From an uncultured Fibrobacteria bacterium (GTDB taxonomy: Bacteria; Fibrobacterota; Fibrobacteria; UBA11236), in assembly GCA_963716395.1 (NCBI GenBank), contig OY970309.1, positions 2,912,001-2,976,000 of the forward strand: a stretch of DNA of 64,000 nucleotides, read 5' to 3'. Position 1 is the stretch's first letter. Every line of letters starts with the position of its first letter. The notes below the pieces were generated by a model. That model was not told the DNA's origin. It saw only the letters and a program-made list of their open reading frames with translations, and did no database searches. Made by a program: the position numbers and the translations under genes. Positions 1 through 64,000 of this stretch are shown piece after piece.

Positions 1-202
1 ACCTTCATTCACTTTGGCCGAGTCTCACCCTTGATCCTTATATTTTTCGCATGCCCGCTAACGTAATCTTTCGCGTGATCTCATCGAATTTTTGATGCGG
101 CAAAGCTTCGTTACAAACACGCGTTACCGATCTTGAATCAAAGCAGGAATATACCGAGTTCGCTGCGATTCAATTCGAATTAATTTATCAAAAGGGGGAA
201 AA

Positions 203-1312
203 ATGGAGCGCCAGCTAAAAATACCGAAATATCTATTTCGCTTGGCTGATTTCAGCAGCAGACGCATGACCTGGTTGACCGCTATTGTACTGGTTTCGGT
301 TGTAGCAACCTGGTCGCAGGCGTATGTGAAACTTTGGCCCAATTTGGCGCCGGGCGCCACGGGATCGGATACCGCCAACAATCCGTACGTGGTTCCTTTT
401 CCGGTCAGCAACGGCAACGGAGCCGCCGTGGTCATTTTGCCCGGCGGCGCCTATGTGGGTTTGGCCACTTCTTACGAGGGCGACGACGTCGCCACCTGGA
501 TGAACACGCTGGGGGTCACGGCTTTTGTACTGCGCTACCGGCTCGGCAGCCAGGGGTACCATCATCCCATTGAAATGTGGGACGGCCAACGCTCCATCCG
601 CTGGGTACGCGCCCATGCCGCGCAATACCACATCGACATACACCGCGTCGGTATCGTGGGGTTTTCCGCGGGCGGACATTTGGCCTCGACGGTGGCGACC
701 CATTATGATTCCGGAAATCCCGCCGGTTCTTCCATCGACAATTACACGGGCACGCATGATTCCGTGGACACGTTCTCCTGCCGTCCCGATTTCCAAATTC
801 TCGGATACCCGGTCATCACCATGGACTCGAGCTTCACCAACATGCAATCCCGCGTCGCTTTGCTGGGAAACAATCCTTCTCCGGCGCTGGTCACGCTGCT
901 CTCCAATGAAAAACAGGTCACCGACTCGACGCCCCCCGCCTTTCTCGTGCAAACCCTGGATGACGGCGTGGTGCCGGTCAAGAACAGCGAGGTTTATGCC
1001 GATTCGCTGCAAAGCAAAGGCGTCGCGCATATGCTCTTATTGTACCCTCATGGTTCGCACGGATTCGGCTTGGCCAACGGCAAAGACGGCGCGCCGCTGT
1101 ACACCGATGTGGAATTATGGCCCGATTCGGCCGCGGCCTGGATGCAGCGGCAGGGATATTTGACGCCGCCCACGGCCTTGATGCCGCAACCGTCAAAAGC
1201 GAGGGTCGATTTTTCCGGGAGACAAGCCGTCTGGGACGCCTCGGGCCGCGTCGTCGATCCGGGTTTCGCGCCGGTTTGGTTCGGCCGTCCGGGGAAAAAC
1301 CCTTCGCCTTGA
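203..1312 (+). CDS. Secreted alpha/beta-hydrolase (acetyl-xylan/feruloyl esterase-like, BD-FAE type)
   Basis: PGGAY oxyanion motif, GFSAGG nucleophile elbow, DDGVV Asp, HGFG His; signal-like hydrophobic stretch (true start may be ATG 267); C-terminal VWDASGR tail. Confidence 0.85.
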   Translation: MERQLKIPKYLFRLADFSSRRMTWLTAIVLVSVVATWSQAYVKLWPNLAPGATGSDTANNPYVVPFPVSNGNGAAVVILPGGAYVGLATSYEGDDVATWMNTLGVTAFVLRYRLGSQGYHHPIEMWDGQRSIRWVRAHAAQYHIDIHRVGIVGFSAGGHLASTVATHYDSGNPAGSSIDNYTGTHDSVDTFSCRPDFQILGYPVITMDSSFTNMQSRVALLGNNPSPALVTLLSNEKQVTDSTPPAFLVQTLDDGVVPVKNSEVYADSLQSKGVAHMLLLYPHGSHGFGLANGKDGAPLYTDVELWPDSAAAWMQRQGYLTPPTALMPQPSKARVDFSGRQAVWDASGRVVDPGFAPVWFGRPGKNPSP

Positions 1313-1919
1313 CTTCGTCGACGCCGAAAACACCACGTACCTTGGTGTTGGCCACGCGCAATGCGGGCAAGGCGCGCGAATTGCAAGCCTTGCTCGGGCC
1401 GGGTTATACGGTGATCACGGCCGCGCAGGCCGGCTTTGACGGCGACCCCGAAGAAACGGGAAAAACCTTTTACGACAACGCTTGGATCAAGGCCAGAGCC
1501 GTGGCTGCACACGTGCCGCATGCGGTGCTGGCCGACGATAGCGGACTCGAAGTCGCAGCCTTGGGCGGCGCACCCGGAATTTATTCGGCGCGTTACGCCG
1601 GCCCCAAAGCCGACGACGCCGCCAATCGCGCCAAGTTGCTGGCGGCCATGCAGGGAGAGCCCCGCCGCGAGGCCCGCTTCGTCTGCGTCTTGTGTCTGTT
1701 GGCTCCGCAGTCTGAGCCGCTTTTTTTTCCGGGGAATGTCGGGGGCATATCGCCGAGAGCGAACGGGGAAACCAGGGCTTCGGGTATGATCCGCTTTTCA
1801 TTCCCGCGGGAGAATTGCGCACCTTTGCCGAAATGAGCGCAGCGGAAAAAAATCCCATGAGCCATCGGGGCCAGGCCGTAGCCGCTTTGCTCCGGCATTG
1901 GCACCGCGCGCTGGGATAA
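1309..1919 (+). pseudogene. rdgB: RdgB/HAM1 non-canonical purine NTP pyrophosphatase, frameshifted at the T8 run 1721-1728 (probably intact in vivo)
   Basis: LATRNAGK, EETGKTF, ADDSGL and PGIYSARYA in one frame; GFGYDPLF and SHRG continue in the -1 frame to TAA 1917-1919. Confidence 0.9.
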
Positions 1920-2020
1920 CCGAATCGGGCAGAGAAAAATCCGAAATTTGGGAATCTAGTCCTTGCGCACCGCGATCACCGCTGGGCCGGCGCACGCGCC
2001 AACCCTAGAATTGATTCGAT

Positions 2021-2395
2021 ATGCCCTTGTCCACGTTCAGTCCCGCCCCCGCGGCCAGCGAAATTCTCACCTTCAATCCCGTGCGTTTGCATTTGGGAAA
2101 GGTGCGCGCCGAGGCGCTGCTCGACGCCCTGAATCCCTGGGGCGGATGTTTTTTCGTCATGACCGATCATCTTTTGGCCGGATCCGACCCGGAGGAGCGC
2201 GACGCATTTTTCGCGGGGCTGGGCCGGATCGAATTGGAATGGGGCCGCTTTCCCGATACCTGGAGGTTACCGTGCCGGGTGCGCGGGTATTCCCTGGATC
2301 AGGAAGGGCTGGCGGCCTATCTGGCCCTGCGCTTTCTGGATTCGGATCGGGTCGCGCGGCAGGCGCTGGAAAACTTCATGGCCTCGCTGTGGTAG
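2021..2395 (+). CDS. Hypothetical protein (124 aa)
   Basis: Protein-like composition, ATG start; 3' end overlaps the convergent ccsA by 20 bp. Confidence 0.6.
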   Translation: MPLSTFSPAPAASEILTFNPVRLHLGKVRAEALLDALNPWGGCFFVMTDHLLAGSDPEERDAFFAGLGRIELEWGRFPDTWRLPCRVRGYSLDQEGLAAYLALRFLDSDRVARQALENFMASLW

Positions 2396-4409
2396 GCACG
2401 CCGTGTCCGGAATCGGAGTGCGTCACCCCATGCGGTTTCAAGGCGATGAAGATGCCGACTACGATCAAAAAGAGCAGTTCCGCGCCGATATAACTGAACA
2501 GTTTCACGGCTGCGCCCGAGGTGAATCCGTAGGAGTGCAGCCCCACGCCCAAGAGATTTACTCCTAGCCACGCCAGGCTTACGATGATGGCGCCCAGCAC
2601 CGATCCCACAGCCATGCCCAGTTCGCGGATGATGCCGAAATAGCGCGCATGCAGGAGAATGGCACACCACAAGACGATGAGCAGGGCGCCGTTCTCTTTC
2701 GGATCCCAGCCCCAGAAGCGGCCCCAGCTCTGGTCGGCCCAGATGCCGCCCAACACCGTGCCGATGAAGGAAAAGAGCATGCCGAAGCACAGGGTGCCGT
2801 ACACCATGCGGTCGATTTCGCGCAGCCCCGGAGATTTTCCCTGCACGGCCCGTCGCACCAGGTAGATGTGGCCGATGGCCCCGCATAAAAGGCAGGCGCC
2901 ATAGCCGGTGGTGATGCAGACCACGTGGGTCGAAAGCCAGAAATTGCTGTTAAGCACGGCCACCAGCATCTGCATGGTGTCGCCGTCGGCAGCGTAGCGG
3001 TTGGCGATCAAAAGCAGAATGAACCCGAGCAAGGTGGCCGCCAGAAGACCGATGCCCTGGCGGGTGCGGCGTTCGATGAACAGCGCCGCGATGATGGAAA
3101 TGAGGGCTACGAAGGGGAAGGTCTCGTACAGAGAGGTGACCGGTGGCCGGCGCATGATGAGGATGCGCGACACGATGCCGCCCAGGTGCAGCGCGAAGCC
3201 GGCCAGGGCCGCGGTCACCGAAGCCCGGTACCACAGGGGTTTCCGGAACAGGAAAAACAAAAAGCACAGAAGCAGCGCAATGCCGTAAGCGATAATGGCC
3301 AGGAACAGGGGGTTGACCCGGTCATACCGGACTTCAAGGCCGAAATTGGTTTTGGAAAGACGGAGAGGCGCCAAGCGCGCGACGTCGGCGCGCAAGGCCC
3401 GGCTTTGGGCGGAAAAATCCTGCGCATCACCGCGGCGGTAGTCCTTGGTCATTCCCGCCAGCAGGTTGATTTCGGAGTGGTATTTCTGCAGACGCGCGGG
3501 ATCGCCGATGACTTCCGCTGGGCTGAGCCAATTGGGGTCGGTTTCTTCCTGAGGAAGAATGGTCAAAAGCGACGACTGGCCGAGTTGCGATTCGAGGTAC
3601 ATGTAGCGCGACAGGCGTACGATGTCGGCGTCGACCGGGTTGGCGGCGCTGTCGGGATGCTGCCCGACGCTTTCCAGGATATGCGCCAGCAGCGGCGCGC
3701 GATCCATCAAGTCCCAGAAACTCGGCGGGGTGTCGTCATCAGGCAGGTTGAGGCGTTGGCGCGTCTGGGGGTCGTGCACGGCGAAGACGCTGGCCGGCCG
3801 GGCGAATTGCAACGTGCGCGTCAGGTTGAGATAGGCGATGATGTTGGAAAAAGTGAGCAGAACTTCTTTCTGCACCACGCTGCGTTTCTCGGCCGGAACT
3901 GAATCGGCCCGCATGGCCATGGCCTGCAAATGGTGCAATGCCGGCTCCAGCGTGCGATAGGCGTAGCGCCGGTGCTCATCGGGTTTGACATGCAGGGCTT
4001 CGGCGACCTCGGGATTGTCGATGCGGAAAATTTTGTAGTCGCCGGTTTGGCCGGGCGCGAAGAGAATGTTGGCCAGCACGCTCAGGGCCGAGCGGCCTGC
4101 GTAGGAGCTGTGCCCCGACCATTGCAGCAGCAGGTCGCGCGCCAGGGATTCCATGGGCTTGACGCGGCCTTCATGCAAAACCGCAAGATAGGCGAAGGCG
4201 CCGAAGTCTTTGAGGCCCACCGCCGGCTTTCCCACGCCATGGGGCAGCAAAGTGAGCGAGTCGCCCATGGGCGACGACGTATCGACCACCGCCGCCACCT
4301 CGGGCGGCATTTTCGCCTGTTCGGATGCCATGGGCGCCTGTTCGGCGGCCGCCGTCCCGCACGCCGCCGCCAGCGCCGCCGCCCGGAAAAATCGCAATGC
4401 TCGCGTCAT
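2376..4409 (-). CDS. ccsA: Cytochrome c biogenesis protein CcsA (system II) with large N-terminal periplasmic domain
   Basis: WADQSWGRFWGWDPKE (WWD domain), GRVKP, conserved His in LSTHV and GLHSYG, multiple TM helices. Confidence 0.93.
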   Translation of the reverse strand: MTRALRFFRAAALAAACGTAAAEQAPMASEQAKMPPEVAAVVDTSSPMGDSLTLLPHGVGKPAVGLKDFGAFAYLAVLHEGRVKPMESLARDLLLQWSGHSSYAGRSALSVLANILFAPGQTGDYKIFRIDNPEVAEALHVKPDEHRRYAYRTLEPALHHLQAMAMRADSVPAEKRSVVQKEVLLTFSNIIAYLNLTRTLQFARPASVFAVHDPQTRQRLNLPDDDTPPSFWDLMDRAPLLAHILESVGQHPDSAANPVDADIVRLSRYMYLESQLGQSSLLTILPQEETDPNWLSPAEVIGDPARLQKYHSEINLLAGMTKDYRRGDAQDFSAQSRALRADVARLAPLRLSKTNFGLEVRYDRVNPLFLAIIAYGIALLLCFLFFLFRKPLWYRASVTAALAGFALHLGGIVSRILIMRRPPVTSLYETFPFVALISIIAALFIERRTRQGIGLLAATLLGFILLLIANRYAADGDTMQMLVAVLNSNFWLSTHVVCITTGYGACLLCGAIGHIYLVRRAVQGKSPGLREIDRMVYGTLCFGMLFSFIGTVLGGIWADQSWGRFWGWDPKENGALLIVLWCAILLHARYFGIIRELGMAVGSVLGAIIVSLAWLGVNLLGVGLHSYGFTSGAAVKLFSYIGAELLFLIVVGIFIALKPHGVTHSDSGHGVPTTARP

Positions 4410-5554
4410 GGTGTGGCCGTCCTCTTCACGTATCCCAACAGACGAATCAGGAAATGAATCAGCAGGCCGCCGAACACGGTGAGGCTGCTGATATAGGGCA
4501 ATAATCTACCCGGATTGGTGACCACGGCAAACGTCGAGCGCGGCATACCGCGCTCGTCTTCGCCGAAACTGGCCTGATAAAAGGTGTAGCCTGCATAGCG
4601 CAGTGGGTGGTTCATCCAGATCTTCACGGGCCGCGAAGACAGGCCGTCCTGCAAATCGGCATAACTGGAATAGCTCTTGGCGATGTCGGTCCCCGGATGC
4701 AAGGTGCGTTCGAATTTATTCAGCGACAAGGCGAAGGGCAGGGGATAATGGCGCCGGCGCAACTGGAAAAAAACGGTTTTTCCGTTCAGCCGCAGAATCA
4801 GCGGTTTGATTTCCAGGCCGTAACACAGAATCTTGTGATCCGGCTGTCCGGGCACATGCAGCACGGCAATGAGTCCGGGCGCATTGTCGGCCACTTCTTT
4901 TTCCGGTTTGCGCGTTTCCAGGAGGGAGATCCCCGACGCATTGTAATAGGGCGCGACGCCGCCGGTGACCTGATCGGTGAAGGCCTGGCAGTTGCGGAAA
5001 TATTTTTCGACCGTGAGGGTGGCCGGGTAGGGCGACAGATTCAATGCCGCGCCCGGCCGCAAATCCTCATCGGGGTAGGCCACGACCTGATTGGTATCAC
5101 CATGCGCTTGCCACACTGCCAGTTCCCATTTGTGGTAGGCGGTGGAAAAATGGCCGGTTTCACCTTCGCCCAAAGTCAACTGCGATTCCACGGCCTGCGT
5201 CTGGGTGATGAAGCCGCCAATCAACAGCAACAACAGGCCGCTATGGGAAATCCACAAACCGATCTTTTTCAAACTCAAAGGCATGACGATCACCATGGTG
5301 AGGATCAATTGCAGCGAGAGGATCCACAGCAGCAAACCGGTGCCGGGAACGGGGATGATGTTGCCCAGCCACACCAGGCTATACCCGAAAAATTTGCGCT
5401 GCGCTTCATACAGGCCGTAATCGGCTTCGTACAAGGTGCCGAAGAACACCAGGAGCAAAAGCAGCAGCAGGCAACCCAAGGTCAAATACGGGTGCAGCAC
5501 GATGCGGCGCAAGGGATGGTTGGCGAGACGACGGCGCCAGGCGGGGTTCTTCAT
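4406..5554 (-). CDS. ccsB: Cytochrome c biogenesis protein ResB/CcsB-like
   Basis: N-terminal TMs with SHSGLLLLLIG; HPGTDIAKSYSS and MNHPLRYAGYTFYQAS; NPG before the last TM; coupled to ccsA. Confidence 0.85.
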   Translation of the reverse strand: MKNPAWRRRLANHPLRRIVLHPYLTLGCLLLLLLLVFFGTLYEADYGLYEAQRKFFGYSLVWLGNIIPVPGTGLLLWILSLQLILTMVIVMPLSLKKIGLWISHSGLLLLLIGGFITQTQAVESQLTLGEGETGHFSTAYHKWELAVWQAHGDTNQVVAYPDEDLRPGAALNLSPYPATLTVEKYFRNCQAFTDQVTGGVAPYYNASGISLLETRKPEKEVADNAPGLIAVLHVPGQPDHKILCYGLEIKPLILRLNGKTVFFQLRRRHYPLPFALSLNKFERTLHPGTDIAKSYSSYADLQDGLSSRPVKIWMNHPLRYAGYTFYQASFGEDERGMPRSTFAVVTNPGRLLPYISSLTVFGGLLIHFLIRLLGYVKRTATP

Positions 5555-6168
5555 TTCGCGTCCTCGGTGATGGAAAGCGAATCGCAAAAAGCCTGCAGTA
5601 CGGGTTTCAAGCGCACCAGGCGATCATGATCGCCCGTGGCCTTCACGAATACCGTATAGCCCGGGCCCGGAATGATGGCGCCGAGAATGCTCGAGTTTTG
5701 GGTGATATCGCCGGATAAAAGCGAGGTGAAATCGAACAAGGTGCCGGTTTGTCCCGTGAACAAATGCACGGGTTGCCCACGGCTTTTCACTTTTTTCACC
5801 TGATCCGGCGAGGCCGGAAGTTTGGCTTGGCGCATCCAGCGGCTGAGGTTGGCCTCGATGCCGCCGGCGTCGCCCGCAAATTGGGTGATGGAAACGTCGG
5901 CCGCCTGCGGATCGATCTCGCCGGTATTGGCCACCGCCGAATCCGGCGCCAGAAAACTCGCCACGCGCATGGGGTCGTCGGCGGGTTCTTCCACCCACCC
6001 GTCCGGCAACTTCCAGGTGATACGGATGGGGGCCTGAGCGGTCGCGGGCATTCCCGGCATGCCGTTGGCATGAAAGGCGATCTCGGAGTAGCGCCGGGGT
6101 TGCGGGTTTTTGGAGCAGGCCGAAATCACAATCCCAACCGCCGCGGCGGCGAAAAGACGAACAACCAT
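5551..6168 (-). CDS. Uncharacterised lipoprotein leading the ccsBA operon
   Basis: Lipobox ISAC; WKLPDGW, MRVASF and GGIEANLSRW motifs; 4-bp overlap with ccsB. Confidence 0.75.
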   Translation of the reverse strand: MVVRLFAAAAVGIVISACSKNPQPRRYSEIAFHANGMPGMPATAQAPIRITWKLPDGWVEEPADDPMRVASFLAPDSAVANTGEIDPQAADVSITQFAGDAGGIEANLSRWMRQAKLPASPDQVKKVKSRGQPVHLFTGQTGTLFDFTSLLSGDITQNSSILGAIIPGPGYTVFVKATGDHDRLVRLKPVLQAFCDSLSITEDAK

Positions 6169-6199
6169 GAGAACTCATAAATAGCAAAAGGCGGCGGCC

Positions 6200-8851
6200 A
6201 TGCCTGCGCTTTTCGGTAACGTCGGCGCCGGATGTAATTCTTCCATGCGGGAAAATCATCGGAGAGAATCCGCGGGCGGTGTCGCACGAAAGCATCTTTT
6301 GACGGTGCCTTCCCCTGCGCGTGCATCGGATTTCCGGTTTTTTCATTTCGATTTGCGGCGCTTCTGGTTGACCTTGGTCTGCGTCATTCTCGGCCCTTTC
6401 GCGCCGTGGATCGCCTACTTGGGTAAATTGCGCCGGCGCGGTTTGGCGGCGCCGGGCTGGTGGCTGGTATTGGCCGCGGCTTTTTGTGCCGTGTATGCCG
6501 TATTGTGGCTGGCACCGCTGCCCTGGACCTGGATTTGGTTTTTGTACGCGGCTCTGGGTCTTTGCTCCGGCATCGGTTTTTTCCAGGCGGGCGCCGATCG
6601 TTACTTCAAACCGCTGGAACCGGCGCGCGCAGAAAGCGGCGTGGTGCGTTCCGCTTCCTGGCGCGAGAGCTTGGGCGTGGCGGCGCTGGTGGTCTATCCG
6701 GCTTTATTCGGCGCCGCGTTGTTCCGCGACGTGAATCGTTTGCGCGCCTTCGCCATCCATCTGCCGGCTTCGGTGTACACCGACGCACTGCGATTCACCT
6801 TGGAATTCGGGACGCCGTCGGCGCTGCTTTTGGCCTGGCTGGTGCGGCGCGCCGGTTTTCGCCCCGGCGTGCGACTGGTGCTGAACCTGTACGGCGGCCT
6901 GCTGGTCATCCTGGCTTGGGTCACGGTGTGGCAGCGCGCGCATCTGTTCGGATTGCGGCTGTTCGGCGCACCGGCGGGTGAGCCGTTGCTGCACGACGTC
7001 TACCGCGAAGCCGCGTTCCGGCGCGACGTGCAGGATGCGTTTTACGCCGGAGGCGTTTTTCTCGGCGCCAGTTATCTGGCTTCGGCGGCCCGCAGCTTCG
7101 TGCTGATACGGCGTGCGGTGTTCGTCGGTCTGCCGGTGCTGCTGGGCTATGCCAATCTGCTGCTGCTGCTGGGCGAAGGGGCTCCTTTCATGGCGGGTGT
7201 GCGCGAGCATCTGTACCGCGAAGGCAACTACCCGGCGTTCCGGGCCATGGCCGAAATCGAATCCGCGCGGTTTCCGGCCGCCCTGAATGTCCCCTTTCTG
7301 CAGCAAGACCTGGCCGACCTGGCCTACTTGCGCGGCGATTCCGCGGCCGCGGCGCGCTGGCGCCATCGTATCTTGCAAGTTACTGCCGACAAGCCCTATG
7401 ACGCCGACTTGCGGGAACGGATCGCCTGGGAGCAGCATGCGTTGGCCGTGCATCCGGGGTGTACGGCGCCCGAATCGCTGCAAGTGCTGCCTGTGCCGCG
7501 GGTGCGGCCGGCCGCGACCCTGGACGGAAACTGGTACGCCCTGCTCAGCGTGGTGGCGTACTTCCGTCCCGACTGGAGCGATTTCGAGATGAAAAAGAAA
7601 TTGCTCGAGGTGTCGCCCCAGGTGCAGCTTGCGGCCCCGTCTTTGAATACCGTGCCGGCGGTGGCCGAAGCCCTGGACGTGTTCGGCCTGCCTTTTTCCC
7701 CCTGCTTTCTCGACTCGGCGGGGATACATCGGGCCTTGCGCGCGGGCAAAATTCCCCTCATCAACCAAGCCGATCGCTGGATGCCGGTGGTGGGCTGGGA
7801 TCCCTGCCGCCGCGGTTATCTGTGCTACCGCTATCCCGATTCCCTGGAAAAAAATCCCTGGCTCAATCCGGCCGACAAAGAGGTCTTGTTCGGCGTGCGC
7901 ACCGGCTTGCGCCATCGCTCCGAGGTCATGCCCGATAACCTCATCACCTTTTTGTCCGAGCATGAAGTCTTGAATCACCTGCACGACATCGGCGGCGTGG
8001 CCCTGGTGCTGGGCGACAGCAATTTCGCGCCGGCCGCCGAGCGGCGCGCGGCGTACCTCACCGAATTCGGAGATGTGCTCTACCAAGACCACGATGATCT
8101 CGTGGGTGCGGCCCAGGCCTATGCGCGCGCCCAAGCGTTGTACCCCACCGATTACATCGTGGCCCGCCAGGCCTATCTCGAACGCCGCGCGCGCTGGGAA
8201 GAGGGATCGCCCTATGGACTCGAAGCCGTGTTTCGCAGCGACGTGCGCACGCGTCCGCTGCCCACCGGGCTCGACCCCGCCGAACGCACGCGCATCGTGC
8301 GCCGCATCTTGCACGGCGACCTGGGGCAATACCTGCTGGTCAACTGGCTGCAGGCCTGGCCGCGCTTCTTCGCCGTCGGCGACAGCGCGGCGCGCGACAC
8401 GTCGCGCCGCATCTTCCGCACCTGGCTCACGCTGCATCCGCACAATCCGGCGGCGCTCGATTCCATCGGCGCGGGCTTTGCGGCGCAACGACAATGGGAT
8501 TCCGCCGAAGTCTATTACCGCCGCACCATGGCGTATTACCCGTTGGGCAACGAGTACTTGGCCTACCGTCTGGCTTGGACGCTGTTCCAGCGCGGGCGGT
8601 TCGACACCATGCAGGTCTGGCTGGCGCGCTGCCCTTCGTTTCAACTCGAAGCCGGATATTTGTTGATGCGCGGCGCCGGTGACTGGAATTCGGGCCACCA
8701 CGCCGCCGCCCTGGCCGCGCTGAAAAAAAGCCTCAAGCTCGACAAGACCTTGCCGGAAACGCATGCCTGGATGGCGCGCGTGAGCGGCGCCGAAGGCGAC
8801 ACCGCCCTGCGCAACCTTTCCCGGCGGTGGCTGCAAAGGACGGAACCGTGA
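6200..8851 (+). CDS. Multi-pass membrane protein with TPR repeats and a degenerate C39-like peptidase domain
   Basis: About 8 hydrophobic segments, TPR-like helices, GKIPLI...WMPVVGWD resembling the C39 core but lacking Cys/His; start uncertain (6200/6245/6305). Confidence 0.7.
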   Translation: MPALFGNVGAGCNSSMRENHRRESAGGVARKHLLTVPSPARASDFRFFHFDLRRFWLTLVCVILGPFAPWIAYLGKLRRRGLAAPGWWLVLAAAFCAVYAVLWLAPLPWTWIWFLYAALGLCSGIGFFQAGADRYFKPLEPARAESGVVRSASWRESLGVAALVVYPALFGAALFRDVNRLRAFAIHLPASVYTDALRFTLEFGTPSALLLAWLVRRAGFRPGVRLVLNLYGGLLVILAWVTVWQRAHLFGLRLFGAPAGEPLLHDVYREAAFRRDVQDAFYAGGVFLGASYLASAARSFVLIRRAVFVGLPVLLGYANLLLLLGEGAPFMAGVREHLYREGNYPAFRAMAEIESARFPAALNVPFLQQDLADLAYLRGDSAAAARWRHRILQVTADKPYDADLRERIAWEQHALAVHPGCTAPESLQVLPVPRVRPAATLDGNWYALLSVVAYFRPDWSDFEMKKKLLEVSPQVQLAAPSLNTVPAVAEALDVFGLPFSPCFLDSAGIHRALRAGKIPLINQADRWMPVVGWDPCRRGYLCYRYPDSLEKNPWLNPADKEVLFGVRTGLRHRSEVMPDNLITFLSEHEVLNHLHDIGGVALVLGDSNFAPAAERRAAYLTEFGDVLYQDHDDLVGAAQAYARAQALYPTDYIVARQAYLERRARWEEGSPYGLEAVFRSDVRTRPLPTGLDPAERTRIVRRILHGDLGQYLLVNWLQAWPRFFAVGDSAARDTSRRIFRTWLTLHPHNPAALDSIGAGFAAQRQWDSAEVYYRRTMAYYPLGNEYLAYRLAWTLFQRGRFDTMQVWLARCPSFQLEAGYLLMRGAGDWNSGHHAAALAALKKSLKLDKTLPETHAWMARVSGAEGDTALRNLSRRWLQRTEP

Positions 8852-11274
8852 TGGCCGCCGCGGCGACAAACCCGGAAGAAACCGCGACGGATCACGGATT
8901 GCCGGGATTCGTCTATCCCCTCATGTTCCTGGGCGGCAGCCTGCCGCTCTGGCCCTTCCTTGCGCGCTTGCGCTCGCGCTGGCTGCGCGCCGTGGTCTTG
9001 GGCCTGCCGCTGGTCGAATTTTTACTGCCGGTGACCCTGCCGTGGAATTGGCTGCTGGTGGCGCCGACGCTGATCGCTTTGCAGGCCGGCTTCGCCGTGC
9101 TCTTCCTGCTTTTCATTCCGCCGCTCCGTCGGGCGCGGCCGCCGGGAGGCGCGGGCGAACGGCTGCGCCGCGGGCTGGCATTGGCCGCCGCCGGCTTGCC
9201 TTTCGGACTCATTCTCGTGGGCATGGAGCAATGGCTGACCGATGCCTTATGGAGCAGCTATTACCCGGTCAACTCTTCCATCGATTCGATTTCGCAGGAG
9301 GTGGGCGCGGCGTGGGTGCTGTTTGCCGTGGTGCTGGCCTTTTCCGCCTTTCACGTGTCGCCCTGGTTGCGGCCGGCCACGCCTCTGCGCGTGCTGCGCC
9401 TTTTGTTCTGGACCTTCGCGGCTTATCTCGTCGTGCATCAGTTATACCTGGTGCTGGTGGCCATTCCCGAATGGCAAACCGACGTGCGCGAGATTTTTCC
9501 GCCTTGGGTGGTGGCGTTGCGCGAACTCGTTTTCCAACTGCTGGTGTATGCCGGCGTGCCGGCGGCCCTGGGCAGCTTGTTCCGCCGCCGGGGCCGCGCG
9601 GCGTTGCGGGAATTCGGATTGTCCCTGGCGTCGGTGGCCTTGGCCTTGGTGGCGCTGGCCTGGGTCAGCGGCATGCCCATTCACGACGCGCTGCTGCTCG
9701 GCCAAAATGCGGAGAAATCGGGACGGCCTGCACGGGCGATTCCGTGGTACGGGCGCGCGCTGACCTGGAGCCAGTCCGACAAGCTTAAATCGTATCTGCA
9801 ATTCCATGTCGGATTGCTGTACCGCAAGACCGGCAAGCTCGAGGCGGCCCGCGACGCCTTTTTGCGCGTGCTGGTGCGCTACCCGCATGATGAGGATTTG
9901 CTGGCCGACGCCGACGAATTCAAAGATAAATTGCAAGTCGGCGCGGGCACCCGCGGTCGGCGCGTGGTCATTCCCGGCATCGAAGCGCGCACCGAATACA
10001 AGGCCGCCTATTGCGTGCCCAATTCGCTGGGCCTTATTCTCAATTTCTGGGGTGACCGGCTGGGCGCGAAAAAAATCGGATCGGAAATCACCGAGTTGGA
10101 TCGCGGCAGCCTGCTCACCGATGAGGTGTACTTCGCCGAAGAGCGCGGCTTCACCAGCCTCGTGCTTCCCTTGTGCACTTTGCAACAGGTGTTCCGCCTC
10201 ATCGATCACGGCATCCCCGTGCTGGCCTTCATCCCCGGCCACGTGCTGGCGGTCTTCGGCTATGATCAGGCCCTGGGAACCTTGGTCACCTACGATGTGA
10301 GCACCTTCGACATCTGGGACGACGAACGCTGGAACGATTTCGGCTCGGATTGGTGCAAAACCTTCAACACCTTGGGCGTCGTGGTGCCCAAAGCCATGCT
10401 GCCGGCGGTGCGCGCGGTGTTGGGCAGCGACGTCGAGCAGCGGTCGGAAGCTTATCTGCAATACCTGCTGGCGTCGATGACCGAGGGCGATCCCGACTTG
10501 CGCGAGCATCGGATGCGGCGCGCCCTGGGCCGCGGATTCTTTCCGGCCGACTGGGATTACCACGCCCTGTTCGGCGACACGTCGGCGCCGTCTACGCCCG
10601 ACTCCGAGGCCGTGCGCTTCCTGCTGGCGCATGAAACCGGCGATGACCCGCCCATGGATTTCGCCGCCGATTGCATTTGGCGCGGCCATCCGGACGTGGC
10701 CATCGACTTTCTGCAAAAGCTCGGGACCGCGGCCAGCGGCGGGTTGTCGCCGCAATTGCTGACGGCCCTGGCCGCGGCCGAATTGAGCCGGGGACAGACC
10801 GATTCGGCCGTCGCCACCCTGGCGCAGACGCCGCCGGAAACGCTCGATCCGGCTTCGGCCGCGTTTCTTTTGCGCGCCGCCGAACGCGAGGGCATCGATG
10901 ACGACGCGTGGGTCGAGCGACTCAGCCAGGATTTGCTCGGCCGCGAAGAATTGCGGGGCGACGAAGCGCGCCTGGCTTTCGCAGCCTGGCGGCGCAACGC
11001 CGATGTGGGCCCGCGCAATCTCGACGGCGTCCTGGATCAAACTCAGGCGTATCTGGATCAATGGGAGCCCTACGACACCACGGCCATCGTGGATTTACGC
11101 TTGCTGCTCGGCCGCAAGGTGTTCCGACCCGGCGACGAATTGGCCCAGCATGCCTGGCATAAGCAGGATCGCCTGCTGCACATGCGGCTGACGCGCCTGC
11201 GCTGGGCCGCCGAAGAGCCGCCCCCGGCGAACGGACCCCGACGGCCTTCCGTGCGGCGTCGACACGGCTCCTGA
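8848..11274 (+). CDS. Multi-pass membrane protein with TPR repeats and a C39-like cysteine peptidase domain
   Basis: YCVPNSLGLILNFWG (Cys), GIPVLAFIPGHVLAVFGYD (His), LVTYD (Asp); TM N-terminus; TPR YLQFHVGLLYRKTG; GTGA overlap with upstream gene. Confidence 0.8.
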   Translation: MMAAAATNPEETATDHGLPGFVYPLMFLGGSLPLWPFLARLRSRWLRAVVLGLPLVEFLLPVTLPWNWLLVAPTLIALQAGFAVLFLLFIPPLRRARPPGGAGERLRRGLALAAAGLPFGLILVGMEQWLTDALWSSYYPVNSSIDSISQEVGAAWVLFAVVLAFSAFHVSPWLRPATPLRVLRLLFWTFAAYLVVHQLYLVLVAIPEWQTDVREIFPPWVVALRELVFQLLVYAGVPAALGSLFRRRGRAALREFGLSLASVALALVALAWVSGMPIHDALLLGQNAEKSGRPARAIPWYGRALTWSQSDKLKSYLQFHVGLLYRKTGKLEAARDAFLRVLVRYPHDEDLLADADEFKDKLQVGAGTRGRRVVIPGIEARTEYKAAYCVPNSLGLILNFWGDRLGAKKIGSEITELDRGSLLTDEVYFAEERGFTSLVLPLCTLQQVFRLIDHGIPVLAFIPGHVLAVFGYDQALGTLVTYDVSTFDIWDDERWNDFGSDWCKTFNTLGVVVPKAMLPAVRAVLGSDVEQRSEAYLQYLLASMTEGDPDLREHRMRRALGRGFFPADWDYHALFGDTSAPSTPDSEAVRFLLAHETGDDPPMDFAADCIWRGHPDVAIDFLQKLGTAASGGLSPQLLTALAAAELSRGQTDSAVATLAQTPPETLDPASAAFLLRAAEREGIDDDAWVERLSQDLLGREELRGDEARLAFAAWRRNADVGPRNLDGVLDQTQAYLDQWEPYDTTAIVDLRLLLGRKVFRPGDELAQHAWHKQDRLLHMRLTRLRWAAEEPPPANGPRRPSVRRRHGS

Positions 11275-11335
11275 TTTCCGGCTTTCACGGGCCGGCGCTG
11301 GATCCGGCGTTCCGATCCAGCGTATATTTTCGGCC

Positions 11336-11620
11336 ATGGACAAAGCCTCGGAAAGCATGCCCCAGAACTTGATCGCCAAGCGCAACTGGGTCGATGAATT
11401 GGCCTGGTACCTGATGGTGATGGGCTTCATCGGCCTGCTGTTCGCCGGTCTGTGTTTTTTTCTGTTCCGCAACCATCCCCTGACGTACGCCAATTACAGC
11501 CTCAACGCGAACGTGCTCGGCAAGTATCTGCTGCTGGCCGGCATGGCGTCCTACGCGCTGGGGCGCATCATCTATTACGTGCGCCGTTTTCGCCGGCGGC
11601 GCCTCGAACATCGCCCATGA
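11336..11620 (+). CDS. Small two-TM membrane protein
   Basis: Two hydrophobic helices, Arg-rich C-terminus, ATGA overlap with the ABC ATPase. Confidence 0.7.
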   Translation: MDKASESMPQNLIAKRNWVDELAWYLMVMGFIGLLFAGLCFFLFRNHPLTYANYSLNANVLGKYLLLAGMASYALGRIIYYVRRFRRRRLEHRP

Positions 11621-12519
11621 TCGAGGTCCGGGAGCTTCGCAAAACCTATCACCTCGGTTTTTTCCGGCGTCCCTTGCCGGCCTTGCGTGGCGTTACCCTG
11701 ACCGTGGGCGAAGGGGATTTGTTCGGCTTCATCGGCCCCAACGGGGCGGGTAAATCCACCACCATCAAGATTCTTCTCGGCCTTCTCTTCGCCGACGGCG
11801 GCAGCGCTTCGCTCATGGGTCGGCCGGCCGGTTCGGCCCTCAGCCGCCGTGAAGTGGGGTACCTTCCCGAACAGCCCTATTTTTACGACTACCTCAGCGG
11901 TGCCGAGTTTCTGCGCTTTTACGGCGGCCTGTCGCGGCTTTCCGGCCTTCTGCTGCGCCGGCGGATGGAAGAATGCTGCCAACGCACCGGCGTGCAGCCG
12001 GAATGGCTGCACCGCAAACTGCGCACCTACAGCAAAGGCATGTTGCAGCGCATCGGCCTGGCGCAGGCGTTGCTGTCGCATCCGCGCCTGGTGATCTTCG
12101 ACGAACCCATGTCGGGGCTCGATCCGTTGGGCCGGCGCGAGGTGCGGCAATTGCTGCTCGGCCTGCATGCCGAAGGCGTGACCGTGTTTTACTCGAGCCA
12201 CGTGCTCTCCGACGTCGAAGCTGTGTGCACGCGGCTGGCCATGGTGGTGGGCGGCACGGTGCGGCGGCAGGGCACGGTCGACGAAGTGGTGGCCGGCGAA
12301 AAAGAAAGCTTTCTCGTCACCCTGGAAAAACCGGCGCAGCCGCCGGCGGGACCGCGCTGGCGCCAAGCCGATGCGCTGCATGTCGAATGCGCGGATCAAG
12401 CCGGCAAAATGGAATTTCTGCAATGGGCCCTGGCCCAGGGCCTGGGCATCGTCACCGTCGAACGCCGCCGTCCTTCGCTCGAAGACGTGCTGGCCGAAGA
12501 GGCCGCGCGCGCGCTATGA
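11617..12519 (+). CDS. ABC transporter ATP-binding protein (PilH-like)
   Basis: Walker A GPNGAGKST, signature YSKGM, Walker B IFDEP, SSH. Confidence 0.93.
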   Translation: MIEVRELRKTYHLGFFRRPLPALRGVTLTVGEGDLFGFIGPNGAGKSTTIKILLGLLFADGGSASLMGRPAGSALSRREVGYLPEQPYFYDYLSGAEFLRFYGGLSRLSGLLLRRRMEECCQRTGVQPEWLHRKLRTYSKGMLQRIGLAQALLSHPRLVIFDEPMSGLDPLGRREVRQLLLGLHAEGVTVFYSSHVLSDVEAVCTRLAMVVGGTVRRQGTVDEVVAGEKESFLVTLEKPAQPPAGPRWRQADALHVECADQAGKMEFLQWALAQGLGIVTVERRRPSLEDVLAEEAARAL

Positions 12520-13319
12520 AAATCCTGTCGGTGTTGGCCCTGAACGCTTTTCGCGAAACCGTGCGCGACAAAATCCTCTACAACCTGGTTTTTTTCGGAT
12601 TGGGGCTCATCGCCTTCTCGCTGTTGCTGGGGGATTGGTCGGTGTTCGCGCGGGAAAAAATCATCAAGGATTTCACCTTGGCCGTGATGTCGCTGTTCGG
12701 CCTGCTCATGGCCGTGTTCGTGGGCGTCGGGCTGATTCAAAAAGAGATTCAGCGCAAAACCGTGCTGACTTTGCTGGCGCGCCCCTTTCCCCGTTGGCAA
12801 TTTTTGGTGGGCAAATACCTGGGATTGCTGGCCGTACTCCTCGTCAACGTGGTGGTGATGACGGTTTTCTTTTACGTCCTCCTGTGGCTGACGCATTCGC
12901 ATCCGACCTTTTCCCTGCTGCGCGCCATTTATCTGGTGTACTTCGAAATGGCCGTGATTGTGGCCGTGGCCCTGTTCTTCTCGGCTTTTTCCACCCCCGT
13001 GTTGTCGGCGCTGTTCACCTTGGGCGTGTATGCGGCCGGCCACCTGGCCGGAGAAATCATCCAGCATCTCGACTTTCTCCGGCGCTACGGCCAACACTTG
13101 CCGGGCATCGAACTCATGCCGATTTGGCTGCAACGCGGCATGCGTGTGGCCTATTACTTCATCCCCAATCTCTCCGACTTCAACATCCGCGATCGCATCG
13201 TATACGCCCTGCCGCTGCCGCCGCATTACCTTCTGCGCACCTCGGTTTATGGCGGGTTTTGGGTTGCGTTTTTTCTCTGCGCCGCGTGCCTGGTTTTCCG
13301 CCGCCGCGATTTCGTCTGA
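12516..13319 (+). CDS. ABC-2 type permease (PilI-like)
   Basis: FRETVRDKILY start, EIQRKT..LLARP..RWQFLVGKYLG, C-terminal FRRRDF; ATGA overlap. Confidence 0.9.
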   Translation: MKILSVLALNAFRETVRDKILYNLVFFGLGLIAFSLLLGDWSVFAREKIIKDFTLAVMSLFGLLMAVFVGVGLIQKEIQRKTVLTLLARPFPRWQFLVGKYLGLLAVLLVNVVVMTVFFYVLLWLTHSHPTFSLLRAIYLVYFEMAVIVAVALFFSAFSTPVLSALFTLGVYAAGHLAGEIIQHLDFLRRYGQHLPGIELMPIWLQRGMRVAYYFIPNLSDFNIRDRIVYALPLPPHYLLRTSVYGGFWVAFFLCAACLVFRRRDFV

Positions 13320-13646
13320 ACGGGTTCCGGGCCTTGGCCGGGGCGTGGGCACAATCATTTCCCGCTTGCAAGCAGCGGGCAGGGGGGTGAGGCGCGTCTT
13401 GGGCCCAAAACCGGGTGGAAGCTTGAGGGAAAAAGAAAAAAGTGAAACAAGCGGTACAAATGGGGAAATGGAACTTGAATTGAGGGGCCGGGGCAGGCGA
13501 TTTGAGATGGGGCGAAAGGAGTCTGGTTGGAAAAGAGGTTTCGATTTGCCGATGGGCCGGCTGCGAACGCCCTGTTCCCGCATGCATACTAATGGAACTG
13601 CTGGGTGGACGCGATCATGGTCTCCCCGAGGGGGGAGACGGGAATC

Positions 13647-16600
13647 TTGACGCGTAAACTCCGATTTTTAGCAGGGACGGTGTTGTGCTCGGCCGTCACG
13701 CTTTCCGCGCAAGTCGTGGTGGATAAAACCTGCGCGGCCTGTTCGCGGCTCAAGAACGACTCCCTGAATCTGCTGGTCCGGAACATCCGGGTGAACCAGG
13801 TCGGCTATTTGCCCGACGACCCGAACAAAGCCGCCTTCGTCGCCAACCCCTCCTCGCAAACGTTCAGCGTCGTGGAAGCGTCGACCCGGAAAACCGTTTT
13901 TACCGGAACCTTGAAGGATGTAGGGAGCTATACCGAAGGCGCCATGGCCATCTATTCCTATTACAACTCCATCACCCCGCTGGACAGCCTGATCCGCCCG
14001 GCGGTCAACGATCATTTGTACCGCGCGGATTTTTCGGCCTTCACGACGCCGGGCGTTTATTTGCTCACTTGCGGTTCCGACACCTCGTCGCATTTCAGCC
14101 TCGACCCCAAGGTTTACAACTACGTCTTCGAGACCTCGCTGAAATTTTTCGGGGCCCAACGCTGCGGCGACACGCATAGCTGGATGCACAAGGCCTGCCA
14201 CCTGAAGGATGGGGATTTTCTGGGCCCGCAATACGCGGGCGCGTTGACCGGCGGCTGGCACGACTGCGGCGATCACATCAAGGTGGGCGAAACCATCGGC
14301 TACGCGGCCTCGGTGTTGGCCATGACCTATGTCTTCTTCCCGCAAAAGGCCGAAGACTTTTTCGGCGCCTCCTATTCCGACACCTTGCCCTTCGGGAACG
14401 ACGGCATTCCCGACGTGCTGTACGAAGCCAAAATCGGCGCCGATTTCATTTTGAAGCTGTACAAGGTGAGCAAGCAACTGGGGTTGATCGACCAGGGTGA
14501 CATGTACCACAGCATCATCGACCTGGAGGATCATCAATACTGGGACGTACCCGAACACCAGGACCTCGCACCCCACAGCAAAGGCGGTCCGCCGCGCACA
14601 CCCCGGGCCGGCATCGGCGCCAACGTGGCGGGCATGTATGCCGCGGCCCTGGCCTTCTTCAGTTGGGGCTGGGAACCTTTCGATCCCGCCTATGCCCAGG
14701 AATGCCTGGCGGCGGCCACGGATATTTACGACAAGATCGTCATTCCCAAGCGGGGAACGCCGACGCTGAACGAGCAGGGACTCTACACCGGCGGCGGGGA
14801 GACCCGGGACGATGAGGCCCTGGCCGCCTTAGCCCTGTGGTATGCCACCAAGGATCCGCGCTTCCGCAAGGACCTGTTGGAAAATACGGCCCTCGGCAGC
14901 GACAATACGGCCCAATTCAACCAGGGCATTTTCCCCGCCGGCCTGCTGGCCTACGGCAACGGCAGGCCTTTCGCGCCCGGCGGTTGGACCTCGGATTACC
15001 AGAACACCTTCGTCTACGTGTTGTACGGCCTTTCCAAATTGATCGTCGGCAACCATGCCACGGCCGCGGCTTATGGAATCTCCGCAACCGTGGCGGACTC
15101 CCTCAACCAGGATGCCGTCGCGGCCTTGAAGCGTCTGGTGCAAACGAATTCCAACGGCAGTACCACCTACGGCGCCATCCACGCCGACGAACCCTACCAC
15201 GGCGTGTTCACCAGCGTCGCCTGGGGCTTCAACCGCTACAACATGGGCACGGTGATGGGTCTGTTCTTCTACTGGGATCTCACCCACGACCCGCTGTATT
15301 ACAACATCGGCATCGACAACCTCAATTACATCCTGGGCATGAACCCCTGGGACATCAGCTTCATCATGGGGACCGGAGAAAAGAACCTGCAGCACCCGCA
15401 TAATCGCGCCGCCAACCCCGAAGGCTACAATGCCGGCGGCCTTCCCTACGATTACACTTGCCCCAAGGGGGCACTGATGGGCGGGGCTAGCCCCGACAGC
15501 GGCGTTCTCATCGACAAATGGGATTCCTATGTCAACACCGAAACCTGCATCGACTTCTCGGCGCAGCTCATCACCTCGTTGCAAATGCTGGCCATGGATC
15601 TCCCTCCCGATACGACGGGGCCCAAATTCCGCAACGTCAATATTTTCCCCGACGTCACCACGGCCTTGGTGATCTGGTCCACCGACGAAATCTCCCGCGA
15701 CACCCTCTTCGTGCTCGACGCGCCGGGAGGCAAGGTATTGCAAACCCTGCCCGACGACTCCCTGGCGCGCAACCACCAAATCACGGTGTCGGGCCTGACG
15801 GCCAATACCACCTATTACGTCTACTTCGCGGGTATCGACATCCACAACAACTATACGGTGGACAAGAACAACGGGCAGTATTGGAAATTCACCACCAAGG
15901 CCGCCCTCGTTCCCGCCGCCATCACCCAGGTCAAGGTGTGCAACGAAACCGATCAAAGCGCCATGGTGACGTGGTGGACCCGCAACGGGTATTACTCCAG
16001 CGAGGTGGATTACGGCAAAACCACGGCCTTGGGCCAGACCCAGTCCCCCGACGACGCGGGCATCCCGACGATGTTCCACCAAGTGACCCTGCAGCAATTG
16101 GACGCCGCCACCCTGTATTACTTCCAAGTCGTGTCGGGCGCCACCACGGACAACAATGCCGGGAACTTCTACAACTTCAGCACCACCCAGGTCCTGGTCG
16201 ATTACACCATCCGTATCAAGCCCACCAACAAGGACGACGGCGGGAAAGGCACCCATTTCTACATCGACGTGACCAATAACGAAAACCGGCCATATTACGG
16301 CCTCGAATTGCGTTTTTATTTCACCGCCGACGCCACCACGGCCCACGACCTGGTCGCGCGGGGATTCGACCACCAGCGCTTCGACGTAGGCGGCGTCGCC
16401 ATACCCCTGAACATCACCTACGGCGCCGCGCAGCAGGTGCCGGGAACCACGGATCAATGGTATTTCCCCATCACGCTCAACGACACCTTGTCGGTCGCGT
16501 CGCGCGCGCGGTTCGATCTCCAAATAAATTCCGGCGGCCCGAACGGGTACAACGACCAGCCTTTCTCCTTCTTCCAGAACGCCTGGTCGATACGCGCCCA

Positions 16601-18551
16601 TACCCAACCTCCCGATCCCGTGGATTTCGGCGGAGTGGATTTGAGCTTGGGGGCCAACGGCGTTTACACGGGGCCCGACATGGTGGAGACGGTCAACGGC
16701 AAGGCGGTGATTTCCTATACCGAAGACCCCTACATCACGGCCTATTACCAGGGCGTGCACGTATTCGGTTACGGCCCCGATTACACCAGCGACGTGTTGC
16801 AAGTGAAACGCCAGGCCGCCTTATCGCTCACCCTTCCCGTGGCCACGCCCCAGGATCGCCTGGACCTGCGCCAGGAAAACGATACCTTGACCTTGGCCGG
16901 CCGGGCCTCCAGCACCCCCGACGGGCATATCGATGAAATCGTGATCAACGGAACCGATCTCCCCGCCGCGGAAATGAAATCCGATTCCGCCGGCCAGGAG
17001 GTGTCGTTCTCCCATCTCGTCAACCTGACGGAAGGCACCAACGTCTTCGATGTGATCGCCTGGGACACCGCCCATTGCGCCTTCCAGTCGCGCAAGCTCA
17101 TCGTGAATTGGAGCAAGGCGCCGCCGTTGCCCCCGCCGCAAGCGGACAAGCCCGTGGCCAATCCTCCCGGCCAAGCCGGGCACGACTCCCTCGTGGTGGC
17201 TTTGAGTTCCACCACGCCCGGAGCCGCCATTTGGTACACCGAGGATGGAACCGATCCCGCGCCCGGTGGATCCGGTTCCACGCTTTACACCGGCGTGCTG
17301 ACCTTGAAAAACCAAGTGACCCTGAAGGCCATCGCCGTGGCTGCCGGATTTTCGCCCAGCGATATCATGGTCGAGACCTACGACGTGCTTCCTTATCAGG
17401 TGGCCAATATCCGCACGGCCACCTTGGTCGACAACGATGCCGACGGTTATGCCGACGAAGTGGTGATCGCCTTGGATACGACCCAGGGCGCACCCAGCCT
17501 GGCCGTGGTGGCCGCGCAATTGCAAGGCGCGAAATTGACTTCCAATTTGGTGGCGGGGGCGTTCACCTTGACCGGCGACACGATTCGGCTCGCGCTGGCC
17601 AAAAACCTGTTGTGGGTGCAGGACGGCGTCGAGAAATTGACCTTGCCTCCGCCGGCGCAGCTCCAGGATGGCATGCTGCGCCCCGGCGACTTTACCTTGC
17701 GCGACGGCGTCGCGCCCGTATTGCGTCGGGCCGTTTTGCATCCAGGTCTGGCAGGGAATCCGGACTCCCTCTTGGTGGTGTTTTCCGAAGCCGTCCACCT
17801 CGACGGCATCGGGTCGCCCTTCACCGTCCTTCGAACTCCCGATAGCCTGACTTACGCCTTCAACCTCGCGGCGGGGACCCAAATCGACACGCTCTCCCTG
17901 GCCGCCGGCGAAACGGCGTATCTCTTGCCGGTGCGGTCCGTAACCGGGCCCGGTAACGCGGCGGTAACGCCCCAGACGGGGGATTGGGTGTGGATCGATC
18001 CCGCGGCGGGGGTGGCGGATAACGTGGGCAATTCCCAGGCGAACCCGGCCAATGCCCGGGTGCCGCTGCAAGTCGAGGTGACCTTGGCCGAGTCGATGCG
18101 GATCATCGCGGACGCCCGAGGCATCTCCCATGTGGTCCTGGGCATGCCCGGACCTTGGACCGTGTACGGCGGGCCGCAGATCCAGGGTACTTTCGGCGCG
18201 GGCGCGTCCCTGCCGGTTTATCCCACCCCACCCGACTTGAATTCCACCGCAGGCCTGATCGTGGAAAGCACCGCCCCCTTCGTCCTCACCCTTTGGGTGC
18301 ATTCCAATCTCGGCGAATTCGTCAACAAGGTGACGCTGAACGTCGACGCCGCCGAATTCAACAAGTTGGAATTGGGCGATGCGCCGGGGTCGCGACGCCT
18401 GCATTTGCTGTGGAACGGGGCCTCACATCATGGCGATTTGGTCGGAACGGGCGCCTATGTGTTTATGTGGGACATGGTCTTTTTCCCCACCGGCGAACCC
18501 GCCCACCGCGTCACGGGAAAACGTATCGTGGGCATTCTCCGTTCCCAATGA
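13647..18551 (+). CDS. Secreted multidomain GH9 endoglucanase (Ig-GH9-Fn3x2-CBM3-like-Ig-Fn3-associated-FlgD-like CTD)
   Basis: IRVNQVGY, FFGAQRCG, GGWHDCGDHIK, HPHNR, GALMGG, NTETCID; IWYTEDGTDP (CHB_HEX_C-like); LLWNG...VGTGAYV tail; TTG start after GGGGGAG. Confidence 0.9.
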   Translation: MTRKLRFLAGTVLCSAVTLSAQVVVDKTCAACSRLKNDSLNLLVRNIRVNQVGYLPDDPNKAAFVANPSSQTFSVVEASTRKTVFTGTLKDVGSYTEGAMAIYSYYNSITPLDSLIRPAVNDHLYRADFSAFTTPGVYLLTCGSDTSSHFSLDPKVYNYVFETSLKFFGAQRCGDTHSWMHKACHLKDGDFLGPQYAGALTGGWHDCGDHIKVGETIGYAASVLAMTYVFFPQKAEDFFGASYSDTLPFGNDGIPDVLYEAKIGADFILKLYKVSKQLGLIDQGDMYHSIIDLEDHQYWDVPEHQDLAPHSKGGPPRTPRAGIGANVAGMYAAALAFFSWGWEPFDPAYAQECLAAATDIYDKIVIPKRGTPTLNEQGLYTGGGETRDDEALAALALWYATKDPRFRKDLLENTALGSDNTAQFNQGIFPAGLLAYGNGRPFAPGGWTSDYQNTFVYVLYGLSKLIVGNHATAAAYGISATVADSLNQDAVAALKRLVQTNSNGSTTYGAIHADEPYHGVFTSVAWGFNRYNMGTVMGLFFYWDLTHDPLYYNIGIDNLNYILGMNPWDISFIMGTGEKNLQHPHNRAANPEGYNAGGLPYDYTCPKGALMGGASPDSGVLIDKWDSYVNTETCIDFSAQLITSLQMLAMDLPPDTTGPKFRNVNIFPDVTTALVIWSTDEISRDTLFVLDAPGGKVLQTLPDDSLARNHQITVSGLTANTTYYVYFAGIDIHNNYTVDKNNGQYWKFTTKAALVPAAITQVKVCNETDQSAMVTWWTRNGYYSSEVDYGKTTALGQTQSPDDAGIPTMFHQVTLQQLDAATLYYFQVVSGATTDNNAGNFYNFSTTQVLVDYTIRIKPTNKDDGGKGTHFYIDVTNNENRPYYGLELRFYFTADATTAHDLVARGFDHQRFDVGGVAIPLNITYGAAQQVPGTTDQWYFPITLNDTLSVASRARFDLQINSGGPNGYNDQPFSFFQNAWSIRAHTQPPDPVDFGGVDLSLGANGVYTGPDMVETVNGKAVISYTEDPYITAYYQGVHVFGYGPDYTSDVLQVKRQAALSLTLPVATPQDRLDLRQENDTLTLAGRASSTPDGHIDEIVINGTDLPAAEMKSDSAGQEVSFSHLVNLTEGTNVFDVIAWDTAHCAFQSRKLIVNWSKAPPLPPPQADKPVANPPGQAGHDSLVVALSSTTPGAAIWYTEDGTDPAPGGSGSTLYTGVLTLKNQVTLKAIAVAAGFSPSDIMVETYDVLPYQVANIRTATLVDNDADGYADEVVIALDTTQGAPSLAVVAAQLQGAKLTSNLVAGAFTLTGDTIRLALAKNLLWVQDGVEKLTLPPPAQLQDGMLRPGDFTLRDGVAPVLRRAVLHPGLAGNPDSLLVVFSEAVHLDGIGSPFTVLRTPDSLTYAFNLAAGTQIDTLSLAAGETAYLLPVRSVTGPGNAAVTPQTGDWVWIDPAAGVADNVGNSQANPANARVPLQVEVTLAESMRIIADARGISHVVLGMPGPWTVYGGPQIQGTFGAGASLPVYPTPPDLNSTAGLIVESTAPFVLTLWVHSNLGEFVNKVTLNVDAAEFNKLELGDAPGSRRLHLLWNGASHHGDLVGTGAYVFMWDMVFFPTGEPAHRVTGKRIVGILRSQ

Positions 18552-18718
18552 TCTGGTAACTCCGGGTCGGGGCGCACGGCCACGCCCGCCGTTGCCATTT
18601 CGGACTTGATGCCAGCACCCGGCGGAAAATCAGGCGCCGGAAAATGCCGAGGTTGGCGGAATGCTCTCCAAATGCGCAAGGGTATCGGGATTTCGTCCGG
18701 TTCCCGATTTACCCGCTT

Positions 18719-19288
18719 TCAGGAGTCGGAGAAGTTTTCGCCTTCGAGGATTCCCTCCAGGGGATAGGTCGATTCCAGCGAATGCAGCGCGCCTTCGGGC
18801 GTCAAGCGGCTGGTGTAAAGATGGAATTGCTGTGCCGGCACGGCGGGCGCGGAAAAGAGGGAATGGGCCACTTCGAAAAGTCCGGTTTGCCGGGCCGCGC
18901 CGTTCTTGAGACGGCCCAAGGTGACATGGGGATGAAACTTGCGGCCTTCGGGTCCGATGCCGGCGCGCGACAGGGCGCTGTCGAGACGGAAGCGCAGCCG
19001 GAGCAGGGCATCGCAGGCCGGTACGCCCACCCACAAGGTTTCCGGATGGCCGCGCAGGGGAAAATGCCCCACGCCTTTCAGGTCGAAGTAAAACGACTCG
19101 GCGCGCACTTCATGCAAAGCGTGGCGAATGTCCTCGAGCACCGGATCGCCTACTGCGCCTAGAAAGCGCAAGGTCAAATGGTATTGATGCGGAGGCACCC
19201 ACACCGTGCCGGGAAGGCCTTCGGCGATTTCATGCAGACGGTCGGCGACAGGGGCAGGCAAATCCAGGGCGATAAAGGTTCTAGGCAT
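18719..19288 (-). CDS. thpR: RNA 2',3'-cyclic phosphodiesterase (2H phosphoesterase)
   Basis: RTFIAL start; two HxT motifs (HLTLRFLG, FHPHVTLGR). Confidence 0.92.
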   Translation of the reverse strand: MPRTFIALDLPAPVADRLHEIAEGLPGTVWVPPHQYHLTLRFLGAVGDPVLEDIRHALHEVRAESFYFDLKGVGHFPLRGHPETLWVGVPACDALLRLRFRLDSALSRAGIGPEGRKFHPHVTLGRLKNGAARQTGLFEVAHSLFSAPAVPAQQFHLYTSRLTPEGALHSLESTYPLEGILEGENFSDS

Positions 19289-19601
19289 GCCCGGTTTCCT
19301 TTTCCAGCCAGCGCAAGTAGGCCGGGTGGCCGCCGCCTACCGGGAGAAACACCACGCACGGGCAGGCCGCGGGATGCAATTCCACGGCGCGGGCCAAAAG
19401 GGCTGCTTGCCGATCGGCCGTGGTTTTGGCGATCAGTACGGCTTCTTCAGTGTGCTCCACTTCGCCTTCCCACCAATACCAGGATTCCATGTGCGGCAGT
19501 ATGTTGATGCAGGCGGCCAGGCGTTCGGCGACCAAGGTTTTTCCGATGCGCCGCGCCTCGTCCCGGTTGGGAACCGTGAGATAGGCAAATACGATTTCCA
19601 T
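19281..19601 (-). CDS. cutA: Divalent-cation tolerance protein CutA
   Basis: EARRIGKTLVAERLAACINI, SWYWWEG, KT, LHP, YLRWL. Confidence 0.92.
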   Translation of the reverse strand: MEIVFAYLTVPNRDEARRIGKTLVAERLAACINILPHMESWYWWEGEVEHTEEAVLIAKTTADRQAALLARAVELHPAACPCVVFLPVGGGHPAYLRWLEKETGHA

Positions 19602-19691
19602 ACGGACTCCCGCACAATGCTCAGGCCCGGTGTCGTACAATCGGTTTCGACAAGTTAAAAAAAGCAAAATGTGTATGATATGGAATCTCCC

Positions 19692-22010
19692 ATGCAGCTT
19701 TGGAACCTCGCCGCCCTCTGCGGTCTGCTCGGCGCGGCGCCGCTGTGCGCCTTCGTCACCTTGAACACCTCGGGGCCCGACGCTGATTCGGCCGACCTCG
19801 TCGCACCCGTCCGCCCCGCCGTCGACAGCACCGCGGCCGCGGTCTCTCCACCCGCAACGCCTCCGGCGCCGGGCGCCGTGCTGTTCGTGGCCGGCGGCGA
19901 TCAGCGCGTGTATGCGGCCTGGGGGCTGCTGGAGGCCATGCAGGAATTTCATTTACGCCCCGACGCCGTAGTCGCCGAAGGCGCGGCGGCCCTGCCCGCC
20001 GCGGTGTTCGTCCTTGGGTATCCTATGAGTTACCTTGACTCCCTGCCTCCGAGGCTGTGGGGCGGCGGCCGGGGCCCCGGCCCAACGGAAACCGCCGCGT
20101 CGGCGGATCCGCGTTGGAACGCTGCGGAGGCGTTGCCGTGGCGCTGGAACCCGGAGGAGCACCGCGCCGATCTGCCGGCATGGCTGTTGCCCGAGACACC
20201 GGCGTCGGAATGCGGCGCCGGTCCGGAACTTTCCTGGCGCATCGCACAATTGATCCGGGGCGCGCCCGACACCGCCGCGGCCCGCAACCACGGAGCCGTA
20301 CGGCTGGCTTTTCAAATGACCGAGGCGCGCTCGGGGTTGCCGCGTTGGGTCGAAAACGATTCGCTGCAAGCCCTGATTGCAGCCAGCCTGGTTCCGGCCG
20401 CCGCCGCCGCGGCCTGTGATACTCCGCCGGAATGGATCGGCGGCGGCGTGGTTTCCAACGGTAAACCCCTGGCGGCCAATTGGCCCGTGGCGCCGGCGCA
20501 CCTGGTGTTTTTGCAAATGCCGCCGTCGGCGCCGCCCCGTCCGCTGGCGCCGGTTTCGGCGCTCGACTCGCTGCGGCAGACCTGGAACCGCGGCAGCCCC
20601 GACGCCGATCAGGTTCCGCCCGGCACAAACCTGGTTCCCCTCGCCCTGGAGCGCGAACCCGGCTTGCCACCCGATGATTCGGCGGCGGCCTGGATGCAAA
20701 TGGGCTATCGCGCCGGGCTGCGATCGCTGGACGTGCTGCGCCGCGTGTTCCGCACCGATACCACGACGCCGCCGGCGGTGCCGCCGGCCGGCGACGCGCG
20801 CGCCTTGTGGATGAACGCGTCCCTCAACCCCGTCGACGATGCGAACCTGCAATTGCTGCGGCAACGCCTGCGTTACCTGCCGCGGTCGGGCGACGCCGAG
20901 GATTGGATCCCGGAATTGTTCGGCGGGGGTTATTTCTCCCACGTGAGCATGGAATGGATTCCGCCGGCGCGCGCCGGCGACGCTGAGGGTTTGCAAATCA
21001 CGGCCGATGAACATGCCAGCCTCGGCGTCGCGGGCGGCGCCGCTTACCAGAGTCTGGGGCAGCCGCTGTTCCGCCGGGCCCCGTCGGTGTTCGGCACGGC
21101 CTATTGGGCTGAGCCCTATTATCTGCCGTATCGCATCCAGGTGGCGGGCGGGGCGGGCGGCATTCATCCGGGCGCCGGAGCCGGCCTGACGCTGGAGCCT
21201 CCCTGGTGGTGGTGGCTGCGATTTTCGGTGTACGCCCTTTTTGACGAATATCAGTTCGACGTACCCACCCCCGCTTGGAGCGAAGCCGGTGCGCAGGCGT
21301 TTTTTCTGCGCGAACAAGAGAGCGGATTGCATATCGCCATCGGTCCTTCGGCGCGGCGACGCCTGGACTTGGAGGTGACCCACCGAATTTTGCAAAACCT
21401 CAACGCCTCGCCCGCTTTTGAAGAGTCGGGATACGAAGCGGTCAATTTCCAGGCCGGGCTTTTGTTTCAGACCGCCGTCGGCGCGGCTTGGAAGGGACGG
21501 CTGCGGGCCACCGCGGCTTACATCGATCCCCTGGTTTTGCCGGGCGTGGTGCGCCCGCCTTATGCGGCCGATGGCCTGGATTTTCAAGCGGTGTGGAGGG
21601 GATTGGAAGTGGCGGGACAGGGGCAGTATACCGATGCGCCTGATCCCAATGACCCAGACGAATACGATCAATGGAACATGCCTTCGGTCTGGCCGCTCAG
21701 CTTCGGCGATCAAGTTTGGCTGCCGTCCTGGCGGCATCGGCGCTATGCGGCGATGGAAGGCGGCTTCAATGCCGCGTTGGGCCTGCTGCACCTACGCGTC
21801 GTGGCCGGTGGAACCAAATTTTGGTCGCTTGATGGGAACGGCTTGGAACAACCCACCCAAAAACCCTTTTGGGAAACCGATCTGGCGCTACCCGGTTTTT
21901 TCGGTCCCTGGCGCGTGGCCGCCGGCGGTTTCGATCACTTCGGGCCGTTTTTCCTGTTGCAATGGGGAACAAACTTCGACGTGCACGGCTTTTTCAACGA
22001 GTGGAATTGA
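19692..22010 (+). CDS. Secreted patatin-like protein with probable C-terminal beta-barrel (PlpD-like), catalytic motifs degenerate
   Basis: Signal peptide; VLFVAGGDQR..AAWGLLEAM....RPDAVVAEGAAA mirrors the patatin N-terminus; C-terminal half has alternating beta-strands rich in aromatics. Confidence 0.55.
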   Translation: MQLWNLAALCGLLGAAPLCAFVTLNTSGPDADSADLVAPVRPAVDSTAAAVSPPATPPAPGAVLFVAGGDQRVYAAWGLLEAMQEFHLRPDAVVAEGAAALPAAVFVLGYPMSYLDSLPPRLWGGGRGPGPTETAASADPRWNAAEALPWRWNPEEHRADLPAWLLPETPASECGAGPELSWRIAQLIRGAPDTAAARNHGAVRLAFQMTEARSGLPRWVENDSLQALIAASLVPAAAAAACDTPPEWIGGGVVSNGKPLAANWPVAPAHLVFLQMPPSAPPRPLAPVSALDSLRQTWNRGSPDADQVPPGTNLVPLALEREPGLPPDDSAAAWMQMGYRAGLRSLDVLRRVFRTDTTTPPAVPPAGDARALWMNASLNPVDDANLQLLRQRLRYLPRSGDAEDWIPELFGGGYFSHVSMEWIPPARAGDAEGLQITADEHASLGVAGGAAYQSLGQPLFRRAPSVFGTAYWAEPYYLPYRIQVAGGAGGIHPGAGAGLTLEPPWWWWLRFSVYALFDEYQFDVPTPAWSEAGAQAFFLREQESGLHIAIGPSARRRLDLEVTHRILQNLNASPAFEESGYEAVNFQAGLLFQTAVGAAWKGRLRATAAYIDPLVLPGVVRPPYAADGLDFQAVWRGLEVAGQGQYTDAPDPNDPDEYDQWNMPSVWPLSFGDQVWLPSWRHRRYAAMEGGFNAALGLLHLRVVAGGTKFWSLDGNGLEQPTQKPFWETDLALPGFFGPWRVAAGGFDHFGPFFLLQWGTNFDVHGFFNEWN

Positions 22011-22030
22011 CCTTCGCATAAATTCGGCTT

Positions 22031-22059
22031 TGGACCGGCTTTTCTCCACCCCATATAAT
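22031..22059 (+). promoter_or_regulatory. Putative sigma70 promoter
   Basis: TGGACC-17 bp-TATAAT, followed by GGAGAG RBS and ATG 22085. Confidence 0.6.
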
Positions 22060-22084
22060 CAGGCCGGAATTACGCGGAGAGCAA

Positions 22085-22417
22085 ATGCTTACGAGTTTGG
22101 CGCGGGTTTTCTCCACGCAGGGCGTGGTGGTACCCGATACCCGGTGGCGCTCCCTGCCGCCGACATCGGTGCCGGTGGCGGGTCGATCCAACGGCGGGTT
22201 CTCCCAGCAAGCCTACCGGCTCCAGTTGTCGCAATCCGCAAGCGGGGCCGAGGATAACCAGGCGCCGGGGCGTGGCGCCAGGGTTGCCCCGCCGCCCGAC
22301 GCCGGAGAGCAGAACGGGGTGGGCACGGGCGATGCGGGAGACGCATCGGAATCCGGGGCGCGCGGCTATGGAACTCCGCCTTCGCCGACCGGCCGAAAGT
22401 TGGATTTGCAGGCGTAG
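22085..22417 (+). CDS. Small low-complexity hypothetical protein ending GRKLDLQA
   Basis: Own promoter and RBS; disordered composition; terminal G-x-x-L-D-x-x-A motif. Confidence 0.65.
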   Translation: MLTSLARVFSTQGVVVPDTRWRSLPPTSVPVAGRSNGGFSQQAYRLQLSQSASGAEDNQAPGRGARVAPPPDAGEQNGVGTGDAGDASESGARGYGTPPSPTGRKLDLQA

Positions 22418-22633
22418 GCCTTTCTTCATTATCCTCCGCTCCAATCCGCATCCTACGGGGCGGCGGGTCTTCCCAGCGGGTAACCGAGGATCGAAGGTCT
22501 TGCTCGCGAGGCATTCCTTACGCGTAGGAAATATCTTTTGGCTTTTCCTTTGCGAAAGGCTCCGATGTCCGCCCCGCGTTCTTCACCACTCCGCCGTCAA
22601 TCCTCTTCGCCCCATACGGAGGCCCGGATATCC

Positions 22634-23157
22634 GTGCGCTCCCGCCGGCGCCCGTCCGCAAAGGCGGCGCGGAACAAGCCCGGCCCCCTGGTGGGCGTCA
22701 TCATGGGCAGCCGGTCGGATTGGGAGACCATGCGCGCCGCCGCCGATACCCTGCGGGAATTGGGGATCCCCACGAAACCCAGGTGGTGTCGGCGCACCGC
22801 ACGCCCGATTGGATGTTTGCGTACGCGCGGTCCGCGGCCGACCGCGGTCTCGAAGCCCTCATCGCGGGTGCGGGCGGAGCGGCGCATCTGCCCGGCATGA
22901 CCGCCGCGCTCACGGTGCTTCCCGTGATTGGTGTCCCGATATCTTCCAAAAGTCTCCAGGGGCTCGATGCCCTGCTCTCCATCGTTCAGATGCCGGCCGG
23001 CGTACCCGTGGCGGCCGTGGCCATCGGCAACGCCCGCAACGCCGCGTTGCTGGCGGCCCGCATACTGGGCGCCAAGCATCCCGAGTTGCGCACGGCCCTG
23101 GCCTCGCTGCAACGCCAGCAGGCGAAATCCGTGCGCGCCCGGGGGCTGCCGCGATGA
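22634..23157 (+). pseudogene. purE: N5-CAIR mutase PurE, frameshifted at the C4 run 22768-22771 (probably intact in vivo)
   Basis: [10 protein letters not shown] in one frame; [19 protein letters not shown] and [11 protein letters not shown] in the -1 frame; GGAGG RBS before GTG 22634. Confidence 0.9.
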
Positions 23158-24305
23158 GCGATCGCGACGCGCCTGTGACGCCCGGCGCCGTCCTGGGTCT
23201 TCTCGGCGGCGGGCAATTGGGGCGCATGTTCGCCCTGGAGGCGAAACGCATGGGTTACCGGGTGGCGGTGCTTGAACCGGCGCACGATGCGCCGTGCAGT
23301 CAGGTGGCCGACGAAGTTCTGGCCGCGCCCTATACCGATCGCGCCGCCTTGCGTCGCCTGAGCGAAATCAGCGCCGTGCTCACCTACGAATTCGAAAACG
23401 TCGATGCCGACTCCGTGGAATTCCTGGAAAGCCTGGAGAGCCCCGTGTTTCCCGGCAGCCGGGCCTTGCGCATCACCCAGGATCGCCTGCGGGAAAAATC
23501 GTTCGCCCGCGAGGCGGGCATCGGCGTCACCGCCTTTGCCTCCGTTGCCGCCGAAGAAGATTTGCAGCCTGCGGCCGGGGTTGTGGGGTTTCCCGCCATT
23601 TTGAAAACCGCACGCGGGGGCTATGACGGCAAGGGGCAACGCCGCGTGCGCGATGCGGCGGAACTGCGCGCGGCGCGGGGCGAATTGCCCGGCCCGTTGA
23701 TTCTGGAACGGGTCGTTCCCTTTGCCTGCGAACTCAGCGTGGTCGCCTGCCGCGGACGCGATGGGTCTTTCGCCGCCTATCCGCCGGCCGAGAACCTGCA
23801 TGTGCGCGGCATTCTCGACACCTCGCTGCTGCCGGCGCGCGTTTCCGCCGACACGGCCGCTGCGGCGCAAGCCATCGCCCGCCGCGTAGGCGAAGGCCTG
23901 CATTTGGTCGGCGCGTATTGCGTGGAACTGTTCGCCTTGGAAGATGGCGGCCTGCTTCTCAATGAAATCGCGCCGCGTCCGCATAACTCCGGGCATGCCA
24001 CCTTGGATGCCTGCCTGTGTTCCCAATTCGAGCAACAGGTACGCGCCATTTGCGGCTTGCCGTTGGGCTCCACCACCTTGCTTCGCAGCGCGGCGCTGAT
24101 CAATATTTTGGGAACCGGTCAGGGCAACCAACTGCAAGGGGTGGCCGAATTGTTGCGAAACCAGGACACGGCCTTACATCTCTACGGCAAAACCATCGCC
24201 GCGCCCGGACGTAAAATGGGGCATATCACCGTCTTGGGTGATTCTCCGGATGCGGCCATGGCCCAGGCGCAATCCTTGCGCCACCATTTAAATTGGCGGT
24301 CGTAA
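23154..24305 (+). CDS. purK: N5-CAIR synthase PurK
   Basis: [45 protein letters not shown]. Confidence 0.96.
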
Positions 24306-24402
24306 TCTCCCTCCGCCGCGGGGCGGGCTCTTTCCCCTTTGGCTTTTCCAATGTCCACCGAGACCAGAATGTTCATCATTTTGGGGATTTTAGGAAAAAA
24401 AA

Positions 24403-24429
24403 TAAAGGTGTATCCCTGCCGTCCGAAAA
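24403..24429 (+). promoter_or_regulatory. Possible sigma28 (FliA)-type promoter
   Basis: TAAA-15 bp-TCCGAAAA versus consensus TAAA-N15-GCCGATAA, with an upstream A-tract. Confidence 0.35.
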
Positions 24430-24509
24430 TGCCGAATCTTACTTTCATCGCAGGGCCGCCAGTCCGCATGCAAGCTAACCCAGCGGAAGGCGGAGAATGG
24501 AATGTCACA

Positions 24510-25031
24510 ATGGACGTGCAAACCTATGATGCAACCCAGGCCTTGGCCGACGATTTGGCCGATGCGCTCAAGCGTCTTTTCGAGGAAGGCAAGCTCGCGG
24601 GTTTTGAGGAAAAGTTGAAGCGAGCCGGAAAAAGCCTGCCCCCCGGAGGCAGCTTGGCGCTCAATTTTTCCGTGGAAGTATTCGACCCGAGCAAAGACAA
24701 GGCGTTGAAGACCAGCGACGCGGGGTTGGAATTCGACAGCGAAAATCCCCCACATTTTCTCACCTATGCGCCCACCCCAGCCCGCTATGTGGTCGACGGC
24801 GAAATCCGCAAGGTGCCGCATGATCATTGCCCGCATTGCTGGTCGCGCTGGAACTTCAAGTCGCGTTTCCGCGAATGCCCCACCTGCGGATATCAAATGG
24901 GGCGGGAAATCAAGCTCTTGCTCGATTCGGATATTTGTCCGCATTGCGAAAACAGCAAGATTTCCTTTGCCAACCCGCGTTGCGAAGCCTGCGGCTTCGT
25001 GGTCGACCGCAATCTCGTCGCCTGGGGTTGA
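24510..25031 (+). CDS. Hypothetical protein with double zinc ribbon
   Basis: CPHC, CPTC, CPHC, CEAC in the C-terminal half. Confidence 0.75.
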   Translation: MDVQTYDATQALADDLADALKRLFEEGKLAGFEEKLKRAGKSLPPGGSLALNFSVEVFDPSKDKALKTSDAGLEFDSENPPHFLTYAPTPARYVVDGEIRKVPHDHCPHCWSRWNFKSRFRECPTCGYQMGREIKLLLDSDICPHCENSKISFANPRCEACGFVVDRNLVAWG

Positions 25032-25113
25032 CGCCTCTCCGTTCATAGCCGCAGCCTATTTTCGGAAAATCCCGGTTTTGCCGGCCTTTGCCACGGGGTA
25101 TACTGACTCCGGA

Positions 25114-25524
25114 ATGCAACACAATTCCCGCGCCGAAATCGAAGAGCTGGTGCGGCGCTTGCAAACGCGCCCGTACCGCGATTCCGACATTCGCGAAGCC
25201 GCCGGCGTCATGGCCGACATGCTGGCCCATGCCGAAAGTCTGGCGCTCGGCGCGGAGTTTCTGGCGGCAAAATCCGATCAGGTGCAAAAACTTGGCTTCG
25301 GATTGTTGGAGTGCCTGGCGGCGCAGGCTCCCCAGGCGCGCGCCGTTTTGGATCAACCCATGGTGCAGGCCCAGCGGAAGAAACTATTCGGCGCCCCGGC
25401 CGCCGATGCCGGTGCCTCGAACAAACCGGGCTATACGGCCATGGCCGAAATCATCAAGATGTGGGTGCGCGAGGAAAAAAGCCGGGAGCCGAAAAAGCCG
25501 CAAGACTGGCTGCCGCGCCGTTGA
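25114..25524 (+). CDS. Hypothetical helical protein
   Basis: ATG start, amphipathic helices, C-terminal MAEIIKMWVREE. Confidence 0.65.
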   Translation: MQHNSRAEIEELVRRLQTRPYRDSDIREAAGVMADMLAHAESLALGAEFLAAKSDQVQKLGFGLLECLAAQAPQARAVLDQPMVQAQRKKLFGAPAADAGASNKPGYTAMAEIIKMWVREEKSREPKKPQDWLPRR

Positions 25525-25536
25525 GGGGCCAAGCCT

Positions 25537-25833
25537 TCAGCCCGCGGGGCGGATGTGGAAGTCGTCGGGGCCGGGTTGCGCGGGAAGTTCTTCCACTTCC
25601 ACCGCTTCGACGCGCGCCGCCGAGGGACCGCGCCGGCACCAGCGCACAAAGGTTTCAACGGCTTCGTCGCGCCCCTGGGCTTCGGCGTAAACCGAACCGT
25701 CGCTTTCGTTGCGCACCCACCCGGCGAGCCCCAGGCGCTGGGCCTCGCTTTGCGCCGCGCGGCGATAGCAGACGCCTTGCACCTGCCCGCGGATGCGCAA
25801 GGAAACGCGTCGGTTACCCAAGGTTCCGGCCAT
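25537..25833 (-). CDS. acyP: Acylphosphatase
   Basis: GQVQGVCYR, GWVRN..DGSV, GPSAARV. Confidence 0.95.
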   Translation of the reverse strand: MAGTLGNRRVSLRIRGQVQGVCYRRAAQSEAQRLGLAGWVRNESDGSVYAEAQGRDEAVETFVRWCRRGPSAARVEAVEVEELPAQPGPDDFHIRPAG

Positions 25834-25839
25834 GGTTTT

Positions 25840-26871
25840 TTATTCCGCCGCGTGGCCGCCGCTCCGCGTGGCGAATTCCACATCCTCCATTTGGGGGGCG
25901 TTCATCAGTTCTTGCAAGACCGTGGCCAGATCTTTGCCTTCGAAGAGCAGGGCGTACAGCCCCTCCAGGATTTGCATGCGAATGCCCAGGTCTTTGGCCT
26001 TGTGAAACACGATGCGGACGGTGTGCACACCTTCGGCCACATCGCCGACTTCGCGTTGGGCCTCGCTTAGGGTTTTGCCTTCGCCGAGCAAATGGCCGAT
26101 GCGGAAATTGCGGCTCAGAGGTGATGCGCAGGTGGCGACAAGATCCCCCACGCCGGCCAGACCCAGAAAAGTGATGGGATCGGCGCCCAGCCTGGCCGCG
26201 AAGCGGCTCATCTCGGCCAGGCCGCGGGTCAGCAGCATACCGCGCGTATTGTCTCCCAGGCGCAGGGCGGCGATCAAACCCGTGGCGATGGCGTAGATGT
26301 TTTTCAACACGCCGCCCCACTCCACACCCCGCACGTCGCGGCTGCTGTATACTCGGAAATAGGAGCACGACAGCGCCTGCTGTACCGCGGCGATGACTTC
26401 ATCGTAAAGGCTCGCGATCACCGTGCCGCTGGGTACCTTGGAGGCGATCTCCTTGGCCAGGTTCGGTCCGCTCAGGGCGCCGATTTTCAGGCAGCAGGTT
26501 TCTTCGCGCAGAATTTCCGTCATCAGTTTGCAGGTGCGATCTTCGATGCCCTTGGTGGTGCTCACCAGCATTTGTCCGCCGTCCATCCAATCGCCGAGGC
26601 GGCGGGCCACGCTGCGGAAATGGGGACTGGGAATGCACACGAGCACCAAGGCGCAGCCGGCCGAGGCGGCCCGCAAATCGTCGGTGGCGGTAATTCCGTC
26701 GCTGAGCCGGAAGCCCGGCAGGTACTTGCGGTTCTCATGCGTGGCGTTGAATTCGGCGGCGGATTCGGCTGAGCGAAACCATAAACGCACGGGAACGCCC
26801 TGGTTGCCGATGATGTCGGCGAGTGCGCTGCCGAAGCTGCCGCCGCCGATGATGCCTACGGGTTCCGTCAC
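25840..26871 (-). CDS. gpsA: NAD(P)H-dependent glycerol-3-phosphate dehydrogenase
   Basis: IIGGGSFGSALA, KGIE, LSGPNLAKE, LKNIYAIA, GVGDLVATC, SRN, AEG. Confidence 0.95.
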   Translation of the reverse strand: MTEPVGIIGGGSFGSALADIIGNQGVPVRLWFRSAESAAEFNATHENRKYLPGFRLSDGITATDDLRAASAGCALVLVCIPSPHFRSVARRLGDWMDGGQMLVSTTKGIEDRTCKLMTEILREETCCLKIGALSGPNLAKEIASKVPSGTVIASLYDEVIAAVQQALSCSYFRVYSSRDVRGVEWGGVLKNIYAIATGLIAALRLGDNTRGMLLTRGLAEMSRFAARLGADPITFLGLAGVGDLVATCASPLSRNFRIGHLLGEGKTLSEAQREVGDVAEGVHTVRIVFHKAKDLGIRMQILEGLYALLFEGKDLATVLQELMNAPQMEDVEFATRSGGHAAE

Positions 26872-26878
26872 GGTTTCC

Positions 26879-28495
26879 TCACGTCGCCAGGCCGTAATGC
26901 TCCAGGCGGTTGCGGTAATAATAGAGCAACTTGAGATCCAGCGAATACACCCGGTCCTTCTCCTCGCGCAATACTTGGCGATCATGATAGCTCCGGAATT
27001 GCGCCAGCGCGACCGCGAATACTTCCGGGGCCAAAGCGGTGCGCAGGGTGTCTTCCAGGCGAACGCCTCCCTGCGCTTCCAGCCGCCGCAGCGTTTCCAC
27101 CAAGGCTTGCAGGCGTCCCAAAACCGCGGTGCGCGGGACCGCATACGCCCTTCCCCTGCGACGCAGAAAGGCGGAAAAATCGGCTTCGTCCGCGGCGGCG
27201 CGCAAGGCGGAGAAGGCGGCGAAGGCCGCGGCCTGGGTGCACAGCACCGTGTTGCAGCGCAGAAAGGCGCCGGCCACCTCGCCGCCCAAGGCGCGGATGT
27301 ATTCGTGATCGCGCTGCGGCGACGGGGCCGGCGCGCCGTGCACCGCGACGTAACGCGCGCGTTCCACCGGTCGGGCCTGGCGGTCGCGCGAGACGCCTGC
27401 GGCGTCCACGGTATTTCCGAACAAGTCGATGGGAGCGCCGAAGTGCAGATGCACCTGGGAATTCAGGCTTTGCAGGTTGCGCCAGAAGCGCAGCCAGCGC
27501 AGGGGGCGGGATAAACCCGGCGGGCGCGCGAAGAAGCGGCTTTGTCCCTGGGCGCGTAGGTACTCTTCGATCAGGGGTTTGGCTTCGAGCACCACCCCGT
27601 AGGAAAGGGCGGCGGGTACCACGAAGAAATCGGGCGCGGCGGAACCGCGGCGCAGGTTGTCGATATACGCCTCCAAGGCGCACCCGAGCAACCCCAGTTT
27701 GAGGTGGACCTCGACGTCGCCGCGCCGGTTGCGCGTGCCACCGGGAAAAATGAGATGATGCCGGCCGCTTTCCATCGACAGCGTCGCGTATTGCTTGAGG
27801 GTGTCCTTGTACAGGGTGTTTTTCTTGCGTCGATCCACCTTATACGCGCCGAGCTGATTCATGAAAAACGCCAGCAGCGGATTGCCGAACAGGTTCAAGC
27901 CCGCGCCGTAGGAGAAGGGCGGCAGTTGCGCGCGGTACAAGCCCAGCCCCACGACGATGGAATCGAGATTGCTGACATGGGTCGGAACCAGGACGAGCGT
28001 GCCGCGCTCCGCCAAAGCCCGAATGGTCTCGACCGGGCCGCTGACCTTGAGGGTTTCCTCCAGGTTCAGGCGACGGAGGAACAAGGCGGAGAAGATTCCG
28101 GCGGGTGACAGGCGGTTCAACAGCAGCTTGAGAAACCAGGCCAGCACCCGCGCCGCCAGGTGGTACAAGACCGGGTTGAAGGTGCCGTGGATTTCCTCGG
28201 CATAACGGCGTGCGAGAGCCGCCACGATTTCTTCACGATTTTCGGCGGAGACGGTTTCGGCAGCAGCGGCGATGCGGCGCCAGAATTTGCGGTCACCCCG
28301 AGGGTGGCCTCCGCCGGCAGCCTGCTTTTCATTTTCCTGCCGGATGGCTTCGTGGATCAGAAATTCCAGTGAGGTGCCGTCACGGCGGCCACGATCCCGT
28401 TCGATCTGCAAGACCCGAGCCACCACAGCGTCGACGACCGAGGCTTTGTCCTCCCAGATCGCGTCGGGGGATGCGTTCTTCAGGTTCGCGCCCAA
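26879..28495 (-). CDS. plsB: Glycerol-3-phosphate acyltransferase (PlsB-like)
   Basis: HxxxxD motif PTHVSNLD, YGAGLNL, FPGGTRNR.G, KLGLLG; start approximate. Confidence 0.85.
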   Translation of the reverse strand: MGANLKNASPDAIWEDKASVVDAVVARVLQIERDRGRRDGTSLEFLIHEAIRQENEKQAAGGGHPRGDRKFWRRIAAAAETVSAENREEIVAALARRYAEEIHGTFNPVLYHLAARVLAWFLKLLLNRLSPAGIFSALFLRRLNLEETLKVSGPVETIRALAERGTLVLVPTHVSNLDSIVVGLGLYRAQLPPFSYGAGLNLFGNPLLAFFMNQLGAYKVDRRKKNTLYKDTLKQYATLSMESGRHHLIFPGGTRNRRGDVEVHLKLGLLGCALEAYIDNLRRGSAAPDFFVVPAALSYGVVLEAKPLIEEYLRAQGQSRFFARPPGLSRPLRWLRFWRNLQSLNSQVHLHFGAPIDLFGNTVDAAGVSRDRQARPVERARYVAVHGAPAPSPQRDHEYIRALGGEVAGAFLRCNTVLCTQAAAFAAFSALRAAADEADFSAFLRRRGRAYAVPRTAVLGRLQALVETLRRLEAQGGVRLEDTLRTALAPEVFAVALAQFRSYHDRQVLREEKDRVYSLDLKLLYYYRNRLEHYGLAT

Positions 28496-29148
28496 TTCCG
28501 CACGTCGGCGGCGGTGACGGATTGCAGATTCGGCACCACGCGATCGGCCGCGGCCAGTTCCCCGGCGGGATGGGTGCCGGCCACACCGACGGCATGCATG
28601 CCCGCGCGCTTGGCCGCAGCGAGGCCGGCCGGCGCGTCCTCGAACACCACGCAGCATTCGGGCGGGGTGTGCAGCGCCTCGGCGGCGCGCAGAAACACCT
28701 GGGGATCGGGTTTGCCGCGATCCACGTCTTCGGCCGCGACCAGCGCGTCGAAGTCCGACTCAAGATGCAGCAGGCGCAGGCAGGTGGTGATATTGAGGCG
28801 ATGGGTGGAAGAGGCGATGGCGCGGGGCACACCCTGGGCGCGCAGCCGGGCTACGAATTCGCGGGCGCCGGGCAAAACGCAAATGCCCTGACGGGCGACC
28901 AATTCGCGAAAGAGTTCCTCTTTGCGCAATGACAACCGCTCCATTTCGCGCGGGTCGCGCGTCCATCCCAGCAAATCAGCGATGATGGCTTCGTTTTTCA
29001 TGCCGAAGCCGCGCTTGAAATGCCCGGCGGGCAGAGCCCGTCCGCCTTCGGCCGCGAGCAATTCCCAACTGGCTTCGTGCTGGCGCGAAGAGTCGACCAG
29101 GACACCGTCCCAATCGAAAATGACGGCGGGCGACAGCGAGGCGATCAT
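28480..29148 (-). CDS. HAD-family phosphatase (beta-PGM-like)
   Basis: FDWDGVLVDS, GKPDP, VFEDA. Confidence 0.9.
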   Translation of the reverse strand: MIASLSPAVIFDWDGVLVDSSRQHEASWELLAAEGGRALPAGHFKRGFGMKNEAIIADLLGWTRDPREMERLSLRKEELFRELVARQGICVLPGAREFVARLRAQGVPRAIASSTHRLNITTCLRLLHLESDFDALVAAEDVDRGKPDPQVFLRAAEALHTPPECCVVFEDAPAGLAAAKRAGMHAVGVAGTHPAGELAAADRVVPNLQSVTAADVRNWART

Positions 29149-29211
29149 GCACATCCGGGGGGTGAAGTGGCAGCGCGAATGGTAAAAAAGCGCACCGCGA
29201 TTTTCGTGTGC

Positions 29212-29433
29212 TTACGGGGACGATCCATCTTCCGGCCAGTGAAAATACAAGCAAACCGACTCCATCAGGGCATCGGTTTCCGCGCGCACGAAAATCCAAC
29301 CCTCATGCCAGCGTTTCTCGGCTTCGGTATGGATGACTTCGGCCAACTGCGCCGGCTCCCAATCGGAAGGCAGGGGAATCCAGGAAACGCGCTCGCGGCC
29401 CACGCCGCAATCATACCACCTCGGTGGCATCAC
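29212..29433 (-). CDS. Small hypothetical protein
   Basis: Protein-like sequence (EGWIFVRAETDALMESVCLYF), co-oriented upstream of the HAD gene. Confidence 0.5.
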   Translation of the reverse strand: MMPPRWYDCGVGRERVSWIPLPSDWEPAQLAEVIHTEAEKRWHEGWIFVRAETDALMESVCLYFHWPEDGSSP

Positions 29434-29519
29434 TCTGTGCGCTTTCGGAACGCGCCGGAAATCACGATGCGTCGTCTTAGATTTAAAACGTGCGCTCCCG
29501 GGGATGGTTCCATGGACGG

Positions 29520-31709
29520 ATGCTGGTGTTCTGCTGGGGATGGGCCTGGGGATTGCTGGCGCTGGCGCACGCGGCGGGTTCGGATTCCGCCTCCGATTTG
29601 GAAAACGCCGGCGACTCCGCCACCGACACCGCGGCCGTCGACACGGTTTCAGCTCCCGAAGCGTTGCCGTCGCCTCCCGCGGGGGGCGTCGACACTTCGC
29701 TGCGTTCGCGCGTGCAGGCCGTGTGGCGCGGCGCCTTAGTCGAATTTCACGCCGGCCATTACGCCGCCGCCGCCCGCCGTGTGCGCGCCGCCGAGGCGCC
29801 CGAGCCGCTGGCCTTGATCTACCGTGCTTCGTTTTTCGCCGAAGCCTCTTTGCGTGCCGGGTTGCGCCGTCAGGCCGACAGCGCCGTGGCCGCGGCGTTA
29901 CCCTCGGCGCCGGGCCGCGCCTGGCAGCGCTATTTCTACCGCCTGCGCCTGGCGGCGTTTCCCTTTGATTCCGCCGCGCCGCCGGCGCTCAAGCAATTCT
30001 GCCTGCAGGCTTTGGCCGCTCCGTTGGAATCTCCCGTCAAAACCGAATTACTCTATCGCCTGTTGCACCTCGATTCCACGGCGCTTCCCGACTCCGAGCG
30101 CCGCGAGGCCCTGCGGCAATTGATCCGCGTGGCGCCCCGCGACGCGCGCCTCGACAGTCTCTACCGGTTGCGGGCCGCGCGCTTTCCGCCGGGGCATGGC
30201 GATTGGGACGAGCAGAAATTGCTGTTGGCCTGGGAGGAGAAACTGGGACGGGCGGCCGATGCGCTGGCGCGCGCCCAAGCCCTGCTGCCTTCGGCGCCGG
30301 GTGCGTCGGAGCGGCAATGGCTGCTGTGGAGCACCGCGCGCTTCGAGGTGGAAAAAGGCGCCGATTCCGCCGCCGTGCAAACCTATCGGGAGTACCGGAA
30401 AAGTTACGGCGATTCGCCCAACCTGCTGTTGCAGTTGGCCCGGACCTACCGCAACCTGTCGGATTCCTCGGAATCGCGTTTTTGGTACGACGCCTTTGCC
30501 GAGAAATATCCGCATTCTCCCACCACGGCGGACATCCATTGGATGCATGCCTTTGAGGCCGAAATGGCCGGCCGCATTCCCGAAGCCGTGGCGGAATATT
30601 CCTTTCTCTCCAGCCTGTATCCGCATACCCGCCAGGGCGAATGGGCCGAGTTTCGCATCGGGTGGTTGTATTACAAACAAAGCGACTATGCCGCGGCGCG
30701 CCAATATTTCCAATCAACTCTGGCCCTGGATTCCTCTTCGGCCGCCGGTCAGGCTGCGGCGTTCTGGGATGCGCGCACCTGCGACGCGCTGCGCGATACC
30801 GCCGTGGGCCGGGCCAAGCGCCGGAGCTTGTGCGCGCGCTACCCCTTCGGATTCTACGGACACGTGGCCACCTTCGATCTGCAATCCCGCCACGCCTTGC
30901 CCGACAGCCTAAGTTGGGCCCGGCGCTTCGCTTCCGGGGATTCCGCTGCGGTCAAAACCTGGATGCGGCAAATTCCGGGATTTCAAGACACCACGGTGTT
31001 TCCCCAGGAAAGCGAATACCTGCCTTTGGCGCAGTTGTTCGCGTGGCATCTCGACACTTTAATATCGCTGACCGTGCGCAGCCTTTCCGACGCCGACTGC
31101 GCCAATCCCTGGGCCGTGTACCGGGCGGCGCGCCGCTGCCAAGACGGCGGACTGTGGCGCGAGGCCAATGTATTGCGCCAGCATCTGGCTGCCCGCATTC
31201 CGCTGGAACTGTGGGGCGGGGCTCCCAAACCCGTACTGCGCGTGCTGTATCCGCCCGCCTACGGCACGATAGTGCATCGCGCCGCGGCGCATGCCGCCCT
31301 GCCGGCGGCCTTGGTCTTCGCGCTGATGAAACAGGAAAGCGGCTTCAACCCCCTGGCCGTCTCCTCGGCCGGGGCGCGGGGATTGATGCAGATGATGCCC
31401 GTCACGGCGGCGTTGCAAGCCAAGCATTTGGACTGGAGCCGCTTCGACGCCGACACCCTGTTTCAGCCGGAGGCCAATATCACCCTCGGGGTCGCTTATC
31501 TCGCCGGCGTGGTCCAGCGCTATGGCGGCAATCTTTATTTCGCGCTGGCGCATTACAATGCCGGGGCCGCGGCTTTGTCCGATTGGATGCCGCGCCTGGC
31601 CGGCCGCCCGGCCGAGAACATGGTGGAAGATTTGGACTATACCGAAACGCGCGAATATGTGAAACGGGTGCTGGCCAATTTCTGGACCTACCAGGCGCTG
31701 AACGAGTAA
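29520..31709 (+). CDS. slt: Soluble lytic transglycosylase with TPR/superhelical N-terminus
   Basis: MKQESGF, SSAGARGLMQMM, NITLG..YL, HYNAG, ETREYVKRV. Confidence 0.92.
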   Translation: MLVFCWGWAWGLLALAHAAGSDSASDLENAGDSATDTAAVDTVSAPEALPSPPAGGVDTSLRSRVQAVWRGALVEFHAGHYAAAARRVRAAEAPEPLALIYRASFFAEASLRAGLRRQADSAVAAALPSAPGRAWQRYFYRLRLAAFPFDSAAPPALKQFCLQALAAPLESPVKTELLYRLLHLDSTALPDSERREALRQLIRVAPRDARLDSLYRLRAARFPPGHGDWDEQKLLLAWEEKLGRAADALARAQALLPSAPGASERQWLLWSTARFEVEKGADSAAVQTYREYRKSYGDSPNLLLQLARTYRNLSDSSESRFWYDAFAEKYPHSPTTADIHWMHAFEAEMAGRIPEAVAEYSFLSSLYPHTRQGEWAEFRIGWLYYKQSDYAAARQYFQSTLALDSSSAAGQAAAFWDARTCDALRDTAVGRAKRRSLCARYPFGFYGHVATFDLQSRHALPDSLSWARRFASGDSAAVKTWMRQIPGFQDTTVFPQESEYLPLAQLFAWHLDTLISLTVRSLSDADCANPWAVYRAARRCQDGGLWREANVLRQHLAARIPLELWGGAPKPVLRVLYPPAYGTIVHRAAAHAALPAALVFALMKQESGFNPLAVSSAGARGLMQMMPVTAALQAKHLDWSRFDADTLFQPEANITLGVAYLAGVVQRYGGNLYFALAHYNAGAAALSDWMPRLAGRPAENMVEDLDYTETREYVKRVLANFWTYQALNE

Positions 31710-31751
31710 CCCCCGCTTGCTAGTTTGTTCAGTTCTCTAGGGGGCGGGCGC

Positions 31752-32432
31752 ATGCGGGCGTCAGGCAAGACGAAAATCGCGATGGTGTTCTCGCTCGCCG
31801 CCTGGCTTCCGGCCGGCGCGGGTACCGGCTGTTTTCCGCTGGCGCGGCTCAAATACGGCGGCGGGGGAGACTGGTACGCCGGGACCACCATGCTGCCCAA
31901 TCTGGCCCAAAGCCTGCGCTCGGATCTCGGCCTCAATGTGTGTCCCGAAGAGCGTACGGTCGATTTGCTGTCGAGCAACCTGTACGAAACGCCGGTGCTG
32001 TTCATGACGGGGCACGGCCGCGTCGCATTCACCGAGGAAGAGCGCCGCGTGCTGCGCGAGTTTTTGCGCCGCGGCGGCCTGTTGTTCGCCGACGACAATT
32101 ACGGCTTGGCCGAGTCGTTCCGCATCGAGATGAAGGCCTTGTTCCCCCACCGGCCTTTGCGCGTGATTCCCATCACGAATCCAATATTCAATAGCCATTA
32201 CCATTTTCCCAAGGGGTTGCCCAAAATCCATTACCATGACGGCCTGCCCGCCACGGCGTACGGCATCGAGATGGGCGGGCGCATCGTCGTGCTTTTTACC
32301 TACCAATGCGATTTGGGCAACGGCTGGGAAGATCACGAAGTGTATAACGACCCGCTGCCCTTGCATGAAGCGGCGTTGCGCATGGGCGTGAATGTCTTCG
32401 CCTGGTTTTTCGCCGGCGCGAGGGCGCGGTGA
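31752..32432 (+). CDS. DUF4159 domain protein
   Basis: LKYGGGGDWY, LFMTGHG, GGLLFADDNYG, GLPKIH.HDG, DLGNGWED, MGVN. Confidence 0.88.
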   Translation: MRASGKTKIAMVFSLAAWLPAGAGTGCFPLARLKYGGGGDWYAGTTMLPNLAQSLRSDLGLNVCPEERTVDLLSSNLYETPVLFMTGHGRVAFTEEERRVLREFLRRGGLLFADDNYGLAESFRIEMKALFPHRPLRVIPITNPIFNSHYHFPKGLPKIHYHDGLPATAYGIEMGGRIVVLFTYQCDLGNGWEDHEVYNDPLPLHEAALRMGVNVFAWFFAGARAR

Positions 32433-35400
32433 GCCGGCCCCTGCCTAGTTCCAGCCGCATGCGTTGGCCCGTGCTGGCGGGCTTGCAGGCGCGATTGTTC
32501 GCGGAGCGGCGCCGGCGTGTGGTTGCGGCCGGCGTTCGCGGGACGGTGGCAGCGCTGTCGTTGCAGGTGATCCTTTTGCCACTGCTGGCCTGGGCCTCGG
32601 CCGACCATCCCTATCAGATCGTGTGGATTCGGGCCTTGCAGGCGACCTTTCTGTTGTACCTCGCGGCGCCGGCGGCCGTGCTGGCCGCGTGGCGGCGCGG
32701 CCAATTGGGCTTGCGGCGCGCGGCTGAAGATTTGGATGGTGCGGGCGGGCCCGATCGCTTTCGCACCTTGCTGTCGCTCGACAACCATGGCCCCGAAACC
32801 CTGGACGCGCTCAACGCCTTTTATGCCCAGGTCGGCGGCGAAGCCTCGCTGCGCGCGGCGTCTCCCTTCGGCCCCTTTCCCTGGGCGCGGTTGGTGCTGT
32901 GTCTGGCTGCGGGCGCGTTGCTGCCGCTGGCCTCGGGGCATTACGCCGCCACTGTCTCCCGCATGCTGTTTCCGGTCGCGACCTGGAACCGGCGCCCGGT
33001 GCCGCGCTTGCAACCAATCGCCTTGCCCCACCGCATCGGACTGGGAGACACCTTGCGGTTACGGCTGCGCGTGACGCGACTGCCGGCCGATGAACCCGTC
33101 TACGCGGTGATCCGCGATGCGCGGCAAGAAATCCGCTATCCGCTGGAGCGACGGGGCGACACGGCCCGGCTGTTGCCAGGGCCCGTGTCAGGCGATCTTA
33201 CCGTGCGCTTCGAGGCCCGGGGCGCGGAAACGCCGGAGTGGACGGTGTACGCGGTGCCCCCGCCGCAACCCGATTCCTTCGGCGCCGTAATCCGGTCGCC
33301 GGCATACACGCATTTGCCGCCCGAAACCCTGTCACAGGTTCCGGCCACCCAGGCCGTTTTGCCGGGCAGCGAAGTGGCCTGGGGGATGCACACCTCGGAA
33401 CCGTTGTACCGGCTCATCGCCGTGATCCAAACCGCCGCGGCGCCGCCCGAAACCTTGCAATTGGGAGCGGGAAGTGCGTTTCATTTCGCACGGGAAATCC
33501 GCGCGCCCGCGGCGTTGTGGTTGCGACTGCAAGCCGTGCAGGGCGGCGATACGATCACCGGGCGGGCCGGCCCTTACCGAATCGAGCTTTCCGCCGACGC
33601 GCCGCCTGAAATCGCCCTAGTCGAACCCGACTCGGATCAAGCCTTGGGCCGGGCGCTCAAATTGCCGGTGCTGTTCCGCGCGCGCGACGATTACGGCCTG
33701 GTGCGCGTGCGCTTGTGCTATGCGGTGTTCGGCGACGGGCTGAAATCGCAGGGTCGCAAAGACATCACTTCGTGGTGGCGGGCCGCCAGTGGTCTGGGCG
33801 GCGGCGTCTGGGATCTGGGCGGGTTGGAATTGTATCCGGGCAACGTCGTCGAGATGCATCTCGAAGCCACCGACAACGATGCCTTGGATCCGCATACCGC
33901 GCGTTCGCAAACCGTGCGGTTGCGCTTGCCGTCGATGGAAGAAGTGGTGACCCAGTTGGAGTCCAATGAGCGGAACGCGGCCACCAGCGTGCGCAGCGCC
34001 GAAGAACGCGCACAAGCTTTGCGCCGCGAATGGGACGAGTCGGGCCGGCCGGCTCCCGCGCCCGGTCCGCCGCTGCCGGGGGAATGGGACGTGGAACGCG
34101 TGCTCAGCCTGGAGCCGCGGCAAAGCGCGCAGCAAGTGCAAAGTTTTCTCGCCGACGCGCAACCGGGAAAAAGTGCCCGGCCGGGAGAAGCCCGGCGCGC
34201 GGCGCAGCGCGCGGCTTCGGCCCTGCAGCGGCAGGTGCCGGCTCCCGGCGTCAGTCGCCTGCCTCTGCAAGATCAGAAACGCATTCTCGACACCCTGCTG
34301 CGCGCTCAGGAAAATCTGACGCGCGCGTTTTCCACCTTGCCGCCCGCGCCGCCAAAGGCACCGCAAGCGGGATTGCTCCAGGCCCAGCGCGCTGCGCTGC
34401 AGGAGCAGCTCCACCGCCAACTCCAGGAACAAAAGGATTTGCGCGCCTGGATGCAGGATCAGCAGCGGGTGGCGGCCGAGCGCGCGCAGCGCTTACAGCA
34501 AGCGGAACAGGATCAGGCCCGGGTGCAGGCAGACATGCGCCAGGCCCTGGAACAAATGCAAAAGACCATGCAGAAGGCGGCCCAGAACGGCGTGTTGACG
34601 CCGGAGGTCATGGAGAAAATGCAGCGCGTGCGCGAATTGCTGCAAGGGCTGATGCCCGACAGCTTGATGCAAAATCAGCCAGCGGCTACGGGAAAGTTGG
34701 ATTTGGACGCGGTGCGCAAAAATCTCGACGACATGCTGAACCACGGCGACGCCTTGCGCGCCGGTTTGGATCAGGCGCTGCACATGCTCGAAATGCTGCA
34801 CGGACTGCGCGATTTGCAAAACTTTTCCCAAACCCTGCGTGGCCTCGAAGCCGGGCAAAAAGATTTGCAAGCGAAACTTTCCCACGGTACTAACGCGGAT
34901 TCCGCAGCCGCGTCGCAAGCCGCCTTGCGGCGGAAATTGGAGCAGACCTTGCAGTCCCTGGACAGTCTGGCCGCGCGCCAAGCCGCCTTTCGCCCTTTGC
35001 AGAAGCAAAGCCAGGGTCGCGCCGCGGCCGGTCAGATGCGGGCGGCCGAAAAGCAAATGCGCAGCGGGGCGAAAAATGCGGCGGCGCAAAGCGCGGCCCA
35101 GGCCGCGCAAAGTCTGGGTCAAGCCGCACAGCAACTCGATGCGTTCATGCAGCAATTCCAAGGCGGTCCCAGTGCCGACGAAATCGCAGCCGTGGTCGAG
35201 GAAACCCTCGAATTGACGCGCTGGATCGAGGTCGTGCGCAATCCCGCGTTTCGAAAGACCGCCGGATGGGTCGAAGGGGATTCGGCGTTGTTCCAGCGCG
35301 TTTCCGAAACGGCGCGATGGCTGCGCGGCAAAATGGACAAACTGGCCGCGCGGCAGCCTTATGCCGCCGATGAATTGACGGCGCAGGCCTCGGCCCTGGG

Positions 35401-36199
35401 ATTTTTTGCCCAAGCTTTGGCGCAAGACTATTCCGTAGATGAAGTCGATAGCGTGCAATATCATGCGCGTCTGGCCGCGCGCGAATTGCTGAAGTGGATG
35501 GATCGCGCCGAGCATCCGCCGACCGGAGGGAGCGGTGGGGGAATGGGATTACCCCAGGCCGGCGGTTCGCAACCGGGTGGCGGCCTCGACGCATTGGCAG
35601 GAAGGCTGAAGGGAATTTCGGGCCGGCAAATGGCGGTAAACGATGCCACGCAGCAATTGCTGCAGGCTTTCATGCAGGGCCGCCAACCCGGCGGCGGATC
35701 CGCAGGCGGCGGCGAAAGCGAAGGCGAGGGCGGGGAGGGAAATTCCCAGGATGGCGGCGGCGGAAAGCCGGGGGCTGCGGGCGGAGCGGCGCAAGCGCAG
35801 CAGGCCGTGGGCGAATCACTGGAAGACCTGGCCGAATCCGAAAGCGATGCCGGCGGTGCGGCGCGCAAGCTGCGCGCACTGGCGCAGGAAGCCCGCGACT
35901 TGGAAAACGATTTGCGTTCCGGTCGGCTTTCGGCCCAGGAGATCCGGCAACGGCAGGATCGCTTTCAAACCCGGCTCTTGCAAGCCGCCAACGCCCTGGA
36001 GGTGCGGGGAGAAGATCGCCGGCGCCAGGCCGAGGCGTATCGCGGCCAAGCCTTGTCGCCGTTGCCCGCCGATTCGACGCCGGGGCGCGACTGGATGCGC
36101 GAATTGCGCCGCCGACGTGACGCCGCTCGCGACTTGGCGCTGTCGCCTGAACAAAGAAGTTACCTCGAATGGTATTATGATCACCTGTTAGCGCAATGA
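32429..36199 (+). CDS. Large membrane-anchored coiled-coil protein (DUF4175-like)
   Basis: N-terminal TMs, Ig-like segments (PAYTHLP, DAPPEI, ARDDYGL, EATDND), long Gln-rich coiled coil, Gly-rich linker. Confidence 0.75.
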   Translation: MSRPLPSSSRMRWPVLAGLQARLFAERRRRVVAAGVRGTVAALSLQVILLPLLAWASADHPYQIVWIRALQATFLLYLAAPAAVLAAWRRGQLGLRRAAEDLDGAGGPDRFRTLLSLDNHGPETLDALNAFYAQVGGEASLRAASPFGPFPWARLVLCLAAGALLPLASGHYAATVSRMLFPVATWNRRPVPRLQPIALPHRIGLGDTLRLRLRVTRLPADEPVYAVIRDARQEIRYPLERRGDTARLLPGPVSGDLTVRFEARGAETPEWTVYAVPPPQPDSFGAVIRSPAYTHLPPETLSQVPATQAVLPGSEVAWGMHTSEPLYRLIAVIQTAAAPPETLQLGAGSAFHFAREIRAPAALWLRLQAVQGGDTITGRAGPYRIELSADAPPEIALVEPDSDQALGRALKLPVLFRARDDYGLVRVRLCYAVFGDGLKSQGRKDITSWWRAASGLGGGVWDLGGLELYPGNVVEMHLEATDNDALDPHTARSQTVRLRLPSMEEVVTQLESNERNAATSVRSAEERAQALRREWDESGRPAPAPGPPLPGEWDVERVLSLEPRQSAQQVQSFLADAQPGKSARPGEARRAAQRAASALQRQVPAPGVSRLPLQDQKRILDTLLRAQENLTRAFSTLPPAPPKAPQAGLLQAQRAALQEQLHRQLQEQKDLRAWMQDQQRVAAERAQRLQQAEQDQARVQADMRQALEQMQKTMQKAAQNGVLTPEVMEKMQRVRELLQGLMPDSLMQNQPAATGKLDLDAVRKNLDDMLNHGDALRAGLDQALHMLEMLHGLRDLQNFSQTLRGLEAGQKDLQAKLSHGTNADSAAASQAALRRKLEQTLQSLDSLAARQAAFRPLQKQSQGRAAAGQMRAAEKQMRSGAKNAAAQSAAQAAQSLGQAAQQLDAFMQQFQGGPSADEIAAVVEETLELTRWIEVVRNPAFRKTAGWVEGDSALFQRVSETARWLRGKMDKLAARQPYAADELTAQASALGFFAQALAQDYSVDEVDSVQYHARLAARELLKWMDRAEHPPTGGSGGGMGLPQAGGSQPGGGLDALAGRLKGISGRQMAVNDATQQLLQAFMQGRQPGGGSAGGGESEGEGGEGNSQDGGGGKPGAAGGAAQAQQAVGESLEDLAESESDAGGAARKLRALAQEARDLENDLRSGRLSAQEIRQRQDRFQTRLLQAANALEVRGEDRRRQAEAYRGQALSPLPADSTPGRDWMRELRRRRDAARDLALSPEQRSYLEWYYDHLLAQ

Positions 36200-36999
36200 G
36201 ATCAGGTATGCGGGCAATGACGGCGGTAGACGACGGCGTACTATGGTTGGGCCGCAAGGTGTTGCGCGCCTTCGGCCAAACCGGCCTGTTTCTGCGCTTC
36301 ACCTGGGAATTGTTCTGGAACCTGCCGCGCGTGTTCCGCAACTTCCACCTGACGGTCGAGCAGATGTACCTGATGGGCATCACCTCCATCCCGCTGGTGG
36401 GGTTGACCTCGGTATTTTCCGGCGCCGTGGCCGCCTGGCAGGCGGCCTACAACTTTGCGGGCTACGTCCCTCTGAGTTATGTAGGTACGGCCGTGGGCAA
36501 ATCCGTGATGCTGGAAGTGGGACCGGTACTGACGGCCATCGTGGTCACGGGGCGGGTGGGGGCGGCCATGACTGCCGAACTCGGAACCATGGCGGTCACC
36601 GAACAGCTCGACGCCATGCGCTGCCTCGACCTTAACCCGTTTCGCTTTCTGCTTGCGCCCCGGCTGTTGGCCGGCATGATTATGCTGCCGTTGCTCACGA
36701 TCTTTTCCACCTTTGTGGCCATCGTGGGGGCTCTGGTCGTGGTCATGGTGTTCAAGGGGTTGTCGGCCGCGGCGTTTTTCTCCGGGGTGCGTCTGTTCTA
36801 TACCGATTGGGATCTGTTCATCGGCCTGCTCAAGGCCTTCGTCTTCGGAATCTGGATCGCCTTGTTCGGCTGCTTTTTCGGCTACCACAGCACGCAGGGC
36901 GCCGAAGGGGTGGGGCGCTCCACCATGGCCGCGGTGGTGGCTTCGAACGTGGCGGTGCTCGTCAGCGGATTTTTGCTGTCTAGCTTTCTCCTGAAATGA
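36196..36999 (+). CDS. mlaE: MlaE-family ABC permease
   Basis: EVGPVLTAIVVTGRVGAAMTAELGTM.VTEQLDAM, GAEGVG.ST. Confidence 0.93.
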   Translation: MRSGMRAMTAVDDGVLWLGRKVLRAFGQTGLFLRFTWELFWNLPRVFRNFHLTVEQMYLMGITSIPLVGLTSVFSGAVAAWQAAYNFAGYVPLSYVGTAVGKSVMLEVGPVLTAIVVTGRVGAAMTAELGTMAVTEQLDAMRCLDLNPFRFLLAPRLLAGMIMLPLLTIFSTFVAIVGALVVVMVFKGLSAAAFFSGVRLFYTDWDLFIGLLKAFVFGIWIALFGCFFGYHSTQGAEGVGRSTMAAVVASNVAVLVSGFLLSSFLLK

Positions 37000-37036
37000 T
37001 CCCATCCGCAGCGCGGCCGCGCAGTCCGAAAGCACT

Positions 37037-39709
37037 ATGGCACAACGCTATCTGACCACCCTCGAAAAGCGCAGCGATTTCGTGGAAAATCTGCGCGACG
37101 CCTTTGAAGCGCCCGATCCGGGGGCGCGCAACCGCGCCATCAAAGAACTGATTCAGAAACAACACGGGAAAATCCGGCGGCTGAATCGCGAAGGCGCTTC
37201 GGGCGCCGATACCGTGCGCTTTCTCAGCGAAACCGTCGACACCGTGTTGCGTGTGCTCTGGGATCACGTGGAAATGAGCGTTCCCGACGCCGCCAATCTC
37301 GTGGCGCTGGTGGCCGTCGGGGGGTATGGCCGCATGGAGCTCTGCCCGCAAAGCGACATCGACCTGCTCATCCTGACTTCGGCGAAACCCGACGCGCAGG
37401 AAGTGGCGCAGGCCGAAACCATCGTCCGCAGCCTGTGGGATTTCGGTTTCACTGCGGGATCCTCGGTGCGTTCGGTGGCCCAATGCCAGGAAGCATCGGC
37501 CAAAGACCCGGACACCTGGACCTCGTTTCTGAACGAGCGCTTCGTGGCCGGCAACCACGCCTTGTACCAACGCTTCGTACACATGATGGGCAAGCGCCTG
37601 TTTCCCTGGCGCGTATCGACCTTGGTGGCTTCCAAACTCAGCGAGCGGCAGGCGCGTCTGGGCAAGACCGGAACCCTGATTCAGTTGCTCGAACCCAACA
37701 TCAAAGAAGGGCTGGGGTGCTTGCGCGACGTGCACACCATGATGTGGGTGGCCCAGGTCAAACATGGCTGTTCCACCTTCGGCGATTTGGTGCGCGAGGG
37801 CCTTATCACCCCGCAAGAGCAGGAGGATTTGCAGGCCGCCTACGATTTTCTCCTGCAAGTGCGTTGCTGTCTGCATTTCCTCACCCAGAAAAAAGACGAC
37901 CGGCTGAGTTTTTATCTGCAACCCGAGGTCGCGGCCGAGTTGGGCTTCGTCGACGACGGCTCCTTCAAGGCGGTGGAGATTTTTCTCAAGGTGTTTTACC
38001 ACCACACCAAAACCGTGTTCCGCGTGGCCGAAACCGTGATTTCGCGCTGGATGCGGTCGCCGGGAAAAACGCTCAAGTACGAAGAGCTGCGGCAGCATCC
38101 CCATTTTCAGGCCGTCGAGGGCGCGCTCGATCTCACCACGCGCGTTGGCAATCCCTTTCGCGGCCGGCTCGATCTTGTGCTCGAATACTTCGACCTGGTG
38201 AACCGCCTGAACCTGGGGTATGCCCACCATGCCGTGTTGCGCATCAAACAGGCGGTGGCCCTGGTCACGGGAGAGCTGCCCGAGGCTCCCGCGCACCTGG
38301 CGCGTTTTCTGGCACTGTGCCAGCGTTCCGAACGCGTGGGGCGCATGCTGCGCGCCATGAGCGATGTGGGGCTCGTCGGCCTGCTCCTGCCCGATTTCAA
38401 CCTCATTTATTGCCATAGCCAACACGATATCTATCACATCTACACCACCGACGAACACACCATCACCGTGGTGCGCCAGTTGGCGTATCTGCCCCAGCGG
38501 CCGGAAAAGGAATTGGCGTCGCTACGGGCCGCCCTGGAACAGGTGAGCGATCGCGAAGTGCTGGTGCTGGCCTGCTTCTACCACGACATCGGCAAAGGTC
38601 TGGGCGCCGGCCATTCGGCCAGCGGCGCGCGCTTGGTCTTTCAATTCATGGAGCGTATGGGATTTTCGGCCTCGCGCTGTCTGACCGCCTCCAATCTGGT
38701 GCTGCACCATTTGCTGATGAACGAGGTGATCCAGCGCCGCGACCTGGAAGATCCCAAAACCATCCACGATTTCACCACGAAAATCGAAAGCCCGGCATTT
38801 TTGCACAAGTTGTACGTCCTGACCTATTGCGATGCATCTTCGGTGCATCCCGACGCCTGGTCGAATTGGAAAGCGTCGCTGCTGCAGCAGTTGTATGAGC
38901 ATGCGCTGCGCATGCTTTTGCAGCCCTACCAGGCGGCCCAGGTGCGGCGCGGGCCCGAAGCCTCCGAAGTGCTGGCGGCGCTGGGGCGCGTGCTTGCACC
39001 CGATGCCGCGCAGGCCCATTGGCAGGCGCTGACCGAGAATTATTTGGCCGCCCATTCGGCCGAAGAGATCGCCCTGCATGCCAAGCTGCTGGAGCGGGTC
39101 GCCGCGGAAGGCTGCGGGGTTTACGTGCTGCCCAAATCCACGCATTGGGAAATTACCGTGGCGGCCCGGGACGAGGAAGCCCTGCTGTGCCGCATTGCAG
39201 GATGCCTGGCCCACCTTCAGCTTTCGATTCTGAGCGCGAAGATTTACACCCTAGGCGGCGGCAAAGTGGTGGATCGGTTTTGGGTGGCGCTGCCCGAAGA
39301 CGCGACGCTGACCGCCGAGGTGTTGCGCGCGCACCTGTTGGCCGAACTGCAAATGCGGTTTCGCTTGGGGCGCGACGAACTGCAGGACTTGCGCCTTATC
39401 CGGGTACGCCCCGGCGCTTTACCCGAAGGCGATGCGCCGGCCGCGGCTAACGTATTGGTTTCAAATGAAATATCCGACACCTTCACCGTGGTCGACGTGA
39501 CTTGCCGCGATCAAATCGGTCTTTTGTTCCAGGTGGCGTTGGTGTTGAGTGAACTGGGACTCAACGTGCACGGCGCCGTGTTGACCACCGAAGCCGACAA
39601 AGCCATGGACGCCTTCTACATCACTGCCGCGGATGGAGCAAAGGTCACCGACGCCGCGCGTTGCCAAGCCATCATCGCCGCGCTCGAACGCGAACTCGCC
39701 TTCCATTAG
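37037..39709 (+). CDS. glnD: [Protein-PII] uridylyltransferase/uridylyl-removing enzyme
   Basis: AVGGYGR.EL.PQSDIDL, EPNIKEG.G.LRD, HD domain (YHDIGKG), two ACT domains. Confidence 0.96.
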   Translation: MAQRYLTTLEKRSDFVENLRDAFEAPDPGARNRAIKELIQKQHGKIRRLNREGASGADTVRFLSETVDTVLRVLWDHVEMSVPDAANLVALVAVGGYGRMELCPQSDIDLLILTSAKPDAQEVAQAETIVRSLWDFGFTAGSSVRSVAQCQEASAKDPDTWTSFLNERFVAGNHALYQRFVHMMGKRLFPWRVSTLVASKLSERQARLGKTGTLIQLLEPNIKEGLGCLRDVHTMMWVAQVKHGCSTFGDLVREGLITPQEQEDLQAAYDFLLQVRCCLHFLTQKKDDRLSFYLQPEVAAELGFVDDGSFKAVEIFLKVFYHHTKTVFRVAETVISRWMRSPGKTLKYEELRQHPHFQAVEGALDLTTRVGNPFRGRLDLVLEYFDLVNRLNLGYAHHAVLRIKQAVALVTGELPEAPAHLARFLALCQRSERVGRMLRAMSDVGLVGLLLPDFNLIYCHSQHDIYHIYTTDEHTITVVRQLAYLPQRPEKELASLRAALEQVSDREVLVLACFYHDIGKGLGAGHSASGARLVFQFMERMGFSASRCLTASNLVLHHLLMNEVIQRRDLEDPKTIHDFTTKIESPAFLHKLYVLTYCDASSVHPDAWSNWKASLLQQLYEHALRMLLQPYQAAQVRRGPEASEVLAALGRVLAPDAAQAHWQALTENYLAAHSAEEIALHAKLLERVAAEGCGVYVLPKSTHWEITVAARDEEALLCRIAGCLAHLQLSILSAKIYTLGGGKVVDRFWVALPEDATLTAEVLRAHLLAELQMRFRLGRDELQDLRLIRVRPGALPEGDAPAAANVLVSNEISDTFTVVDVTCRDQIGLLFQVALVLSELGLNVHGAVLTTEADKAMDAFYITAADGAKVTDAARCQAIIAALERELAFH

Positions 39710-39767
39710 GCGGGGTCACCCGCACGCTGCGTACCATCGCCGACACCCCCCGCGGTGAAGGAATGGC

Positions 39768-39796
39768 TTGACTAATTCTTTCCATCACTTTATCAT
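39768..39796 (+). promoter_or_regulatory. Sigma70 promoter
   Basis: TTGACT-17 bp-TATCAT in an AT-rich intergenic region. Confidence 0.7.
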
Positions 39797-39986
39797 TTAC
39801 CACAGAACCGACGATCACAGGAAGAACTCGTTGACCCGTCCGCTCCCGTCATTGCTCCTTTTCCCATCCCAATCACGCCCTGCTATCGTCGGGTGCCTAA
39901 TAAATACGGGGCTTTCAAACGTATACTGCCATTTAAACAACATAAATCACAAATTGAATTGAACCCATCCGGAGGGAGGTGATCAC

Positions 39987-40061
39987 ATGGCCGCTAAGAA
40001 AAAAGCGAAGAAGGCCGCCAAGAAAAAGGCAGCCAAGAAATCCGCTAAGAAGAAGAAATAA
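39987..40061 (+). CDS. 24-aa Lys/Ala-rich histone H1-like micro-protein (MAAKKKAKKAAKKKAAKKSAKKKK)
   Basis: Perfect SD GGAGGTGATC directly upstream; varied synonymous Lys/Ala codons; TAA stop; terminator follows; below the ORF-track size cut-off. Confidence 0.85.
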   Translation: MAAKKKAKKAAKKKAAKKSAKKKK

Positions 40062-40101
40062 CGTGTTCTGATTCCATCTCTCATGGAATCAATCGGTTAA
40101 G

Positions 40102-40137
40102 GGAGGCCAGGACGTCCTGGCCTCCTTTTTGTTTTTA
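40102..40137 (+). terminator. Rho-independent terminator
   Basis: GGAGGCCAGG-ACGT-CCTGGCCTCC followed by TTTTTGTTTTT. Confidence 0.9.
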
Positions 40138-40274
40138 TCGCCGCGACGACCTTCGCGTCGTCTTACCCACTGGCGTCGGCGCGACGCGCCTCACTTTTCG
40201 GCCAGGAAATTCGGGGAGTGGTACTTCCGACGGGTAAAAAATCTTCGCTACCGCGGCCGGAGGCTGAGACCCGC

Positions 40275-42002
40275 TTACATCGTCTCAATGGCGGGAACGC
40301 CGATGAGATCGAGCGCCGCGGCCAGTACGGATTTGACGATGTGTACCAAGACCAGGCGTTCCGCTTCTTCGGGGGCGCCGATCACGCGCGAAGAATGCAG
40401 AAAATGGTGCGTGGCGTCGGCCAGGCCCAGGGCGAATTGGGCCATGGGACAGGGATCGCGTCCGTCGATGACGGCCGTGATTTTATCCGGGAATTGGGCC
40501 ACCCATTCCACCAAGGCGAACGACGCTGGGTCGGCCAATACGCTCCAGCGCAGGGCGGCCAACGCCGCGACGTCATATGCCGGCGGCGCGTCGGCTTTGC
40601 GCAGAATGCTGCACAGGCGCACATGGGCGTTTTGCACATAGGGTCCGGAATCACCTTCGAAACTCAGGGCCTGGTCCCATTCGAAGCGAATGTCGTTTTG
40701 GCGGCGGTTTTTCATTTCGCCGAACACCAAAGCGCCCACACCGATGCGCATGGCCAGGTCGCGATCGCCCGCCGCCGTGGGATTTTTTTCGGACATGACG
40801 GTCAGGATTTTTTCCTGCGCGGCTTCAAGCACGTCTTTGAGCAGGCTCGCCTGCCCGGTGCGTGACTTGCCTTTTTCCCAGCCGCCGTCGTCGCTTTTGA
40901 TCAACACCAGACCGAAGGGAATGTGTTCGCAGCGTCGCGACCACGCATACCCCAACAGATCCAAGATTTTGAACAACTGCTGAAAATGCAGACTTTGTCC
41001 GTTGTCCACCACATAGAGGCAATGGTCGAAGGCATATTCGCGCTGGCGATGCACGGCGGCCGCCAAGTCGCGGGTGATGTACAAGGTGGCGCCGTCGGAT
41101 TTGCGGATCAGGGCAGGTGGCATACCGAACTCCGACAGGTCCACGATTTCGGCGCCTTGGCTTTCACGCAGCAAGCTGCGATCGCGCAGAAGATGGCGGG
41201 TCGCTTCGGCCTGATCGGCGAAATAGGCTTCGCCCACAAACGCGTCGAATTCCACGTTCAACAGGGAGTACAGCCGCCGCAATTCCTGCAGTGTCACTTC
41301 GCGAAAAGCGGCCCACAGTTTGCGATAGTGCGCGTCGCCCGCCTCGAGCTGTGCAAAGGCGCGGCGCGCTTCCTCTTCGAGAGCGGGCTCGGCGCGCGCC
41401 GCTTCGTCGAAGGCGCGGTACAGCGCATTGAGGCGCGGCAGGGTCAAGGCCGTTAGATCGTTTTCGCGCAGGCCTTCGCGGCCGAACATGACGATCAATT
41501 TTCCGTAGGAGGTACCCCAATCGCCCAAGTGGTTGACCCGCACCACGTTGAAACCGCCGGCGGCAAAAGCCCGGCTCAGGCAATGTCCGATCATGGTACC
41601 GCGCAAATGGTGAAAGGCCAACTCTTTGCCCATGTTGGGCGACGAATAATCGATCACTGCGCATCGACCCGCCCCGCGGGAACTGCGCCCGTACTCCGGG
41701 CCTTCCTGCACCACCTGCAGAATCACCCGGCGGGCGAAGTCGGACTTGTCGACGAAAAAATTGAGGTAGCCGCCAAGGGCCTCGATTTTTACGAAGCCGG
41801 GCGGCGGCTGCAAGTGGGCGGCAAGTTCCGCGGCCACGGCGGCCGGCGCTTGCCGCCGGCTTTTGGCCAAGGGAAAACAGGGAAAGGAAAAATCGCCGTG
41901 CGCGGCGTGTTGTGGAAGCAGAATGGAACTCTCCACCTGCTCTTCCGTCAGTCCCGTTGCCGGGGCAACGAGCAGGGCGATATCGCGCTTAAAGGTCGTC
42001 AT
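40275..42002 (-). CDS. argS: Arginine--tRNA ligase
   Basis: HGDFSFPCF, IDYSSPN, NHLGDWG, KSDGATLY.TRDLA, EGDSGPY.Q.AH.RL.SI, DALR anticodon domain. Confidence 0.96.
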   Translation of the reverse strand: MTTFKRDIALLVAPATGLTEEQVESSILLPQHAAHGDFSFPCFPLAKSRRQAPAAVAAELAAHLQPPPGFVKIEALGGYLNFFVDKSDFARRVILQVVQEGPEYGRSSRGAGRCAVIDYSSPNMGKELAFHHLRGTMIGHCLSRAFAAGGFNVVRVNHLGDWGTSYGKLIVMFGREGLRENDLTALTLPRLNALYRAFDEAARAEPALEEEARRAFAQLEAGDAHYRKLWAAFREVTLQELRRLYSLLNVEFDAFVGEAYFADQAEATRHLLRDRSLLRESQGAEIVDLSEFGMPPALIRKSDGATLYITRDLAAAVHRQREYAFDHCLYVVDNGQSLHFQQLFKILDLLGYAWSRRCEHIPFGLVLIKSDDGGWEKGKSRTGQASLLKDVLEAAQEKILTVMSEKNPTAAGDRDLAMRIGVGALVFGEMKNRRQNDIRFEWDQALSFEGDSGPYVQNAHVRLCSILRKADAPPAYDVAALAALRWSVLADPASFALVEWVAQFPDKITAVIDGRDPCPMAQFALGLADATHHFLHSSRVIGAPEEAERLVLVHIVKSVLAAALDLIGVPAIETM

Positions 42003-42411
42003 CCTCGTCGGCGTCTTGCGGCGCAGGTGCGGCGTAATCCTCGGGTTTGAGATGCTTGGATTTCGCGTCGCCCCACAGACGTTCGAGGGAATAGTAGCCG
42101 CGCGTGTTCTTTTCGAACAAGTGGATGATGAGATCGCCGTAGTCGAGCACCGCCCAGCGCACGCCGGGAAGGTATTCGGATCGCAGGGCCTTGGTCGACT
42201 CGCGGCTCAAGGCGCGATAGATCGCGTTCAGCAAGGCGCGCATATGCGCTTCATTCTGGCAGGTGCAGATGAGATAGTAATCGGTCAGCGTGCTGAGTCC
42301 GCGCAGATCGAGCAGCACCGCGTCTTCGGCCTTGCGGGCGAAGAGTACGGCGGCCGCTTTGTCGGCGATGTCGAGGGCGCTCAGGGTTTGGGCAGATTTG
42401 GGTGGGGCCAT
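41989..42411 (-). CDS. rsfS: Ribosome silencing factor
   Basis: KAEDAVLLDL, TDYYLICT, WAVLDYGDLIIHLF, YYSLERLWGD. Confidence 0.95.
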   Translation of the reverse strand: MAPPKSAQTLSALDIADKAAAVLFARKAEDAVLLDLRGLSTLTDYYLICTCQNEAHMRALLNAIYRALSRESTKALRSEYLPGVRWAVLDYGDLIIHLFEKNTRGYYSLERLWGDAKSKHLKPEDYAAPAPQDADEDDDL

Positions 42412-42863
42412 TTTCGCATCAACTCCTCGTAGTCCTTTCCGATGATGACCGTCGCTTCCACCAAGGCGGCTTCCCGCTGCAGGTGGATGGGGCGATCGAT
42501 GCCCAATACTTTCGCCAAGTCCCCGGCAATGCGATCCGACGGCGAACGGGCGATGACCAAGGTGTGCTGGTAATTCCAACTGGAGGCATTGCCGAATTCA
42601 ATCACGTCAAACCCGAATCCCGTGAGGTAATCGCGGAAAGTTTCGGCGGCTCCGGACTTGCCGCAACCGTTCAGCACCTGGATTTGGCCGGTATTGGGAA
42701 CAAAGGTTTGCGTCTGATCGGTCGCTGGCTGGTGGCAGGCATTGGCGTAAAGGGCGCAGGCCAAAACCGCGGTCCACCCGAAAAGTTGGCGTCGGTGCAA
42801 ATGCGGCCATCGGCGGGGCAGACACAAAGCGGAGGAAAAACGGAAGGCAGGGAGTGCGGCCAA
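42381..42863 (-). CDS. LytR C-terminal domain protein
   Basis: IQVLNGCGKSGAA, GNA, VIIGKDY. Confidence 0.88.
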   Translation of the reverse strand: MAALPAFRFSSALCLPRRWPHLHRRQLFGWTAVLACALYANACHQPATDQTQTFVPNTGQIQVLNGCGKSGAAETFRDYLTGFGFDVIEFGNASSWNYQHTLVIARSPSDRIAGDLAKVLGIDRPIHLQREAALVEATVIIGKDYEELMRKWPHPNLPKP

Positions 42864-43409
42864 TTACGGGAACCGGCTCCAAAAAGGTTCGGCATAGGGG
42901 GCGCCATAGGCTTTCCACGCGTCTTGGGTCTTGACGAAATCCAGATTGAGCGAGAAATGGTCATTGGGTTTGTATTGCAGCCCGACGCGCGGAAAAATCA
43001 GCGACGAACCGGCTCCTTGCGACATAAGGGTATTGTTCATGCCGGGGACGGTGGAATAAATCGGCGTGTAGAAACCCATATCCATGGAAAGCGTCAGAGG
43101 TGCGGCCAGTCGATAGGTCAAGGTATTCAAATACACCCCGGAAGAGAGCGAACCTGCGGAACCGGAGGCATAAGAAAGCGAATAGCTTTGGTGCATGGAA
43201 AATCGGTCGGGCGTCAAAAACGAGAAACTCGGCGCATTCGAGCGGTATTCCGGCGCCAAAAGGTTTTGTGAATTGAAATCCTGATTGTTGATGACCACAC
43301 TCGAAGGCGCGGCCGGTGTTGAAGTCGAAACCATGGATGCCCGGTCGCTTTGGGCCGCACACATTCCCCAGAGAAGAAGAATCAAGGGGGAAGTCAGCGC
43401 GATTTGCAT
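42864..43409 (-). CDS. Secreted hypothetical protein (beta-rich)
   Basis: Signal peptide; SMHQSYSLSY, YLNTLTY, LQYKPNDHF strands. Confidence 0.7.
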   Translation of the reverse strand: MQIALTSPLILLLWGMCAAQSDRASMVSTSTPAAPSSVVINNQDFNSQNLLAPEYRSNAPSFSFLTPDRFSMHQSYSLSYASGSAGSLSSGVYLNTLTYRLAAPLTLSMDMGFYTPIYSTVPGMNNTLMSQGAGSSLIFPRVGLQYKPNDHFSLNLDFVKTQDAWKAYGAPYAEPFWSRFP

Positions 43410-43614
43410 TTCTCCGTTCCGCAATAGCCTATATATAATAATACCAGGGCGCGGTTTTTAAAAAACGTAAAACAACCCCGGGTTTTTCGACCGTTTCCCT
43501 GGCCGGTTTCTAAAGCCGACCTCTAATAATCGGTCCGGGGGCCGCAGGCGGAGAATGTGATTATTGGAGGTACCAGAAATACCTAACCCCGGCCATTGAA
43601 CGTACCGGTAAAAA

Positions 43615-45366
43615 TTAAGGCGCTTCGAAGGTGTAATGGGCTTGCCAACCTTGTCCTTGATTCTTTCCATCCGTCACGAACCAGACCAACATTTTGTTCT
43701 GCGTGGAAGCCACAATTGGCGGCAGGTCGGGTCCACTGAACAATCCGAGTATCCGTGAATTTGTGCCGGCGCCGTCAAAGACATAAACCCAATCTCTTTT
43801 GGCTTCGGTTTCGAATTGGGTGAATTCCAATTTCACCACGCGGGTCGCGGGCGCGGTGATGAGCCACTTGCAATCCGAATAAGCGGAATAGAAATGGGGA
43901 CCGCTTCCGTCCTCGAAAGAGCCGTTGGGAACGTCCAGATGTTTCGTATCACGACAATACAATTTGCCGGAATCGGTCAGAGCCGCCTGAAATTCCAATT
44001 CCCAATGATATGCGCGATTTAGGTGGGCAGGAGTGAATTCGATGCGCACTCCGCTACCAGGTACAAATAAACTATCGGGAACAGAATTAAGGCGATAGGA
44101 GATGCCCTCCGCCGTCGGCGCGTCTGGGATGAAGCGCAGGAGGCTTTGATCCTTTTGGCGGGAATGAAAATTGAATTGCAGGCCGGGAAAGATTCCGGAT
44201 GGCTGCAGATGCCACTCATAATGGTCGGCGGCATTGGCGAGAAGTAACCTTTTCCATAAGCTGCCGCTTTTTTTCCGGAAGAGGATGGCCCCCTTCGGAT
44301 TTCGCAAAACGAATTCACCCGGTCGGCTGGCTCGATCCACATCGGAGCGAAGGAATCTTTCCGCATTAATTTTTCCCGCCCCCAATTTGCCGGCGTATTG
44401 CGGATTGGCGGAATCAATGGGGTCGGCCGAATTTTGCAACAGCCACAGGATTTCGTGCGGAGACAGGCCGGGGTCCAATCTCATTTTCAAGGCGATCAGC
44501 GCCGCGACCATTGGGGCGGCCGCCGAAGTGCCTTCAAATTCAGATCGGCTGGTATCGGAAATCGCGTCGGGGCTGTAAATCGCCTGTCCCGGCGCCGAAA
44601 CGGCTATGTCTTCGCCGTAATTCGAACTCGGAAGTTTTCGTCCGGTAGAATCTAAGGCCGCAACGGCAATGACGCCGGGGTAGGCCGCCGGGTATTGCGG
44701 CTGCTCGGTGGAAAAATTTCCGGCCGAAGCGACCACAAGGATCCCCTTGCTCTCGGCTTTCTGCAACCAGGCTTTGTCGGCATTGGTAAAAACGCCTCCA
44801 CCCCACGAACAGATGATCACATCCGCACCGGCCGCGATGGCATAGGCGATTCCCTGATAGGCGTCTTTCATCAAGGTCGTTTCCGATTGATCGGATAGGC
44901 ATTTCACGGGAATGATTTGCACCGGCACTTCGAAAGAGTCAGGCGTCACGGCTTTTACGATCGAGGCGATGATTCCGGCATTATGCGTACCGTGGCTTTC
45001 GGACAGAAACCGATTCGCGGGCGGCCGCACGTCATTGTCGTGATCGGACACATCCCAACCTTCGGTGTCGTCCACATAGCCGTTGCCGTCGTCATCCAAG
45101 CCGTTATCGGGAATGTCGTTTTTATTCTTCGCCCAAAATCCGCGCAGGTCGCGATGATCGAGGCGAAAGGCGTCGTCGATGACGGCGATTTTGATGGGAC
45201 GGCCTTTTGGAAAGGCAAGCGGGCCGGGTAGATGGAGCTCTTTAAGATACCGGAACAAGGAGGAATCGGTCTCATTCGCCGGTAGAAGTTTTAAGCACAA
45301 TCCGCCCGTAAAGAGCAAGCCGAAGATGAAGGGAAATTGAGACGATTTCAAATCACGAAAAGGCAA
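43615..45366 (-). CDS. S8 subtilisin-like serine peptidase with C-terminal CUB domain
   Basis: IAVIDD (Asp), HGTHNAG (His), GTSAAAP (Ser), NGLDDDGNGYVDD; CUB: Y...SDCKWLI...F.TE...D.V.VFDG...F.TD....GQGW.A.Y. Confidence 0.9.
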   Translation of the reverse strand: MPFRDLKSSQFPFIFGLLFTGGLCLKLLPANETDSSLFRYLKELHLPGPLAFPKGRPIKIAVIDDAFRLDHRDLRGFWAKNKNDIPDNGLDDDGNGYVDDTEGWDVSDHDNDVRPPANRFLSESHGTHNAGIIASIVKAVTPDSFEVPVQIIPVKCLSDQSETTLMKDAYQGIAYAIAAGADVIICSWGGGVFTNADKAWLQKAESKGILVVASAGNFSTEQPQYPAAYPGVIAVAALDSTGRKLPSSNYGEDIAVSAPGQAIYSPDAISDTSRSEFEGTSAAAPMVAALIALKMRLDPGLSPHEILWLLQNSADPIDSANPQYAGKLGAGKINAERFLRSDVDRASRPGEFVLRNPKGAILFRKKSGSLWKRLLLANAADHYEWHLQPSGIFPGLQFNFHSRQKDQSLLRFIPDAPTAEGISYRLNSVPDSLFVPGSGVRIEFTPAHLNRAYHWELEFQAALTDSGKLYCRDTKHLDVPNGSFEDGSGPHFYSAYSDCKWLITAPATRVVKLEFTQFETEAKRDWVYVFDGAGTNSRILGLFSGPDLPPIVASTQNKMLVWFVTDGKNQGQGWQAHYTFEAP

Positions 45367-45378
45367 AAAAGAAAGATT

Positions 45379-46269
45379 CTAATGTATGGTTTCGGTGCCC
45401 ACCGTGTCACCCAAGGGGTAATTGGAAAGGCCGGAACCTTGACCAAATCCCACGGGTACCCGTCCTCTTAAATCCGGAAGCGCGAAATTGGTGGTACCAT
45501 TACCGCCATAGGTTGTGCCGAGCAGGGAAAACACGGCCTGATATTGATTGATGGGCAACAGTTGTCCATTGCAAAAGGCCCAACCCGTCGGCGCAAAATT
45601 TCCCGCGAACATGATGATTTCCGCGAGATAAGGTTCATTGGCTTGGTTTTGGGAAGGGAAAACACCTTGCAGCGCGATGATGTAGTTGAGCGCTAAAGAA
45701 GGTTGACGATTATCCAAATTCAATGAATCCAAGGCGGCATGGGTTAAGGATAATGGCTTTGACACCCAATTGTTACCGTCCCATGTCATCAAATCATTGG
45801 GATTGGTTCCGGGATTGAGTCCGATGGTCAGGGTCGTGTCGATCGACACGGGCGCTTTGCCCTTGTAGCCGGATCCCGCGAACAAGGCGTAAGGCACGGA
45901 AAGCAATTTGTTGTTGGAAACGGTTTTGAACGCCGACCCTCCCTGCGGATCGATTTCAATTTTCAAATACTTTGGGCCATTACCCCACGCCACGGATGAA
46001 AAGGTTCCGGTAACCGGGGTTCCGGTGCCGATGGCGGTGCTGACCAGCCCGAATTGATCCGTGGTCAGCGATTGGGTTTCAGAATAGATCGCGCTGCCGG
46101 CGCTGTCTGTCGATAGGCTGGCCCGCAAGGAAATTTTTTGGTTGGCCAGAATTTTCCCGCTGGAATCCCGCGCCACCGCTTGGTACTTGAAGGCCTGAGG
46201 CGGCTGGGCCAAGGCGCCCAGAGGAGCGAATAGGGCCAATCCGATTAGTAATTTCGCCCGCATCTGCAT
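45379..46269 (-). CDS. Secreted fibre-like protein with phage tail-collar (MdpB-like) domain
   Basis: Signal peptide; QAFKYQAVARD...SVPYAL N-domain; EIIMFAGNFAP.GWAFCNGQLL...LGTTYGG.G...FALPDLRGR. Confidence 0.88.
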   Translation of the reverse strand: MQMRAKLLIGLALFAPLGALAQPPQAFKYQAVARDSSGKILANQKISLRASLSTDSAGSAIYSETQSLTTDQFGLVSTAIGTGTPVTGTFSSVAWGNGPKYLKIEIDPQGGSAFKTVSNNKLLSVPYALFAGSGYKGKAPVSIDTTLTIGLNPGTNPNDLMTWDGNNWVSKPLSLTHAALDSLNLDNRQPSLALNYIIALQGVFPSQNQANEPYLAEIIMFAGNFAPTGWAFCNGQLLPINQYQAVFSLLGTTYGGNGTTNFALPDLRGRVPVGFGQGSGLSNYPLGDTVGTETIH

Positions 46270-46280
46270 AATCGACTCCG

Positions 46281-46775
46281 CTATTTGGTTTTTACAAAAG
46301 TGAAAATTTTATCGATGTCCTGATCGGCATTGCGAACTTTCAACACAAATCGCCCACTCCCGAATCGCGCCACATCCAAATCTACGCCGTTTTGGCTGTG
46401 CACCAAAAGCACGGTTTTCTCCAGGGATTTGCCGGAAAAATCGAAAAGTTCCACATTCCATTTTGATCCGGGTTCACCCAGATCAAGGTGTACTAGGCCC
46501 CCAAGGGGATCGGAAATCAGTTGCAGAGCATGGTGCTGAATTTCGGGAACGAGTGCCGAATTGATTGCGTTCGAATCGCTTTGTTCAAAGCCTTGCGTAA
46601 ATATGTGACCGTTGGAAAAAGTCCCCGTGATGGTCTCTCCCAAATTCCATTGCCAATACACTTCCCCATTGGCGGATGCTCCGCCGTCCGAGCCCACGAC
46701 TTCACGCTCTACGGTCTGTGCCTTGGCGTTGAAAACGCATGCCAATAGAAGCAAGAGAGAGGGCGCACGCAGCAT
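46281..46775 (-). CDS. Small secreted protein with T9SS type-A-like C-terminal sorting domain
   Basis: Signal peptide; WNLGE..T, TQGFEQ; CTD VELFDFSGK...G.FVLKV...FTFVK. Confidence 0.8.
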   Translation of the reverse strand: MLRAPSLLLLLACVFNAKAQTVEREVVGSDGGASANGEVYWQWNLGETITGTFSNGHIFTQGFEQSDSNAINSALVPEIQHHALQLISDPLGGLVHLDLGEPGSKWNVELFDFSGKSLEKTVLLVHSQNGVDLDVARFGSGRFVLKVRNADQDIDKIFTFVKTK

Positions 46776-47168
46776 GAGTGGAATAGTAGCTTTCCGCCGA
46801 CTTCCGCAATTTAAAATTCCTGAGTGTTATATTAACGACGCGTTGGGCGGATAGCTTGAGTATTCAAAATTAACGTTTTCGGTGGGGGCGCCGAGGGGTT
46901 TAAGCGTATCGGGTTAAAGGAATTTAATCGGGGCGGGCGGAGGAAAGTCCGTTAAGGCAGCGGCGGCGGCCTGATAAGTTAAAGCAATAAAAAGCCGGAT
47001 TACCTTCTATTTTAGCATTCAACCCGAATTTGAAGGTAACCATTATGTTACAAGCTTGTAAGATGGGATAGGGTAGGGATTCTCTCTTTTCACGTTTATC
47101 AGAATTCCGAGCCGCAATGGGCTGCGGAAAATTACCCTCGAGTGAATCAAGGTTGAAAAAGAGGAGCC

Positions 47169-48794
47169 GTGGCCGATCCGCTTGAAAAGCAAAAATTAAA
47201 TCGTGATTTTGGCGACATTGATTACCTGAATTTATTGAATTCTCGTCGCGATATTTTTGAAATCGAGGGAAATAAAAGCCTGTACCGGATCGGCGAATTT
47301 GCGCTTGTATTCGGGATTTGTTTTGGTATCGGTCTGTGGATGGCCTTGCGCGCGATTATCCCCGCGCAACTCTTACTCGCGCCCGACGAAAACCATGGCG
47401 GATTTGAAAATCAAAATGATGAAATCAATCCGCCACTGCGCGAGAAAGGTGTTCAATTTGTTTTGAAAACGAACAAAGCCATTCCGAAAAAGCATTCAAT
47501 CAATGGTGCATCGGCTCTTTCTCTTCAGAAAAAAAAAGCTTACCGAAAATCCAGCCAAAGGTTAAACCCCTCCCGGACGGGCGCAACCAGAACGGGTGTA
47601 ATGAGGGTGCGCCAGCCCATGCCGTCTGTCACGACTTCCGGTTCGCGCAGTGCTAATCAGAAGGCCGTTCAAAATCCGATTGAGGAAACTTCTTTGCTGC
47701 AACGGGGTGATGCCTTGAAAAAACATCGCGACTATACGGGCGCGTTGGAAGCCTATCAGCGCGTGTTGGCGCAGAGCCCCGAAAACAGCGGCGCGCTGGC
47801 GGGAAAAGGAGACCTATTCAGCTATACCGGGGAATTCGACTCGGCAATAGCATATTACCGCGAGGCCCTGGCCGTAAATTCCCGGAATCCGGCGATTCAT
47901 AACGGCCTGGGTTCGGCGCTGTACTATCAATCGCAACGCACCTTGACACCCGATTTTGCGAAGTCCCGGCATATTCAGGATCCGGCGCGATACCTGGAGA
48001 ATCAATATGATAGCGCGATTGCCGAGTACACCGAAGCGATATCGCTCGACAGCAGCTACGTTGAAGCGCTGACGAATCGAGGGGTGCTTCGCGACCTCGA
48101 AAACGATCATGCGGCCGCCATCAAAGATTATACCCTCGCCATTCGAATCAATCCCGCGGATGCCACCGCCTACAGTAAGCGGGCGTCGATCTATGCAAGT
48201 CTGGGAAGGTTTGACGAGGCGGTGGCCGACTACTCCGCAGCCATTAACCTGGACAGTTCGACCTATGAATTCGACCCGACCCTCCATTTTGCCAACGCCT
48301 ACTTCGGTCGCGGGGAAGCCTATTACAAATTGGGAAAGCTTGACAAGGCGATTGCCGATTTTGACAGCGCCCTGGTTCTTTCACCCGGGCACTCCCTGGC
48401 CTATCTCAGAAAAGGGGCCGCGTTCGCCGGCGAAGAACATTATGACAGTGCGATTTCCGCGTATACCAAAGCCATCTCCCTGCTCACGCCCGATGAATAT
48501 CACGGCTCCAGAATGCTGGCATACTTGCTGAGAGGCAATGCCTGGAAAGCTCTGGGGCAATATGACACGGCCATAGCCGACTATCGGAGAGCCATGACCG
48601 CATCCGATCAGGCATCAAAGGCGTGCTGGCGTATTGCGGAATGCTATTGCTTTAAGCAAGACACCCTGAATGCACTGGCTTGGTTAAAGAAAGGCCGATC
48701 GCTCAAGTTCGTCGAAATCGTAAAGTGGAGGGACGATAGAGAGCTTTCGATGCTCTGGAATTTACCGGAGTTTAATGAACTTACCCGTGAGTAA
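47169..48794 (+). CDS. Membrane-anchored tetratricopeptide repeat protein
   Basis: One TM, then many TPRs (ALTNRG, AYSKRA, AYFGRG, AYLLRG); GAGGAG RBS. Confidence 0.88.
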   Translation: MADPLEKQKLNRDFGDIDYLNLLNSRRDIFEIEGNKSLYRIGEFALVFGICFGIGLWMALRAIIPAQLLLAPDENHGGFENQNDEINPPLREKGVQFVLKTNKAIPKKHSINGASALSLQKKKAYRKSSQRLNPSRTGATRTGVMRVRQPMPSVTTSGSRSANQKAVQNPIEETSLLQRGDALKKHRDYTGALEAYQRVLAQSPENSGALAGKGDLFSYTGEFDSAIAYYREALAVNSRNPAIHNGLGSALYYQSQRTLTPDFAKSRHIQDPARYLENQYDSAIAEYTEAISLDSSYVEALTNRGVLRDLENDHAAAIKDYTLAIRINPADATAYSKRASIYASLGRFDEAVADYSAAINLDSSTYEFDPTLHFANAYFGRGEAYYKLGKLDKAIADFDSALVLSPGHSLAYLRKGAAFAGEEHYDSAISAYTKAISLLTPDEYHGSRMLAYLLRGNAWKALGQYDTAIADYRRAMTASDQASKACWRIAECYCFKQDTLNALAWLKKGRSLKFVEIVKWRDDRELSMLWNLPEFNELTRE

Positions 48795-48867
48795 GGTGGG
48801 GGAATCGAAGACCGACTCCGCTTCGGTTTGCGGGGCCCATTGAAAAATTTCGTCGCCGCCGGGAATA

Positions 48868-49239
48868 CTACCCCACCTCGTCGGGAAGGGAATGGGCGGG
48901 ACGGTTTTTGCCGTCTACTTTAACCAATTTCGGGCTGAAGCCTTCCAACTCAGCTTCGGATCTCCATGTGAAGGACATGATAATGGCGATATCCCCGATA
49001 TGCACCAGGCGGGCCGCGGCTCCGTTAATGCAGATCTCGCCCGATTCAGGCTTGCCGAGAATGCAATAGGTTTCGAAGCGCGCGCCGTTGTTCAAGTCAA
49101 CGACTTGAACTTTTTCGTATTCCCGCAAATCCGCCAAGCGCATCAGCACCGGATCGATGGTGATGGAACCTTCGTAGTGCAAATTCGCGTCGGTAATAAT
49201 GGCCCGATGAATTTTCGATTTCAGGATTTCCCGCAGCAT
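48868..49239 (-). CDS. panD: Aspartate 1-decarboxylase
   Basis: [30 protein letters not shown]. Confidence 0.97.
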
Positions 49240-49249
49240 CTGGCATTGT

Positions 49250-49888
49250 TCAGAAGCGAAGCCCAAGGTCCAAAGCGGCTCCGTCGCGCAGCGGGTTGAG
49301 GTTCAAGCTAAAACGTTGCGCCTCCTGGTTGTCGACATAACGGGTATGGATGAAGGCGTCACCCGCACTCCAAACCATGGTGACCAGCAGCATGATGGGA
49401 TAAATGGGTTTGACGCTTTTGGAGCCCGAGCTGGTTTGGCTTTGATCTAGAAAGGTCAACGCCAAACTTCCCGCCGCCACGGTGGAAAGTGCCAACCCCA
49501 GATACAGGCGGTGCGTTTGATAGTGATAATAGCCGGGTAAAAAGAAGGCGATGAAAGGCGTCAATTCGTTGGCCTGCTGTTTGTGAAAATTTTGATTGAT
49601 GTCGTCATCGGCCATGCCGCCTTTTTTTTCGTCCAGCCATTGCGATTCGGAAACGCCCAGTTTTTTCCACGGCTGGCTGAAATACTGATTCGGGCTGACA
49701 CCGATTTCCAACAGGTGCATGAGCTTGGATCGCGACATTCCGTGCTCTTTCACCATCTGGAATTCCTGCTGGGAGATACCGAGATCCTCGGCCGTCACAT
49801 CTGCCCATTCGTTATCGTCGGCATGCGCCAGCATCGGCGCTGCAAGGATCATCGCCGACATCCAAACCGCGCAGAACGTTTTCATCAT
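49250..49888 (-). CDS. Exported hypothetical protein with two hydrophobic segments
   Basis: Signal peptide (AHA|DD), LG(I/V)S repeats, FFLPG, C-terminal LGLRF. Confidence 0.7.
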
Positions 49889-49962
49889 GGCCTTCAACCT
49901 TTCCCGAAGATCATGCTTAAAATAACGAGTTCTTCGCCGCCTTGTTGGGAAAACCGCGGCGC

Positions 49963-50049
49963 TGGTGCCGAGGGGGGGACTTGAACCCCCACAGGGTCGC
50001 CCCTACCGGATTTTGAGTCCGGCGCGTCTACCAGTTTCACCACCTCGGC
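49963..50049 (-). tRNA. tRNA-Leu (anticodon CAA)
   Basis: GCCGAGG/CCTCGGC acceptor stem, CCGGA-CTCAAAA-TCCGG anticodon arm, long variable arm, GGTTCAAGTCC T-arm, encoded CCA. Confidence 0.97.
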
Positions 50050-50190
50050 CGGAAACGGGAACCATCCGCTTCGATACAGCGGAGCAAATATAAATTCGCC
50101 GCACGCTTGACCGAACCCCGGAAAGCTCCGGTTCGGAAAGAAGAGCGAATTTTCGCTTTGGCCACGGCGGGCGAATCTCCTCCTGGCGCC

Positions 50191-51243
50191 TCACGGTGAC
50201 GGCACGATTAGAAAGGCGAACCCCAAGGGCGTGAAGATGCGGTTGCCTTCGCGTTGGGCGCTCAAGGCGTCGGGAAAATTTCCGAAGAGCACCCGATACT
50301 CGGGTACGGCTTCGGTGCCGCCGCGCAGAATTTGAATTTGCAGGCCTTTGGCGGCCAAGCGCCGGCGCATCTGCTCGGCGTTGGCGGAGTGGGAAAAGAC
50401 GCCCAATTGCAAGCAGAAACCCAAGTGGGATGCAGAAGCCGGTCTGGTTTCGGTTACGACTTCGCGGAGCTCCGATTGGCCTTCGGCGGTTGTCTCTTCG
50501 CGGTGCGAGGCGCGCAGAAGGCGGGCTTCAGGAGCGCCCGATGCGCGCAGAAACAAAGAATCTCGGAATTCCCGCGCGAGGCGAGGGTGATCGGCGCGTT
50601 CCAATTCGGAGGAGAGCAGCCATACGCCCGGAGCTTCGTCGGGCAAGGCGTCATTCCGGGCTTGGGCCAGGGCCTTCGCTGCCGCCGCCGCATCACCCTT
50701 GGCCGAAAACAGCCGGGCCTTTAATTCCAAGACCGCGGCGGCATTGGCCGGCGGCGTGGCATGGGCCGACAGTTCCTCGACATAATTCAGTCCGGTATCG
50801 AGGTAGGCCGTATGCCGCGGCACCTGCGCGTATTGCAGGCAGGAGTATCCCATCCAAAACGCCGCCGCATCGGCGTACGGTCCGACGGGAAATTCGCGCA
50901 GGTACTCCCGGAATTGCGGAATGGAAAAATTGTAAGCACCATCGGCGTAATAGTATTGCCCCAGTCGGAACAAGCCTTCGCCGCGGAGTTCCGCCGGCGC
51001 TTCGGAATCTTCGGCCGCGGTTTCATAACCTTTGCCGGCGAGTTCGCCTTCCAAGGTATAGCGTCCGGCCATAAGACCCGCCAGGGCCGGCAGCAAGGTC
51101 GATTCGGAACGGGTCACTGCCTCCAAGGCCGCATCCAAATGCCCGTGATTGGCCAGGTCGGCGGCTTGTTGCTCCACCGAATCAGCGTCCACCGGCGTCG
51201 CATTCAATACGGTAAGGCCCGAAGCCAGCGCCAGCCACCACAT
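50191..51243 (-). CDS. SPOR domain protein with TPR region
   Basis: Signal peptide; TPR (GLFRLGQYYY); LQLGVFS...NA and YRVLFG.F SPOR motifs. Confidence 0.85.
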   Translation of the reverse strand: MWWLALASGLTVLNATPVDADSVEQQAADLANHGHLDAALEAVTRSESTLLPALAGLMAGRYTLEGELAGKGYETAAEDSEAPAELRGEGLFRLGQYYYADGAYNFSIPQFREYLREFPVGPYADAAAFWMGYSCLQYAQVPRHTAYLDTGLNYVEELSAHATPPANAAAVLELKARLFSAKGDAAAAAKALAQARNDALPDEAPGVWLLSSELERADHPRLAREFRDSLFLRASGAPEARLLRASHREETTAEGQSELREVVTETRPASASHLGFCLQLGVFSHSANAEQMRRRLAAKGLQIQILRGGTEAVPEYRVLFGNFPDALSAQREGNRIFTPLGFAFLIVPSP

Positions 51244-51246
51244 GGC

Positions 51247-51564
51247 TTACGCTTCCGGCGGTAGGTCCGAAGTCGGGTTGCGCGCGCTGTGGGTGGCTTC
51301 CAACTCTTGCTGCAGTTTGGCGATTTGTTGGTCCCGTCCGCGCAGTTTCCATTGATAACGAAGGATACGCCAGGCATCGAGAAACAGAAAAACCAGGCCG
51401 CCGGCCACGAAGCTGAGAAAGATCCAGATGCCGAGAACCCAGGCCACGTGCCAGCGCAGAAAGGAGAATTCGACCACGTTGCTTAGGGCTTGTTGGTTTT
51501 GGAATACAGCCGTGGCCAGAGCGAGTACCAGGACCAGAAAAGCGATGCGACGGATGAATCTCAT
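51247..51564 (-). CDS. LapA family (lipopolysaccharide assembly protein A domain) membrane protein
   Basis: FQNQ...V.FSFL.W, second TM, C-terminal coiled coil. Confidence 0.75.
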   Translation of the reverse strand: MRFIRRIAFLVLVLALATAVFQNQQALSNVVEFSFLRWHVAWVLGIWIFLSFVAGGLVFLFLDAWRILRYQWKLRGRDQQIAKLQQELEATHSARNPTSDLPPEA

Positions 51565-53006
51565 ACCGAATCCTTTATTAGTTGTCCGCGCAGAATGATC
51601 CCGGAGCGAGCCGTAATGCGCACGTTGACCAAGGTACCTTGGCCGAGTCCGGGGGCTTGCGGCACCACCACTTTTTTGAAGTTGCGGGTTTTGCCCACCC
51701 ATTCGGCGGCATTGCGCGCCGATCGATCTTCCAGTAGCACTTCGACTTCGCGGCCGATATGCGCGTCGAGAATCTCTTCGGTGATGCCCATTTGCAATTC
51801 GATGACCTGCTCCAGCCGCTGCTGCTTTTCGGCGGCGCTTAGGGTTTCGGCTTCTGCGGCCGCCGGCGTTCCCAGACGCGGGGAATAGGAAAACATGAAG
51901 GCGTGATCGAAGCGCACCAAGCGCATCATCTCCACGGTGGCGGCGAAATCGTTTTCGCTTTCGCCCACGAAGCCGGTGATGATGTCGGTGGTGAGGGCGA
52001 GATCCGGCACTGCGGTGCGTAGGGCCGACACGATATCGAGGTATTGCCGGGCCGAATATTGGCGCCGCATTTTTCGCAGCATGGCGTCGGACCCCGATTG
52101 CAGGGGCAAATGCACGTGGTTGCAGACCTTGTCGCATTCGGCCAGGGCGCGAATGGTGTCGGCGTCGAAATGCCGCGGGTGCGGCGAGGTGAATCGGATG
52201 CGCCACAGTCCGTCGACTGCATTGAGACGCCACAGCAGGCCGGCGAAAGAGACCTCCGGCGTGCGGTAGGAGTTGACCGTTTGCCCCAGCAGGCACACTT
52301 CGCGCACGCCTGCGCGCACTGCGTGGCGCACCTCCGCGAGAATATCTTCGACGTCGCGGCTGCGCTCCTTGCCGCGCACCGTGGGTACGATGCAATACGC
52401 GCATTGCTTGTTGCAGCCGCGCATGATGGTGATGTGCGCGGCGGTGGATCCGTCGAGGCGGGCCGTGAGGCCGGAATAATTCTCGAAATCATCCTGTTCG
52501 GTGAGTACCACCGGTTTCCGCATGCGGCTTTCCGCCTTCCGTAACCCTTGGCTCGCGCGCGGAATTGTGGGCATGGGAAGCGGGAGGCGATCCCCAGCTT
52601 CGGGGAGTAAGGGCGAGGAGGAGGGCGGGAACAGCAACCCCTCCAGCTTTCCGTAATTATCCGGTCCGACCACATAGTCGACATGCTCCAGGCTTTCCGA
52701 AATGCGTTCGCCATGATTCTGCGCCATGCAGCCGACCACGGCGATGCGCACGCCCGGCCGCACCCGCTTATAATGCCGCATGCTGGCAATGCGGGCATAG
52801 GCCCGTTCTTCGGCGCCGCCGCGAATGCTGCAGGTGTTGACGATGAGCACGTCGGCCTGGGCCGGATCTTCGGTATGCGACAGGCCGCGCTGTTCCAACA
52901 TCGTGCCGATGAGATTGGAGTCGTATTCATTCATCTGGCAGCCGAAGGTGGCCAGATGGTATTTCGACGCTGTTCGAGGCAGCGAAGCGGCGGTCGTTTC
53001 ACCCAT
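51561..53006 (-). CDS. miaB: tRNA-2-methylthio-N6-dimethylallyladenosine synthase
   Basis: TFGCQMNEYDS, NTCSIR, GCNKQCAYC (radical SAM), HLPLQSGSD, C-terminal TRAM. Confidence 0.96.
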   Translation of the reverse strand: MGETTAASLPRTASKYHLATFGCQMNEYDSNLIGTMLEQRGLSHTEDPAQADVLIVNTCSIRGGAEERAYARIASMRHYKRVRPGVRIAVVGCMAQNHGERISESLEHVDYVVGPDNYGKLEGLLFPPSSSPLLPEAGDRLPLPMPTIPRASQGLRKAESRMRKPVVLTEQDDFENYSGLTARLDGSTAAHITIMRGCNKQCAYCIVPTVRGKERSRDVEDILAEVRHAVRAGVREVCLLGQTVNSYRTPEVSFAGLLWRLNAVDGLWRIRFTSPHPRHFDADTIRALAECDKVCNHVHLPLQSGSDAMLRKMRRQYSARQYLDIVSALRTAVPDLALTTDIITGFVGESENDFAATVEMMRLVRFDHAFMFSYSPRLGTPAAAEAETLSAAEKQQRLEQVIELQMGITEEILDAHIGREVEVLLEDRSARNAAEWVGKTRNFKKVVVPQAPGLGQGTLVNVRITARSGIILRGQLIKDSV

Positions 53007-53703
53007 GCGCCACCGCCCCATCACGCTGCCAAGCGGCGATCACGGCCAACACTTCTTCGAGATGCGCGACGGCGGTTTCGGGCGCGGCGGCCTTCAAGGC
53101 CGCGCGGTTCCCCATGCCGCCGGTAAAAGCGATGAAACGGCAGGCCCCGGCCTGGGCGGTGCGGAAATCTTGGAGGCTATCGCCGATGAGCACGGTTTCT
53201 TCGGGCTTGGCTTTCAAGGTCGATATAATATATGCCAATCCTTCGGGGTCGGGCTTCTTGGCCCAAGGCCCGTCGCCCCCGAGCACCAATTCGAAATGCG
53301 CCAGCATTCCCAGGCCCTGGAGCAAGCGCAGGGCCGGTTCCAGGGGTTTGTTGGTGAGCACCGCCTTGCGGTAAACGGCGAGCTTTTCCAACAACAACAC
53401 CGCACCGGAATAGGGATGAGACTCATCCAGGCAATGCCGCCCATAATATTCGAGAAAATCGGCAAGGATTTCCGGCAGCAAAGAGGGAATGGCTGCGGCG
53501 TCGAAGCCGGCGGCGCGCATCGAATGGCGCAGCAAATCCTCGGCGCCGTCGCCGACAAAAGATATCACGGTCTCCAAAGGCAGCGTAGGTTTGTCGCGTG
53601 CCGACAAAACGTGGTTGACGGCCTGCGCCAAATCGCGGCGGGTATCGGCCAAGGTACCGTCGAGGTCGAAAACAAGTAACTTTACGGGTCGAAATTCATC
53701 CAT
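52999..53703 (-). CDS. gph: HAD phosphatase (phosphoglycolate phosphatase-like)
   Basis: FDLDGTLADT, VLTNK, KKPDP, IGDS..D. Confidence 0.85.
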   Translation of the reverse strand: MDEFRPVKLLVFDLDGTLADTRRDLAQAVNHVLSARDKPTLPLETVISFVGDGAEDLLRHSMRAAGFDAAAIPSLLPEILADFLEYYGRHCLDESHPYSGAVLLLEKLAVYRKAVLTNKPLEPALRLLQGLGMLAHFELVLGGDGPWAKKPDPEGLAYIISTLKAKPEETVLIGDSLQDFRTAQAGACRFIAFTGGMGNRAALKAAAPETAVAHLEEVLAVIAAWQRDGAVAHG

Positions 53704-53726
53704 CGCACAAAGTTAACCCCATCGCC

Positions 53727-54479
53727 ATGGCTTTGAAGATGACGACCAGCCGCCGCAACGGCTTGGTGGTGGCCCTGCACGACGTTTGGCCCGGCAATTT
53801 CGTCCAGATCGATCGCGACTTGCAATGGCTGCGCGCGGAGGGCGCGTGGGTTTCCGCCCTGCTGGTGGTGCCGTATTACCATGGCCAGATCCGGCTTTCC
53901 GCAGCGCCCGCTTTTTTGGAATGGCTGCGGAGTCAACGGGAGCAAGGGGTTTTGATCCTGGCCCATGGCTACCGGCATGTGCGCGCCGAACTTTGCGGCG
54001 AATCTATGGCGCGCAGCCTGTTCGGCCGCTGGATCAATGGGCGGGTGCAAAATGAAGGCGAGTTCACCGGGCTTTCCGCGTCGGACACGTCGGATTTATT
54101 GCGTCGCAGCTTGGATTTGTTTGCCCAAGCCAAAATCGAACCCGATGGCTTCGCCTTCCCGACCTGGATGGGCCGCCTTCCCCCGGGCTTCGGTTGGCCC
54201 GCATCCTGCCGGTTTTTCGAGGGTCGGCTTCAGCTTCGGGAATTGCAGGGCAACCGCCGACGCTGGGCGCCGCCGCTCACCTTCGGCCGCGACGCCAAAA
54301 CCCAGCGTCTTTTCAGCTATGGCGGCCGCCTTTGGCTGCGTTTTCTTCGCCGCCAAAAACTGGTTCGCCTGGCTTTGCATCCCGGTGATTTGGAAGCGCC
54401 CGCAGCGCGCGACATCGTGCAATCCTTGGTGCGCGGGGGCGAACCCATCACCTATGCCCAGGCACTGGGCGAAAACTGA
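53727..54479 (+). CDS. DUF2334 / polysaccharide deacetylase-like protein
   Basis: ALHDVWP, LLVVP, AHGYRH, EGEF, RLALHPGD. Confidence 0.8.
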   Translation: MALKMTTSRRNGLVVALHDVWPGNFVQIDRDLQWLRAEGAWVSALLVVPYYHGQIRLSAAPAFLEWLRSQREQGVLILAHGYRHVRAELCGESMARSLFGRWINGRVQNEGEFTGLSASDTSDLLRRSLDLFAQAKIEPDGFAFPTWMGRLPPGFGWPASCRFFEGRLQLRELQGNRRRWAPPLTFGRDAKTQRLFSYGGRLWLRFLRRQKLVRLALHPGDLEAPAARDIVQSLVRGGEPITYAQALGEN

Positions 54480-54498
54480 TGTTGCTAAGTTGCCCGGC

Positions 54499-54933
54499 AT
54501 GTGCCGGTTTCCCCCTCGGTTTTTAGCGCCTGGGCTTTGGTTGCTGCTGGCCGCCGCCGCGGCCCAACCTTCGCTTGCGCAAACTGCGGAAGTCGGCGGT
54601 GCCAATTCCGTGCAGCGCATGGACGACGAGCCGTTGCCGGAAAATGAGCGTGCGCCCCTGCTCCTGTTCGGCGCGGGATCGCTGGTCGTGGGCGGAATTT
54701 TGTTCGGCATCGAAGCCACCTCTTCGAATCGGAACGACATTCAGGTGCTCGGCAAAAATTCAGATGTGAATTTCGCGATTCTCATGGCCGGGCTCTCGGC
54801 CGCAACCGCGGGGTGGTCCTATTTTCATTTCGGCCATGGCCGGGCGAGCGCTGTTGCTGCCGTGATTCCCGCTGCCAACCGCAGCGTTTATACAGCCGAA
54901 TTCCGCCTGCGTTTTTCGCCTCCGGGCGGATGA
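54499..54933 (+). CDS. Exported hypothetical protein with two hydrophobic segments
   Basis: Signal peptide, two hydrophobic helices, C-terminal FRLRF. Confidence 0.6.
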   Translation: MCRFPPRFLAPGLWLLLAAAAAQPSLAQTAEVGGANSVQRMDDEPLPENERAPLLLFGAGSLVVGGILFGIEATSSNRNDIQVLGKNSDVNFAILMAGLSAATAGWSYFHFGHGRASAVAAVIPAANRSVYTAEFRLRFSPPGG

Positions 54934-55027
54934 ACGCCCCCGCGGTCCATCTCGGGCGGATCAACCCGTTCTGCCCGCGCGAGTTAGATTTCAAATTCCG
55001 TCGCGGTCATGGCCGTAGACGGAGCTT

Positions 55028-56065
55028 ATGACCGGCGAAGAACTGCATGCCAAATTGCGTGAAGTGCGCATCAACGGCGCGGCGTGCACCTATACCTTGG
55101 AAAAATGCGAGGTGCTGGCGCCACTGATTAACGCCATCAATACTTTGAAGAAGGAAAAGCACGCCGTGATTTTGGCGCATTCCTATGTGGCTCCTGAAAT
55201 CGTATTCGGTGTGGCCGATTTCAGCGGTGATTCGTACGGCTTGGCCAAAGATGCGGCCGGCACCAAGGCCGACACCATCGTGTTTGCGGCCGTGCGCTTC
55301 ATGGGCGAGACCGCCAAAATTCTGAATCCGGAAAAAACCGTGCTGCTGCCCGGCACCGACACCGGCTGCACCTTGGCCGATGCGGTCACGGGCGAGGCCG
55401 TGCGCGCCGCGCGGGAGAAATTTCCCGATCACACCTTCGTCTGTTATATCAACACCACGGCCGAGGTGAAGGCCGAATGCGACGTTTGCGTCACGTCTTC
55501 GAATGTGTACGACATCGTGGCCGCCTTGCCCAACGACAAGATTTTTTTTCTGCCGGATAAGTTGATGGGCCAGAACCTGCGCGAGGAAATGGAGCGCCGC
55601 GGTCTGCGCAAAAGCATCGAATTGCATCCGGGTGTATGCTACGTGCATGAGCAATACGATCCGGAAATGGTGCGCTATCTGCGCGTGAAATTTCCCGGCG
55701 TCAAGGTGTTGAGCCACCCGGAATGCAACCCCGCCGTGCTGGCCGCCTCGGATTACGTGGGCAGCACCAGCCAGATGCTGAAGTACGTCTCCGCCTCGCG
55801 CGAGAAGCAGTTCGTGATGCTTACCGAATGCGGCTTGTCTTCGCGGCTCATGGTGGAATATCCCGACCGGCAATTCGTGGGATCCTGCACCTTCTGCCGT
55901 TACATGAAGTCCAACTCCCTGGAAGGGATTCTGCGCGTGCTGCTGAAACCGCGGCCCGAAGACCGGGTCGAATTACCCGAAGACGTGCGGTTGCGCGCCA
56001 AGGGTTGCATCGACGCTATGTTCCGATACGCCGAAGCCAAAACTCCGGCCGCCACCTTGGGGTGA
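55028..56065 (+). CDS. nadA: Quinolinate synthase
   Basis: ILAHSY, GDSYGL, VRFMGETAKILNP, GCTLAD, CYVH, SHPEC, CRYMK. Confidence 0.96.
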   Translation: MTGEELHAKLREVRINGAACTYTLEKCEVLAPLINAINTLKKEKHAVILAHSYVAPEIVFGVADFSGDSYGLAKDAAGTKADTIVFAAVRFMGETAKILNPEKTVLLPGTDTGCTLADAVTGEAVRAAREKFPDHTFVCYINTTAEVKAECDVCVTSSNVYDIVAALPNDKIFFLPDKLMGQNLREEMERRGLRKSIELHPGVCYVHEQYDPEMVRYLRVKFPGVKVLSHPECNPAVLAASDYVGSTSQMLKYVSASREKQFVMLTECGLSSRLMVEYPDRQFVGSCTFCRYMKSNSLEGILRVLLKPRPEDRVELPEDVRLRAKGCIDAMFRYAEAKTPAATLG

Positions 56066-56068
56066 TCC

Positions 56069-56668
56069 ATGACCAAGTCCGGTGAGATAAGCCCAACGGC
56101 CGCGTTTGGAGTCGGCGATGCGGGACAGGGGCCGGAAAGACGGCGCCTCATCGGACCCGGCATCGCCATCGGCGTACTGTCGGCGGCGGCGTTGGCCTTT
56201 TTGTTTTATCTGCTGTATGGACGCCACGTGGCGGCGGACGCCAAAGAGCGGCTGGGATTTTTGCCCGCGGTGAACGCGTGCTGCAATGCCGCCACCGTCG
56301 TCTTGATCCTGCGTGGGTTGCGGGCGATTCGCCGCGGCCACGTTATGCGCCACCGCCAGAGCATGCTCGGGGCTTTCGCGGCCTCCACGATTTTTCTCAT
56401 CGGTTATATCACCTACCATGCCGTGCACGGCGACACGCTTTTCCCCGGTCGCGGATGGGTACGTCCGGTTTATTTTTCGATTCTGATTTCCCATATCACC
56501 CTTTCGGCCGTGGCGTTGCCCATGGTATTGACCACCTTCTACCTGGCACTGACGCGCCGTTTCGCGGTGCACAAAAAGTGGGCGCGTTTCACCTATCCGG
56601 TTTGGCTGTACGTCTCGGCCACCGGTGTGCTGGTGTTTCTGTTTTTGAAGGTATACACGTCCGCTTAA
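56069..56668 (+). CDS. DUF420 membrane protein
   Basis: LPAVNA, HRQSM, FL..YITYH, ILISHI.LS, HKKWAR.TYPVWLYVS.TG. Confidence 0.88.
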   Translation: MTKSGEISPTAAFGVGDAGQGPERRRLIGPGIAIGVLSAAALAFLFYLLYGRHVAADAKERLGFLPAVNACCNAATVVLILRGLRAIRRGHVMRHRQSMLGAFAASTIFLIGYITYHAVHGDTLFPGRGWVRPVYFSILISHITLSAVALPMVLTTFYLALTRRFAVHKKWARFTYPVWLYVSATGVLVFLFLKVYTSA

Positions 56669-56680
56669 AGGCGAGAAAAT

Positions 56681-56865
56681 CGCCACGCCCTTCGACCGGT
56701 TCGACACCCCTCGACAGGCTCACGGGCCGGGCTCACCGACCGAAGGGCGTGGCGGGTCAGCCTGATCCCCGAGCCCATCGAGGGATGGTTCCCGAATTCG
56801 AAGTATGCAGTAGGGTATCCACCGCCCCCTTTTCGGCCGGTGAGCTTGTCGAACCGGTCGAGGGA
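56681..56865. repeat. REP-like inverted repeat cluster between convergent genes
   Basis: TCGACCGGTTCGACA...GCTCACCG unit and its reverse complement at ~56825-56865; 14-bp perfect IR 56681-56694/56741-56754. Confidence 0.8.
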
Positions 56866-56923
56866 TATCAAACCGGCCAAGGTTGTCGCGTTCTCCCCCT
56901 CGAATAAAAAATCGAGAATTAAG

Positions 56924-57559
56924 TCAAGGACCGATGATGACAACGAGTTTGCCCGGTCCGTGCACCCCCAGCGTGAGGGATAATTCGATGTCGGCCGTGC
57001 GGCTCGGTCCGGTGATGAAGACCAGATAGGGGAGGGGCGACCGGCTTTCGATCTGCTCGAAGACTTCGCCCATGCCGGTGAAGATGGCGGCGTCGCAGAC
57101 CACGGCCACATGCACATACGGCAACAACGATGCGGCGCGCGGCTTGTCCGCAGCCGCGATCAGGGCCAGCGATCCGGTTTCGGCGACGGCAGCTTCGCAG
57201 CCGGTGAGGCCGATGTCGGCCGTGGCCTGATCGGCTTGGGAATCTTTTCCGAAAAAAACTTTTTCCCCGCTCAGGCAGGCGCCGAGCCCATAGGGCAGGG
57301 CCGAAGCATCCCAACTCAAAACCGATTTGCCCGTGATGAGAGTTTTGACGCGCGCTTGCACGGCGGCTTCCGAAGCTTCGACAAAAACCTCGACGCCCAA
57401 GGCTTCCAACTCCTGACGCAGCCGCGCGCGGCGGCCGGCGGCATCAAGTTGCGGACGGACATAGCGGTTGGGCAAATCGGCTGCAGGCTCCGGCAGCTGG
57501 GCCCGAACCTGCGCCCGGCGCAGGCGCGCCAAAATCGCCGCACGCGCTTCATCGGCCAT
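56924..57559 (-). CDS. lutC: Lactate utilisation protein C (LUD domain)
   Basis: AETGSL, RAASLLP..H, FITGPSRTADIELSLTLGVHGP. Confidence 0.93.
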   Translation of the reverse strand: MADEARAAILARLRRAQVRAQLPEPAADLPNRYVRPQLDAAGRRARLRQELEALGVEVFVEASEAAVQARVKTLITGKSVLSWDASALPYGLGACLSGEKVFFGKDSQADQATADIGLTGCEAAVAETGSLALIAAADKPRAASLLPYVHVAVVCDAAIFTGMGEVFEQIESRSPLPYLVFITGPSRTADIELSLTLGVHGPGKLVVIIGP

Positions 57560-58961
57560 GGGGTTTTCCTACGGTCGATCGCTTTTGCCAAAGCTGCTGG
57601 AACGATTGCGGAGCCGGCGCCTTCAGGTCACGGAATCGCGTCCAGCCTCCGGCCAACCCGGGCAGTCGGTGAATCCATCCCGTCCGCCAAATGGGTTTGG
57701 CCAGCGCGGCGCCCCAGCGCGTCACGGCCCGGTGCCAGCGCGGGTGCGAAGCCACGAAACCGAAAACCCAGACACCGGCGCGCAGCAGCGCGGGGACCTC
57801 TTCCTCTTCCACCGCGGTTTTGCGCAATTGCAGCAGCATGCGCGGAATGTCGAGGCGCACGGGGCATACTTCGCGGCAGGCGCCGCAGAGGGAACTGGCG
57901 TCGGGCAAGGCCTTCCACGGACCCACACCCCTTAACCCGGGCGTGACGATGGATCCGATGGGCCCGGGATAGGTGTCGCCGTAGGCGTGGCCGCCGATAT
58001 TCTTGTACACCGGGCAGGCGTTGAGGCAGGCGCCACAGCGGATGCAACCCAGGATTTCAGCCAGCGGCCCCCCCAACATTCCGCTACGTCCGTTGTCCAG
58101 GAGCACGACGTGCATTTCTTCGGGACCGTCGCTTTCACCGGGCCGGCGCGGGCCGGTGAGTACCGAAGTGTAGGTGGTGATTTTCTGGCCTGTGGCCGAA
58201 CGCGCCAGAATCTGGATCATAAGGTCGAGATCGGCGAAGTTGCGCACCAGTTTTTCCACGCCCATCACGGCTACGTGTACGCGGGGCAAGGTCGTGACCA
58301 GGCGGGCGTTGCCTTCATTGCTCACCAGGCATATCGACCCGGTTTCCACCACGCCGAAGTTGGCACCGGTGATCCCCAAGTCGGCGGAGAGAAAGGCGGC
58401 GCGCAATTTGGCGCGGGCGATTTTGCACAGGGCTTCGGGATCGCTGGTGTAGGGCACGCTGATTTTGCGGTGCATCACCTGCCCGATGTTTTCCTTGGTC
58501 ATGTGGATGATGGGCAGAATGATGTGCGACGGCGTGGTGCCCGCCAATTGCACGATATATTCGCCCAGATCGGTTTCCAGCACTTCGAGCCCGGCGTCGA
58601 GCAGCTCATGGTTGAGATGGGTCTCTTCGGTGGCCATCGATTTTGATTTCACCGCGCGCTTGCAACCGCTCCGGCGCGCGATGCCGGTGACGATGCGGTT
58701 GGCCTCGCGGCCGTCGCGGGCCCAATGCACCTGCACGCCGTTGGCGACGAGATGGCGTGTGAAGGTTTCCAGGGCGCCGGCCAAATCGCGCAACAGATCC
58801 ATTTTGGCGCGGCGCGCCATGTCGCGCACCTGATCGGAGTTCTCGAGCGCGGCCAGGGCCGTGGTGCGGCGCGAGCCCAATCTTTCGGTGGCGCGGCCCA
58901 ACGCCGTTTTCAAATTGTCGTCGTGCAGCGCGGTTTCGACGCGTTCGAGAAAATGCGCCAT
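57549..58961 (-). CDS. lutB: Lactate utilisation protein B (Fe-S)
   Basis: KSKSMATEE, ETDLGEYIVQL, CIRCGACLNACP, SSLCGAC.EVCPV. Confidence 0.95.
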   Translation of the reverse strand: MAHFLERVETALHDDNLKTALGRATERLGSRRTTALAALENSDQVRDMARRAKMDLLRDLAGALETFTRHLVANGVQVHWARDGREANRIVTGIARRSGCKRAVKSKSMATEETHLNHELLDAGLEVLETDLGEYIVQLAGTTPSHIILPIIHMTKENIGQVMHRKISVPYTSDPEALCKIARAKLRAAFLSADLGITGANFGVVETGSICLVSNEGNARLVTTLPRVHVAVMGVEKLVRNFADLDLMIQILARSATGQKITTYTSVLTGPRRPGESDGPEEMHVVLLDNGRSGMLGGPLAEILGCIRCGACLNACPVYKNIGGHAYGDTYPGPIGSIVTPGLRGVGPWKALPDASSLCGACREVCPVRLDIPRMLLQLRKTAVEEEEVPALLRAGVWVFGFVASHPRWHRAVTRWGAALAKPIWRTGWIHRLPGLAGGWTRFRDLKAPAPQSFQQLWQKRSTVGKPHGR

Positions 58962-59704
58962 CAGCTCAGCCCTTCGTCGAGAATCTGCGCCAGGTGTTTG
59001 ACCGGCAAGGCCGACCCGCGTCGGTGCAAACCTCCCTGCAAGTGCAGGAGGCAACCCATATCGCAACTGACCAGGGCTTCGGCTCCCGACGCCTGCAGGT
59101 GGCGCAATTTGTTTTCCAGCATGGCCCCGGAAATGGCCGCGTTCTTCACCGAGAACATGCCGCCGAATCCGCAGCATTCTTCGGAGTCGTGGACCTCGAC
59201 GCATTCCATTCCCGCGACGTTCGCCAGCAGGGCGCGCGCCTGTGTGCGCATTCCCAGGCCGCGCAAGAGGTGGCAGGAGGGGTGATAGGCCGCCTTGAGG
59301 CCCAGGCGCGCGCCCAAATCGGTGATGCCGAGCACGTCGACCAGGAACTGGGAGAATTCATAGCAGCGCCGCGACAAGGCCTGCGCCTTTTCCCGGTATG
59401 CGGCATCCTCTGCGAATAGTGCATGGTATTGGTGCACCAGCATGTCGGCGCAGGAGCCCGATGGAATAAGCACGGGATGCGGCGAGGCTGACAGAACATC
59501 GAGGGCGTGGCGCGCCACCTTGCGGGCGTCGGCGTGGAATCCGGCGTTGTAGGCGGGCTGGCCGCAGCAGGTTTGCCCTGCGGGTACTTCGACTTCGACG
59601 CTGAGCCGCTCCAGAATACGGACGACCGAAAGGCCCACTTCGGGGTAGATCTCGTTGACGATACAGGTGTGAAAAAGTTGGACTTTCTTCGGCGCAGCAT
59701 TCAC
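58961..59704 (-). CDS. lutA: Lactate utilisation protein A (CCG domains)
   Basis: QTCCGQP, PSGSC, YHPSCH, ECCGFGG.F, D.GCLLHL. Confidence 0.95.
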   Translation of the reverse strand: MNAAPKKVQLFHTCIVNEIYPEVGLSVVRILERLSVEVEVPAGQTCCGQPAYNAGFHADARKVARHALDVLSASPHPVLIPSGSCADMLVHQYHALFAEDAAYREKAQALSRRCYEFSQFLVDVLGITDLGARLGLKAAYHPSCHLLRGLGMRTQARALLANVAGMECVEVHDSEECCGFGGMFSVKNAAISGAMLENKLRHLQASGAEALVSCDMGCLLHLQGGLHRRGSALPVKHLAQILDEGLS

Positions 59705-59732
59705 GGGGAGCCTGCGATTCTCGGCCGCAACT

Positions 59733-61316
59733 TCATGCCGGAGCCGGGCCGCTCGAAGCGCGCTCCACGAGCATGCCTTCGCATTCCCAAGGGTTGCCTT
59801 CGCGTCGAAGGTTCTTGAGCCGGGGTTCCAAGGCGTAGGCCAGCACCGTGCGCGCAATTTCAGCGAAGGAAAAATTGTAGCTGGTCATGTCGTTGTCGGT
59901 GGCGGCTTTGCTGTCATCGAAGCTGACGACGGAGATGTCTTTGGGAACGCGCACGCCCTTGCGCGCGAGATGATCATTGATGAGCAAGGCCATGCGGTCG
60001 TTGGCGGCCACGCAAGCCGTGAGTCCGGGTTCTTGCAGAATGGCGTTGAGAATGGGTTCCGCCCGAGACGCCATCTCGAGCTGGTGGATGTAGTTCTCCA
60101 CCGCCGCTTGCAGTTGTCCCAGGGCGTAACCGGCGTAATAGCGATGCCCGGCCTTCATGGAAGCCAAGCGAAAGGCTTCGGTTTGCCGAATGTAGTCGGC
60201 GACATCCGGCGGGGCCAACTGCGGGTCGACATGGTCGTCCAGCGCGTCGATGACGAATTTGCACACGCCCTCGCCGAAGCCCGCGCTCTGGTACGCGCGT
60301 ACGATGCCGCCGAAGCGGTATTGCGACCACAACTCTTTGTGGCAATAGGAAAGAAAGGCGATCTTGCGGTGTCCGAGCTTGAGCAGATATTGTCCCACCT
60401 GACGCCCCGCCTTGATACCGGCTACGGAGAAAATGCGGAAATCCGATCCCTGAATGTCGGATTGCTGTTGCAGCAGGCGGGAAACGGCGATATCGTTCGA
60501 GATTTCGACGATGGCCACGGGTTTACCCAAGTTGCCCGGCCGGGCCTGATACCGCTGCACTTCGCGCAGCACTTGCAGAACCTGGCCGATTTTACGCTCG
60601 GGGATCATGCAGGAGAGAAAGACGTAACCCAGCACCGAATGTTTCTCCTGCAGGGCCTTGAGCTGGTTGGCAAAATCGGCGCCGCGGCGTTCGGTATTGT
60701 AATGCAGCGCCATGATGGAGAGCATTTTTTTGCCGCCTTCGCGGCGCAGGGCTGAGAGGAAATCGGTATGGGGGTAGCCGCCGTAACTGATTTTGGAAGA
60801 GGCGTCGGCCGTGCTGATGAACACCAAGGTGGCATAGGTGCGGCGGTGACCGGGTACGCGGTAGGTTTTTTTGTGCGGAACCAGCACGCCCTCGGAAGCG
60901 ATGACCTCCAGCGTCTTGCGCATGGTCTTGTACGAAACGGCGTAGTTCTTTTCCAGGTCGAGCAGCGAGGGCAGGGGCTCGCCGGCCTGATAGACCCCGT
61001 TGAAGATATCGTTCTCGATTTGGGTTTTAAGACGCTGCCAGCGTTGCCCGCCTTCCCAGGTTTCGGAGCGCGGGTCTCCCTCTCCATGTTCGGGCGGATG
61101 CGGACCGATATAGGCGCCGCGGTTTTTGACCACGGAAAGCAGGCCTTCGTTTTTGAGGCTGCCCAGCGCCGCGCACATGGCGGCATTCGAAACCCGGGCG
61201 CGTCGCGCCAAAATGCGAATGGGCGGGAGCCGTTCGCCGCGCGCCCGCGTGCCGTTGTTGATTTCCTCGCGGAGATACAAGAGCGCTTTGTCAAAGGCGA
61301 GGTTGCTCGAAATCAT
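59733..61316 (-). CDS. Transcriptional regulator with two GntR wHTH domains and a LacI-type sugar-binding domain
   Basis: GERLPPIR.LA....VS and GEPLPS..DL...Y.VS..T.RK.L; LGHRKIAF, AANDRMA, VPKDISVVSFDD, VERASS. Confidence 0.88.
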   Translation of the reverse strand: MISSNLAFDKALLYLREEINNGTRARGERLPPIRILARRARVSNAAMCAALGSLKNEGLLSVVKNRGAYIGPHPPEHGEGDPRSETWEGGQRWQRLKTQIENDIFNGVYQAGEPLPSLLDLEKNYAVSYKTMRKTLEVIASEGVLVPHKKTYRVPGHRRTYATLVFISTADASSKISYGGYPHTDFLSALRREGGKKMLSIMALHYNTERRGADFANQLKALQEKHSVLGYVFLSCMIPERKIGQVLQVLREVQRYQARPGNLGKPVAIVEISNDIAVSRLLQQQSDIQGSDFRIFSVAGIKAGRQVGQYLLKLGHRKIAFLSYCHKELWSQYRFGGIVRAYQSAGFGEGVCKFVIDALDDHVDPQLAPPDVADYIRQTEAFRLASMKAGHRYYAGYALGQLQAAVENYIHQLEMASRAEPILNAILQEPGLTACVAANDRMALLINDHLARKGVRVPKDISVVSFDDSKAATDNDMTSYNFSFAEIARTVLAYALEPRLKNLRREGNPWECEGMLVERASSGPAPA

Positions 61317-62782
61317 GGGTTACCGTGGGGCAGGGTTTGCAGACGTGTTCGCGCGGCCTTCGCACCCGCGGAATCGACGGGGTTGAAGGTTTCCAAGGCA
61401 AAGGAACGGCGCACCCGGGTGCGCACATTCTCGTGCACATGGCCCAAGGTCCGTGCTTGGATCAGAATATTGCCCAGGGCCGAAGCTTCGACCGGGCCGC
61501 ACCAAACCGGCACCCCGCACGCGTCGGCGGTGAGCTGGTTGAGCAGCCGGTTGCGGGAGCCGCCGCCCACGATGTGCAGGCCGCGAAACCGGCGCCCCGA
61601 AATCTCCGCGCATTCTGCCAGCGTCAGCGCATACAGCAAAGCCAAGCTTTCCAGCACGCAGCGCGCCACCGCGCCCGGCTGTTCCGGAATCGGCTGGCCG
61701 GTGGCGCGGCAGTACTCCGCGATTTTTTCCAGCATGCGTCCGGGCTTGCCGAAACGCGGATCGGCAGGATGGATCAGGCTGCGCAGGGGTTCGGCGTCTT
61801 CGGCCAGATCGGTGATGGTTTGGTAGTCGAGGTTGCGGCCGGCCGCGACCCAATCGCGTCGGCATTCCTGCAGAATCCACAGGCCGACCAGATTCTTGCG
61901 AAACAGGATGGTGCCGCCATAGCCGGCTTCGTTGGTGAAGTTGTGCTGGCGGCTGGCGGCATTGATGATTGGTTCCCGTAATTCGGTTCCCAATAACGAC
62001 CAAGTGCCGGAGCTCAGGAAAGCCCAATCCTCTCCGCTTCCCGGCGTGGCCGCCACGGCTGCGGCGGTGTCATGGGAACAGGTGGCCACCACTTGCAAAG
62101 AGGCCGTTCCCGATTCTGCGGCCCACTCCGGCCGCAAAGGGCCGAGTACGGTTCCGGGAGGCACCAGTGCGGGGAAAATCCCGCGGGGAAAATGCAGGCG
62201 GTCGATGAGATTCCAGGCCCAGGCGCGTTTCTCGGCGCTGAAAAGCTGGGTGGTGCTGGCCAGGGAAATTTCCCCGCAGAGTTTGCCCGACAGCAGGTAG
62301 TTGAAATAATCCCCGATGTTGAGGATTTGATTGGCTTGTTGCAAAATCTGCGGGCGGTCGGTGCGATCGCGGTAAAGTTGGTACAAGGTGTTGATGGGCA
62401 TGAATTGAATTCCGGTGGCCGCGAAAATATCGTCGGCCGGCACTTCGGCGAACACCGCTTCCATCGCGCCCTCGGTGCGGGAGTCACGATAATGGAAAGG
62501 TGCCTCCAAGGCCTGTCCCGCGCGCAGCAGCACGTAGTCCACGCCCCAGGCATCGGTGCTGATGCCCACCGGCGCGGCGCCGCGGGCGATGGTTTCGCGC
62601 AGCCCGGCGCGGATTTCGCCGAAGAGCCGGTCGCAATCCCAGCGCAGGGTGCCCTGCGTCGACACCGCTTCGTTGGGAAACCGCCGCACCTCTTCCACCG
62701 ACACGCGTTCGTCGCCCACCGTTCCCAGCAGCATACGTCCACTTTCGGCGCCGAGATCCACGGCCAGATATTGAGTTTCCAA
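61313..62782 (-). CDS. rhaB: Rhamnulokinase
   Basis: LAVDLGAESGR, DAWGVDY, HYRD.RT, TGIQFMPINTLYQL, HDTA, SSGTWSL.G, GGGS. Confidence 0.93.
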   Translation of the reverse strand: METQYLAVDLGAESGRMLLGTVGDERVSVEEVRRFPNEAVSTQGTLRWDCDRLFGEIRAGLRETIARGAAPVGISTDAWGVDYVLLRAGQALEAPFHYRDSRTEGAMEAVFAEVPADDIFAATGIQFMPINTLYQLYRDRTDRPQILQQANQILNIGDYFNYLLSGKLCGEISLASTTQLFSAEKRAWAWNLIDRLHFPRGIFPALVPPGTVLGPLRPEWAAESGTASLQVVATCSHDTAAAVAATPGSGEDWAFLSSGTWSLLGTELREPIINAASRQHNFTNEAGYGGTILFRKNLVGLWILQECRRDWVAAGRNLDYQTITDLAEDAEPLRSLIHPADPRFGKPGRMLEKIAEYCRATGQPIPEQPGAVARCVLESLALLYALTLAECAEISGRRFRGLHIVGGGSRNRLLNQLTADACGVPVWCGPVEASALGNILIQARTLGHVHENVRTRVRRSFALETFNPVDSAGAKAARTRLQTLPHGNP

Positions 62783-62789
62783 GACAGCC

Positions 62790-64000
62790 TCAGCGCGGAA
62801 AGGATTGCACGTTGCCCGCGTCCACGTTCAAAATGTTGCCGGTCGATTTTGCCGAAGCCTCGCCGACAAAGAAGCACACGGCTTCGGCGACGTCTTCGGG
62901 GAACACGTTGCGTTTCAACAGGCTGCGTTGGCGGTAATGCTCTTCGAGCTGATCTTCGCGGATGTGGTAGGCTTCGGCCCGCTCTTTACGCCAACTGCTG
63001 TCCCAAAGTTTGGAGCCGCGCAGCACGGCGTCGGGGTTCACGACGTTGACGCGAATGCCATGCGGCGCGCCTTCCAGCGCCAGACAGCGGGCCAGATGTA
63101 CTTCGGCGGCTTTGGCCGTGCAATAGGCGGCGGCGGAGGGAGAAGCGGCCAGCGCGTTTTTGCTGGCGATGAAGATGATGGAGCCGTCAAGCCCCTGGGC
63201 CAGCAGCAGGCGGAAGGCCTCGCGCGAAACCAGAAAATATCCCGTGGCCAGAATGTCGAGGTTTCGTTTCCACACATTCAGCGAGATGTCCTGGTACGCC
63301 GCCGTCGAGGCGATGCCCGCGTTGGAGACGAGAAAATCGAGGCCGCCGAATTCGCGCGCGCAATGCCGCAGGGAGGCGGCCACCGATTCTTCGTCGGTGA
63401 CGTCGGAGACCACGATGCGCACCGCGTCGCTTCCGAATTCAGCGCCCAGTTCGCGCGCGGCTTCGCTCAGGCCTTGGGCGTCAACGTCGGTGAGGCAAAC
63501 CACCGCGCCTTCGGTGAGCAGGCGGCGGGCCGTGGCTTTGCCGATGCCGCCCGCACCTCCGGTGATGAGGGCGATGCGCGCCGCCAGGGATTTGGGCTTG
63601 GGCATGCGCCGCAGCTTGGCCTCTTCAAGCGCCCAGTATTCGATGTCGAAGGCTTCTTGCTCGGGCAAAGCCACATAGTCATCCACGGTGGTGGCGCCGC
63701 GCATGACGTTGATGGCGTTGAGGTAGAATTCGCCCGCAATGCGGGCCGTGGCCTTGTCGGCCGCGAAGGAGAACATTCCCACGCCGGGCACCAGGATGAT
63801 GACCGGATAGGGATCGCGCATGGGCGGCGAAGCGGGCCGCTTGCAGCGCTGGTAATAGGCTTCATACTGCGTGCGGTAGTCGGCCAGAGCGGCATCAAGG
63901 CGCCCGAGCAAATCCTGCACGCTTTCGCGCGCGGGATCGAAGGTAAGGAAGAGAGGAGCAATTTTGGTGCGCAAAAAGTGATCCGGGCAAGAAGTGCCCA
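62790..64000 (-). CDS. rhaEW: Bifunctional rhamnulose-1-phosphate aldolase / lactaldehyde dehydrogenase (RhaEW), 5' end outside the window
   Basis: GTSCPDHFLRTKI, FDIEYWALEEAKL, SDR TGGAGGIG, SNAG, YCTAK, VNPDAV. Confidence 0.92.
   Translation of the reverse strand, partial: GTSCPDHFLRTKIAPLFLTFDPARESVQDLLGRLDAALADYRTQYEAYYQRCKRPASPPMRDPYPVIILVPGVGMFSFAADKATARIAGEFYLNAINVMRGATTVDDYVALPEQEAFDIEYWALEEAKLRRMPKPKSLAARIALITGGAGGIGKATARRLLTEGAVVCLTDVDAQGLSEAARELGAEFGSDAVRIVVSDVTDEESVAASLRHCAREFGGLDFLVSNAGIASTAAYQDISLNVWKRNLDILATGYFLVSREAFRLLLAQGLDGSIIFIASKNALAASPSAAAYCTAKAAEVHLARCLALEGAPHGIRVNVVNPDAVLRGSKLWDSSWRKERAEAYHIREDQLEEHYRQRSLLKRNVFPEDVAEAVCFFVGEASAKSTGNILNVDAGNVQSFPR

What the first reader, a model, noticed from the sequence alone, without database searches (positions are those of the whole stretch)
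39768..40137. Stand-alone 24-aa Lys/Ala micro-protein gene with strong expression signals
The gene encodes MAAKKKAKKAAKKKAAKKSAKKKK (14 Lys, 8 Ala). It has a near-consensus promoter (TTGACT-17-TATCAT) and an SD fully complementary to the canonical 16S 3' end (GGAGGTGATC). A hairpin (GATTCCAT-CTCTC-ATGGAATC, 40070-40090) and a strong terminator follow. Synonymous codons vary, which argues for protein-level selection rather than a DNA microsatellite. It resembles a minimal histone-H1 tail or Hc1-type nucleoid-condensing peptide; a tiny ribosome- or polyanion-binding protein is also possible. Standard gene callers would miss it.
Basis: partly seen in the sequence, partly recalled or inferred. Interest (0 to 1): 0.72.

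Follow-up and report, generated by a model that had tools for sequence, protein, structure and literature searches.

The report
Unannotated 24-residue lysine/alanine polycation gene
This is a real, conserved but unannotated gene for a 24-residue protein made almost only of lysine and alanine, built for strong expression, which probably coats DNA or RNA as a small polycation, though its function is untested.

Summary
The ORF is 39987-40061 and encodes MAAKKKAKKAAKKKAAKKSAKKKK. The promoter, the SD complementary to the genome's own 16S tail, the post-stop hairpin and the terminator are all there.

The gene is real. It lies between glnD and convergent argS in all 31 other genomes of the window's family, which record titles place in Fibrobacterota. 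Start, frame, SD and Lys positions are kept. Third codon positions vary most, and length ranges from 14 to 91 residues.

None of 15 such proteins is in a 15-billion-protein collection. Pfam, NCBIfam, PDB and Rfam all find nothing.

A collection-wide scan for this SD plus MAxKKK gave 49 tiny Lys-rich ORFs among 51 hits, from many phyla. This scan had already noted the same class on other DNA (Acidobacteria, Nitrospira, Patescibacteria and others).

Best reading: an abundant, disordered polycation that binds polyanions by charge, most likely nucleoid DNA or RNA. It works like a free histone-H1/Hc2 tail, but it is not a member of the Hc1 or Hc2 families. Function and expression could not be tested here.

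The 14-nt SD and an SD-like terminator are unexplained extras.

The parts
39768..39796 (+). Sigma-70-type promoter: -35 TTGACT (39768-39773), 17-nt spacer, -10 TATCAT (39791-39796).
   Evidence: Consensus scan, 10 of 12 match. TTGACT and TATCAT are invariant in 27 of 27 distinct orthologous loci.
39803..39986 (+). 5' leader of about 185 nt (the transcription start is inferred, not mapped). It carries a conserved AGGA at 39819-39822 and TTGACC at 39831-39836. It also carries a small hairpin at 39895-39912 whose loop AAUAAAUAC is at 39899-39907.
   Evidence: GGA and AAT.A..A..G columns are invariant or nearly so in 27 loci. The hairpin region is the only part of the window that resembles the leader model built from a sister genus (39885-39912, 3.9 bits, E 0.38, not significant). 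The leader alone folds no better than shuffles (z +1.94).
39971..39984 (+). Extended Shine-Dalgarno GGAGGGAGGTGATC. It can form 14 consecutive pairs with the 16S 3' tail, and its GGAGG core ends 7 nt before the ATG.
   Evidence: The own 16S 3' end was read. GGGAGGTGAT is invariant in 27 of 27 loci. The 9-mer GGAGGTGAT is not enriched in the genome (39 found, 29.3 expected), and only 9 of the 39 lie 1-9 nt before a start codon opening 24 codons or more.
39987..40061 (+). Coding sequence of the 24-residue Lys/Ala protein, stop codon TAA included. Calculated mass is 2599 Da (2468 Da without Met), and calculated charge is about +13.5 at pH 7.
   Evidence: Orthologous ORFs are in 20 of 20 loci. Codon-position variation is 7:7:18.
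40070..40090 (+). First 3' hairpin: GATTCCAT-CTCTC-ATGGAATC.
   Evidence: It forms in the minimum-energy fold. A hairpin sits at this place in 23 of 23 relatives' 3' UTRs, with different stem sequences in different lineages.
40099..40137 (+). Intrinsic terminator. The left arm AAGGGAGGCCAGG repeats the SD heptamer AGGGAGG. The right arm plus tail, CCTGGCCTCCTTTTT, shares CCTCCTTT with the 16S tail.
   Evidence: In the alignment of 23 3' UTRs, 6 of 13 stem pairs show compensatory changes. CCTCC directly before the T run occurs in 2 of 2243 crude terminator-like sites of the genome. Shared words are listed.

Best explanation
The locus is an independent, monocistronic gene. A near-consensus promoter makes an mRNA of about 335 nt. 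A 14-nt Shine-Dalgarno sequence recruits 30S subunits to a 24-codon ORF, and two 3' hairpins (the second an intrinsic terminator) end the mRNA and probably stabilise it.

The product carries a charge of about +14 and has no hydrophobic face and no signal peptide. The most likely action is stoichiometric, sequence-independent binding to cellular polyanions. Chromosomal DNA or RNA is the most likely target, giving charge neutralisation and compaction, as with a free-standing histone-H1 or Hc2 tail or a protamine.

Shown here: the gene is real, under protein-level selection, conserved in position and signals, and tolerant of large length changes.

Inferred: that it is highly expressed, and that it binds nucleic acids.
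For: Gene reality:
- Orthologous Lys/Ala ORFs occur in 20 of 20 loci from the first search.
- By pattern the gene is in 29 of 31 other genomes of the family. The two misses are explained. G002 starts MAKKK (locus L008), and the G012 copy is cut by a contig end beside argS. That makes 31 of 31.
- glnD lies upstream and convergent argS downstream in 17 of 19 relatives' loci. One more is at a contig edge with argS only. L009 is a second copy elsewhere.
- The flanking proteins have diverged to 50-72% identity, yet ATG, SD and the promoter hexamers stay invariant.

Protein-level selection:
- Variable sites by codon position are 7:7:18 in 13 distinct 28-codon CDS, with Lys kept through AAG/AAA swaps.
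- All length changes (9-91 codons) keep the frame.

Composition, not sequence, is conserved:
- Length runs from 14 to 91 residues within one genus, by gain or loss of xxKK units.
- This matches the known length polymorphism of chlamydial Hc2 through Lys-rich repeats (PMC2848022, abstract start seen in the listing).

Uniform polycation:
- Lys residues spread evenly round a notional helix (mean resultant 0.08).

Wider class:
- 49 of 51 hits of SD+MAxKKK across 185,579 species genomes are 9-91-residue Lys-rich ORFs.
- In the ESM Atlas the nearest clusters are unnamed 42-49-residue proteins. The nearest cluster with a Pfam family carries HC2, on 17% of members.
Against: - No expression data. No RNA run holds the stretch (one search gives no information either way).
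- No binding data of any kind.
- The genome already has four HU-family genes, so a further nucleoid protein is not obviously needed.
- Gene neighbourhoods of similar micro-genes in other lineages are heterogeneous and give no functional hint.
- Composition alone cannot separate DNA, RNA, ribosome or polyphosphate as the target.
- A 14-nt SD is not known to maximise translation (recalled, not checked here), so 'built for high output' is an assumption.
Confidence: 0.5

Rival explanations
1. It is a ribosome- or rRNA-bound micro-protein, comparable to Thermus bTHX, eukaryotic eL41 or mycobacterial bS22/bL37 (these names are recalled, not taken from a call). It would fill an rRNA pocket or act during ribosome assembly or hibernation.
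For: Size, charge and the translation-linked expression signals fit. The SD is complementary to the whole 16S tail. Another gene with the same 9-mer SD has an N-terminus that looks like ribosomal protein L24; this is my reading of the output and was not tested. The micro-gene sits beside a tRNA synthetase gene.
Against: Length varies from 14 to 91 residues within one genus, and only composition is conserved. That is not expected for a protein fitting a fixed rRNA site. No chain in the PDB sequence set matches at E up to 10, although composition filters may hide such a match. Neighbours in other lineages are not translation genes as a rule.
Confidence: 0.15
2. It binds polyphosphate or another non-nucleic-acid polyanion, as reported for the H1-like protein AlgP on polyphosphate granules.
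For: The chemistry is the same as for the best reading. AlgP is a precedent (PMC9239181; title and start of abstract seen in the listing).
Against: Nothing in the locus or its neighbours points to polyphosphate metabolism. Polyphosphate genes in the genome were not examined.
Confidence: 0.1
3. The RNA is the main actor. In this reading the ORF is a lysine-codon sensor or leader peptide. Alternatively, the mRNA, with its full-length anti-SD complement and SD-like terminator, titrates or senses free 30S subunits.
For: The 14-nt SD is invariant. The terminator arms repeat the SD word, and the 16S tail word appears in 12 of 23 3' UTRs as a 9-mer and as an 8-mer in the window. That ending is rare among the genome's own terminator-like sites (2 of 2243). 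Leader motifs are conserved. A structured leader domain with covariation exists in a sister genus.
Against: No gene follows on the same strand; argS converges in every locus. The two 3' hairpins form together rather than as alternatives in 23 of 23 folds, so there is no attenuator logic. Codon-position variation shows selection on the peptide itself. The leader domain is absent from the window's own genus (0 of 11).
Confidence: 0.08
4. It is not a gene. It would be a DNA microsatellite, a chance ORF, or the mirror image of a gene on the other strand.
For: The sequence is low-complexity. An antisense ORF of 33 codons (39983-40084, minus strand) is open.
Against: Start, SD, stop, frame and flanking signals are conserved across a family whose neighbouring proteins are only 50-72% identical. 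The third-position bias of variation points to coding. The promoter, SD and T run all face the plus strand. The antisense frame is open automatically, because the complements of Lys and Ala codons hold no stops (my reasoning).
Confidence: 0.03

Closest known systems
Chlamydial histone H1-like protein Hc2 (HctB; Pfam PF07382)
   Same: Both are Lys/Ala-rich repeat polycations. Both vary in length between close relatives through the number of Lys-rich repeat units (Hc2: PMC2848022, abstract start in the listing; here). In the ESM Atlas search, the nearest cluster that carries any Pfam family has PF07382 on 17% of members.
   Different: Hc2 is 165-237 residues with pentamer repeats. This protein is 24 residues (14-91 in relatives) with an xxKK four-residue rhythm. 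There is no PF07382 match at E up to 10. The lineage is Fibrobacterota, not Chlamydiae. No developmental context is known.
C-terminal tail of eukaryotic linker histone H1, and bacterial proteins carrying such tails (Hc1, Pseudomonas AlgP, Burkholderia H1-like protein NF038053, actinobacterial HU tails); the list is partly recalled
   Same: The composition is the same (Lys, Ala, some Thr/Val/Pro/Ser). Both are presumed disordered and presumed to bind polyanions by charge.
   Different: All of those are tails attached to a folded domain, or are proteins of more than 100 residues. Here the tail is the entire protein. NF038053 scores 6.8 bits against a cut-off of 80 on a 91-residue relative.
Tiny Lys/Ala polycation micro-genes noted earlier by this scan in other phyla (e1-3213435, e1-2294282, e1-860169, e1-1121436, e1-903135, e1-5128941, e1-1428515)
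   Same: The architecture is the same: own promoter, RNA leader, strong SD, a 12-58-codon Lys-rich ORF, and a terminator. These genes are also unannotated. These are AI notes, used as leads only.
   Different: The phylum, the locus and the leader differ. Homology between them cannot be shown, because only composition is shared. Here the SD covers the whole 16S tail and the terminator repeats the SD word.
Very small basic ribosomal proteins (bTHX, eL41, bS22, bL37; recalled)
   Same: They have about 25 residues, very high positive charge and an RNA-binding chemistry.
   Different: Those have fixed length and sequence within a lineage and are Arg-rich. This one varies six-fold in length within a genus and contains no Arg.

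Membership tests
Hc2 / HctB (Pfam PF07382) | Match to the family profile | tested here: not met
   There is no PF07382 hit at E up to 10 for the window's protein or for relatives of 91 and 45 residues. HMMER's composition correction may suppress such matches.
Hc2 / HctB (Pfam PF07382) | Lys-rich short repeats whose number varies between strains or species | tested here: met
   Orthologues run from 14 to 91 residues, built of xxKK units. The unit here has four residues, not five.
Hc2 / HctB (Pfam PF07382) | DNA/RNA binding and nucleoid condensation | not testable with these tools
   This needs peptide binding assays or in vivo imaging.
Hc1 / HctA and other domain-plus-tail H1-like proteins (including NCBIfam NF038053) | A folded domain joined to the Lys/Ala tail, and a profile match | tested here: not met
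   The whole protein is the 24-residue tail. NF038053 scores 6.8 bits against a cut-off of 80 on a relative, and nothing on the window's protein.
Amino-acid attenuator leader peptides (trpL/hisL type) | A same-strand downstream operon controlled by mutually exclusive terminator and antiterminator hairpins | tested here: not met
   The next gene, argS, is convergent here and in every relative with flanks. The two 3' hairpins form together in 23 of 23 folds.
Small basic ribosomal proteins (bTHX/eL41-like) | Conserved length and sequence within a lineage, and presence in ribosome structures | tested here: not met
   Length is 14-91 residues within one genus. There is no PDB chain match at E up to 10. 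Physical presence on ribosomes is not testable here.
Known RNA families (Rfam 15) | Leader or whole transcript matches a curated covariance model | tested here: not met
   Only sub-threshold chance hits were found in the window 39000-41000 (best 22.3 bits against a gathering score of 72.2) and in four relatives' loci.

The most novel reading that the evidence does not exclude
This gene would be one lineage of a very widespread class that homology tools cannot see: genetically encoded oligolysine 'protein polyamines' of 9-91 residues. They would serve as bulk counter-ions for nucleic acids.

In this family, synthesis of the peptide would be coupled to the pool of free 30S subunits. Two features suggest this. 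The SD pairs with the entire 16S 3' tail (14 nt). The terminator's two arms copy the SD and the anti-SD. Together they would make the mRNA a built-in sensor or buffer of ribosome availability.
Probability: 0.15. Interest if true: 0.8.

Novelty: new variant of a known kind. Interest (0 to 1): 0.6.

Why it matters
Lys/Ala-rich 'histone H1-like' proteins are known in bacteria as long proteins or as tails on folded domains. A free-standing 24-residue version would add an unrecognised component to bacterial chromatin or RNA biology.

Three findings here support that it exists:
- It is kept in every genome of a family.
- It is absent from protein catalogues.
- Look-alikes occur in many phyla.

It also shows a systematic blind spot. 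Gene callers skip these ORFs, and profile tools cancel their scores.

The gene is small enough to synthesise as a peptide. Binding and condensation of DNA, RNA or polyphosphate can therefore be tested directly. The 14-nt SD offers a natural case for studying very long SD:anti-SD pairing.

Tried and rejected
Expression data:
- No RNA holder is listed for window:39300-40500. Only small-share DNA contig runs were returned.

Homology tools:
- Pfam and NCBIfam found nothing.
- PDB sequences found nothing.
With a 45-residue relative it scored none of 8000 candidates.
- These blanks reflect low-complexity correction as much as absence.

Exact look-ups:
- 0 of 7 and 0 of 8.

Leader:
- A whole-family RNAalifold run gave no shared fold.
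- A three-helix domain is supported only in a sister group. There, 89.6% of cells are paired, 9 pairs have double changes, and 0 of 500 shuffles reach this. The structure was derived from that same alignment, so this is biased upwards.
- Its covariance model R1 finds one copy per genome in 16 of 32 family genomes (g4 15 of 15, g6 1 of 1). It finds 0 of 11 in the window's genus.
- It finds nothing in the window or in the 28 loci searched with it (relatives and other phyla) with default filters. Without filters it gives only a 3.9-bit partial hit in the window.
- A genus-level alignment gave a weak fold.
- Rfam gave nothing.

Readings rejected:
- Attenuator reading: rejected because argS is convergent and the hairpins are independent.
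- Membrane-active or antimicrobial helix: rejected because Lys is evenly spread (resultant 0.08) and there is no signal peptide. This rejection is an inference.
- Antisense ORF: rejected as a mirror effect.

Context of look-alike genes in other lineages:
- 20 neighbouring proteins were scanned. They include H+-pyrophosphatase, a LOG-like protein, cellulase, lipase, ComM-like ATPase, SerRS and PrmC. There is no pattern.

CsrA:
- CsrA is encoded in the genome. A link to the conserved GGA motifs is only an idea.

Literature:
- Six full-text searches found no paper on free-standing bacterial oligolysine micro-proteins or on such genes in Fibrobacterota.
- Only listings and abstract starts were seen. 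No paper was opened, and no supplements were seen.

Full report
**What is in the sequence**

The ORF at 39987-40061 (+) reads MAAKKKAKKAAKKKAAKKSAKKKK.
- Promoter TTGACT-17-TATCAT at 39768-39796.
- SD GGAGGTGATC at 39975-39984.
- A hairpin at 40070-40090.
- A 13-pair terminator at 40099-40128 followed by a T run.

The genome is one 3,754,783-base contig with 59.8% G+C. It has one 16S gene, which ends ...GGATCACCTCCTTTCTAA. The SD is therefore fully complementary to it. Read directly, GGAGGGAGGTGATC (39971-39984) can form 14 consecutive pairs with that tail, 12 Watson-Crick and 2 G-U.

The upstream gene is glnD (37037-39709, +). The downstream gene is argS (40275-42002, -), which converges on the micro-gene.

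Among 58,401 ORFs of at least 10 codons in the genome, this is the only Lys/Ala/Arg-dominated one longer than 18 residues.

**Is it a gene?**

A DNA search of 40 relatives returned 19 loci, and every one holds a Lys/Ala ORF that begins MA[A/T/I]KKK or MAKK.
- Seventeen of the 19 have glnD upstream and argS converging downstream.
- One lies at a contig edge with argS only.
- One (L009) is a second copy elsewhere in its genome.

A pattern scan of 296 genomes of the phylum found the gene in 29 of 31 other genomes of the window's family. The two misses are explained.
- G002's ORF starts MAKKK (locus L008).
- G012's copy is cut by a contig end right beside argS.

The gene is thus in 31 of 31. These tallies include the unpublished genome G276. 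Without it they are 28 of 30 by pattern and 30 of 30 overall.

Several lines show selection on the gene and its signals.
- The flanking proteins are only 50-72% identical. Even so, in 27 distinct loci the ATG, GGGAGGTGAT, TTGACT and TATCAT are invariant.
- In 13 distinct 28-codon versions, variable sites by codon position are 7:7:18. Lys positions stay Lys while AAG and AAA interchange. The other positions wander among Ala, Val, Thr, Ser and Pro.
- All length differences keep the frame. A runs stay at 9 or fewer bases.

This is selection on a translated product of defined composition, not on a DNA repeat.

**What kind of protein is it?**

Length ranges from 14 to 91 residues within the window's own genus, through gain or loss of xxKK units. 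Function therefore depends on charge and composition, not on a fixed fold or pocket.

The window's peptide has 14 Lys in 24 residues. Its calculated charge is about +13.5 and its mass is 2599 Da. Lys is spread evenly round a notional helix (resultant 0.08), so there is no amphipathic face.

Profile and sequence tools do not detect it.
- Pfam and NCBIfam find nothing. The nearest is the Burkholderia H1-like model, at 6.8 bits against a cut-off of 80 on a 91-residue relative.
- PDB sequences find nothing.
- A word-based search with a 45-residue orthologue scored none of 8000 candidates.
- None of 15 such proteins (24-91 residues, from this family and other phyla) is present in a 15-billion-protein collection. 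Gene callers evidently skip them.
- The ESM Atlas places a relative next to unnamed clusters of 42-49 residues. The nearest cluster with a Pfam family carries HC2 on 17% of members.

**How wide is the class?**

I scanned one genome for each of 185,579 species for AGGGAGGTGAT, 3-6 bases, then ATG-GCN-NNN-(AAR)3. This gave 51 hits. Forty-nine of them open 9-91-residue ORFs with 40-78% Lys.

About half are the window's relatives, and their record titles read Fibrobacteria or Fibrobacterota. The rest carry titles of Planctomycetes, Patescibacteria groups, Verrucomicrobiota, Kiritimatiellae, Elusimicrobia, Limnocylindria, Thermoanaerobaculia, Gammaproteobacteria and two archaea.

Within the phylum, six further families have similar micro-ORFs at other loci (L072, L074, L085, L088, L090, L094). 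None of the in-frame matches examined in the large Fibrobacter-like family was a free-standing Lys/Ala micro-ORF of this kind.

This scan's earlier notes describe the same architecture in Acidobacteria, Nitrospira, Patescibacteria, Myxococcota, Alphaproteobacteria and Acidimicrobiia. I used those notes as leads only.

Homology between lineages cannot be shown, because only composition is shared. Neighbouring genes of look-alikes are heterogeneous.

**The RNA around the ORF**

*3' UTR.* It has two hairpins in 23 of 23 relatives, and the first stem differs in sequence between lineages. The terminator shows compensatory changes at 6 of 13 pairs.

The terminator's left arm repeats the SD word: AGGGAGG in the window, and AAGGGAGGT in 10 of the 23 3' UTRs. 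Its right arm plus tail repeats the 16S tail word: CCTCCTTT in the window, and ACCTCCTTT in 12 of 23. Only 2 of 2243 crude terminator-like sites in the genome end in CCTCC before the T run. I cannot explain this. The relatives' own 16S tails were not checked.

*Leader.* It keeps a few invariant motifs: AGGA, and a small hairpin with loop AAUAAAUAC at 39895-39912.

A three-helix domain is supported only in a sister group. There, 89.6% of cells are paired and 9 pairs carry double changes, against 27-52% paired when the partners are slid. That structure was derived from the same alignment, so the figures are biased upwards. Its model finds one copy per genome, in 16 of 32 family genomes and 0 of 11 in the window's genus. 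In the matches I compared it lies just upstream of the micro-gene. In the window there is no significant match.

The window's leader folds no better than shuffles. Rfam has nothing.

**Mechanism**

The best-supported reading is an abundant, disordered polycation that binds polyanions by charge. Nucleoid DNA or RNA is the most likely target, so it would work like a free H1 or Hc2 tail.

It is not a member of the Hc1 or Hc2 families, because it has no profile match, no folded domain and the wrong size.

- The ribosomal-protein alternative is weakened by the length variation.
- The attenuator alternative fails because no gene follows on the same strand and the hairpins are not alternatives.
- An RNA-centred role, such as sensing 30S availability, remains a minority possibility. 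It is kept alive by the 14-nt SD and the SD-like terminator.
- The genome has four HU genes and a CsrA gene. Neither settles anything.

**Limits**

- No transcript, footprint or proteomic evidence was available.
- Six literature searches found no description of such micro-proteins.
- Only listings and abstract starts were read. Supplements were not seen.

Noticed in passing
window 39768-39790; loci L002-L069 (alignment A1 columns 7-23): In 25 of 27 orthologous promoters the -35 TTGAC is half of an inverted repeat, TTGAC-N7-GTCAA (pair table). The repeat looks like an operator. The window and its near relative L008 have lost the second half.
   Followed up: partly
window 40099-40137 and 39971-39984: The terminator arms copy the SD word and the 16S-tail word, so the hairpin looks like an SD:anti-SD duplex in cis. 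This ending is rare among the genome's terminator-like sites (2 of 2243).
   Followed up: partly
L011, L014-L017, L020, L024, L030, L034, L045, L053, L059, L063, L068, L069 (alignment A3/A4; model R1): The sister genus group has a leader domain of about 127 nt with three helices and covariation. It occurs once per genome, in 16 of 32 family genomes. In the matches I compared it lies just upstream of the micro-gene. No Rfam family matches it.
   Followed up: yes
L106 2181-2723 (-), genome G012: A 180-residue protein has a short N-terminal part followed by a long Lys/Ala/Pro tail (PAKKAAK repeats). It is a classical domain-plus-tail H1-like protein, in a genome that also has the micro-gene.
   Followed up: no
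L009 (genome G007, contig C96): A second, non-syntenic locus has a 49-residue Lys/Ala ORF with a different SD. Another MAKKAAKK... start lies about 60 nt after its stop, which suggests tandem paralogues.
   Followed up: no
L084 and L086 (phylum relatives): Two 95-residue proteins begin MAAKKKAAKKSARK and continue into what looks like a folded domain. They show the same N-terminal word fused to a larger protein. The domain was not identified.
   Followed up: no
L035, L038, L054 (record titles): Three contigs titled as Bifidobacterium or Bifidobacteriales MAGs are duplicates, over the compared leader and 3' stretches, of loci from the window's Fibrobacterota relatives L007, L012 and L006. The titles may be mislabelled.
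   Followed up: no
window 39979-40071 (+) and 39983-40084 (-): Two overlapping ORFs are by-products of the repeat. One is a 30-codon ORF in another frame, which I translated by eye as Arg-rich; it starts at a GTG inside the SD. The other is a 33-codon Phe/Leu/Ala antisense ORF. Neither has its own signals.
   Followed up: partly
window 32429-36199 (+): A 1256-residue ORF upstream of an MlaE permease gene has no Pfam match at E up to 0.001.
   Followed up: no
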